The notes below the pieces were generated by a model. That model saw only the letters and a program-made list of their open reading frames with translations, made no database searches and was not told where the DNA came from. Position numbers and translations under genes: made by a program. Shown one piece after another: positions 1 to 33,170 of a stretch of 33,170 bases of DNA (within the stretch, counting starts at the first letter, position 1; each line of letters starts with the position of its first letter). Source of the stretch: a virus (Duplodnaviria > Heunggongvirae > Uroviricota > Caudoviricetes). The stretch lies in the IMG/VR virus record IMGVR_UViG_2541047926_000010; one strand, 5' to 3'.

Positions 1-381
1 TTGACGAAGAGCTTCGCTGACATTAAAAATCTCAATCCACAAAAGGTTGGTTTGGGAGAAGCGGCAAAACGGAATGTGGGAACAGGGGAAAATCAGATAC
101 CTGATATGTCAGCTTATTCATCAGGATCTGGCTGGCAAAAATTGCCTGATGGTTCAATTGAACAGTGGGGAAGAATTAATTTCCCGAATAACGCCGCGGC
201 GGTATCTACAAATGTGACTTTCACCATTCCTTTTACGCAGGAGCCAGACGTAGTGATTGTATATGACGGCGGTTTTGGTGGTGGGAATATGTGGGGCGCA
301 ACTAACTGGACGAAAACAGGTTTCGTTGCTCATTGTAACTATGGCTTTGAAGGTGGAGCCTTCTACGCGAAAGGGCGTTAA
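1..381 (+). CDS. Alternative tail fibre C-terminal (variable) domain, 5' end cut by the window edge; part of the invertible cassette
   Basis: Plus-strand ORF ending at TAA 379-381, followed 2 nt later by a tail fibre assembly gene; shares an F-x-D-I-K ... L-G-L-G-E motif with the minus-strand tail fibre; Gly-rich C-terminus. Confidence 0.6.
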   Translation: MTKSFADIKNLNPQKVGLGEAAKRNVGTGENQIPDMSAYSSGSGWQKLPDGSIEQWGRINFPNNAAAVSTNVTFTIPFTQEPDVVIVYDGGFGGGNMWGATNWTKTGFVAHCNYGFEGGAFYAKGR

Positions 382-383
382 TT

Positions 384-824
384 ATGAAATATTTGTATGT
401 TGATAATCTGGCGTACCCTTATGCCCTCCAGTCTGTTTACGCTGCAAAAGGCCAATGGCCCGAAGGTAAAGGCGTGGATATAGACGAAGCTATTTTCAGG
501 GAATATTTCCATGATACGCCGCCTGACGGTAAGTACAGAATTACCGGAGACGATGGAATGCCAGCATGGGCAGATGTTCCACCGCCAACACGTGAAGAAC
601 AAATTGCATCAGCCGCAACTAAAAAGCAGCAATTGATTAATCAGGCCAACGATTATATGAACAGTAGACAATGGGCTGGTAAAGCGGCTATTGGTCGTCT
701 GAAAGGTGAGGAACTGGCGCAATATAATTTGTGGCTGGATTATCTGGACGCACTGGAGCTGGTCGATACTTCCAGTGCACCAGATATTGAATGGCCTACT
801 CCTCCGGCAGTTCAGGCCAGATGA
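384..824 (+). CDS. Tail fibre assembly protein (U'-like, alternative copy)
   Basis: 146 aa; C-terminal LDYLDALELVDTSSAPDIEWP motif parallels the minus-strand copy (LDYIDAVTATDTSTAPDVIWP); converges on the minus-strand tfa gene. Confidence 0.8.
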   Translation: MKYLYVDNLAYPYALQSVYAAKGQWPEGKGVDIDEAIFREYFHDTPPDGKYRITGDDGMPAWADVPPPTREEQIASAATKKQQLINQANDYMNSRQWAGKAAIGRLKGEELAQYNLWLDYLDALELVDTSSAPDIEWPTPPAVQAR

Positions 825-1398
825 CATCCGGCGCGGTGCTGGTATCTGTTGCCGTCACCGCGTCAATGTAATCCAGCACAGCGTTAAGCCGGGTTGTTTC
901 TGCCTGCGTCAGTTTCCGCCCGGCCTGTAATTTCAGTTGAATCAGACTAATGGAAGCCATTGCAGTATCAATCAGTGACTGACGCTGTGCTTCTGCCGCG
1001 TCTACTGCGGCGCGATGCTGTGCCTCAGTATCGGTCACCCATTTCTCACCATCCCATTTATCAAATGGCGTTAACGGGGCGATAGTGGTTGTATTTTCAG
1101 GGTAATCACCCGGAGCTGTGATTTCTTTTGATTCTCCTGTTTCGGTGCTATAGATGATTTCACCGCGATGGTCTGGCACATATTCCCATGAGTTAAAATC
1201 TGCAGAACGGCAGATTGCATAACCAGCTTTATGTGTAACTGGTGCATCTAAACAAGAACATGCCGGTATACCGACGCCAACCGCAAGATATTCAGTTGAT
1301 GTGGAAATATATTCCCGCGTTTCACCATCATAATTATAAATGGTAATGTCTCCCGCTTTTATGGCAATGAGTTCGTTATTTAATACGGCTTTATTCAT
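796..1398 (-). CDS. Tail fibre assembly protein (U-like)
   Basis: 200 aa; conserved tfa C-terminal motif; start overlaps the tail fibre stop. Confidence 0.8.
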   Translation of the reverse strand: MNKAVLNNELIAIKAGDITIYNYDGETREYISTSTEYLAVGVGIPACSCLDAPVTHKAGYAICRSADFNSWEYVPDHRGEIIYSTETGESKEITAPGDYPENTTTIAPLTPFDKWDGEKWVTDTEAQHRAAVDAAEAQRQSLIDTAMASISLIQLKLQAGRKLTQAETTRLNAVLDYIDAVTATDTSTAPDVIWPELPEE

Positions 1399-2150
1399 CA
1401 GGCAGCCCTCACGATATAATTAAAGGCAATGTTACGAGGTCGGTTTTCGTTTGCAGTTGGAACAACTCTGGAAGCATCGAATGTTACTCGCTTTGCATAA
1501 CCACCTTTAATTGAATCAGATGAAGCATCTCCGATGACGCTGGTTGTAAAAACGCCAGAATCAGAAGGGTAGATATTAAACCTGACATCCACTAATGCAC
1601 CAATTATATTTCGAATGGCATCTCCCTGTGACGAAAGCAAGCTACGGTTAGTATCTATTCCTCTTCCGTCATCCCAGCCACGAATGAACTCACCACGTAA
1701 ATCAGGCAATTTATTTGTCGGGTAAGCCTTTGCCAGTTCCGGGTATTCTTCAGCAGAAAAAGCCGCACCGTTGCATTTCAGCCAGCCTGTTGGCGGAGTG
1801 GCGGAAGGCCACGGAACAGGCACACCAACGGGTAATGCCGAACCTTCTCCCAAACCAAGATTTTCGAGAGCCGTTTTCACGGTGCCATCCGATTTGATAT
1901 CGCCAAACGGATTTGAGCGACTCAGTAACAGCGCTTTTAGTGCTGTTAATAACTGGTTTTGTTTAGAAGGATCAACATTAATACCGGCAGCGTTCAGGAC
2001 AGTAATAAGCTCCGACTGCGCATCTCTGACAGCCCCCTGCACGTTATTCAGATGCTCAGCATCAACAATGGTCCCCAGCTCACCTGTGAGCGGATTACCA
2101 TCATGGAAAAGATTATCCGGCGTCTGCACCGGTGGCATTAAGGGCCGCAT
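1398..2150 (-). CDS. Tail fibre protein with phage tail-collar domain
   Basis: 250 aa; tail-collar-like segment [31 protein letters not shown]; ATG 2150-2148 overlaps the upstream stop (TAATG). Confidence 0.8.
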
Positions 2151-2722
2151 TATTCATTCTCCTGATATGCGAAGTAGCAAAATGTATGGGCTGGTTTGAG
2201 ATCACGGAAGACGTCTTCAATAATCGGATCACCAAACGTTGTCAGGCGCTCACCTGCAGCTGAACTGCCTGAGCGAAAGCGATAGGATTGAGTTCCTGAG
2301 TTCTGAATATTGACGCGCCAGACCCAGATAATGTCTTCAACCCAGAGGCGATCACCGGCGCGGCCAACTCCCGCCCTGAAAGGTTGCGGTTCATCAATTG
2401 TGATGATGTAGCCAAGGTTGCTTGCCAACTGAGTAAAGTACGGAATACTGAGACCACCGACTTCAGCCAGTTTAGCCAGTACACGCTGCTGGCGTTGCTG
2501 GTATGTCGCACCTTCAGCAGGAGTAAGGTCCAGGACGCGTTCCCAGTCATACAAAAGGCTGCGTGCATAAAATGGAGTAACTCCACCTTCAACAAGCCCT
2601 GCAGACGCATCGAGAGTCTCAAAAACACCTGATTCAGATCGCAATGATGCATCAAGCAGAGGCTGGCCCGGGCTGTACGAAACAAGTGGCAGCAGACGAT
2701 TTAACAGCGTGAAGTAGCTCAT
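2150..2722 (-). CDS. Mu gp48-like tail protein (DUF2313-like)
   Basis: 190 aa; position between baseplate J-like protein and tail fibre; family recalled from memory. Confidence 0.65.
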
Positions 2723-3786
2723 AGCAGCTCTACCTCAACGTTTCCTAATTTGAGCCATTCGACTTTCGTGGCATCGATTATCGGTTGAATATTTGCCGAT
2801 GGTGTAACGATGTCATAGTCGGTAATACCCGGAATTAGAGAAATCAATGTCCCCGCCTGGCTGCGAATAAAAGCCACTCCAGGCTCTCGGCGCGAGTCAT
2901 CGTCCTCCAGCGTTCCGGCGACAGCCTGTTTGGCTGCTGCGAGGGTGATGCCCTCCAGTGATACCTTCACGAGGACGTCAAATGTACGGATGACAGGTAT
3001 GAGCACCAGCGTGTTTTTTGCTGTAACAGGCCGGACATCGTCAATGTGAGCCTGCACCCTGTCGATCACATCCTGAGATGGCAGCCCACCTGCAGACGTG
3101 ATCACAACATCAACGGTACCCGGCCCCCGCCGCAAAGGGTAAACATATGCGGCGGATACGCCTGATACCTCAAGCGCCCAGCGTTTGTAATCATATTTAT
3201 TGCCGCCTGCAGGAGGTCGGCGGATGATTTCAAGCAGACGAGCAAGCAGCTCTGCATCCGTTTCCTCATCTGTTCCGCCAGTCATCAGGCCTACTGTCAC
3301 TGTGCTGTCAAACCCATCAGGTGTTGTGGTCAGTGTGGCCGATGTGACGGAAGTGGTGTTACCAGTGGTTCCGGCCAGAGAAGACACTGCGTTTACCGAT
3401 GATTTTCCATCTGACCCGACAATAATATCTTCGGTTGTTGTCCACGAAACACTGTCGCGTTTGAACACAAGACCGGCAGCGGCCACCGCTCCTGGTTCGC
3501 CGGTAAACGTGGCAGGCCCGGAGGCGCTGTTGGCTGCTTTTTTGCTTAAACCACGTAAACGGGCGTGCAGATAGAGGAATTCCGAATCAGCAGTATCCGG
3601 AAAGATCTGACGGACTATCCATCCCTGATGCTGATAAAGCCCCTCGGCAACACTGGCTACACTCGATGCCCGGATGTACCAGTCGCTGTCCGGGCCCAGC
3701 GTATCATCTGACAACTGCAGGAGATTTTTGATATCCCGCAGAATGTCAGTGCGTATTTGCGCGGCATTTTTGGTAATGAATGGCAT
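2719..3786 (-). CDS. Baseplate J-like protein (Mu gp47-like)
   Basis: 355 aa; baseplate J-family features and synteny; overlaps both neighbouring genes. Confidence 0.8.
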   Translation of the reverse strand: MPFITKNAAQIRTDILRDIKNLLQLSDDTLGPDSDWYIRASSVASVAEGLYQHQGWIVRQIFPDTADSEFLYLHARLRGLSKKAANSASGPATFTGEPGAVAAAGLVFKRDSVSWTTTEDIIVGSDGKSSVNAVSSLAGTTGNTTSVTSATLTTTPDGFDSTVTVGLMTGGTDEETDAELLARLLEIIRRPPAGGNKYDYKRWALEVSGVSAAYVYPLRRGPGTVDVVITSAGGLPSQDVIDRVQAHIDDVRPVTAKNTLVLIPVIRTFDVLVKVSLEGITLAAAKQAVAGTLEDDDSRREPGVAFIRSQAGTLISLIPGITDYDIVTPSANIQPIIDATKVEWLKLGNVEVELL

Positions 3787-4136
3787 CAGCTGACCTTAAC
3801 CGGATATTTCCAGGTCTGCGGCGTTCCGCTCGCAGACGTGACGGTGATATGAAGCAGCATCCAGCCTTTTTGCCAGTGCTCTGCAGTAACGGAAATGGAC
3901 TGGGCGCGACCGTCGTCAATAATCGGTTGCAGGGCCTGCCGCGAATACTGCACCGCGAGTTGTTGAACGCGAGACACATCCTTTTCGCGGCGGAGTGTAT
4001 GCAAAAGAGAGCCCAGAGTTGGATCAGCCCACCATGAGCCAAGGGGCGTCATCAGCCGTAAGTAGACGGCATTCGCTAAAGAGTCTGAGCTGTCGCCGGT
4101 ATAATCGCCGGTCGTTGGATCAATCAACATTTCCAT
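3786..4136 (-). CDS. Mu gp46-like small baseplate protein
   Basis: 116 aa; synteny between spike and baseplate J genes. Confidence 0.65.
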   Translation of the reverse strand: MEMLIDPTTGDYTGDSSDSLANAVYLRLMTPLGSWWADPTLGSLLHTLRREKDVSRVQQLAVQYSRQALQPIIDDGRAQSISVTAEHWQKGWMLLHITVTSASGTPQTWKYPVKVS

Positions 4137-4189
4137 GCCGTAATACTACCGGCATGGAAATTTAAATTATCGGTGAAGGGGTTCAGTGG
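4137..4189 (-). promoter_or_regulatory. Candidate activator-dependent late promoter upstream of the gp46-like baseplate gene
   Basis: Minus-strand CCACTGAACCCCTTCACC (plus 4172-4189), identical to the copy upstream of the endolysin; 23-bp spacer to a -10-like TAGTAT. Confidence 0.45.
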
Positions 4190-4225
4190 GTATTGCTTTT
4201 GAAGGAGAACTTACGTTACCACAAA

Positions 4226-4831
4226 TTACATTTGCTGATTAGGTTTCTGCGTTGTGCCTGCATCACCGCCGTGGTCGTGGTCGTGACCGTCATAAGTCTC
4301 ACGCATGGTGTTCAGCGTAGACTTGCCGTCAGCGACTTCATTACTGCCTTTCAGCAATGGTGTATCAAAATCTGCCCGCTCTGAGGCTGTGGTTTTATAC
4401 GTTTTGGTATTAACAATATGTTGTTCGGTATTCACCGTGTGCTTTTTAGTATTAACGATATATTCATCGCAGTTTACTTCAATTATTTTTCCGCGCTTCA
4501 GAATAATGTTGCTTCCTTCATCCGAATAAATGGCAAGCTCACCACTTTTCAGGCTCTTTAGCCTGTATGCAGCGTGTTCCGTGGCAATCACCACGCTATG
4601 ACTGGTGCGCCCGTTAAGCGGGAGCACAATGGCTTTAGTCCCCCTGGGCGGGTTGGATGTAAAACCGTACTGCTGAAACATCTCCACATCCTGCAAAGAC
4701 TCAGTGGCCAGACCTTTACCCTGAATGGTCTGAATATCACCACCGCTGTTAACCCTTATTAAAACGCCCCTGAAGGCCTTTCTTATACGGTTTAACGCCG
4801 TGTTAATACGAGAGTCAATTTTGTTCCACAT
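4226..4831 (-). CDS. Baseplate spike / assembly protein V-like (Mu gp45-like)
   Basis: 201 aa; gpV-like N-terminal region; C-terminal VNT-K/E-x-H-x repeats and His-Asp-rich tail HDHDHGGD. Confidence 0.7.
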   Translation of the reverse strand: MWNKIDSRINTALNRIRKAFRGVLIRVNSGGDIQTIQGKGLATESLQDVEMFQQYGFTSNPPRGTKAIVLPLNGRTSHSVVIATEHAAYRLKSLKSGELAIYSDEGSNIILKRGKIIEVNCDEYIVNTKKHTVNTEQHIVNTKTYKTTASERADFDTPLLKGSNEVADGKSTLNTMRETYDGHDHDHGGDAGTTQKPNQQM

Positions 4832-6032
4832 CGATAATCTCCAGCTCTTTATTTACTTTGGCGCGACGCTTACGTGATTTGCGTTTTTTCGGATAAGCAT
4901 CCGGTATCCATATTCCATCCTCTTTGAGCCGCAGGGTGGTAATGGTGTTGTCTGGACGACCACCTGAAAACTCTCTTCCCATGAGGAAGTAAATGTCATC
5001 AATGCCATGTGGCTCGCTTCGGACACGAATACGCTGGCCCGGTTGCCATAACTGACCGTTCTCCATGCGATGGCCTTTAACAATTACTGTCAGATCAAAC
5101 CCGTTCAGACGGGCGTCAGCCATGGCCTTTCTCGCGCGATAATCAACCTGCGCCTGATTATCAGCATCACCAGCAACCATAATCTGCGGACGATAGAAAG
5201 GTACGGTACTGTCGCGAACGGTACTACGTAAGCCATGAAAGCCATTCTCTGCAGAGCCGGTGCTGTCATAAATTGCGTCGGCATCATCATCGTCTTCAGC
5301 CTCAGCGCTCTGATCATCAACGTCAATAACTTCCAGTCTTCCTGACTTTTTCCCCTGGCCGTGTCCCTGTGCCAGCATTGTCAGTTCAGAGAACGCACCG
5401 GTAATGGATGACCGGTCACTGAGATCGAGGACATTATTTCCCCGACCGTCACGATTCAGAACAAGCGTGGCTACAGGGTCTTTTGTGTAATCCGGCCCTC
5501 CAATTACCAGCGTGCCATCTGGCTCAAACCATGGCCATAACCCGCGTGCAGCAGCTGCACGCTCAAGGGTATCCCACGCACGTTCTCCGGGCTCCACGCT
5601 GACCTTGTCATTACGCAGGGATGACTCAGCCTCGATGCGGATGTTCGTTATCCCCAGCGGTCTGACAACCTGGGCGATCACCTCTTCAAGACTGAGCTGG
5701 CGGGAGGTAAAAACGGGTGAAGCGCAGTCAACAAGCACGGCTGCACCATCGCGACCGGAAAGAGATAAAGAAACCTGCTGACGGGATACCCGGCGCTGAA
5801 CCACATCCACCCGACCGGACATGACAACATCATTACCCACCCTGACCAGCACCGGCACACCACGTTTAATGGCCGGAGGGAAAATACCATCAGGCAGCCC
5901 AAGCGTTACGCTCCATGCATCGGAGGGGATCAGAAAATCGGAGTCAATCTGATAGCGGCTCCATGCACTATGGATTTTGCCATCAATAACCAGGCTCACT
6001 GTATTCTGCGAATCTTTATCTTGAGTAGGCAT
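4815..6032 (-). CDS. Baseplate hub protein (P2 gpD / Mu gp44-like)
   Basis: 405 aa; synteny downstream of the DNA circulation protein; gpD-like features. Confidence 0.75.
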   Translation of the reverse strand: MPTQDKDSQNTVSLVIDGKIHSAWSRYQIDSDFLIPSDAWSVTLGLPDGIFPPAIKRGVPVLVRVGNDVVMSGRVDVVQRRVSRQQVSLSLSGRDGAAVLVDCASPVFTSRQLSLEEVIAQVVRPLGITNIRIEAESSLRNDKVSVEPGERAWDTLERAAAARGLWPWFEPDGTLVIGGPDYTKDPVATLVLNRDGRGNNVLDLSDRSSITGAFSELTMLAQGHGQGKKSGRLEVIDVDDQSAEAEDDDDADAIYDSTGSAENGFHGLRSTVRDSTVPFYRPQIMVAGDADNQAQVDYRARKAMADARLNGFDLTVIVKGHRMENGQLWQPGQRIRVRSEPHGIDDIYFLMGREFSGGRPDNTITTLRLKEDGIWIPDAYPKKRKSRKRRAKVNKELEIIDVEQN

Positions 6033-7347
6033 TCAGAACGTCACCGGCTTTGATATTGTTAGGATTACGTAGTGTCGGATTGAGACGCAGCAACTCGGCG
6101 GCGCGCGTGTAGTCCTCATACCACAGGTGGGCCAGCAAATGCAGGTTTGTGTCGGACAATACCACTCGCGTAGTCAGTGGTGGTCTGCTGGTAATAACCG
6201 CTGAGCCCAGCTCCTGAACGGTCAGGGCGATATCCTTGAGACCTTCAACCACGGGTTGCCAGGTCACGCCACCAGGTGTTTCACCGGCACTCAGGTTTTG
6301 CGTATCAGCAGCAAAGGTGTCCCGCGTCTGGTCGATTGCCTCCTGAATGGCCGTCCTGGTGTCGTTGGTGATCTGCTCAATATCAACGGGAGACAGAATA
6401 TCGCTGATGCTGCTGTCACTGAGTATGTCGGAAGCATCAAGTGCCAGCTGGATTGCAACCTGAGTTTTTACCGCCGTTATCAGCTCGGTAATATCCGAGG
6501 TTGATGAGCCTGCCGGAACGGCAACAGCAACCGTTTTTTTCCCGGTCACTATCTGCTGAGGTAATGCGGCCACATCCTGCAGATTGTTACGGCCATTCTT
6601 CCAGTCGGCCATCACGATGCCTGCTGTGCCGGAAACGTCTGAGGACTGTGAATAGCTTCCTGGATTATTACTGACACTTGATTTGGACTGAAACGACGTC
6701 AGACTCAGCGCACTCTGCAGGTCATTCATGAACGATTTTGGGTAATTAACAAAATCCGAGGTGGTACTGACAAATCCCGTCAGTTCCCCCTTAAGCACGG
6801 TCACCATATTCAGCGTCGTGGTTGCCAGCGATTTCGCTTTTTTCATCCACTTTTTCGCTGTACGCAGAGGCGAGAGAATATTGTCGATGGCCGTCTGGGC
6901 TTTCTCCAGAGCGGATTGCGCCTGGTTGAAAACGATATCAGCTTTCGACAGCGGGAAATCGCTGCCAAAGAAAGGCAGATTAAGTCCCCCCTGGATAAAG
7001 ACCACTTCGACAACGCAGTAATCAACGTTCTCCGCTTCATGCGATGCCTGATACTCAATGCACTGCATGCCCGTCATGGAGCCGAAAACGGGATGAATTA
7101 ATTCTGCGCTACCGCGAGTATCCAGTGCGGCCAGAAACGCCTGCAGCCGCACATCATAATCATCACCCCAGAAAAGGACTGTCATCCGCAGGTTACGAGG
7201 CTTGCGGCCAAGATCATCAACATCACCACCGTCGACATAGGGATACTCATACGTCGCAATGTCGCGACTGGCGCTGTCACGGGTATTAACCACATCAAAG
7301 CGGACGCCCCTGAATGAGGCATCCTGTAATGAATCTTCCCAGCTCAC
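6016..7347 (-). CDS. DNA circulation protein N-like (Mu gp43-like)
   Basis: 443 aa; position directly downstream of tape measure; N-terminal region typical of the Mu N family. Confidence 0.75.
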   Translation of the reverse strand: MSWEDSLQDASFRGVRFDVVNTRDSASRDIATYEYPYVDGGDVDDLGRKPRNLRMTVLFWGDDYDVRLQAFLAALDTRGSAELIHPVFGSMTGMQCIEYQASHEAENVDYCVVEVVFIQGGLNLPFFGSDFPLSKADIVFNQAQSALEKAQTAIDNILSPLRTAKKWMKKAKSLATTTLNMVTVLKGELTGFVSTTSDFVNYPKSFMNDLQSALSLTSFQSKSSVSNNPGSYSQSSDVSGTAGIVMADWKNGRNNLQDVAALPQQIVTGKKTVAVAVPAGSSTSDITELITAVKTQVAIQLALDASDILSDSSISDILSPVDIEQITNDTRTAIQEAIDQTRDTFAADTQNLSAGETPGGVTWQPVVEGLKDIALTVQELGSAVITSRPPLTTRVVLSDTNLHLLAHLWYEDYTRAAELLRLNPTLRNPNNIKAGDVLNAYSR

Positions 7348-9497
7348 TGCGGGCCTCCTGTTGAGCCGCGAACGGATTGTTCGCCGTTGTATTCATTAAC
7401 AGCTGATGCAATTTCACGTCCGTCTAATACCAGCTTTGTGGTGAGGTTAATTGGTTGTGATTTTTGTTGCTGCTGGGGCAGCAGATAAGACGGTACGCCT
7501 GTGGTTGCTGGTGTGTTTTGACCCATAGTGGCCGGTGAACTCCACCATGATTTGATCTCATCCACGGCATCCAGCAATCCGGGGCGGGCTTTTACTGCAT
7601 CCAGCATGCGTGCTGACTCACTGGAATAATTGTCGACCTTGAGTCTCGCACGCGCATCAGCATCGCCTCGCTCAACATGAACGAGCGGCGCATCCTGCAT
7701 GCCCTGGTAGAGTGCCAGCGGAGCAGCAACGCGCCCCAGAACTTTACCTGCACCACCCCGGATAGCGGACCAGGTGCGCCCCAGAGCAGTACCGCCAGCA
7801 GACGGAACTCCCCCTGCAGGAGAACCAGGCATTTTTATTCCGCCCCCCGTCAGGAAATTGAGCCCGGCAAAAGCTACAGCCGCTGCTGTCATGGCTTTAA
7901 TGCCAGTGGTGGCACCTGAAATAGCAGTTGTTAATTCAGGATATTCTTTAGCGTAATCGGTAAGTTTTGACGTCAAATCACCGTATAAATCGGCAATAGG
8001 TTTCATTGCGTCCTGTTCAGAGAACATTTTCTCAGATTCAAATTGTTGTGACTTAAAATCATTTGTTGATGACATCACATCAAAAGATGCAGCTCCAGCC
8101 CCAGCCGAATTCTCAGTTCCTTTTATTTGATCCTTTATAAACTCACGCTTCATTATATTTGTTTTCAAAGCAGTACTAGCTTGCTGGTCAGCAATTATTT
8201 TTGACGTGATTGAAGAAACAACAATATCCAAAGCAGCGAGGATATCGTTTTCTTTATCCGTACCTTTATATTTCTTTGCCTCGCCTCTTAGTTTTTGAAC
8301 TCTTTTATCTGCTGATACAATCCCCGATACGGCATTCATAACGATGTCTGGTGTACTTAACCCATTTGTCTTTTGCTCAGCCAAATAATCAATGTAACCA
8401 AGTGCCTTTCCACCTTTCCCTCTGAATTTATACTTCTTCAAAGTATTTTGAATATCAGCACTTGTGATTTTATCAAGTAAATTATTTACGTTAGTAGATG
8501 CAGCACTGTTATCACCTGCTGTTTCTGCATTTGCCTGTAATAAGGCTAATATCTTATCAAAATCACCAAGACCAGACATACCGATACTCTTAGCTTTGGT
8601 GAGCGTTAATGATAAAGATGATGCCATATCGGCAAGTTCATACTTGCCATTTTCTCCTGAACGAATCGACTTATCATAAACAGTAGGTAAGTCTTTCGGA
8701 TCAATGTCAAAGTTTTTTATAGCGCTGATACCAATTTTAGCCAGGTCTTGTGGGTTAGCACCTGATGCTGAAGCATAACGAGTAATATCAGGCAATATTT
8801 TCATAGCCGTCTTTTCATCAAGATTACCTGCAAACAGAGCATTCAGCGTATCCTGTGCAGCTTCAGGCGTACCGCCACCGTAGCGCACCGCATTGCGGAT
8901 AGCGTTATTGATAACGGGGATTTTTTTAATACGCTCAGGACCTGACAGCTCGTTATATGCAGTGTTAGCTATTTCTGCATTACGCCGTTCGTAAGCCATC
9001 TGACGCTGAACCGGGTCTTTTATGATCATACCTGCAGCGGTTAATCCACCGGTTACTGCTGCCACGGTTGAACCAGCAGCACGAAAGCGCTGCATGCGCG
9101 TCATTGAGTCATTCACGCCACCAAGTTCAGTCCGCAGCGTTTTGACCCTGTCAGTCATGGCCCTGAAAGCCCGATTCTGCTCATTCGCGGACAGCATGCC
9201 TGTGCGGGTAAGGCGGTTGTAGGCCGCCATGGTCTGCTGTATTTCACGCTGAATATCGCGCTCAGAACGAATACCAAGGGTAGATCGCGCCGAGCTGGCG
9301 CGACGGTATTCCTCAATCAGAGAACGGGAGGCACGAATCGCTGTGGTTGAGTTCTGCTGGCGGGATTTCGCCAGCTCGTCATCGGTCTTTTGCGCCGCTT
9401 TGGTATCACGGCTGATGCCCTGCAGTGCCTGCTTAAGCACTTTAGAGCCGGTATCACGGGCAAGCAGCTGCAGCGCCAGTTGTAAGTTACGCGCCAT
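7344..9497 (-). CDS. Tail tape measure protein
   Basis: 717 aa; Ala/Gly-rich helical protein downstream of the tail chaperone; ATG 9497-9495. Confidence 0.85.
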   Translation of the reverse strand: MARNLQLALQLLARDTGSKVLKQALQGISRDTKAAQKTDDELAKSRQQNSTTAIRASRSLIEEYRRASSARSTLGIRSERDIQREIQQTMAAYNRLTRTGMLSANEQNRAFRAMTDRVKTLRTELGGVNDSMTRMQRFRAAGSTVAAVTGGLTAAGMIIKDPVQRQMAYERRNAEIANTAYNELSGPERIKKIPVINNAIRNAVRYGGGTPEAAQDTLNALFAGNLDEKTAMKILPDITRYASASGANPQDLAKIGISAIKNFDIDPKDLPTVYDKSIRSGENGKYELADMASSLSLTLTKAKSIGMSGLGDFDKILALLQANAETAGDNSAASTNVNNLLDKITSADIQNTLKKYKFRGKGGKALGYIDYLAEQKTNGLSTPDIVMNAVSGIVSADKRVQKLRGEAKKYKGTDKENDILAALDIVVSSITSKIIADQQASTALKTNIMKREFIKDQIKGTENSAGAGAASFDVMSSTNDFKSQQFESEKMFSEQDAMKPIADLYGDLTSKLTDYAKEYPELTTAISGATTGIKAMTAAAVAFAGLNFLTGGGIKMPGSPAGGVPSAGGTALGRTWSAIRGGAGKVLGRVAAPLALYQGMQDAPLVHVERGDADARARLKVDNYSSESARMLDAVKARPGLLDAVDEIKSWWSSPATMGQNTPATTGVPSYLLPQQQQKSQPINLTTKLVLDGREIASAVNEYNGEQSVRGSTGGPQ

Positions 9498-9500
9498 GGA

Positions 9501-10024
9501 TTATCTCCGTTTGCCGACTTTCTTCCGGCGTTGCGATTTGACAGTGCGGGTTGTTCGGGTGGTGGTTTGCCCGGTTTTCTTTCCATGTAACCGGGCAAGC
9601 GCTTCGGTGTAGCCGTCGAGTTCCGTTCGGGTCATGCTTCCGATTTGTTGTTCACTGATCCCGTATCGCCCGAGGGCAAGGACGAGGGTTCGGTACCCGG
9701 TGAGCTTTTGTTCAAATCCATCCGCTTTTTTTTAATGGCTTCAATCTGAGCATCGATGAGATCGAAATCATCATCATTCAGCTCGTTAAGTAACAGCTCT
9801 GCCGTGATTTCTTCCTTCTGCAGGTCTCCGAGGGAAGTAATTGCACACGCCATCACCGCAACGCGGTAATACATGTTTGCGGCTGCGCCTTCGGTAGTGC
9901 CGCAGGCTTCATCGGTTGCCCGCAGCGCTTCAATGGTATCGCTCACCACAGGCAGCCTGACGGCAAAGTCAAAATGGACTTTATCACCGCATTTAACGCC
10001 ATATAAAAGTTGCTGCTTTTCCAT
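9501..10024 (-). CDS. Tail assembly chaperone, predicted -1 frameshift fusion product
   Basis: Manual translation: after the slippery site the -1 frame is open for 74 codons to TAA 9503-9501, two codons before the tape-measure ATG and in its frame. Confidence 0.55.
9632..10024 (-). CDS. Tail assembly chaperone, zero-frame product
   Basis: 130 aa; sits between tail tube and tape measure; acidic stretch ELNDDDFDLIDAQ; contains the slippery site. Confidence 0.7.
   Translation of the reverse strand: MEKQQLLYGVKCGDKVHFDFAVRLPVVSDTIEALRATDEACGTTEGAAANMYYRVAVMACAITSLGDLQKEEITAELLLNELNDDDFDLIDAQIEAIKKKRMDLNKSSPGTEPSSLPSGDTGSVNNKSEA
9725..9731 (-). promoter_or_regulatory. Programmed -1 ribosomal frameshift slippery heptamer A_AAA_AAG
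   Basis: Minus-strand ATT AAA AAA AAG CGG; run of 8 A (plus-strand T run 9726-9733) in frame as X_XXY_YYZ. Confidence 0.6.
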
Positions 10025-10399
10025 TTATTCCTCCACCCGACGAAGCGCATTCATGGTGATATCGCGCTTCGCTTCGTTGTCGACGGTATACTGAGCCCCG
10101 ACCTGAGTGCTGAAACAGTCCAGGTAAGAAACACGTTTACCGCTGCTGTTAAGTGGATACTGGGTGATTTTCGCACCTTCAATACCGCCCCAGTTCAGGT
10201 CGCCGGATTCCGGGATAACTACCGTAACGGTCAGCTGGATCTCTTCAATGCCACGGGAAAAACCTTTGGCACGTCCCGTTTTGTTCATCGTCTTAACCAG
10301 CTTGCGTCCAGTGGTCACATCTTCCTTGAGGTCAGTCACTTCAATTTCCTGGCCGTCGACTTCCATGACGATCGCGCCAACATATTCTTCAAGAGCCAT
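10025..10399 (-). CDS. Tail tube protein (Mu gp40-like)
   Basis: 124 aa; directly downstream of the sheath gene. Confidence 0.75.
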   Translation of the reverse strand: MALEEYVGAIVMEVDGQEIEVTDLKEDVTTGRKLVKTMNKTGRAKGFSRGIEEIQLTVTVVIPESGDLNWGGIEGAKITQYPLNSSGKRVSYLDCFSTQVGAQYTVDNEAKRDITMNALRRVEE

Positions 10400-10412
10400 T
10401 ATGGTTTACTCC

Positions 10413-11831
10413 TCAGAGCAGCAAATCAATTCGACCGGCAAAGACGTGCAGGCCATTCACAACATCCGCAGGGATGCGACCGTTCAGCTGGTTAACATCC
10501 TGCAGATCGCGCTCTACAAGAAGACCGTCTTTGTTGGCATCCACCTCCTCGACAATCTCCAGCTCCTCCAGCTTGTAAAGCACATCAAGCAGTTCACTGC
10601 GTACCTTCGGAGGTGTTCTTGAGCTGAGCTTGTCGCGCGGGAATCGCAGAGCGATGCGTTCACGGCAGGCCTTGCGCACATAGTCCAGCGTTCGGATGGT
10701 GGTGATATCCAGCAGCGCCACATCATCCACGCCCTGGGCGTTTTTGGTGTAGGTGCTGATCGCGCGAACGATTTGCACTTTGTCACCGGGGCCAATCTCA
10801 AACGGCGTAAGACCATTCAGCAGGGCGTTCTCCTGCTCAGTTCGCCCAGGCTGACTCTCTACTGCAGTCACGTCCAGCGTGCTCATCGCAAGGGTGTTCA
10901 GCGGGCGTGCCGGGTCCTCTTCACTGGCGATAACAGCAGCATAGGCAGCGGCAATCTGCGCCGGTGTTTTTACCGAACCGCTATGCCAGCCCAGCGTGAT
11001 ACGTCCGTCATTAAGTGAGGCTGCCAGTGCAATGCCGGTGGAAAGCGACTTGCGCCACCCACCCACACCGATTGCGCCGCGCTGCTCCATCGCATTGCTG
11101 ACGTTTGTCAGATGGTTACGCAGTGCCGTCATCGCTTCCTGGGTGGAGAACGGGCAAACAATAATGTTATGACCTGCAGAGAACGCCGCTGCCAGCGCTG
11201 GCGTAATATCCGGATCAACATTACCGCCTGCAAGAGTGGTCGCCGCTGCTGTGATACCCGCTGCCGTCACGGCGGAAGAGACAATAATGTCGTTACCAAC
11301 CGCCCCTTTATGGCGGCAGGTCAGGGTCACTTCCCCCGCGTTTGCCGTCGCTGTCACTGGCAACCCGTCTTTCTGGGTAATCAGTTCCGTCAACGCTGCC
11401 GCAATGGTCTCTGCCGTATCTGCTGCCGAAATACCGACATCAATACGGGTGCCATTAATGGTCACGCTCAGCTTCCCGCTGGAAGATGCTGTGCCGGTCA
11501 GGGTGACTTTTCCCGTCGCGGCTGTTGCAGTGGCCGCATCGCTGACCCCGACGATCTGCAGTTGCAGATAGGGGTAGGCACCGATGGCCGCCGTGGCCAT
11601 CAGATGCGCCAGTGAGCCACGGCCAAAGTACGTCGCAGCCTCTTCATCAGAGAAAACAGACTGAATGACAAGCGGTGCAGACGAACCGGAGGCCAGCATT
11701 GGTGCAATCATCAGCACCTTCTGGGTGTTACCCGGCAGGGTACGAACGGCCAGGCGGGTGTTGAACTCAATATACTGACCTGGCTTGCGGTTCGTACCGA
11801 TAGTGTCAAAACTGATATTAGGACTGCTCAC
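10413..11831 (-). CDS. Contractile tail sheath protein (Mu gp39-like)
   Basis: 472 aa; size, synteny and sheath-like sequence character. Confidence 0.85.
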   Translation of the reverse strand: MSSPNISFDTIGTNRKPGQYIEFNTRLAVRTLPGNTQKVLMIAPMLASGSSAPLVIQSVFSDEEAATYFGRGSLAHLMATAAIGAYPYLQLQIVGVSDAATATAATGKVTLTGTASSSGKLSVTINGTRIDVGISAADTAETIAAALTELITQKDGLPVTATANAGEVTLTCRHKGAVGNDIIVSSAVTAAGITAAATTLAGGNVDPDITPALAAAFSAGHNIIVCPFSTQEAMTALRNHLTNVSNAMEQRGAIGVGGWRKSLSTGIALAASLNDGRITLGWHSGSVKTPAQIAAAYAAVIASEEDPARPLNTLAMSTLDVTAVESQPGRTEQENALLNGLTPFEIGPGDKVQIVRAISTYTKNAQGVDDVALLDITTIRTLDYVRKACRERIALRFPRDKLSSRTPPKVRSELLDVLYKLEELEIVEEVDANKDGLLVERDLQDVNQLNGRIPADVVNGLHVFAGRIDLLL

Positions 11832-12063
11832 CGTTCACCTCCGTGCTGACTGCGTTGTTTTTGTTTTTGGTGTTCTTGTCACTGTCCGTGACAATAATCA
11901 GATCACCGGCCATTACCTGACGCTGGTAATAAGCGGTGTTCTCCACCTCAAGGGGTTCCACATCGGTGATGTAGCGGCGCGCATTATCCTCGCGCGGCAC
12001 GCTCAACCCACTGGCGGCTTTTACTTTAATTTTGCTCATGACTGATAATGTCCTCTGCTGCAT
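11818..12063 (-). CDS. Small Mu gp38-like protein; start ambiguous (ATG 12063 or ATG 12039)
   Basis: 81 aa ORF between the gp37-like and sheath genes; GAGGA lies upstream of the internal ATG 12039. Confidence 0.45.
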   Translation of the reverse strand: MQQRTLSVMSKIKVKAASGLSVPREDNARRYITDVEPLEVENTAYYQRQVMAGDLIIVTDSDKNTKNKNNAVSTEVNGEQS

Positions 12064-12685
12064 TGTCTTTATCAGGCTGCTTAAGATCGTAACTGAGTCG
12101 GGTTTTCAGCCATGCCGGGTCATCGTCGGTGGTGGCACCGCCATAAATCTGGAACATATGATCAACATGGCCTTCCGGCGCATCCGTAAGCGGGTAACGC
12201 CCGTTCTCCAGCGCTGACTCAATCCATTTCGTGTCGAACTCGCAGGCAAAAACGGAAAATGCCTGAGTCTCTATCTGGGTGTTGAACAGCGTGCGCACGC
12301 GACCGGGGCTGAGCGGGTCAATTTTAATACCCGTATCCGCCATATCCTGACCGGACAGCAGACGACGAACGGCAGCAACAAGAATGTACGTACCGACCTC
12401 CTGTACGTGCGGCCCACCCATACGGGCCGCTTCTTCACTGCGCAGGCTGCGCTCGCCTACCACCACGACAAAGCGACCGTGCGTGACAAACCGTTGCCGT
12501 GCTGTGCTGTATGGCTCGGTTTTTTGGACCCCGCCAAACGTCACCCAGACGGCAGGCAGCTGGCGCAGTACCTCCGCAGGCTCGCCGTCCAGCTCGCCGC
12601 CGTAGGAGCGCACGTTCTTAGCCATACGGCCCATACCTTTGCGAAGCCGCTCCACGATGGCTTTTTCAATATCCGTAATCACCAT
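12026..12685 (-). CDS. Mu gp37-like head-tail joining protein (DUF1834-like)
   Basis: 219 aa; synteny; start overlaps upstream stop. Confidence 0.6.
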   Translation of the reverse strand: MVITDIEKAIVERLRKGMGRMAKNVRSYGGELDGEPAEVLRQLPAVWVTFGGVQKTEPYSTARQRFVTHGRFVVVVGERSLRSEEAARMGGPHVQEVGTYILVAAVRRLLSGQDMADTGIKIDPLSPGRVRTLFNTQIETQAFSVFACEFDTKWIESALENGRYPLTDAPEGHVDHMFQIYGGATTDDDPAWLKTRLSYDLKQPDKDNAAEDIISHEQN

Positions 12686-13113
12686 CAGAAACTTCCTCCG
12701 CCAGTCTGGTCACGTCCAAAGACGCGACCACCCGACACCATCCGCGCACCGGTTCCGCTTTTCACCACTTCCCCCGTCGTCGTGCGGCCCAGATTGATTC
12801 GCCCGGATGCAACTTTTTCCAGGTAACGAACGGTGTCCTCATACCGCTCGCGGATTTCCGCTGTCATCTGGGTCTCAGAGCCGCACAGAAGATAGCGGGC
12901 AATGTTGCAGCAGCGACCGACGAGAACACGGGGCTCATCAGCCCAGGGCACCGGATAGCGACCGCAGAGATATCCGTCGATTTCAGCGCTGGCCTGAACG
13001 AGTGCGCCGTTCAGCACATCATCGTCAATCTGCCCGGTGTAGTTGCGGTCGGTGAGCGACACGCATTCGCGCTCACCAAACGCCCTGACCATGTCCTCCC
13101 GGTTCGCGTACAT
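12685..13113 (-). CDS. Mu gp36-like protein (DUF1320-like)
   Basis: 142 aa; synteny downstream of the head genes. Confidence 0.6.
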   Translation of the reverse strand: MYANREDMVRAFGERECVSLTDRNYTGQIDDDVLNGALVQASAEIDGYLCGRYPVPWADEPRVLVGRCCNIARYLLCGSETQMTAEIRERYEDTVRYLEKVASGRINLGRTTTGEVVKSGTGARMVSGGRVFGRDQTGGGSF

Positions 13114-13116
13114 GGC

Positions 13117-13524
13117 TTACCCCTTGGCCTTTTTGTCCGTGTTTTCCGAACCGGCCTGCAGCGCATCCAGCTTCTGACTCAGTGCATCACGTACTGTCTC
13201 CAGCTCCGTGATGGTGCCGTTTGCACTGGCAAGCTGCTGCTTAAGCGCGTCGCCATCCTGGTTGAGCTGCAGAACCGTCGCCTCCAGCTCGCTGACGCGT
13301 GCCCTGAGGCCGTCACGCTCGGTGGTCAGGGCGGAAACAGCATCGCCGTCGCCAGCGTTTTCAGGCACATCCTGCAAACGAACCACAATCAGATTGGGAT
13401 CGTTTTCCAGAATCTGGAGTTCGCTGTCGCTGAAATGGTCATCCGGCCAGGTGACAGTATTCGCGCTGTGGGCGATGCCGAGACGGCGAAAGCCATCGCG
13501 GCGGGCAGTGATTTGAATCGGCAT
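13117..13524 (-). CDS. Hypothetical head-associated protein with coiled-coil C-terminus
   Basis: 135 aa; directly downstream of the major head gene; heptad-like SELEATVLQLNQDGDALKQQLA. Confidence 0.5.
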   Translation of the reverse strand: MPIQITARRDGFRRLGIAHSANTVTWPDDHFSDSELQILENDPNLIVVRLQDVPENAGDGDAVSALTTERDGLRARVSELEATVLQLNQDGDALKQQLASANGTITELETVRDALSQKLDALQAGSENTDKKAKG

Positions 13525-14432
13525 TATGCGTCCTCCCCGGTGGAGCCATACGCCATCTGCCAGAAGCCGTAGCCACCATTTGCACGGGCTTCAGCACCGA
13601 AGATGAACTTCTTGCGCATAAAGACGTTGTCAGCGTTGTAGTCGGTCTGCTCGACAAAGACCGGTTTTTTACGCTCCTGATAAATCAGGGGCTTCACGGG
13701 TTTTGACGTGTCCAGAAGGAACCAGGCGGTATCTGACGTCAGCTCTGGGACAACCAGAACTTCAGCCGTCCCCTTGTATGGGTTTGGCGTATTGTCAGGG
13801 AAGCGGTCAGCCGTCATCAGATAGTTGGCATCGTCTTCAAGAGCCGGAGGCACAACCAGGATGGTCGGGCGAATTTTCAGGGACGCGCCTTCATCATCCT
13901 TCAGGCTGCGCATGGCCGTTCGTGCAGCCCCGTAACTTGCTTTTGCGGCGGCAAGCGAGGTAACGGCAAGCTTTTTCGTGCCTTTGTTAGAGACCGACTT
14001 GCCCCCCGAAAGGTGGTCGGTATCAAAGAAGGGCTGACCGTCGTAGCAAAGATTGGTGAAACCTTTGCTCAGGAGAGCGAAGACGATATCGGCAGGCAGT
14101 TCTGCAGCGGACTGGCCCGCACCTTTCGCCTGCAGGGCATAGCCCATGATTTGATCGTCTTCGATATCGTTACGTTCAACTTCTACCGTCGCTTCCCAGT
14201 CTTTGTTGCGGATGGTGTAGTTGAACGCGGCGAGCGCTTTAACCACCTTGTCGCCAATCCACTCACGCATTTTCGGGAACCGGCTTAGCCAGCTGTAGTC
14301 GTTTTCTTTCCCGGTCGACGGCACCACCATGGCAATCTTCTGCCAGTCGGACGGAGCCTGATCAAAGGCGTTCTGGAAGGTCGCTTTCAGATTAATGAAA
14401 ATCTGACGTACATTTTTTACGTTAATTAACAC
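13524..14432 (-). CDS. Major head (capsid) protein, Mu T-like
   Basis: 302 aa; size and position after protease/scaffold; Mu T-like sequence character. Confidence 0.85.
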   Translation of the reverse strand: MLINVKNVRQIFINLKATFQNAFDQAPSDWQKIAMVVPSTGKENDYSWLSRFPKMREWIGDKVVKALAAFNYTIRNKDWEATVEVERNDIEDDQIMGYALQAKGAGQSAAELPADIVFALLSKGFTNLCYDGQPFFDTDHLSGGKSVSNKGTKKLAVTSLAAAKASYGAARTAMRSLKDDEGASLKIRPTILVVPPALEDDANYLMTADRFPDNTPNPYKGTAEVLVVPELTSDTAWFLLDTSKPVKPLIYQERKKPVFVEQTDYNADNVFMRKKFIFGAEARANGGYGFWQMAYGSTGEDA

Positions 14433-14445
14433 GGTTCTCTCCTTA

Positions 14446-14838
14446 TTAAATCAGAACCCAGACGCCATCATTCTCAAGACCCAGCACCTTTCCGGCGATC
14501 GGACGGGCGTTGGTATCACTGGTTTTGGCCACGGTCTGGCTGTCCACCACGTAGCAATCCTTGCCAATCTGCGTCTGCGTGACCGCGTCAGCAGTGCTGT
14601 TGGCAAGGAACCAGGCTTTACCGCGACGAACCAGCACACTCGCATCACCGGCGGAACCGGCAGAGTTATCCACCCAGCCATCACAGATGCCGAGGGTGGT
14701 ATTGGCTGCCGTGGCGCTGCCTGGTACAGCAAAGCCCGCTGCGTTGGCCGCAATAATGTGGCCGCCAAAGAGTTCAGTGGCTGCCGCAACCGGGACGGCA
14801 AACAGCTGGCCGTCGCGATAAGGGGTATGACGATCCAT
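14446..14838 (-). CDS. Capsid-associated small protein (DUF2190-like, possible decoration protein)
   Basis: 130 aa, Ala/Gly-rich; between protease/scaffold and major head genes. Confidence 0.5.
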   Translation of the reverse strand: MDRHTPYRDGQLFAVPVAAATELFGGHIIAANAAGFAVPGSATAANTTLGICDGWVDNSAGSAGDASVLVRRGKAWFLANSTADAVTQTQIGKDCYVVDSQTVAKTSDTNARPIAGKVLGLENDGVWVLI

Positions 14839-14849
14839 TTCGCTCTCCT

Positions 14850-15965
14850 TTATTTGAGGTATTTCGCGACGCTTTCCGGGTCATTGCCCATCATTGAGCA
14901 GATGGCCGGGTCAATCGCATCATCTTCAGCACCCTGTGACGGGCGTGACGGAAGGCCTGCAGGCGGTTGCCCCTGAGTCTGACTGGTAGTCAGTGCGGCA
15001 ATCTTTGGCGCTTTTTCGATAAAGGCGGTAAGACTGGCCGGATCGGATTTCGCCAGTGATGCAGCCCATTCCTGTTGCGCCGGAAGCAGACGACCGTCGC
15101 TGAGGGCAACCGTAATCAACGCTTCAGCCTGCTGCATGGCGAGTGCGGCGGTATTACCCGCACCGGCACGCTCTGTCGCCTGCTGAACGGCTGAATGCAT
15201 GACCTCCACCGAAACCCACTTAGCCGGGTCAGGCGTGTCGAGTTTCGCCGTCAGGTCGGCGATGCTCTGCGCGTTCTGGTTCAGGATATCCAGCAGACTG
15301 ACCGACGCCGCTGCAGTCCCCTGTCCACCGGAAATCATGGTGATGATTTTTTGCAGCTCAGCCATGATCTCTTCTTTCGTTGAGGCGGTTGGCAGATTGA
15401 GCATCCAGCGCAGGTTGCTCAGTAGCTCGTTGAGAAATTCTTCATCCATTTCGGTCTGACCCTCTGTGGTTAAATGCGCGGCCATCAGGGAGGCGGCAGC
15501 AAGTAACACTTCCTCCATCCCGTCGACCGCTGGTGTATTGGTCAGCGCGGCGTTGAGCAACTCCAGCACCTGACCGGTTTTGTCGTAAGAAAATACGGGG
15601 GAAATAAAGCGATACTCTTTCGCCTCGACCATCGCAGCCGCAGCGGCTGTCCACTCGACATCGATGGCGAACAAACCTTCACCGTTCCGCCACTCCAGCT
15701 TTTTGAAGAATGCAGCTGCAGGCGCAGGCAGACCGTTTTTAGCGGCCCGAAGGGTCTGGTGTTCGTAGTCCAGGACGTAGGGGGTGTCGCGGGCATCAGC
15801 TGCGGCAATAAGGCGCTCTGCAATTTCCCGCGTCATCAGCCAGGCGGCGCATTCGGTCGGACGCCCGTCACGGGCGCGGAATTCACCAGCCGGGAAGAGC
15901 TGGATGACACCGGGAGTGGCGGTGTTAATTTCCTGGGTGAGTGAAGCGATGAGTGTCTTTTTCAT
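14850..15965 (-). CDS. Head protease / scaffold protein, Mu I-like
   Basis: 371 aa; Mu I-like N-terminal region; synteny. Confidence 0.8.
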   Translation of the reverse strand: MKKTLIASLTQEINTATPGVIQLFPAGEFRARDGRPTECAAWLMTREIAERLIAAADARDTPYVLDYEHQTLRAAKNGLPAPAAAFFKKLEWRNGEGLFAIDVEWTAAAAAMVEAKEYRFISPVFSYDKTGQVLELLNAALTNTPAVDGMEEVLLAAASLMAAHLTTEGQTEMDEEFLNELLSNLRWMLNLPTASTKEEIMAELQKIITMISGGQGTAAASVSLLDILNQNAQSIADLTAKLDTPDPAKWVSVEVMHSAVQQATERAGAGNTAALAMQQAEALITVALSDGRLLPAQQEWAASLAKSDPASLTAFIEKAPKIAALTTSQTQGQPPAGLPSRPSQGAEDDAIDPAICSMMGNDPESVAKYLK

Positions 15966-16020
15966 GGTGCCGACGATACGGCACCACTGGGGGGGAGGTT
16001 CAGATGAAGAGGTTCAGTGG
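15966..16020 (-). promoter_or_regulatory. Candidate activator-dependent late promoter upstream of the protease/scaffold gene
   Basis: Minus-strand CCACTGAACCTCTTCATC (plus 16003-16020; 16 of 18 match to the other two copies); 23-bp spacer to -10-like TATCGT; 7-bp-stem hairpin GGTGCCG/CGGCACC (15966-15985) next to the ATG. Confidence 0.45.
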
Positions 16021-16021
16021 A

Positions 16022-16231
16022 TTATCGCTGAGGATCGTTTTCTTTGGTTGTCGGCTTATCGGGTTTAGCAGACTGACGCTTCTGATGCCGACGGGCAAAG
16101 TATCGGTCAGTGAACCACTCAGCAACCTTTATAACCAGGCCCCCAAAGATGCCAATGAAAACCCACTGCTGCGGGGTGAAATAATCAAGGAAAGCTTTGA
16201 ATGTGTCCAGTTGCTCGCTCCCGTAATGCAT
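16022..16231 (-). CDS. Doubtful small ORF (69 aa, one predicted transmembrane helix) inside the G-I gap
   Basis: ATG 16231-16229 with weak ribosome-binding site; hydrophobic WVFIGIFGGLVIKVAEWF; an equally long antisense ORF exists, so coding status is uncertain. Confidence 0.25.
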   Translation of the reverse strand: MHYGSEQLDTFKAFLDYFTPQQWVFIGIFGGLVIKVAEWFTDRYFARRHQKRQSAKPDKPTTKENDPQR

Positions 16232-16347
16232 TTATGAGCCCAGACCTTTTTAAACCGCTTTTAAAAACGTCTGAATACCTTCTGGCCGAATCACTCTAGC
16301 ACAATCAGACTGAACGCGTCACAGCGCCTTACAGGACGAATTTGCCC

Positions 16348-16890
16348 TCAGTCTAAAATACGTTTCAGATATTGCTCAGCCGTACTCTCCATCTTCTCCA
16401 CGTCATCTTCGGTGAGATGCAGGAAAGGACGCGCGGGCATCTTAATTTTATACGCCCCGATAGTGTTCCACTGCTCAAAGTTGGAACGGGATTTTTTAAC
16501 GAACCGGTTACCCACTGAACCATCCTTGTTCTGGCGGTAGTAGGCTTTCTGGCTGCGGGCCGGAATGCTGATTTCCCCACCTTCCTGATGAATGCGGGCG
16601 TATTTCACATTGGTCCCGACCGTCGCATCATCATTCGTGCTGTACTGCGTGATACTCGCTGCCAGTCGACCGCTCTTCTGTAGAATTTTACCGCCCCGGC
16701 GCTGACGGGCATATGCCGGGCTCCAGCCCATCCACGCAGGCCGCCCCTGTTGCGCGAAGTTTTCTTCGACGGCATCCCCCATGGCAGCGGCCATCTCACG
16801 CATCAGGGGGGCGCGGTTTTCCAGCTTTTTAATGAGTTCACCGAGTGAGCGCTCAAAGTCAGCAATGTCATACCTGATGGCGTAGCTCAT
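16348..16890 (-). CDS. Virion morphogenesis protein, Mu G-like
   Basis: 180 aa; synteny between the Mu F-like and Mu I-like genes. Confidence 0.8.
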   Translation of the reverse strand: MSYAIRYDIADFERSLGELIKKLENRAPLMREMAAAMGDAVEENFAQQGRPAWMGWSPAYARQRRGGKILQKSGRLAASITQYSTNDDATVGTNVKYARIHQEGGEISIPARSQKAYYRQNKDGSVGNRFVKKSRSNFEQWNTIGAYKIKMPARPFLHLTEDDVEKMESTAEQYLKRILD

Positions 16891-18173
16891 GATTTCAGCT
16901 CCAGCAGCTGCGCCGCGCGTTCAGATAACACATCGCCAGGGGTGACTGTGGCACCGGCGTTTACAAGCGACAGACGCCAGCCATCGTCAGACTGCACACC
17001 ACGCACGGCGCGGGTGCCGTTCTGCCCGGAGAGGAGCCACACCAGAGCGTCATCATCAAGCCAGACACCAGCTGGCTGACGGAGCAGAACGGGAAGCTCT
17101 GACCACATCGGGCCCGGAGCCAGCCGGACATCCTCTTCGTGAACGCTTAATGTGATCGCACCGTTAACACCACGCTCTTCGAGGCGATTCAGCAGCTCAG
17201 GCTGGATACCGCCAACGCGTCTCAGGTCGCCACGGGTCTTCTGCCGCACGCTGACGGTGTCGACCCAGCGACGCACATCATCGCTGACGGCATCCAGCAC
17301 TGCAGGTTCAGAGAGGGTTTCATGGATGGCCTGAGAGGCAATCCGGGGCGTGGTAGTTGCAGATTTATCCATGAGGCGCTGTCCGAGAGAAGAGAGCCAG
17401 CCCTGACCCGGATTGTGCCCGAATCCGGCATCAGGCGTGTAAAGCTCGCCGTTGAAGCGTAACGCCTTAACGTCACGGGTTTCTTTTGGTCCCCATGCCT
17501 GCTGTACCGTGACAATGTCCTGCTCCCACGATTTGACCTCAATCCCCATGCGGTCTGCATCCGCCTGACTTCGGGCACGAATGCGGCAGCGGCAGTGGTA
17601 TCCGTCAGGCGGGTACATAAACTGCCATACAGGATCGTCATAGCGGGCTGTGAAACCATTAAGTCTGGCGTGGAGTGGCCGGGTGTGCATGTCCATGACG
17701 GCCACGCGTTCCCATATGGGGCGAAACTCCGCGTTGGCCATCTGCTCCGCATAGCGACCGGCACCATAGGCCGCCTGCATATTGGTTTCAAAGATAGTGC
17801 GCAGACGGCGTGGCGTGAGTTGTTTACCCTCCAGAACGCCATCCTCATCGGCGACCAGCCTGGCACGGTCGGCAAGCCAGCCCTTACGGATCAACGTTGG
17901 GGTTATCTGCCGTTCAAAGTCCCGGAGCGTGCCGCCATCAGCAATATGCTCGCGAAGCGATTTATGAATATCCTCAAGCACATCCTGTTTAAGGACGCCC
18001 GCCACGGTGAAACTGGTGGCATGGGCGCGGGCCTCAATATCGTGCCAGTTAAAGCCGGTGGCATAGCCCTTCGATTCGAAGTAGGCAATCGCTTCTGCGG
18101 GCTTTAACCCGATGGCGTACCCCAGATCAACATCAGCTTTCGGCATTGAGTCGCCCCCAGACCTCGCTGACAA
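16887..18173 (-). CDS. Head morphogenesis / minor head protein, Mu F-like
   Basis: 428 aa; directly downstream of portal. Confidence 0.8.
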   Translation of the reverse strand: MSARSGGDSMPKADVDLGYAIGLKPAEAIAYFESKGYATGFNWHDIEARAHATSFTVAGVLKQDVLEDIHKSLREHIADGGTLRDFERQITPTLIRKGWLADRARLVADEDGVLEGKQLTPRRLRTIFETNMQAAYGAGRYAEQMANAEFRPIWERVAVMDMHTRPLHARLNGFTARYDDPVWQFMYPPDGYHCRCRIRARSQADADRMGIEVKSWEQDIVTVQQAWGPKETRDVKALRFNGELYTPDAGFGHNPGQGWLSSLGQRLMDKSATTTPRIASQAIHETLSEPAVLDAVSDDVRRWVDTVSVRQKTRGDLRRVGGIQPELLNRLEERGVNGAITLSVHEEDVRLAPGPMWSELPVLLRQPAGVWLDDDALVWLLSGQNGTRAVRGVQSDDGWRLSLVNAGATVTPGDVLSERAAQLLELKS

Positions 18174-19707
18174 ACAGCGCCTGCTTTATCAGCTGCTGCA
18201 GCTGCGTATCATCCAGCTGAGGGTAACTCGCAGCAATGATATCCAGAGCCTCATCAGGGCTTTGCCCCTTGCTCAGGGCCGAGACCAGCGGCGCAATCAG
18301 CTTATCCATGGCTTTCGCGATGCTCTCCCCTGGCGACGTGGCGCTGTCCAGCGCATCCTGTGCAGGGTCAACAACCTCGCCCGTAGTGCTCAGTGCCGCA
18401 AAATGGCGGAATACCGGCGATGTGCTCAGCCCCACCGGAGAGGGAGCAGCAGGCGGTGTCAGCACAGCTTCGTTCTCTTTTGGTACCGGAATCCCGACCT
18501 TTTTGTGTATCCATGACGTCGGGATAGTGTCCATCCCGGCGCGTACCAGCGCGGAAACACCATTGGCGAAGGTTTCAATGCTCTCCAGCTCACGGGTATC
18601 AAATACCAGACGCGGCTGACGGCGCGGGCTGACGTTATAACCATTAATGGCCAGTAACATACGAATGAAGCCACGATAAAACCCTTCCAGCTGGCGGGCA
18701 TCAGCGGTCAGCAGATCGTGGCGGACTTCGTTATGCACATTACCAAGGGCATTTGTTGAGGACTTGCCGTCCGCCTGTGACGTCAGCGTGCCGCCGAGAA
18801 TGACCTTTGATTCGGTACGTTCGCACCAGTTAATCATCGCCATGAAAGGATCGGACTGCCCCTCGGCGGCATCCTTAAATTCGATTTTGGTGTTATCAGG
18901 GATGATCCCCGAGGCGTTATGACCGATGCTGACCAGCGCCTCCATGAGTTTATCCTGCTCATCCTGACTGGCCCCGGACATATACGACCCGATGCGCGGT
19001 GGCAGCCCGTAGATTTCCAGGAACTCAGCGAGATCGCGCACGCTGTAGTTTTTAAACAGATAAGGCCAGACCAGCACGCGGTATAAGCCGGACTGCGCGA
19101 TATAGCCTGACTTGGCGTTGTGCGTATGCACCAGCCAGCCAAACGGCCAGAGTTCTTCTCCCCCCAGCGTGCCGGTGTTAAGACGCACCTCATCCCCGGC
19201 TTCCGGCGTGGTACAGAACCAGCGATGCGGACGCAGTTTGATTTTGACAGGCAGCCACAGATTGCCGTCAAGCTCCCACTTTTCAATCTCCTGAGCGGAA
19301 AAGCCATGCCCGATAGCTTCAGCCGCATTCAGGGTAATATCTTCCATCTCCTGAAGGTCAGCGAACCAGCTGGCCACCATCGCGGCGATCTGCTTTTCTT
19401 CCGCCGTCGCGTTCGGCGGTGGCTCGATGCTCCAGTCCAGAGTGAGCAGCGCATTCTTACGCTTGGCCATTTCAGAAAAGATATGCCCGTCCCGCTCAAC
19501 CATATCTTCGAAAAGGTCAGCCTGAGCCGCTAGGTCGCCGCGTTCAGCCGCTTCCAGCAGGCGAGGAAGCCGGGCAATAGTCATTCCCCGTGAGGGGTGA
19601 GTTGGCCAGTCACGCTGCAGCTCGAACGTGCGGGAGGTCTGGGGGGCTTTAAGCACCTCTTTATTAAGCGGGCGACCATACTGGTCAAGAATCTGAACCA
19701 TTATCAA
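18133..19707 (-). CDS. Portal protein (Mu gp29-like, DUF935-like)
   Basis: 524 aa; directly downstream of terminase large subunit. Confidence 0.85.
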   Translation of the reverse strand: MIMVQILDQYGRPLNKEVLKAPQTSRTFELQRDWPTHPSRGMTIARLPRLLEAAERGDLAAQADLFEDMVERDGHIFSEMAKRKNALLTLDWSIEPPPNATAEEKQIAAMVASWFADLQEMEDITLNAAEAIGHGFSAQEIEKWELDGNLWLPVKIKLRPHRWFCTTPEAGDEVRLNTGTLGGEELWPFGWLVHTHNAKSGYIAQSGLYRVLVWPYLFKNYSVRDLAEFLEIYGLPPRIGSYMSGASQDEQDKLMEALVSIGHNASGIIPDNTKIEFKDAAEGQSDPFMAMINWCERTESKVILGGTLTSQADGKSSTNALGNVHNEVRHDLLTADARQLEGFYRGFIRMLLAINGYNVSPRRQPRLVFDTRELESIETFANGVSALVRAGMDTIPTSWIHKKVGIPVPKENEAVLTPPAAPSPVGLSTSPVFRHFAALSTTGEVVDPAQDALDSATSPGESIAKAMDKLIAPLVSALSKGQSPDEALDIIAASYPQLDDTQLQQLIKQALFVSEVWGRLNAES

Positions 19708-21353
19708 AATCCTCCTGAAGGACCGAACCTGTCTCCGCTATGGCCACGACGGGGAACAGCTTTAAATTCAAAATTACCAGCGCCGGAAACGGCCAGCATC
19801 CAGAGCATATGCAGGGCATCTGGCCCGTCATCATGGTCAGCTTTGGGGAAATGCCGGAGCTGGTCGATAAGTGTTGTCTGGGAAGGGTGCAGTCGTATCA
19901 GGCCGTTGGCCATATGTGGCTGCAGTGACTCAATGCGCAGAAGCTTATCAACCGAAGGCGTGACGGCCCTGGCAGGAACGGGGATACCCATCGCAGCGGA
20001 GCGCTTCACCAGTTCGGTGCGCAGGAACTCCTGGAACTGGACGGACTCGACCGCCCAGACCAGACAGTTATATTCCCGCTGCAGCTCGATAACGTCAGAG
20101 ATAATTTTGTCCGGCACACGCTTACGGATACGCGCTTCGACCACATCCAGAATGCCGGTGAAGCGGTTGAAGCCACCGACCAGTAATGCGGAAGGGTCGC
20201 GGCTGTTACCGTGTTTACCCAGGCTGGGGTCACATGCGCCATAGAAGCGCCACTCGTTAAGGCGGTTGACCCAGAAGTTAATGCAGCCGGTAAATGGCGC
20301 ATCTTCGCCGCTGACGGGATCGTTCTGATATTCCGCATCAAAGGTACTGTGGCCATCACGGGCGCGGATGAGCATCAATGCATAAAGCGGACGCGCAGCC
20401 CATGAAACAACAGCTCCTTCATCCATCTCAGCCTGATGCTCACGGTAATATGCCTGCGCCAGAACCTGACCATCTTCATCGTTGTTGCGCAGGATCTCTT
20501 CCCATTTATCCCACAGCGACATATTGTGCGGCCAGCTGATGAGCGCTTTGAACCGGGCCCGCGTCCATAGCGGATTTTTAAGGGTGCGGGAAAGCACGGA
20601 ATCGTAGTGCAGGATTGTCCCGATATACACCACATCGAACTTGGCCCCCGCACCACCGAGCGGCAGGACGGTTTTTTTGAGCCAGTTATCGAGCTTGTCA
20701 CGCTGCTCAGGGTTACGCACCAGCTCGTCGTTCTCGATATCATCGAGCACAGCCAGGTCAGGACGATACGGGCCATGGCGCAGGCCACGCAACTTTTTAC
20801 CACTACCGGCGACCTGCACCTTAATGTCGTTGCGGGTGAGAATTGTCCCGGCCTGCCAGACGCGGCCACCGCCCGTCGCTTCAGGAAAGTCCATCAGCAG
20901 ACGGGGGTTAAACTGCAGTTCCGCCTTTATCGCCTCCAGCATCGGATAGGCCTGGTCGATGGAGTCCATAATGATGACCGGGTAATGCTTGAGCGCCAGC
21001 ACAATGCACCAGATGACAAAAAGCTGACTCACGATGGTGGATTTGGCTTCACCACGGGGAGCCGCTATTGCATCGTTCTGGCTCCCCGTGGCCTGGATGA
21101 TTTCAGGCAGGCGCTTGTAGAGATAGTTATGCAGTTCGCTGCGGGCAGCATGGCGGACATAGTGCGGAAAATAATGCTGCACAAAGTACTCAAACCCCGT
21201 TACAGGGTCAGCGACAAGGCCACGACGCGCAGCGACAGCAGCAGCAGAGGGGTCAAAGCCCACATCTTCCGCTTCAATGGTGCGACGAAGACTGGCGGAA
21301 AGTTCCGCAAGTTCGGCAAGAAAATCTTTGCTGGATAACTTAGTTCTGGCCAT
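19704..21353 (-). CDS. Terminase large subunit (Mu gp28-like)
   Basis: 549 aa; size and synteny. Confidence 0.85.
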   Translation of the reverse strand: MARTKLSSKDFLAELAELSASLRRTIEAEDVGFDPSAAAVAARRGLVADPVTGFEYFVQHYFPHYVRHAARSELHNYLYKRLPEIIQATGSQNDAIAAPRGEAKSTIVSQLFVIWCIVLALKHYPVIIMDSIDQAYPMLEAIKAELQFNPRLLMDFPEATGGGRVWQAGTILTRNDIKVQVAGSGKKLRGLRHGPYRPDLAVLDDIENDELVRNPEQRDKLDNWLKKTVLPLGGAGAKFDVVYIGTILHYDSVLSRTLKNPLWTRARFKALISWPHNMSLWDKWEEILRNNDEDGQVLAQAYYREHQAEMDEGAVVSWAARPLYALMLIRARDGHSTFDAEYQNDPVSGEDAPFTGCINFWVNRLNEWRFYGACDPSLGKHGNSRDPSALLVGGFNRFTGILDVVEARIRKRVPDKIISDVIELQREYNCLVWAVESVQFQEFLRTELVKRSAAMGIPVPARAVTPSVDKLLRIESLQPHMANGLIRLHPSQTTLIDQLRHFPKADHDDGPDALHMLWMLAVSGAGNFEFKAVPRRGHSGDRFGPSGGF

Positions 21354-21377
21354 GATTAATTTGCCCTTAACAGCCTG

Positions 21378-21584
21378 TTAATGGTGATTACGGAGGGCTT
21401 TATTAACCTCGCTGATAAAGCGGTTCATCGACTCGATGCCGGTTTTATCTCGTTCAACGTCGAGGCTGTAGCAGCCTGTCGACGTCGCGACGGTTACGTT
21501 TCTACCGCCCGCGAACCGGATCCCCAGCACGTCACTGGCCATCACAAAAATTTCACTGTTAACCCGGATTAACTGGTCAGCCAT
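21378..21584 (-). CDS. Hypothetical small protein between the terminase subunit genes
   Basis: About 68 aa from ATG 21584 (track ORF 21378..21689 trimmed to avoid overlap with terminase small subunit); weak ribosome-binding site. Confidence 0.3.
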   Translation of the reverse strand: MADQLIRVNSEIFVMASDVLGIRFAGGRNVTVATSTGCYSLDVERDKTGIESMNRFISEVNKALRNHH

Positions 21585-22077
21585 AGTGTTGTTCCATTTC
21601 CTTGCCGAATGGTTCAAGGATCTCAACGAATGCCGCCAGGTGCTTCGGATAGTGCTCTGCAACAAACGCGCTGAGCTTCTGGATAACATCCAACGCTACC
21701 GCCAGCTGACTCACCTCCGGCAGTATTTTCTTGTTGGCTGCGACGGCTTTGTTAAATGCATCGGCAAGGCTTGCCAGAAGCTCGACGCGCTCTCCCGGAG
21801 GGAGCTGAGACTCGGTTGTGAGCAGTTCCAGCGTGGTCTGATACTGGGTCATTAACCCGGTGAGAATGGCGCGGCCAATCTCTTCAAGCCCATTCCCGGC
21901 CATAAGGTGAGCGGCGCGTAACTTATCCCAGTCATCGCCTGCGTCCTGGGCTTCCTTCTTCCAGCGGCGAGCTGTCGCAAATGCCACGCCAGCCTGAGCG
22001 GAGGCGATTTCAAGCGACATCTGGCCGAAGATATAAGATCGTCGCAGTTTTTCCCGTGTTTCCTGCGGATGCGCCAT
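21577..22077 (-). CDS. Terminase small subunit (Mu gp27-like, DUF3486-like)
   Basis: 166 aa; synteny directly upstream of the terminase large subunit gene. Confidence 0.7.
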   Translation of the reverse strand: MAHPQETREKLRRSYIFGQMSLEIASAQAGVAFATARRWKKEAQDAGDDWDKLRAAHLMAGNGLEEIGRAILTGLMTQYQTTLELLTTESQLPPGERVELLASLADAFNKAVAANKKILPEVSQLAVALDVIQKLSAFVAEHYPKHLAAFVEILEPFGKEMEQHYG

Positions 22078-22078
22078 A

Positions 22079-22363
22079 TCACAACTCCAGTTTTGCGCGA
22101 ATGAGCAGAATCGCTACCGTGATGACACCGCCTGCAATTCCACCCGTAATCGCACCGGCAGACGCACCACGGCGAGCCGCATCGTCGCTGATGGTCGTGA
22201 GGCGAACATCAATCCGGCTCAGTTTGTCATTAATCCCGCCCAGAATGTCCGGGCTGACGGGGGCCTGCAGGCGGTCGAGCTGAGCGGAAATCCGGCTCAG
22301 CGTTTCCTGCTCGCTCTGGCTGATTGTCGCGCGGCGGGTTCTGCGCTTATGTCTGGCTTTCAT
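22079..22363 (-). CDS. Mu gp26-like small protein with C-terminal membrane anchor
   Basis: 94 aa; basic N-terminus; hydrophobic GAITGGIAGGVITVAILLI near C-terminus. Confidence 0.5.
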   Translation of the reverse strand: MKARHKRRTRRATISQSEQETLSRISAQLDRLQAPVSPDILGGINDKLSRIDVRLTTISDDAARRGASAGAITGGIAGGVITVAILLIRAKLEL

Positions 22364-22614
22364 TTGTCCTGTTTCCTGTCCAGTTTGTTATCAATGCGCT
22401 CGATAGCCGCTCGCAGCTCCCTCATCGCATCCATCATTGCGGTGTAGTTACTTTTCGCATCCTCACGGCGCTGGTATTCATCCCGGATGCGATCAACCGC
22501 CTTTTCCAGGTCGGTGATGTCTTTTTGCAGACGACGTATCCAGATGGTGCCGAAGGTTGCAGCCAGCGCCAGCGCAATCTGAAAGGCCATATCAAGAGTC
22601 ATAATGTTTTTCAC
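22360..22614 (-). CDS. Mu gp25-like small membrane protein (possible lysis regulator)
   Basis: 84 aa; N-terminal hydrophobic helix then charged coiled-coil-like region; adjacent to spanin genes. Confidence 0.45.
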   Translation of the reverse strand: MKNIMTLDMAFQIALALAATFGTIWIRRLQKDITDLEKAVDRIRDEYQRREDAKSNYTAMMDAMRELRAAIERIDNKLDRKQDK

Positions 22615-23243
22615 TTCCTGTAATACTCATTTATTGCCTGCAGCCTGCCCTCAAGGAGCTGGCACCATGCGCCGTATTCCGCTGAAAACGACACTATTCC
22701 AGTGGGGGAGAGTCCGCCACCGGTGCCTGTGGTCTGGCCGGTATGACCAGGAGCGCCGCTGGCGGTGGCTGGCAGATGCTGACCAGCGGGGAGGCTTTCG
22801 GCTCCTGGGTAGCCGAAGGCTTCCCGGAAGAGCTGCAGGCCCCCAGGGCCAATGCCGGTATAACCAGGACCATCTTTATCAAGTGCATCTTTAAGCCTCT
22901 TTTTAAGATCGCGAACAGTCTCGTCATGTGCCTTTTGCTTTTCAGCCAGCTCGCGGGTCAGCGCATCCGCTTTCTGCTGCCAGGCGTTCTGCTTATCAAG
23001 TGCAGCCTTCAGGTCAGCTGCATACTGATTCGCAGCACTGAGCCGCTCCTGATCCCACTGCCGTTCTTTTTCACTGAAACCATCAGTCAGGCTTTGCTTC
23101 TCCTTGCTGAAGGCCAGCGCCTGAGCGTCCAGCTTGTTGCCTGTGATGAAGGTGCCGAACCATATCCCGCTGCCTGTCAGAACCACGACGACGAGCAGCG
23201 GTTTCCAGCTAACCCTCAGGATTTTCTGGGCTGCTTCCCACAT
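22611..23243 (-). CDS. Inner-membrane spanin (Rz-like)
   Basis: ATG 23243-23241 (MWEAAQKILRV); N-terminal transmembrane helix LLVVVVLTGSGIWFGTFI, coiled-coil centre, Gly/Pro-rich C-terminus; track ORF extends further upstream to 23333. Confidence 0.7.
   Translation of the reverse strand: MWEAAQKILRVSWKPLLVVVVLTGSGIWFGTFITGNKLDAQALAFSKEKQSLTDGFSEKERQWDQERLSAANQYAADLKAALDKQNAWQQKADALTRELAEKQKAHDETVRDLKKRLKDALDKDGPGYTGIGPGGLQLFREAFGYPGAESLPAGQHLPATASGAPGHTGQTTGTGGGLSPTGIVSFSAEYGAWCQLLEGRLQAINEYYRK
22694..22888 (-). CDS. Outer-membrane spanin lipoprotein (Rz1-like), embedded in another frame of the i-spanin gene
   Basis: From ATG 22888 with GAGG 8 nt upstream; signal MHLIKMVLVIPALALGA then lipobox Cys; short Pro-rich mature part with a second Cys. 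Confidence 0.6.
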   Translation of the reverse strand: MHLIKMVLVIPALALGACSSSGKPSATQEPKASPLVSICQPPPAALLVIPARPQAPVADSPPLE

Positions 23244-23472
23244 CGCGCACCTCTCTGGCTCGTTTGATGGACATATGTTTTGATGCCTGGCTCTGTGCCA
23301 CCCACGCGCCCAGATAGGTGAGATACAGTTCACCGGGTGTTTCGGGACGGGTAACGGTGAGCCAGACCAGCACGAAGGAACTGACCAGGAAGGCCAGAAA
23401 AACGATGGTGTCTGACGTAGAGAGACGACCGGTGGCCGGGTTCGTCACCAGATCGCGCAGAGATATTTTCAT
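23209..23472 (-). CDS. Holin-like small membrane protein
   Basis: 87 aa; hydrophobic IVFLAFLVSSFVLVWLTV; ATG overlaps endolysin stop (ATGA); between endolysin and spanins. Confidence 0.4.
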   Translation of the reverse strand: MKISLRDLVTNPATGRLSTSDTIVFLAFLVSSFVLVWLTVTRPETPGELYLTYLGAWVAQSQASKHMSIKRAREVRDVGSSPENPEG

Positions 23473-24113
23473 AGCGCCGCCTTAGCGACATTCAGCCGCG
23501 CCACGCGGTCAGCCTGACCTTCAGCCGGAGGGTTGATACGCCGGGTTACGGCCAGAAAATTGCCTTTGTCAGCCAGCTCGTTGCAGCCATTTGCCTTCCA
23601 GTACCAGGCAGCGCTGCGGGCTGCGTTGAGATACTCCAGTAACAAATCGGGATTCGCGATGAGATCGAGGCCCAGCGCCTTACCGCAAAGGCGGTAATTA
23701 TCGCGCAGGGTAATCTGAATCAGGCCACGTCCGCGAAAGCGCCAGCCATCGCCTGATGCTTCATTACCGTTACCCCCCTGATTTGCGTAAACATAATTGG
23801 CCATTTTTTCAGGATTACGGGTATAGCGGCGGGCAAATTCCACCTCTCTCGGCTCGATAATACGATTCTTATTGAGATCGAAGTCGCTGCGGAAAATACG
23901 CGCCACGCGCTCAGCATCTGAGTAATAGAGATTTTCACTGAGCCGACTGAAACCCGCGCTCTCATGGCCGGTTTGAGCAATAAAGGCGGCAAGTCGGGCG
24001 GGTGTATTAATTTCGAATTCAGCGGTGGCTTTACTGAATGGTTCAAACCAGCGTTGCGCCATTACTGGCGAAAGGCCTGCGGCTCGCTGAAATTGTGGGA
24101 GTGTTAAAAGCAT
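23469..24113 (-). CDS. Endolysin, glycoside hydrolase family 19 (chitinase-like)
   Basis: 214 aa; GH19-like motifs FRGRGLIQITLRDNY and AAWYW; no N-terminal signal-anchor-release segment. Confidence 0.8.
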   Translation of the reverse strand: MLLTLPQFQRAAGLSPVMAQRWFEPFSKATAEFEINTPARLAAFIAQTGHESAGFSRLSENLYYSDAERVARIFRSDFDLNKNRIIEPREVEFARRYTRNPEKMANYVYANQGGNGNEASGDGWRFRGRGLIQITLRDNYRLCGKALGLDLIANPDLLLEYLNAARSAAWYWKANGCNELADKGNFLAVTRRINPPAEGQADRVARLNVAKAAL

Positions 24114-24190
24114 AACGCCATCCGGTTAAAAAGGAATGGCGTCAGTATTTCATCGGGTTAGGTGAATAATCAGGTGAAGGGGTTCAGTGG
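24114..24190 (-). promoter_or_regulatory. Candidate activator-dependent late promoter upstream of the endolysin gene
   Basis: Minus-strand CCACTGAACCCCTTCACC (plus 24173-24190); 23-bp spacer to -10-like AATACT; imperfect hairpin 24115-24142 directly before the ATG. Confidence 0.5.
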
Positions 24191-24191
24191 T

Positions 24192-24671
24192 TTATTCAGT
24201 CACATCTATTATTATGGGTTCATTCGATTCTGGTTCAACATCTTTTTTCACCATGTATTCCCCCTTTGCTTTAGCTTCATCAATCAATGGGAGATATCTA
24301 TAAACAATTTTCCATACTTCTTCATCTTGTTTAAAGTCAAGATTGCGGCATGCTTGCCTCTCATTCATAGGGTCTGTTGAGTTCATTTTATCAGGATTGG
24401 AAACCAATAAAATTTTCCTCCATGCGCAAGATTTCGTTTCGTTTTTCTTTATGAAATCAAACCCGCCCGTTTTAGAACTGCCTGTCTGATATGCAAAAGC
24501 TAAATTCCTTTGTGCCTGATAGCCGTCTTTAATCGCCGCGTTAATGAAATCATTCTCAGTCTTAATCGATCCCTGTGCTTGCTCAGGAATATTTAGTTTT
24601 GTTAATTGGCCGTTGTTAGCCATGCTGTTAAAGCTAATTAAAATACAACCGGCAGCAATCAAACATTTCAT
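24192..24671 (-). CDS. Secreted protein of unknown function (AT-rich moron)
   Basis: 159 aa; Sec-type signal MKCLIAAGCILISFNSMA; AGGAG 5 nt upstream of the ATG; by eye clearly more AT-rich than the flanking phage genes. Confidence 0.65.
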   Translation of the reverse strand: MKCLIAAGCILISFNSMANNGQLTKLNIPEQAQGSIKTENDFINAAIKDGYQAQRNLAFAYQTGSSKTGGFDFIKKNETKSCAWRKILLVSNPDKMNSTDPMNERQACRNLDFKQDEEVWKIVYRYLPLIDEAKAKGEYMVKKDVEPESNEPIIIDVTE

Positions 24672-24679
24672 AACTACTC

Positions 24680-25114
24680 CTAAAAAAGTGAGTTTTGTGT
24701 TGAGGTTCCATTACTCTTTTCCGCAGCAAGAAGCTGCCAACCGAAGCGATCACTAAAACCATACTTAGGGCAAAGAAAGGTCATGGCCATAAGAGAGGAT
24801 GAACCTTGTTCACGCACTTCGGCGAACTCGGCGAGAAAGCGGCGGTTGCGTAATTCACGAAGGGCACGATCACAGCGCGGTAAATAGAGAACTTCTCCGC
24901 CGAAATTCTTGATGAGTAATTGGGTTTTATCATCGCCGATAGTATTGCGCAGGAGGGCTGCGCGGCTGGCCCCCATAGCGCGGAGGCCTTTACCTATCGG
25001 GAACGTGGTGCCACCAAAAGCAGAAAGAAGCTGCTCGGTCGCCGGGAAGCCTATCAGGTCAGCTATTTGAATCACTGCTGATGGCAGCAGCTCCGTTACC
25101 TGTTCCAGATTCAT
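24680..25114 (-). CDS. Mor/C-family transcriptional activator
   Basis: ATG 25114 (MNLEQVTELLP; track ORF begins upstream at 25150); GGEVLYLPR segment resembles the Mor/C conserved core; directly downstream of gemA. Confidence 0.75.
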   Translation of the reverse strand: MNLEQVTELLPSAVIQIADLIGFPATEQLLSAFGGTTFPIGKGLRAMGASRAALLRNTIGDDKTQLLIKNFGGEVLYLPRCDRALRELRNRRFLAEFAEVREQGSSSLMAMTFLCPKYGFSDRFGWQLLAAEKSNGTSTQNSLF

Positions 25115-25535
25115 TATTACGCTCCCGCTTTTTTCGCCGACTCGCATCAATGCTGAGAGCCTGCATGAGTTTGGTTAACTGTTCAGTCGTCAACCACTCG
25201 ATGTATTTGACGTGAAACATATGATCGCACATTTTCTCGGCATAATTCCACGGACGTTTTGCATCTGCAAGTAATGCGTTAATTTTAGAAAGAATTGACT
25301 CGCGCGTATTGGCAACCTTTGGGCGTCGACCGTGTTTTACTGAGTAGCGAGGAAAACCCTTGTCATGCATATATTCCATGACAGCCTGCAGCTCGTCGAG
25401 GGTGCATTTAGTGGATGATGTTTTACCGTTGCATAAGCGAGACAGAACACTACGGTAGGTTACCTCATCCCACCCCAGATATGCCTGACCGGCTTTAATT
25501 GCCCCTATAAGGCCTCGTTTTGCTGGCGTGGACAT
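25059..25535 (-). CDS. gemA: GemA-like protein (DUF1018-like)
   Basis: ATG 25535 with AGGAG 7 nt upstream; N-terminal MSTPAKRGLIGAIKAGQAYLGWDEVTYRSVL typical of the GemA family; followed by a Mor/C gene as in Mu. Confidence 0.75.
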   Translation of the reverse strand: MSTPAKRGLIGAIKAGQAYLGWDEVTYRSVLSRLCNGKTSSTKCTLDELQAVMEYMHDKGFPRYSVKHGRRPKVANTRESILSKINALLADAKRPWNYAEKMCDHMFHVKYIEWLTTEQLTKLMQALSIDASRRKKRERNNESGTGNGAAAISSDSNS

Positions 25536-25563
25536 AATATTTCTCCTGTTGGTTGTCATTATC

Positions 25564-25587
25564 GCAGGCACTTTATGAAGTGCCTGC
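25564..25587 (-). promoter_or_regulatory. Perfect 10-bp inverted repeat with 4-bp centre upstream of gemA
   Basis: Plus GCAGGCACTT TATG AAGTGCCTGC; lies between the last accessory early gene and the gemA ribosome-binding site; no U-tract follows. Confidence 0.4.
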
Positions 25588-25602
25588 TGTAATGACTTAC
25601 TT

Positions 25603-25812
25603 TCAAGGTTTCATTTTGCTGACTGATATACCACCGATTTTCCCTTCGACCCTGACAACCAGACGACCATTGCGCATATGCCAGGCTGCCGGGCGGGTTA
25701 TTACAGTTTCCCGCTCCGATACACCAGGTGTCAGGTAATAATGGAACTGTGAGTCAACGGGGAAGCGCTGGTTAAAGGTCTTTGCTGTCAGATTTCTCAG
25801 GAGATGTCCCAT
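25603..25812 (-). CDS. Hypothetical early protein (69 aa)
   Basis: ATG 25812 with GGAGG 6 nt upstream; overlaps upstream gene end. Confidence 0.5.
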   Translation of the reverse strand: MGHLLRNLTAKTFNQRFPVDSQFHYYLTPGVSERETVITRPAAWHMRNGRLVVRVEGKIGGISVSKMKP

Positions 25813-25990
25813 AGTTTTCCTCCAGATTCGCATCGGTGGCAATAATGCTTAATGGCCATAAGAGAAAGGCAAACCAGTAATTCTGGCGGGATAAATTAGC
25901 TAATCCCACTAATCGGGCCAGAATGCATATCCAGCACCAGCCAAGTGTTAAATACATCGCCAGCAATATGATAATGAAAGCTATATCCAT
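25772..25990 (-). CDS. Small membrane protein with two predicted transmembrane helices (72 aa)
   Basis: ATG 25990 overlaps upstream stop (TGATG); hydrophobic IAFIIILLAMYLTLGWCWICILARLV and WFAFLLWPLSIIA. Confidence 0.5.
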   Translation of the reverse strand: MDIAFIIILLAMYLTLGWCWICILARLVGLANLSRQNYWFAFLLWPLSIIATDANLEENYGTSPEKSDSKDL

Positions 25991-26205
25991 CACTTTATCC
26001 CCCGAAGTTTCTTGAAAGATTCAATCGCCTTCTTCATATCAGCCTGAGTCCCCTTATTGCGTACCTTACGGTTACTGGCGTCGTAATAGTTGAACCGCAG
26101 CTTAAGTGGCACCGCCAGCAACTCGACAACCTGGCTGTTATCGCGGAAGAACCAGATTCGGCGGTTACCGTTATCCTGGAACTGGCAGCCCGTTACGCTA
26201 TGCAT
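25990..26205 (-). CDS. Small basic early protein (71 aa), unknown function
   Basis: ATG 26205 with GGAGGTGA 5 nt upstream; overlaps upstream stop by 8 nt; Lys/Arg-rich. Confidence 0.55.
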   Translation of the reverse strand: MHSVTGCQFQDNGNRRIWFFRDNSQVVELLAVPLKLRFNYYDASNRKVRNKGTQADMKKAIESFKKLRGIK

Positions 26206-26572
26206 AACTCACCTCCGTTAATGGGTGACGCTTACGGTGGATCGCAATCGACACGCTTTCCCAGTCCTGGTAAAGGAACAGCAGCCCTAGCTCACAGGCG
26301 CGATCAAACTCCCTGGTAGCGCCGGTGCTCTTTTCCCACCCGTTCAGCAGGAATACCGCATCAGCCTGCTCAAGCATGGACAATGTAATTTGCAGGTACT
26401 GCTCATGCTGCAGGCCGTCTGGAAGAATGGCCGGGTTGAGAACGGTGAAGCCGCGCTCTTCCAGGATGCGAGCCTCAGCGTTGAATTCATCGCGGTTAAA
26501 GTTGTGATACCCGGTCATTGGACCGGCAATGAAAACCACTGGCTTACGCTCAGAATGTTTATTTATATTCAT
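26198..26572 (-). CDS. Nucleoside 2-deoxyribosyltransferase-like protein (DUF4406-like)
   Basis: ATG 26572 (track ORF begins at GTG 26638); N-terminal VVFIAGPMTGYHNFN and later VFLLNGWEKSTGATREFDRACELG fit my recollection of the DUF4406 pattern; not verified. Confidence 0.6.
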   Translation of the reverse strand: MNINKHSERKPVVFIAGPMTGYHNFNRDEFNAEARILEERGFTVLNPAILPDGLQHEQYLQITLSMLEQADAVFLLNGWEKSTGATREFDRACELGLLFLYQDWESVSIAIHRKRHPLTEVSYA

Positions 26573-26742
26573 CAGAGAAACCTCACATGATTTTTCCAGC
26601 GGTTCTGTGCAGCGCTGCGTTTCTTCTTGTCGCACCACTCGTTGCCAGGCCGGGGTATCGTTGATGGCCAGCCTGTCATCGCTTTACGGTTACTGAATTT
26701 GAAAGGCATGCGCAGCAGTCTTCTTACTTTGCGGTTTGTCAT
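26572..26742 (-). CDS. Unlisted small basic ORF (56 aa), translationally coupled at both ends
   Basis: Manual translation MTNRKVRRLLRMPFKFSNRKAMTGWPSTIPRPGNEWCDKKKRSAAQNRWKNHVRFL; ATG 26742 overlaps upstream stop (ATGA) and its TGA overlaps the DUF4406 ATG (TGATG); below the ORF-track length cut-off. Confidence 0.4.
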   Translation of the reverse strand: MTNRKVRRLLRMPFKFSNRKAMTGWPSTIPRPGNEWCDKKKRSAAQNRWKNHVRFL

Positions 26743-26999
26743 TTGGCATCCGCCTCAGAGCGAAACATCATGATTGTCAGAGCGCCCTTTGTGGCAAGAC
26801 GAACGGTTGTTCCGGGCTCAATGCTCTGCAGATCGAAAGCGTCGTACAACTCATCAACAGCCTTCTGGCGACGTGATGCCTTGCGGTGTTTATCCCACGA
26901 TTTCAGGACAACAGATGTAAACCACTTACCGGCCTGGACCATGATGAATAGCCAACCCATGAAGGCGAGTCCGGTATTCAAAATTTCGGTGATGGTCAT
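26739..26999 (-). CDS. Small protein with N-terminal membrane anchor (about 86 aa)
   Basis: ATG 26999 preferred over upstream in-frame starts; hydrophobic GLAFMGWLFIMVQAGKWF. Confidence 0.45.
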   Translation of the reverse strand: MTITEILNTGLAFMGWLFIMVQAGKWFTSVVLKSWDKHRKASRRQKAVDELYDAFDLQSIEPGTTVRLATKGALTIMMFRSEADAK

Positions 27000-27003
27000 T
27001 TCT

Positions 27004-27249
27004 CTATTCATCTCCCTGGTCGAACAAGATTCGCGAGTAACCCGCATTGGTAGATACTTCCAGCCATCCATCACACCGTTCACCGGTTCTGAGATTTATC
27101 ACCCGAGAATGCTGGTATTGAGAGCCTCGGATGTCTTCCAGTTCATCATCGCTGAAAAACATCGGCTCTCCGCAGTGAGGGCAGTAGCATCCGTAATCAC
27201 CATCAGCGCGCCCAATTTTGTTAACTATGAGAATTTCGTTGGTAGCCAT
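27004..27249 (-). CDS. Small Cys-rich (zinc-ribbon-like) early protein, 81 aa
   Basis: ATG 27249 with AAGGAG 7 nt upstream; C-Y-C-P-H-C and a further Cys. Confidence 0.5.
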   Translation of the reverse strand: MATNEILIVNKIGRADGDYGCYCPHCGEPMFFSDDELEDIRGSQYQHSRVINLRTGERCDGWLEVSTNAGYSRILFDQGDE

Positions 27250-27250
27250 A

Positions 27251-27598
27251 TCACTCTCCTTTACCGGCAGCGGCAGCGCGTTCTGCGTCATACAGCCATG
27301 CATCAATCGGATTCAATGAGTTTTCGATTGGTGCCCCTCCTGATTGATACATCAGCTGCTTTGCACGTAAAAACAGCTCGTTCACAGCTTCCAGCTCATC
27401 CAGCTGCGCCAGCACATTAGGGTCACTAACATCAACAACCGTTAGCGCGTTGGCACGAGCAAACTGGACATCAAGCGCTGTTGCCAGATTGCGAACCAGC
27501 GCGGCACACTCAGCGCAATGTAGTTCTTTCGCCAGCGCATGCCCGGCTGCTACGAGTTCTTTGACTGGCGTAGTTTCCAGTTGAGGCGAGATTTTCAT
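27251..27598 (-). CDS. Hypothetical early protein (115 aa)
   Basis: ATG 27598 overlaps upstream stop (ATGA); Ala-rich helical character. Confidence 0.5.
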   Translation of the reverse strand: MKISPQLETTPVKELVAAGHALAKELHCAECAALVRNLATALDVQFARANALTVVDVSDPNVLAQLDELEAVNELFLRAKQLMYQSGGAPIENSLNPIDAWLYDAERAAAAGKGE

Positions 27599-28314
27599 TT
27601 TGTCACTCCAATCTGTTCGCATTTATTAGCTGAACTGCTTACCGCGTGATGCAGCTGCGCATTGCGGCCAGCCAGATATCCCTCGTTTTCCGCCTTATCC
27701 GTTCCCCTGGCTTTGCCGGGTTTGCGCGGTTCCAGCTTTTTCATGCCTTCGCTTAATTTCCTGCTGCGGTAACACTCCATCAGCGTTGTCTCCGCCTCCG
27801 TAACAGCGAAATCACTGACAACGGCATAAGCACCGTTGACCCAGGCGGAACAGAAGGTATCGGCGCGGGCAACTTTTGTGGCCTGTTTGATGTTCTTGCG
27901 TAATGTGGAGAGGTAATCACGGCGGGCTTTCGCCAGTTGCTTACCCAGAACTTCGAATGAATATGCCGCTATCTGAGGGCGTTCGTCGGGGCCGTAATAG
28001 TGTATGGTGCGTTTTGCTGGCTTGCCCCACTGCTCAGCGCCATGGCTGGTGTAAAACTTCACGCCAAAAACGCGCGCGACCATCTCTGCCAGTATTGCCA
28101 TATATTCCGGCATCTTCTCAGCATGAGAGGGGGCCTTCTGGGTAGAAGCTTCATTGATATCCATCAAATCAGCATCAGCCTCAGTCAGTTTGTGGGTTTC
28201 CATCAGGCGCTGAGCGCGGCTAAGGGCAAGTGCGGCTTCTTCGGCGCTGGAGTTATTACGCGCCATCGCGAGCAGCTTTTTAATTCTCTGGATATATTTC
28301 TCTTTATTTTCCAT
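27595..28314 (-). CDS. Early protein with DUF2786-like N-terminal domain
   Basis: 239 aa; AAGGAG 8 nt upstream of ATG 28314; N-terminal YIQRIKKLLAMARNNSSAEEAALALSRAQRLM resembles DUF2786 as I recall it. Confidence 0.55.
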   Translation of the reverse strand: MENKEKYIQRIKKLLAMARNNSSAEEAALALSRAQRLMETHKLTEADADLMDINEASTQKAPSHAEKMPEYMAILAEMVARVFGVKFYTSHGAEQWGKPAKRTIHYYGPDERPQIAAYSFEVLGKQLAKARRDYLSTLRKNIKQATKVARADTFCSAWVNGAYAVVSDFAVTEAETTLMECYRSRKLSEGMKKLEPRKPGKARGTDKAENEGYLAGRNAQLHHAVSSSANKCEQIGVTK

Positions 28315-28394
28315 TACAGAACTCCTTAATTCAGGCGTAAGCCACCCCCGGCAGGTTTACGCCATATTTAAAACAGGTTTAATTAAAAGTTATT

Positions 28395-28586
28395 TCAGCC
28401 AGCAGGTATCAGCGATTTAATATTGGCGAAATAAGGTTCCTGATTTATTTCAACTACCGATACATCGCGGCAGTCGCGAGCCAGATCAACGGTGCTGACG
28501 ACCTTACCACCACGTAAAACCGGATTCGGCTGATAAATAAAGACGCTACCAACCGGATATTTTTGGTTGAACTCTTTAGCTTTCAT
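28395..28586 (-). CDS. Hypothetical small early protein (63 aa)
   Basis: ATG 28586 (MKAKEF) with G-rich ribosome-binding site; track ORF extends upstream to 28673. Confidence 0.4.
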   Translation of the reverse strand: MKAKEFNQKYPVGSVFIYQPNPVLRGGKVVSTVDLARDCRDVSVVEINQEPYFANIKSLIPAG

Positions 28587-28800
28587 CCGAAATCCCCCAG
28601 CCGCGAGTAGCCGCGTTCGCGCAGAACTCCAGTCGACGAGTGGCCCAGAATCGACCGGAAGTGCCACGAGCAAACATCAACGCTTTACCCCATAATTCAG
28701 CAGCCCTGGAATATTCGCCATTACGTTCGGCACGAATCGCGCCGGTGGCATAGCATCCGTAGTTGTTGCGAGCTGAATTTTCTTTAATCTTTCCAGACAT
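28576..28800 (-). CDS. Hypothetical small helical early protein (74 aa)
   Basis: ATG 28800 (MSGKIKEN) directly after the upstream stop; track ORF extends upstream to 29025 across the preceding gene. Confidence 0.4.
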   Translation of the reverse strand: MSGKIKENSARNNYGCYATGAIRAERNGEYSRAAELWGKALMFARGTSGRFWATRRLEFCANAATRGWGISDES

Positions 28801-28801
28801 A

Positions 28802-29452
28802 TCACACCCCTGCACCTGCAATATCGAGGGCAATCGGACGATATTCATCCGAATCACCAACACGCTCATACACGCGGATATAAGAACGGCTACCGACGAC
28901 CTGCACAGCCTCACCGATGGCCTGCATGGCTTGCTGCCAGCGATCATCATCAATTTCCAGACGACGAAGTGCCAGAACACGCCCGGTATTGATATTGCCT
29001 TCTTTGTCAGTATCAAACGCCTCATTGACCAGCGCCTTCAGCTCAGGACGGGCACCTTCTGTCCAGTCAGCGAGGCAGGTATCAATAAGCGCCTTTGCAG
29101 TCTGAATCCGCTCGTCCAGGGCGATTCGGTCCTGCATGGCTCGCTGGATTTTGAAACGGCCATCAAAGCTGTAGAGCGTGACATTACCTTTTTTACCGCC
29201 TTTGATGGCCCCGTATTTCTCCGCTGAAAGGTCGATAAATGCCTGAATATCAGCAAAGGCGCGTGATTTCAGCTCACTCAGGGCAGAGGAAACGATAATC
29301 GCCTGCGTAACGAGTTCGCCAACGAGCTGGTCGCGGTCGCGGTCGATTTCTTTAATCAGACTGACAGGCGTCAGAACGCCGCGAGCATCAGTCCAGTATC
29401 CCTCTGGTGCCTGGGTGGTAGTGTATTGTTTGATGGTGTTTTCAGTGGACAT
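28802..29452 (-). CDS. DUF3164-like early protein (not recognisable as Mu Gam)
   Basis: ATG 29452 with GGGGA upstream; about 216 aa; sequence character recalled as DUF3164, common in Mu-like early regions. Confidence 0.5.
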   Translation of the reverse strand: MSTENTIKQYTTTQAPEGYWTDARGVLTPVSLIKEIDRDRDQLVGELVTQAIIVSSALSELKSRAFADIQAFIDLSAEKYGAIKGGKKGNVTLYSFDGRFKIQRAMQDRIALDERIQTAKALIDTCLADWTEGARPELKALVNEAFDTDKEGNINTGRVLALRRLEIDDDRWQQAMQAIGEAVQVVGSRSYIRVYERVGDSDEYRPIALDIAGAGV

Positions 29453-29633
29453 TGGACTTCCCCTTTTTCTGAATTGCATGACGGATTTTTTCGTTAACAT
29501 GGCCAGCCAGGCCATATCCCACAGTGGCTGCGACTTTCTGAGTCAGTTCACTGTCTTTGTCATCCGGAACAACCTGGCACTCCACACGGATACCGCGCGG
29601 TGCATCGGTTATGCTGATTACGACTTTTGCCAC
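29442..29633 (-). CDS. Hypothetical small early protein (63 aa), GTG start
   Basis: GTG 29633 with AAGGAG 8 nt upstream; no in-frame ATG near the start. Confidence 0.45.
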   Translation of the reverse strand: MAKVVISITDAPRGIRVECQVVPDDKDSELTQKVAATVGYGLAGHVNEKIRHAIQKKGKSNVH

Positions 29634-29645
29634 TTATTTTCTCCT

Positions 29646-29924
29646 TCAATGAATAGATTCTGACCATACGACACGACAGCCGTCCTGGATGAAAAGGCCC
29701 TGGCGGTATTTACCCGATTTCCCCTGGCCATATTCGATGTAGCTGGCTTTACCGCTGCTGAGCAGGTAATCACACATGGCATGGCGCTGAATACGAATGA
29801 CCGGCTGACCTTCCCGAACCACGATACCTTTCACTTCCACGCCACGGGCCTGGAGGGAAACGACGACAGCTTCGGTACGATACAGCGCTGAAACCAGCGA
29901 GTTATCTGATGTTAAAGTCAGCAT
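29646..29924 (-). CDS. Hypothetical early protein directly downstream of B (92 aa)
   Basis: ATG 29924 with AAGGAGG upstream; at the position where Mu carries kil-region genes. Confidence 0.5.
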   Translation of the reverse strand: MLTLTSDNSLVSALYRTEAVVVSLQARGVEVKGIVVREGQPVIRIQRHAMCDYLLSSGKASYIEYGQGKSGKYRQGLFIQDGCRVVWSESIH

Positions 29925-29944
29925 AAAACCTCCTTAAATCCGGA

Positions 29945-30838
29945 TTAATGGATCAGCATTTCAGCTATCTGGTTGACGATATGACCGCTGACCGGAACAT
30001 CATTCATCGCGCTGGTGCGGACCGCACCGCGCAGCAGCTTGAACAATCGGCGGGCGTTACCTTTTGACGCATTGAACAGCGCTTTGCTCAGGTCTTCATT
30101 CAGGCCATCCGGGAGAACGCTGCTGGCGATGACGTCAATATCAGCACCCGGCAGGCTATGCCCGAGGTTGAGGGCGAAACCGACACGGCTATAGAGCTGT
30201 ACGAGCTCACCGCGTTTGCCCTTGAGGTTCAGAATCAGGCGAGGCATACCAACCAGGACGATGCCGATCCCCGTTTTGTCATGGATGCGGCGGATAGATT
30301 CCAGCGCACGCAGAGGGAGGTTCTCGGCTTCATCAATAATCAGCACGCGTCCGGAGTCGCGCAGCTTGTTGATGCAGGCCTCGCTGAGTTCGTGCATATT
30401 GCCGCGCGTACTGAGCCCCAGCAGGTTACAGAGCTCTTCCAGGACTACCCGTGCGGTGTAGCCAGGGTCTGCCTCAATCAGCAACGCATCCCGGTATTTG
30501 GAGACGTAGGCTTTGCAAATCATCGTCTTGCCCAGACCGGCTTCGCCGTAGAGCACGTTGATATCACCTTCGACGTGTGCCATGCGTATAACATCAACGG
30601 CTTTGCGCGTTGTTGGGGTATCAACAAATTTGACGCTGATACGTGCCGAACGTTCTTTTTCATGCTGACGATCGATAAAGCTACGAATATCGTTTTCCAG
30701 CGATACAATATCGCCGTCGTATTTATTATTCAGATACTGGCTGATTACGGCCGAGCTCTTACCAATGGCGCGGGCGACCTGTGTCTGGTTAAGACCTTTT
30801 GCTTTCATCAGTTCGACAAGTTCATTTTTAGCTGACAT
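29945..30838 (-). CDS. B: Transposition ATPase / target DNA activator, MuB-like
   Basis: 297 aa; N-terminal helix-turn-helix-like segment (LNQTQVARAIGKSSAVISQYLN), Walker A GEAGLGKT, Walker B-like LIIDEAE; directly downstream of the transposase. Confidence 0.9.
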   Translation of the reverse strand: MSAKNELVELMKAKGLNQTQVARAIGKSSAVISQYLNNKYDGDIVSLENDIRSFIDRQHEKERSARISVKFVDTPTTRKAVDVIRMAHVEGDINVLYGEAGLGKTMICKAYVSKYRDALLIEADPGYTARVVLEELCNLLGLSTRGNMHELSEACINKLRDSGRVLIIDEAENLPLRALESIRRIHDKTGIGIVLVGMPRLILNLKGKRGELVQLYSRVGFALNLGHSLPGADIDVIASSVLPDGLNEDLSKALFNASKGNARRLFKLLRGAVRTSAMNDVPVSGHIVNQIAEMLIH

Positions 30839-30883
30839 AATTACTTCCTCTGTTTTAGTAAATCAGCGGCCTGTGATGTCCAG

Positions 30884-32941
30884 TCAGAAGGTCGCTTTTT
30901 TATTGCCCTGACTTTTCAGCCATTCTTCACGCTCTGATTCGAACAGGAACACATGTTCCCGAGCATCATTAATACGCTCTGCGTCCGATGGTATTAATGC
31001 GCCGAAATCAGGGTACATATCGCTTTCAGGAAGCAGGCCTCTTGCCTCTGCTTCAATCTCTTCCCGTTGTTCGTCGATGCGCTTCAGACGACGCTGGCGA
31101 CGTTTCTCAACGGCGATATCCATCATGCTGGTTGGCAGCGCGGCACGCTTATTGCCGTTCCAGATGGCGGTGCAGACATAAGTACCGTCCATGCGACGAA
31201 CGATGACGGCAGCAGGGTCGTGAATGTCATAGGCGACCCGGACTTCCTCACCGTCGACCTGTATCAGGTCAGCGCTGAAATACTGGTTATTCATCAGGTC
31301 AATCCAGCCCCGCTGGGCGGTGCGGCACATTTCCGGCATGAAGGCTTCACGAAGCTCGATATCCGTCAGATATTCAATATCGTCACCCTCAGTGGCCAGA
31401 ACCTCGCGGCGGTACTGTGCTGGCGTCATATGCACACCATTACGTTTTGGTAGCTCGCTGTGCTCATGCAGGTTGTTGTATTTGTCGACTTCCTCAGCAA
31501 TGGTATCCAGCAGCATCTGCCACGACGGCAATTTACGCAGCGCGTTACGCTGTACGCTCGTGAGTTCGCGCCCATTCTCCTGAGCCTTAATCGCTGACTG
31601 GATAGCGCGACCGGTCATCCGCACATGCTCACGGTCGGCCCCGAATCCATTGTAAGTATCAAATTTATTGGCAATCGCTCTCGGTATTACGGCGTTCAGT
31701 CGTTCGATAATCCCGCGTGACTGCGGTCGACCCGGAATACTGGTCGGGTGATCAATACCCATGCGAGTGAAAATACCGGTGATATCAGCATCCAGCGTTT
31801 TATTGGTTTCACCGCCACCGTTATCCGAATAGACAAAAAGAGGTTTTCCGTGGAATTTCATGGCGTAGCGATAGGCATCCGCTACGGCGATGACGTTCTC
31901 TGAGAGCGCCAGGCTCCAGCCCACCAGGTAGCGGGTGCGGCCATCGATAACCAGCGTCAGTTCAGGTGTGAATGGACGACCATGGACCGGATGAGCAACT
32001 TTCATATCCAGCGATTTACCATCCGCAATCCAGCAACCATTTACTGGCATTTGTGACCAGTCACGCTTCTGATAAACCTCATAAGCCAGAGCCGCTGAAC
32101 CGCTGATACGGCCGCGAGCGCGTTCACGTTTTGGTAGCTTTTCCATCGCCCGACGCACGGCATCATAAGACGGACAGACGGCGAGCATCGCTGGCTGTCC
32201 CGCATAAATAGCCTGCCATTCAGTCTTGAATGAGCGCCACGCATCCACCAGAGAAGGGCCTGAGAGTTTCCGCCAGTGGGCGAGAAAATCAGGGAGCCAC
32301 TTAATCTGCTCAGGCTTACGCGCTTTAAGATGGCCTGGTGCCAGCAAAGCCAGGCGTTCGATACCTGGACGTGTAGAAAGGTAAACAGACAGCCATTCCT
32401 GAAGTGTTCTTTCGCCCACGCCACGACGGCTGGAACCTTTACGCGCATTGGCAATATCAGCCGCAGCCTGGATGTTTTCCGGCAACGTGCCCTTGCGTGA
32501 CTCTTTGGCGATGAACTCAACCGCCGATGCGCGTGACATACCGATATCCCGAAGACGCTCAACCTCTGCGGCTAATAATGCGCGGGCGTCGGCGATCTGT
32601 TTCTGGCGTTCGGTAAGGTCAGAGACCTCACGCTCCAGCAATACCGGGCACTGCCGCAATAACGTCAGTTCGTCGCGGGTCGTGGTGACTTCCCGCTTTG
32701 GTGCAGTCGGCGCTGATGAACAATCAGACTGTTTCAGCACCTCGCGATAATGCCGGGCTTTGACTATTTCACGCGCCTGTTCAGGCAGGCAGTCGATGTG
32801 GTACTCGAATGCTTTGCTGCCAGCACGTTTGCGAACCAGTTCAGGGGAGTTGCCTGCACTTTTTTTAAGGCTGTATCGCAGTCCTTGTTGTGTTGTTGGC
32901 AGTCCAGGGACGCCAACTAATTCGTTAACAGTCACGAACAT
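30884..32941 (-). CDS. A: DDE transposase, MuA-like
   Basis: 685 aa; size, position between ner and B, Mu transposase-like domain organisation. Confidence 0.9.
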   Translation of the reverse strand: MFVTVNELVGVPGLPTTQQGLRYSLKKSAGNSPELVRKRAGSKAFEYHIDCLPEQAREIVKARHYREVLKQSDCSSAPTAPKREVTTTRDELTLLRQCPVLLEREVSDLTERQKQIADARALLAAEVERLRDIGMSRASAVEFIAKESRKGTLPENIQAAADIANARKGSSRRGVGERTLQEWLSVYLSTRPGIERLALLAPGHLKARKPEQIKWLPDFLAHWRKLSGPSLVDAWRSFKTEWQAIYAGQPAMLAVCPSYDAVRRAMEKLPKRERARGRISGSAALAYEVYQKRDWSQMPVNGCWIADGKSLDMKVAHPVHGRPFTPELTLVIDGRTRYLVGWSLALSENVIAVADAYRYAMKFHGKPLFVYSDNGGGETNKTLDADITGIFTRMGIDHPTSIPGRPQSRGIIERLNAVIPRAIANKFDTYNGFGADREHVRMTGRAIQSAIKAQENGRELTSVQRNALRKLPSWQMLLDTIAEEVDKYNNLHEHSELPKRNGVHMTPAQYRREVLATEGDDIEYLTDIELREAFMPEMCRTAQRGWIDLMNNQYFSADLIQVDGEEVRVAYDIHDPAAVIVRRMDGTYVCTAIWNGNKRAALPTSMMDIAVEKRRQRRLKRIDEQREEIEAEARGLLPESDMYPDFGALIPSDAERINDAREHVFLFESEREEWLKSQGNKKATF

Positions 32942-32942
32942 G

Positions 32943-33170
32943 TTACAGGTCCTTGTTGTAACGGCTTGGCCAGATACTGGCGGGTTCTAAATTGAGAGCA
33001 TTTGCAATAATGCGCTCTCCTTTTGGATAAGAGCGTGCCAGCGCATTTTTCAGCGTGTCGGGTTTTAGTCCCGCGCTGGCGGAAAGGCCGCGCATAGTGA
33101 CGCCACGCTTGTGCAGCTCGGCGACAATATCAATGCGATGCCAGTCACGCTGTACTTCATTTATTTCCAT
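32943..33170 (-). CDS. ner: Ner-like DNA-binding early regulator; ATG falls on the last three bases of the window
   Basis: 75 aa; close resemblance to Mu Ner, including the C-terminal IIANAL..P..IWPSRY segment; directly upstream of the transposase. Confidence 0.8.
   Translation of the reverse strand: MEINEVQRDWHRIDIVAELHKRGVTMRGLSASAGLKPDTLKNALARSYPKGERIIANALNLEPASIWPSRYNKDL

Follow-up and report, generated by a model that had tools for sequence, protein, structure and literature searches.

The semi-essential region of phage Mu, which runs from kil to gemA/mor, holds many small, tightly packed and dispensable genes between B and gemA/mor. The six genes studied here (g1 to g6; Table 1) belong to a Mu-like prophage, of which a single stretch of 33,170 nucleotides was analysed (hereafter, the window). 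As in Mu, they are small, packed, encoded on the same strand and located between B and gemA/mor, but, GemA and Mor apart, our profile searches assigned no protein of the six to any named Mu family, and the gene content of the region is lineage-specific and mosaic. Of the genes of the block, only g3 encodes a recognisable biochemical fold; it belongs to the DUF4406 family, for which the described counterparts are nucleoside 2-deoxyribosyltransferases (NDTs), the (d)NMP N-glycosidases DNPH1/Rcl and MilB/BcmB, and a phage protein, DmtZ. The latter is a dAMP N-glycosidase/transferase of the NDT superfamily, the activity of which is abolished by a Tyr-to-Ala substitution; hydrolases belonging to this superfamily use (d)NMPs as substrates and have no 5'-OH-binding Asp/Asn (PMC12884076). 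DmtZ resembles DUF4406 in being a small phage protein of the (for DUF4406, predicted) NDT superfamily; its substrate is a dNMP and its gene neighbours nucleotide-pool genes, namely that of the dUTPase-like DutZ (PMC12884076), just as the DUF4406 gene of Vibrio phage 1.030.O overlaps a dUTPase gene. However, DmtZ has a Tyr/Asn/Glu triad and belongs to another sequence family, with an HMM of its authors' own (PMC12884076), and, unlike the Z-genome phages that carry DmtZ, the present prophage has neither PurZ nor Z-genome genes.

Table 1. Early-region features of the prophage, in the order of their positions in the window.
Feature	Position	Strand	Remarks
GemA (gp16 family)	25059-25535	-	PF06252, E=9.5e-20; downstream edge of block
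Conserved RNA hairpin	25555-25596	-	between g6 stop and gemA ribosome-binding site
g6, basic protein	25603-25812	-	69 aa; near-core early gene
g5, membrane protein	25772-25990	-	72 aa; accessory
g4, basic protein	25990-26205	-	71 aa, pI 10.3; near-core early gene
g3, DUF4406 protein	26198-26572	-	124 aa counted from ATG; predicted NDT/DNPH1/MilB-like fold superfamily; accessory
g2, very basic protein	26572-26742	-	56 aa, pI 12; accessory
g1, DUF4752 protein	26739-26999	-	86 aa; accessory
CxxC zinc-ribbon-like protein	27004-27249	-	81 aa; phrog_21581, E=5e-26; directly upstream of block
MuB	29945-30838	-	same strand as g1 to g6
MuA	30884-32941	-	same strand as g1 to g6

An earlier sequence-only reading of this DNA had described six overlapping or abutting minus-strand genes in a Mu-like early region, and both descriptions hold. 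The junctions are an ATGA overlap of 4 nt (g1/g2), a TGATG overlap of 1 nt (g2/g3), an overlap of 8 nt (g3/g4), a second TGATG of 1 nt (g4/g5; GTGA if the GTG start of g5 is used) and an overlap of 41 nt (g5/g6), while Shine-Dalgarno-like motifs were found for g3 (GAGG), g4 (GGAGGTGA), g5 (GGGGGA), g6 (GGAGGA) and gemA (AGGAGA). The block sits between MuA/MuB and GemA/Mor, among co-directional small genes, and MuA, MuB, DUF3164, DUF2786, GemA and Mor are all encoded on one strand, as in a Mu-like early operon. The tight overlaps, on the other hand, do not mark out the block, since they extend from MuB to Mor in the gene table of a near-identical locus (L002), in which the zinc-ribbon-like protein is also called as a gene and is a member of the same packed operon. 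Promoter-like and terminator-like sites were no commoner between positions 24,000 and 29,000 than in shuffled sequence. The six ORFs are true genes and did not arise by chance, with family matches and/or conserved homologues in support of each; moreover, the differences with respect to relatives show a third-position bias in g1 (in the comparison with locus L003), g3, g4 and g6.

The proteins other than g3 can be described briefly. g1 matches DUF4752 (PF15944, E=6e-37; phrog_667, E=6e-34), a family also present in many lambdoid phages devoid of DUF4406, and for which literature searches turned up no functional work; according to the alignment, an alternative start is possible at ATG 27,011, with an overlap of 8 nt with the upstream gene. 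This protein had been considered membrane-anchored: the N-terminal hydrophobic segment does exist (residues 3–21), but its hydrophobicity is only borderline (Kyte-Doolittle 1.59). Likewise, of the two membrane helices proposed for g5, the first (residues ~3–31) is strongly hydrophobic (Kyte-Doolittle 2.42), whereas the second segment is weaker. Public gene calls omit both g5 and g2. The family of g2, characterised by the motifs M(K/T)NRKA..LL, ISNR and SAAQNRWKNH, has members in ~20 or more Mu-like loci, at times in tandem, and the C-terminus of g2 matches phrog_1380 (E=2e-5). The N-terminus of this family is weakly Sra-like (NF007473: E=1.4e-4 for g2 and 1.4e-7 for a relative in locus L211), the match being confined to the N-terminal ~22 residues and scoring 22.3 and 31.9 bits, respectively, for a cutoff of 35. 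g4 matches phrog_9400 (E=2e-19) and is modelled as a four-strand-plus-helix fold (AF2 pLDDT 90.6), for which a search of the PDB gave no significant match (best E=0.23) and only a weak polo-box-like topology; one of its homologues is named "KTSC domain-containing protein" in UniRef. Finally, g6 matches phrog_19503 (E=2e-30) and has a paralogue encoded at 28395-28586 (36% pairwise identity, E=7e-7).

The hairpin located before gemA has 7+10 bp and a variable tetraloop (-28.9 kcal/mol, z=-7.5). It recurs in 20 distinct relatives, among which 97.4% of the cells are paired; these relatives display variable loops, G–U wobble changes and one compensatory change. No Rfam family matched anywhere in the window.

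Regarding g3, the earlier assignment as a DUF4406-like and NDT-like protein is borne out. The protein is a full-length, high-scoring member of DUF4406 (PF14359: 95.8 bits for a cutoff of 22, E=2e-27; residues 13–100 on profile positions 2–89 of 91) and of PHROG 355 (phrog_355, E=3e-35, labelled nucleoside 2-deoxyribosyltransferase), with which it shares the invariant motifs IAGPMxG, LNPAxLPDGL and GWExSxGAxxE, and from which it differs only by its subclade, where position 15 is a Phe and not a Tyr, and by a C-terminal extension of ~25 aa. Its predicted structure (pLDDT 88.7) shows a minimal alpha/beta core of ~95 aa, versus 135–160 aa in NDTs, that superposes on the NDT/DNPH1/MilB fold; Foldseek matches of this model include TbNDT (from T. 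brucei, the best one), CtNDT, DNPH1, MilB and BcmB. NDT-family matches outranked TIR in both fold searches and the motifs of g3 are of the NDT type, which distinguishes it from TIR NAD(+) glycohydrolases such as SARM1 and ThsB, while a search of Pfam yielded no TIR match and a sequence search of the PDB nothing relevant.

In profile alignments, E89 (numbering used here; E88 in the mutant name E88A) falls on the Glu of the CGTAFE / FE motif of TbNDT. Alignment by hhalign with human DNPH1, the sequence of which was checked before residues were assigned, pairs F15 with Y24, Y60 with D80, S83 with S98 and E89 with E104. Within a family set of 263 members, the position of E89 is a Glu in 250 of the 256 ungapped sequences, that of S83 is a Ser in 258 out of 260 ungapped ones and that of Y60 is a Tyr in 260 of all members; N27, N47-P48, D53-G54 and Y60 are invariant residues specific to the family. 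As judged from its sequence, g3 is under purifying selection and keeps the S-x-G-x-x-x-E motif, which includes the predicted nucleophile Glu and a Ser replacing the 5'-OH-binding Asp, as in 5'-phosphate-specific hydrolases: S83 occupies the position of DNPH1 S98, for which TbNDT has an Asp, six residues before the Glu. DNPH1/Rcl and MilB/BcmB similarly have their nucleophile Glu in this motif and, as in phosphate-binding hydrolases, a Ser six residues ahead of it. In contrast, the triad Tyr of DNPH1/MilB, which lies near the N-terminus and orients the Glu, is a Phe in g3, and the triad Asp (general acid/base) is replaced by either Tyr60 or Gln62, the alignment being ambiguous at this point (Y60 on DNPH1 D80 with hhalign, Q62 on the Asp of TbNDT with HMMs); position 62 is an Asp in only 89 of the 263 family members. 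Moreover, the core of g3 is ~30–40% shorter than that of DNPH1/MilB and has its own NPAxLPDGL loop, and sequence similarity to these enzymes is under the family thresholds. Because of this non-canonical active site and of the family-specific residues, the chemistry or the substrate of g3 may differ from those of known NDT-family enzymes.

DUF4406 amounts to 21,462 clusters when grouped at 50% identity, and 446 deposited phages infecting very different hosts, from Vibrio phages to actinophages, carry it. Its public names are inconsistent ("dCMP deaminase", "MazG-like", "hydrolase", "NDT"), which shows that its present annotation is guesswork. Entries called "deoxycytidylate deaminase" or "MazG-like pyrophosphatase" correspond to ~120-aa single-domain DUF4406 proteins, so that these names are loose annotation. 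Informative domain fusions were looked for and ruled out, the 36 longest members having no additional Pfam domain. The idea of an undescribed function is right only in that DUF4406 is uncharacterised (literature searches found no functional study of DUF4406 / PF14359); this very large family is already catalogued and is commonly labelled NDT-like in annotations. Across unrelated phages, DUF4406 usually lies among genes for replication, recombination and nucleotide metabolism, a statement that describes 11 hand-inspected deposited phages and redundant prophage loci and not a statistical enrichment. In lambdoid phages, the gene directly follows DnaC-like and DUF977 genes and precedes Ead/Ea22, DUF968 and RusA, while in actinophages and in Vibrio and Pseudomonas phages, it adjoins helicase, DnaQ, sliding clamp, SSB, RusA and MazG genes.

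The reading that we favour, with moderate confidence, is that of an ordinary mosaic early operon of a Mu-like enterobacterial prophage, in which g3 is a nucleotide N-glycosidase or binder adjusting pools in early replication. The operon would be polycistronic, with transcription starting at the early promoter and continuing over MuA, MuB, the small genes, GemA and Mor, its genes being probably translationally coupled all along. g3 would bind a (deoxy)nucleotide bearing a 5'-phosphate, and would most likely cleave the N-glycosidic bond of this ligand or else bind it tightly; made alongside the replication machinery, it would reshape or sanitise the nucleotide pool in early lytic replication.

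Against an enzymatic role, a single residue of the canonical triad of three is kept in g3, whose scores for the canonical NDT models of Pfam are under the cutoffs, and DmtZ is inactive once its Tyr is changed to Ala. A clade (F15/Q62) having lost catalysis and acting as a nucleotide or protein binder would be compatible with these two non-canonical positions, with the recurrence of Phe15 and a non-acidic position 62 in 53 of the 263 family members, and with a core below the length of NDTs. We nevertheless regard this loss as unlikely: Glu89, Ser83, Gly85 and Tyr60 are essentially invariant family-wide, this clade included, which fits a preserved active site, and Tyr and Phe are widely swapped at position 15 (184 Tyr vs. 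73 Phe among the 263 members).

An anti-defence role, advanced as speculation in the sequence-only reading, appears rather improbable for g3, whether by destroying or sequestering an immune signal (cyclic nucleotide, ADPR isomer), by restoring an attacked pool or by poisoning effectors of the NDT or CMP-hydrolase type. It is true that g3 is accessory and would be expressed early, that NDT-like/CMP-hydrolase domains serve as defence effectors (retron Ec86, type VIII Thoeris ThsI), and that a degraded triad (F15, no Asp) would suit a binder. Yet, no similarity to characterised anti-defence proteins (Tad, Acb, Apyc, NARP and others) came up among the matches obtained, literature searches gave no link between these and DUF4406, the motifs are of the NDT/DNPH1 type without a TIR Pfam match, and the deposited phages mostly carry the gene in replication/nucleotide modules, not in variable anti-defence islands. 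PADLOC-DB profiles gave no match at E<=0.1 for the six block proteins and four neighbours, and NCBIfam profiles nothing above cutoffs. No positive evidence for the role emerged, DUF4406 sitting elsewhere among replication, recombination and nucleotide genes. It would likewise be a long shot to consider DUF4406, including its Phe15/no-Asp variant, as a widespread phage counter-defence family that binds or cleaves immune signals or neutralises nucleotide-depleting effectors of the same fold; were this true, DUF4406 would be a TIR/NDT-fold mimic used against TIR/NDT-based immunity (retron Ec86, Thoeris ThsI).

As for a canonical nucleoside 2-deoxyribosyltransferase, ensuring base salvage between deoxynucleosides, deposited annotations do bear this name, as does the label of phrog_355, and T. 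brucei NDT is the top Foldseek match. We hold it to be very unlikely, however, in view of scores under cutoffs for both PF05014 (14.2 vs. 28.8 bits) and PF15891 (19.4 vs. 30), of the Ser found where nucleoside-specific NDTs carry the 5'-OH-binding Asp, and of the missing canonical Asp.

The mosaic nature of the operon that is part of our favoured reading is visible in its distribution. By megablast, the block has one partial match each in deposited phages and in complete E. coli genomes, its closest, near-identical copies being found in public draft assemblies and in IMG/VR. Presence and absence were scored in 64 Mu-like relatives anchored on GemA, a sample that we consider unbiased. The g6 family is present in 63 of these loci, usually as two copies, and g4 in 62, including all lineages without DUF4406, whereas DUF4406 itself occurs in 23, the membrane gene g5 also in 23 (ORF kept at 37–100% identity, with a weak third-position bias), DUF4752 in 18 and the 56-aa basic gene g2 in about 20. 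DUF4406 is therefore accessory, as had been proposed, and not conserved in every Mu-like phage, but the coherent accessory operon that was proposed along with it breaks down: g4 and g6 are near-core, while the DUF4752, 56-aa basic, DUF4406 and membrane genes come and go independently in the early operon. Rather than a functional cassette, the block is one mosaic portion of the early operon of an ordinary Mu-like prophage.

Two more specific associations were considered and rejected. A functional link between DUF4752 and DUF4406, directly adjacent in seven lambdoid loci, was contradicted by the reverse search: of the 73 non-Mu loci with DUF4752, no more than 2 had DUF4406 within 4 kb. A coupled g3–g4 pair, suggested by the 8-nt overlap and synteny, was ruled out by the presence of g4 in all DUF4406-less lineages. 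Hence, in spite of the tight overlap and possible translational coupling of g1 to g6, of the lambdoid adjacency (in reversed order) and of the synteny of g3, g4 and g5 among relatives found via DUF4406, a single co-functional cassette, e.g., a membrane-anchored nucleotide-processing complex, is hardly credible and already largely refuted by this independent assortment, by DUF4752 occurring mostly without DUF4406, by g4 persisting in its absence and by overlaps common to the entire operon.

For the window itself, these results matter little, as it features an ordinary mosaic early operon with near-identical copies already public. DUF4406, however, ranks among the larger phage families that are uncharacterised, and combines a predicted NDT/DNPH1-like pocket with a recurrent position in replication modules. 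Identifying its substrate would allow thousands of phage genes to be annotated and would tell whether the editing of nucleotide pools by N-glycosidic cleavage is routine among temperate phages.

The six minus-strand genes between 26999 and 25603 (g1 to g6) do not form a cassette. They belong to a Mu-like prophage whose minus strand carries a Mu-type transposase, a MuB-like AAA ATPase, DUF3164, DUF2786/DUF7168, GemA and Mor, with lysis and head genes coming after the early genes, and which has near-identical counterparts in an E. coli draft assembly (L002, GCA_021446165.1) and in IMG/VR (L083/L163). Relatives retrieved through DUF4406, the family of g3, display g3-g4-g5 synteny, but this sample is biased, and Mu-like contigs were therefore retrieved through GemA instead. 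All early genes were scored across 68 such contigs, yielding 64 loci with a GemA match and extractable ORFs (see table). Based on this presence/absence pattern, the block consists of two near-core early genes (g4 and g6, found in all DUF4406-less lineages of the sample) and four accessory genes that assort independently. The accessory operon of the sequence-only reading is only partly supported: g1, g2, g3 and g5 are accessory, but the six genes are not a coherent unit. Elsewhere, in seven lambdoid loci, DUF4406 is immediately followed by DUF4752, in an order opposite to that of the window; a link between the two families was rejected, DUF4406 occurring within 4 kb in only two of the 73 non-Mu DUF4752 loci of the reverse search.

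Features of the early region and occurrence of the six gene families among the 64 GemA-anchored loci
Feature	Coordinates	Strand	Length	Family match or property	Loci (of 64)
Mu-type transposase	30884–32941	minus
MuB-like AAA ATPase	29945–30838	minus
g6 paralogue	28395–28586
g1	26739–26999	minus	86 aa	Pfam DUF4752, E = 6e-37	18
g2	26572–26742	minus	56 aa	basic, pI 12.0	about 20
g3	26198–26572	minus	124 aa (from ATG)	DUF4406, E = 2e-27	23
g4	25990–26205	minus	71 aa	basic, pI 10.3; phrog_9400, 2e-19	62
g5	25772–25990	minus	72 aa	hydrophobic segments	23
g6	25603–25812	minus	69 aa	basic, pI 11.0; phrog_19503, 2e-30	63
RNA hairpin	25555–25596	minus
GemA	25059–25535	minus
Additional ORF	24192–24671	minus	159 aa	signal-peptide-like N-terminus

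On re-reading, the coordinates and junctions first described for the six ORFs agree (g1/g2, ATGA; g2/g3 and g4/g5, TGATG; g3/g4, 8-nt overlap; g5/g6, 41-nt overlap), and Shine–Dalgarno-like motifs can be read off 5' of g3, g4, g5, g6 and gemA. This tight spacing is not distinctive, since stop/start overlaps and gaps of 1–20 nt run throughout the whole early operon (L002 gene table). Promoter-like and terminator-like sites are no more frequent in 24000–29000 than in shuffles. Compared with window positions 25600–30838, four related loci (L006, L007, L009, L011) show sharp mosaic boundaries, MuB being 99% identical and DUF4406/g4/g5 only 42–70%, a pattern that indicates recombination inside the early operon. 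The additional ORF, flanked by Mor and the gene for the GH19 endolysin and with MKCLIAAGCILISFNSMANN as its signal-peptide-like N-terminus, is conserved in two relatives (L001, 94%; L008, 64%) and may encode a secreted or envelope accessory protein.

Family matches, third-position bias, ORF preservation in relatives and the g2 family motifs establish that g1 to g6 are genes and not chance ORFs. Differences from relatives at 80–93% DNA identity are in excess at third codon positions in g1, g3, g4 and g6, and g3 is under purifying selection (22 synonymous and 3 non-synonymous codon changes relative to L001, NZ_CP070045.1). The bias is weaker for g5, the ORF of which is kept in 23 related loci, while g2 belongs to a small family with conserved motifs (MKNRKA..LL, ISNR, SAAQNRWKNH) that was identified at some 20 or more Mu-like loci, at times as tandem duplicates (relatives include L211:4037-4309, L220:4812-5161 and L226:4498-4847). 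Public gene calls for L001 and L002 lack homologues of g2 and g5; both are small genes systematically missed by annotation, their ORFs being conserved across many relatives. As first described, g2 and g4 are basic; of the two proposed membrane proteins, g5 combines a strong hydrophobic helix at its N-terminus with a second, weaker one, while the g1 segment is borderline. Judging from the MNIDxTMTI N-termini of DUF4752 homologues, g1 may instead start at ATG 27011 (MNREMTIT...), which would create an 8-nt overlap (27004–27011) with the upstream zinc-ribbon gene and lengthen the overlap chain. In the g2 subfamily, the ~22 N-terminal residues are similar to Sra, a ribosome-associated protein (NF007473; g2 22.3 bits, L211 31.9, cutoff 35).

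The g6 family usually has two copies per locus, and in the window g6 and its second copy (36% identity over 45 aa, E = 7e-7) share the operon, the second copy being some 2.6 kb further upstream. The hairpin located after the g6 stop and before the gemA RBS (7+10 bp, −28.9 kcal/mol, z = −7.5) is conserved among Mu-like relatives, 20 distinct ones, with a freely variable tetraloop and stem changes limited to G-U wobbles and one compensatory pair. It lacks a 3' U-tract and may serve RNase III processing or stability, or else regulate the translation of gemA.

As proposed from the sequence, g3 is a DUF4406 protein with an NDT-like (nucleoside 2-deoxyribosyltransferase) fold, i.e., a new member of a known, functionally uncharacterised family. 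A word-index search returned 433 homologues, and the family comprises 21,462 clusters at 50% identity (E ≤ 1e-3), occurring in more than 575 viral contigs and in 446 of 50,697 deposited phages (including Vibrio 124, Arthrobacter 89, Gordonia 72, Mycobacterium 49 and Pseudomonas 32). No informative domain fusion was found for DUF4406. Deposited single-domain members (Andrew gp55, L231; LittleE gp170, L232; Mufasa gp55, L237) bear the mutually inconsistent names 'deoxycytidylate deaminase', 'MazG-like pyrophosphatase' or 'hydrolase', all probably wrong. The AlphaFold model of g3 is confident (pLDDT 88.7), and its best Foldseek matches are T. brucei NDT (TbNDT, E = 3.6e-5), cyanobacterial NDT, human DNPH1, MilB and BcmB. 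Likewise, the DUF4406 profile aligns to TbNDT among PDB sequences (E = 1.2e-3), with E89 over the nucleophile Glu (numbering from the 125-codon translation 26198–26575; minus 1 for the real protein). Using the verified human DNPH1 sequence, hhalign pairs F15 with Y24, Y60 with D80, S83 with S98 and E89 with E104. Invariant motifs in a 40-sequence alignment are I-A-G-P-M-x-G, N27, F31, L-N-P-A-x-L-P-D-G-L, Y60 and G-W-E-x-S-x-G-A-x-x-E; over 263 members, Glu89 is conserved in 250, Ser83 in 258 and Tyr60 in 260, position 15 is Tyr (184) or Phe (73), and only 89 members have Asp at position 62.

Like (d)NMP hydrolases, which have replaced the 5'-OH-binding Asp of nucleoside transferases (PMC12884076), g3 combines a nucleophile Glu with a Ser in place of that Asp. 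By this rule, its substrate would be a 5'-phosphorylated nucleotide, bound in an NDT-type pocket and cleaved, or at least sequestered, by Glu89. Expressed alongside the replication machinery, g3 would then adjust or sanitise nucleotide pools. Gene context and the precedent of DmtZ, a phage NDT-superfamily dAMP N-glycosidase/transferase, make such tuning in early replication the most likely role. In lambdoid loci, DUF4406 comes after replication genes (DnaC-like, DUF977) and before Ead/Ea22, DUF968, Hok and RusA, a position within the nin-type region; in Mu-like phages, it is downstream of transposition-replication genes; its neighbours in eleven deposited phages from other hosts are genes for helicase, Cas4 exonuclease, DnaQ, sliding clamp, SSB, RusA and MazG, and in Vibrio phage 1.030.O, it overlaps a dUTPase gene by 4 nt. 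These contexts, albeit anecdotal, are consistent with an early replication/nucleotide module, not a dedicated anti-defence island.

A less likely rival is a non-catalytic binder. A canonical NDT is disfavoured in spite of the fold, owing to Ser83, the absence of two of the three triad residues and scores under threshold for the canonical NDT Pfam models. The anti-defence enzyme or sponge, already marked as speculation when first raised, remains unsupported and improbable; in its favour, the fold is close to TIR folds, and NDT/CMP-hydrolase domains serve as defence effectors, but the genomic contexts point elsewhere. In PADLOC, none of g1 to g6 had a match.

The g4 model (pLDDT 90.6; four strands and one helix) has no significant match among PDB structures, and one g4 homologue is named 'KTSC domain-containing protein' in UniRef. 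In DUF4406-less Mu-like relatives (L181:1291-2052, L182, L201), a 179-aa ORF directly follows the g4 homologue; the two are joined as an in-frame fusion in L181, and a 74-aa ORF accompanies the 179-aa one in L182. The 179-aa ORF has H..HD..D-like motifs and matches PDB 2gz4 (Atu1052; E = 5e-11), which we take to be an HD-type phosphohydrolase. If this identity is true, DUF4406-less relatives would carry a different nucleotide-processing gene beside the same conserved neighbour, g4.

Follow-up and report, generated by a model that had tools for sequence, protein, structure and literature searches.

Between the DUF4752 and DUF4406 genes of a Mu-like prophage lies a frame of 56 codons whose first codon overlaps one neighbour and whose last codon overlaps the other. 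Is this small ORF a translated gene, or is it a chance opening inside a DUF4406 gene that starts further upstream, and, if it is a gene, what could its product do? The window, meaning the whole stretch of 33,170 nucleotides that was analysed, is essentially a complete Mu-like transposable prophage with its genes read on the minus strand (Table 1). Its gene order agrees with that of the annotated Mu-like prophage of E. coli FDAARGOS_1303. The small ORF lies after the B-like gene and before gemA/mor, in the part of the early region that is variable and "semi-essential". It is read on the minus strand, a detail absent from the preliminary description of this DNA.

Table 1. Features of the Mu-like prophage window and of the small ORF, with the evidence for each where available.
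Feature	Coordinates	Strand	Evidence or remark
Mu transposase (MuA) gene	30884-32941	minus	
MuB-like AAA ATPase gene	29945-30838	minus	
DUF3164 and DUF2786/DUF7168 genes		minus	same Mu-like prophage
DUF4752 gene, upstream of small ORF	26739..27011	minus	Pfam PF15944, E 7e-37
Shine-Dalgarno-like GAGG	26753..26756	minus	10 nt 5' of small-ORF ATG
ATGA, DUF4752 stop and small-ORF start	26739..26742	minus	plus-strand "tcat"
Small ORF CDS, 56 aa	26572..26742	minus	ATG 26742-26740, TGA 26574-26572; selection, open frames, NCBI record
SRA-like N-terminal motif, residues 2-22 (TNRKVRRLLRMPFKFSNRKAM)	26677..26739	minus	NF007473, hhalign, shuffles
GTG, candidate DUF4406 start, rejected	26636..26638	minus	stops in L022 and L004; extension missing in E. 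coli
C-terminal basic motif, residues 39-52 (KKKRSAAQNRWKNH)	26587..26628	minus	common to phrog_1380, phiV10 p51 and Stx-phage homologs
GAGG in last codons of small ORF, Shine-Dalgarno site for DUF4406	26581..26584	minus	8 nt before DUF4406 ATG
TGATG, small-ORF stop and DUF4406 start	26570..26574	minus	plus-strand "catca"
DUF4406 gene, 124 aa, downstream of small ORF	26198..26572	minus	ATG 26572; Pfam PF14359, E 2e-27; ortholog starts
GemA gene	25059-25571	minus	
Mor gene	24680-25150	minus	

Translation of the small ORF gives the 56-residue protein MTNRKVRRLLRMPFKFSNRKAMTGWPSTIPRPGNEWCDKKKRSAAQNRWKNHVRFL. Sixteen of the 56 residues are lysine or arginine (nine R and seven K) and two are aspartate or glutamate, for a computed pI of ~12 and a mass of 6.8 kDa. 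The preliminary description had reported a 56-aa, highly basic ORF that overlaps both neighbours, by ATGA at the 5' end and by TGATG at the 3' end, and each of these points was borne out by translation, composition and the sequence of the two junctions. It had also called the ORF unlisted. This is correct in that the ORF falls under the length cut-off of the ORF list, but an identical protein is already recorded at NCBI as a "hypothetical protein" of Citrobacter freundii and E. coli, on 270 contigs, and Enterobacter and Citrobacter have variants more than 90% identical, on about 1000 contigs. The gene has already been called by standard pipelines and is represented in a PHROG; it is a divergent addition to known families.

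A random frame of 56 codons has a chance of about 7% of staying open ((61/64)^56), so it is conservation and not the length of the open frame that settles the choice between a gene and a chance opening. A scan with a degenerate pattern found 61 loci in IMG/VR, all 61 with an open small-ORF frame, which together encode 36 distinct proteins. Disruption of the frame in close relatives, which had been named beforehand as an observation that would speak against a gene, was looked for and was seen at none of these 61 loci. The homologs are 56-67 aa long at 60 of the loci, and the remaining one reaches 108 aa by a C-terminal extension. The Cronobacter copy has lost 12 nt in frame, which is exactly four codons. 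The segment KRSAAQNRWKNH is nearly invariant across the 36 distinct proteins.

Substitution patterns in the small-ORF frame were compared between the window and its homologs. For divergent homologs, pS is about 0.69-0.94 as against a pN of about 0.13-0.30, and synonymous sites are saturated. Three of the four computable pairs have a dN/dS of 0.08-0.13, with 0.08 in the comparison with L012; the fourth, with 0.78, is the near-identical L011 pair, in which there are just eight differences. In the case of L009, pS is 0.77 and pN 0.13, and the differences are distributed 8/9/27 over codon positions 1, 2 and 3. In the case of L008, the corresponding values are 0.94 and 0.30.

The position of the substitutions also bears on whether the signal could have another source, for example an antisense ORF on the plus strand or a structured RNA element. 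The region is indeed overlapped by plus-strand ORFs of 48-55 aa (26529..26696 and 26627..26773). However, the substitutions are concentrated at the third positions of the minus-strand frame, the genes flanking the small ORF are all on the minus strand, an Rfam search of the region returned no match at E<=1, and promoter- and terminator-like sites near the small ORF are no commoner than in shuffled sequence. A plus-strand or RNA origin of the signal has a negligible probability. Since no promoter- or terminator-like site rises above the shuffles, the small ORF would be read within the long early transcript.

The surroundings of the small gene vary between elements, and at least five different sets of neighbours were found. 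The DUF4752 and DUF4406 neighbours of the window recur in the Mu-like prophages of Cronobacter (L004-L007), while other neighbours accompany the gene in further Mu-like elements (L010). The gene also stands immediately 5' of gemA (L012), in a phage with RdgC and HNH genes (L008), and in a lambdoid phage with RecT, YqaJ and Dam (L009). In each of these settings it abuts its neighbours or overlaps them by 1-8 nt. In DNA similarity searches against phages and E. coli genomes, the phage matches go no further than the DUF4752 gene, and the one match in E. coli begins just inside the DUF4406 gene. Because the DNA matches break off at both neighbours, the small ORF appears as a separate mosaic module. 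DNA-level searches were uninformative on the small ORF itself.

Judged by these alignments, the small ORF is an independent, portable gene module under purifying selection. With the purifying selection, the intact frame at 61 of 61 loci, the changing neighbours and a purine run that is mostly present upstream of the start, the small ORF is very probably a real, translated gene.

The preliminary description had offered an alternative, in which the small ORF is an untranslated chance frame and DUF4406 translation begins at GTG 26638, adding 22 residues to the N-terminus. In the DUF4406 frame, no possible start lies further upstream than this GTG (which opens a 146-aa ORF), and neither the window nor several near-identical relatives have a stop in the extension. 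In L022, however, where DUF4406 is again the next gene and the small protein has 91% identity, the extension frame contains stop codons, one of them right after the GTG. This stop arises by a TGC>TGT change, which leaves Cys unchanged in the small ORF yet makes TGA in the extension frame. In L004, a stop in the extension frame lies immediately 5' of the GTG. In E. coli FDAARGOS_1303, the DUF4406 ortholog matches the window DNA at 92.7% identity beginning 23 nt into the gene; it starts with MSELPRKPVVF at the equivalent ATG, has its own GGGAGG, and is preceded by unrelated DNA with in-frame stops.

The remaining evidence on the DUF4406 start points the same way. The Pfam DUF4406 domain begins at residue 12 of the protein that starts at ATG 26572, that is, of the short form. 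GTG 26638 is preceded by a weak GAG alone, as compared to the GAGG 8 nt before ATG 26572. The small-ORF frame is conserved ahead of unrelated downstream genes, and KRSAAQNRWKNH, which is encoded in the region of overlap with the extension, is conserved ahead of genes that are entirely different. The stop in L022 and the start of the FDAARGOS_1303 ortholog refute the GTG start, and a reading in which the small ORF is not translated is extremely improbable. For annotation, this means that the small ORF should stay as a gene and that the start of DUF4406 should be placed at ATG 26572.

The start of the upstream neighbour is ambiguous (ATG 26999, ATG 27011 or GTG 27083); in relatives, the DUF4752 gene is called as 86 aa. 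At its junction with the small ORF, the identical 4-nt ATGA overlap is present in L004, L008, L010 and L011. In most orthologs, GAGGAGG precedes the small-ORF start with a spacing of 7 nt. Across most homologs, GGAGG, GAGGAGG or AAGGAG is found 5-10 nt 5' of the start, despite different upstream genes. Some homologs have weak start sites, namely AAGGG in phiV10 and AGAA in L029, L030 and L076.

At the downstream junction, the TGA of the small ORF shares its A with the ATG of DUF4406, and the terminal codons of the small ORF are GTG AGG TTT CTC TGA. Most homologs end in GTGAGGT or AAAGGAG just ahead of the stop, irrespective of the next gene, and their stops overlap or abut the next start as TGATG, ATGA or TGAtATG. 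Overlaps of 1-8 nt with the neighbours recur in most contexts. The preliminary description had suggested checking the overlaps in related phages, and the architecture does recur in the homologs. The module therefore seems, on this comparison, usually to bring its own ribosome hand-off. The hand-off signal in the last codons helps to explain why the C-terminal residues (R-Y/F-L or K-G-E) are conserved. Coupled gene pairs are recognized by a stop/start overlap together with a downstream Shine-Dalgarno site inside the upstream gene, and both are found at the small ORF. We infer an arrangement suited to coupled translation with both the upstream and the downstream gene.

The same features raise the question of whether the small ORF might be translated only to carry ribosomes from DUF4752 to DUF4406, with a peptide that has no function. 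Stop/start overlaps at both ends and a downstream Shine-Dalgarno site in the last codons are what such a spacer would have. Against a spacer, the amino acids are strongly conserved although synonymous sites are saturated, and the gene moves between unrelated neighbours. In addition, the FDAARGOS_1303 prophage lacks the small gene and its DUF4406 gene has a ribosome-binding site of its own. We consider a functionless spacer very improbable.

Having a probable gene, we turn to the families in which its product may be placed. Against phrog_1380, a family of unknown function, the window protein gives an E-value of 2e-5, with only residues 39-55 aligned to profile positions 43-59 of 62. The same profile is matched by 10 of 16 relatives, the best at 1.2e-33, and tblastn finds full-length relatives at about 41-43% identity in several phages. 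Relatives of the phrog_1380 type include phiV10 p51, described as "similar to VT2-Sa p08", and proteins of TL-2011b and TL-2011c, of the P1-like phages Ro157c2YLVW (gp57) and D6, and of Sasha-like Salmonella phages. Further relatives are unannotated ORFs in dozens of records of Stx1a- and Stx2a-converting phages.

The N-terminal part leads to a further family. SRA (RpsV, "S22") is a 45-aa basic protein of E. coli that is tightly bound to the 30S subunit (PMC10502375). It is encoded by a chromosomal gene that is controlled by RpoS and ppGpp and induced in stationary phase, and its function is unknown (PMC10502375). At 56 aa and strongly basic, the window protein is of the SRA type in size and charge (SRA has about 45 aa). 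Its only NCBIfam match is to the SRA family NF007473, at an E-value of 1.4e-4 and 22.3 bits (cut-off 35) over residues 2-21. A Pfam search with the window protein gave no match at E<=1, including PF08136 (SRA_like). By the curated cut-offs of Pfam and NCBIfam, the window protein is outside the SRA family. Sub-threshold SRA_like matches are already precomputed for the cluster to which it belongs.

Several comparisons of the family as a whole suggest that the similarity is genuine. Of 16 family members, 12 match NF007473 at E<=0.01 (best value 5e-10), and none matches any other family. When the family was aligned by hhalign with 16 bona fide SRA sequences, the probability was 86-88% and P was 3-5e-6 over 21-22 N-terminal columns. 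A comparison of SRA with a profile built from phage sequences only gave 96.9% and a P of 1.5e-10 for the N-terminus; this value is discounted because two of the sequences in the profile were picked as resembling SRA. In composition-preserving shuffles, 0 of 1000 reached the real score for 11 of the 16 members, the window protein included. The SRA N-terminal consensus M-K-S-N-R-Q-A-R-x-x-L-G-x-x-x-K-x-S-N-Q-x-K is recognizable in the window protein, in which N3, R4, R7, L10, K15, S17, N18 and K20 agree with it; its A and G positions are V6 and R11 in the window protein. A relaxed profile alignment is colinear from end to end of SRA; in it, GRKRxA of SRA is paired, at low confidence, with KKKRSA. 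The similarity to SRA is confined to some 22 residues, in a peptide that is basic and of low complexity.

An SRA HMM of our own was also run on 11,547 decoy segments, taken from stop to stop in six frames of all the DNA retrieved. The top 18 matches were all members of the family or phage SRA-like proteins, two of which had originally been found by an SRA query. The window protein itself scored 8.2 bits as compared to 8.5 for the best unrelated decoy, and its A6 variants reached 12.6. As the window protein does no better than the best decoy, the SRA link rests on its relatives.

These relatives form a chain that leads to recognized SRA-like proteins. The window protein is 52% identical to P0118 over 52 aa (E 2e-12), and P0118 is 59% identical to P0157 over 86 aa (E 3e-24). 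P0157, P0164 and P0218 exceed the gathering score of Pfam SRA_like, with 25.6-26.9 (25.6 for P0157) against 25. A tblastn search with SRA as the query found a gene of Hafnia phage yong2 annotated as "30S ribosomal protein subunit S22 family" (MTNRTANRKARRLLGLDYKLSNK...; 24.4 bits) and gp67 of E. coli phage Sa179lw (MKSNKVARRLLKLDHWESNNKK...; 22.3 bits), and both proteins fall just under the gathering score of PF08136. A profile of the family together with the yong2 and Sa179lw proteins retrieved 133 proteins, chiefly of Serratia and Hafnia; PF08136 matches are frequent among them, and NCBI or UniRef gives several the name SRA.

Other searches returned less. Searched with a profile, 1.84 billion representative proteins yielded only nine matches, with SRA not among them; two of the nine, the repetitive P0008 (1173 aa) and P0014 (170 aa), were regarded as spurious. 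Searching the PDB with the family profile gave only matches at chance level (E 0.19-0.41), and a structure of SRA was looked for there and not found. In the literature on PF08136 and on rpsV/Sra with prophage, no description of phage-encoded SRA relatives was found. On balance, the N-terminal residues, about 22 in number, are probably homologous to the conserved N-terminus of SRA.

Structure prediction says little about the protein alone. AlphaFold2, given an alignment of seven sequences, returned a model of low confidence (pLDDT 62.6, pTM 0.21) with three short helices at residues 4-10, 17-24 and 44-55. A low-confidence model is expected for a basic peptide that would fold only on its target.

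The explanation that we favour, and hold to be somewhat better than even, is that the small ORF is a translated accessory gene of the early operon whose SRA-like product binds RNA or the 30S subunit. The gene would be expressed as part of the early (semi-essential) operon of the Mu-like prophage, and its terminal Shine-Dalgarno site and TGATG would pass ribosomes on to the DUF4406 gene. The product would belong to a widespread family of small proteins of temperate phages (phrog_1380 and relatives) and may be largely disordered by itself. It would bind RNA, most likely on the host 30S subunit, via the SRA-like N-terminal motif, and the basic C-terminal helix (KRSAAQNRWKNH; the helix at 44-55 is predicted at low confidence) could provide a second contact. 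Host ribosomes might thereby be modulated or protected early after induction. The preliminary description had taken the richness in Lys and Arg to suggest nucleic-acid binding; homology to the SRA motif sharpens this guess to RNA or ribosome binding. That the small protein actually binds ribosomes is a tentative proposal, to which we give about one chance in three.

A real gene could also encode a product that is not directed at the ribosome, such as a DNA-binding or regulatory protein, or an anti-defence or host-killing peptide as in the semi-essential region of Mu, and the SRA-like N-terminus would then be merely a shared basic module or the result of convergence. The shortness of the SRA similarity, which is sub-threshold for the window protein, would fit such a product, as would the surrounding early accessory genes of unknown function. 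In prophage proteins of Serratia and Hafnia, many unrelated C-termini are found attached to the N-terminal motif, as might be expected of a generic module. The C-terminal motif is retained in the phiV10/Stx subfamily, in which no SRA signal was detected. On the other hand, SRA is the sole NCBIfam family matched, and it is matched by 12 of 16 members; the shuffle and decoy controls speak against a purely compositional match; and PADLOC gave no matches and Pfam no DNA-binding domain. A product of this kind is less likely than an SRA-like one, and is the main rival reading. The variety of C-termini on one N-terminus is compatible with ribosomal and non-ribosomal readings alike.

That the small ORF proves to be a gene is routine, and the SRA relationship is a modestly interesting lead. 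It links a large and uncharacterised family of mini-proteins from phage early regions, including those of Stx-converting phages, to SRA. If ribosome binding is true, the family would be a new class of phage-encoded ribosome modulators and would offer natural sequence variation for mapping the binding determinants of SRA; if it is false, this is one more conserved hypothetical phage gene. More broadly, temperate phages of Enterobacterales (Mu-like, lambdoid, P22/epsilon15-like, P1-like and possibly Stx) may carry a diversified family of small SRA-like proteins that attach to the host 30S subunit during early development, and the chromosomal hibernation factor gene sra would belong to the same mobile pool, either as a domesticated phage gene or as one captured by phages. 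We regard this broader picture as speculative and rather unlikely. A de novo birth of sra within Enterobacteriaceae has been proposed in a 2025 preprint (10.1101/2025.11.04.686544). A mobile pool of SRA-like genes is a testable alternative to such a de novo origin.

Among known systems, the C-terminal motif of the window protein resembles the N-terminus of lambda N, an Arg-rich RNA-binding peptide, in having a short basic helix with a conserved Trp and the pattern Q-x-x-W-K. Pfam gave no family or profile match in support of this likeness, and nothing points to antitermination.

The window protein is like SRA in being small and very basic and in its N-terminal motif, which reads TNRKVRRLLRMPFKFSNRKA in the window protein. 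Unlike SRA, it has about 10 extra C-terminal residues, which include the nearly invariant QNRWKNH. The genes differ as well: induction of a chromosomal gene in stationary phase, which characterizes SRA, is not a trait of the window gene, which is located in a phage early operon, overlaps its neighbours and has no promoter of its own above chance.

The N-terminal motif is common to the window protein and to the prophage SRA_like proteins of Serratia, Hafnia and Xenorhabdus (for example P0157, P0164 and P0218), and it is also found in the S22-family protein of Hafnia phage yong2 and in gp67 of E. coli phage Sa179lw. Several of the prophage proteins pass the Pfam threshold or carry the SRA name at NCBI, whereas the window protein does neither. 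The C-terminal halves of the Serratia and Hafnia proteins differ from that of the window protein and look shuffled. P0118 additionally has SNRKxMxGWPSTI and a basic cluster, as does the window protein. The genes for these prophage proteins, like those of yong2 and Sa179lw, are found among accessory genes of temperate phages; the Serratia members examined are in lambdoid prophages, where they follow replication genes and have small accessory genes around them.

In the middle segment, the window protein differs from its phrog_1380 relatives, with CYPSQWLRV against MPFKF. It shares with that family a common size class, the start M-x-NRKA[KR], an internal SNR[RK] and the nearly invariant C-terminal K[RK]SAAQNRWKNH. 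The genes, too, have in common an early accessory position and a stop/start junction with the next gene.

Two gene models compete for this stretch: either the 56-aa basic ORF is translated and the downstream DUF4406 gene starts at ATG 26572, or the DUF4406 protein is N-terminally extended from GTG 26638. Comparison of a close relative (L022:2501-2671) with window 26572-26742 revealed one TGC>TGT substitution which is silent in the small ORF and gives TGA in the overlapping frame of the DUF4406 extension. At the sequence level, this substitution is a natural experiment that tells the two models apart. On IMG/VR contig L016 (IMGVR_UViG_2778261231_000009, 32,704 nt), the small protein matches that of the window at 100% identity, and the flanks are identical in the stretches compared; this contig may be the window's own prophage or a near-identical one.

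The 3' end of the small gene was compared between the window (26576-26587, minus strand) and the homologs in L001, L002, L008-L012, and L016-L076. A Shine-Dalgarno sequence (GTGAGGT or AAAGGAG) usually lies within the final codons, whatever gene comes next. The C-terminal residues are therefore probably doubly constrained, both as protein and as ribosome-binding site.

Mosaic junctions coincide with gene boundaries (window 26549-26574; L003:3860-4001). DUF4752 DNA matches in phages stop where the small ORF starts, and the DNA match to the E. coli Mu-like prophage (L003) starts 23 nt within DUF4406; where the window has DUF4752 and the small ORF, that prophage instead carries an unrelated 153-aa gene and a 127-nt spacer. 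The DUF4752 gene has three candidate start codons (window 26999-27083, minus strand), and its longer forms would overlap the zinc-ribbon-like gene upstream (27004-27306) at that gene's 3' end. An 81-aa protein, whose match to zinc-ribbon PF09297 (E 0.0035) is below the cut-off, is another uncharacterised small early gene product.

Start candidates of the DUF4752 gene and the neighbouring small early gene
Feature	Window position	Strand	Remarks
DUF4752 start 1	GTG 27083	minus	mechanical ORF, 114 aa
DUF4752 start 2	ATG 27011 (MNREM...)	minus	compatible with Pfam domain
DUF4752 start 3	ATG 26999 (MTITEI...)	minus	compatible with Pfam domain; 86-aa call in relatives
Small early gene, 81-aa product	27004-27249	minus	CxxC...C motif, weak zinc-ribbon match

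A homolog of the small protein (MATNNRKAKMLISRVYRLCYPSQWLRVSNRR...KRSAAQNRWKKH) is also encoded by the Stx2a-converting phage Stx2_6804 (LC616047.1; L013:1360-1626), and about 57 similar Stx1a/Stx2a records also carry one; all of these records are nearly unannotated. The Stx2_6804 homolog adjoins a reverse-strand ORF of 100 aa (1042-1344), which resembles, and may be, an IS3-family transposase orfA.

Among Serratia prophage proteins (P0113, P0013, P0164, P0170, P0183 and P0118, P0157, P0143), the SRA-like N-terminus is joined to several alternative C-terminal modules, e.g. ...ALRAEAQEKAL or ...RRAKRLVEEMRIERH.... These C-terminal modules are found again after differing middle segments, which suggests module shuffling inside this mini-protein family. 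The functional name of SRA, a small basic 30S-binding protein, is carried by P0147, P0165, P0170, P0181, and P0183 (NCBI names) and by the Hafnia phage yong2 protein (L014:2486-2770). The yong2 protein is phage-encoded, the related Serratia proteins P0164 and P0114 are located in prophages, and the name may have been over-transferred from SRA to its bearers here.
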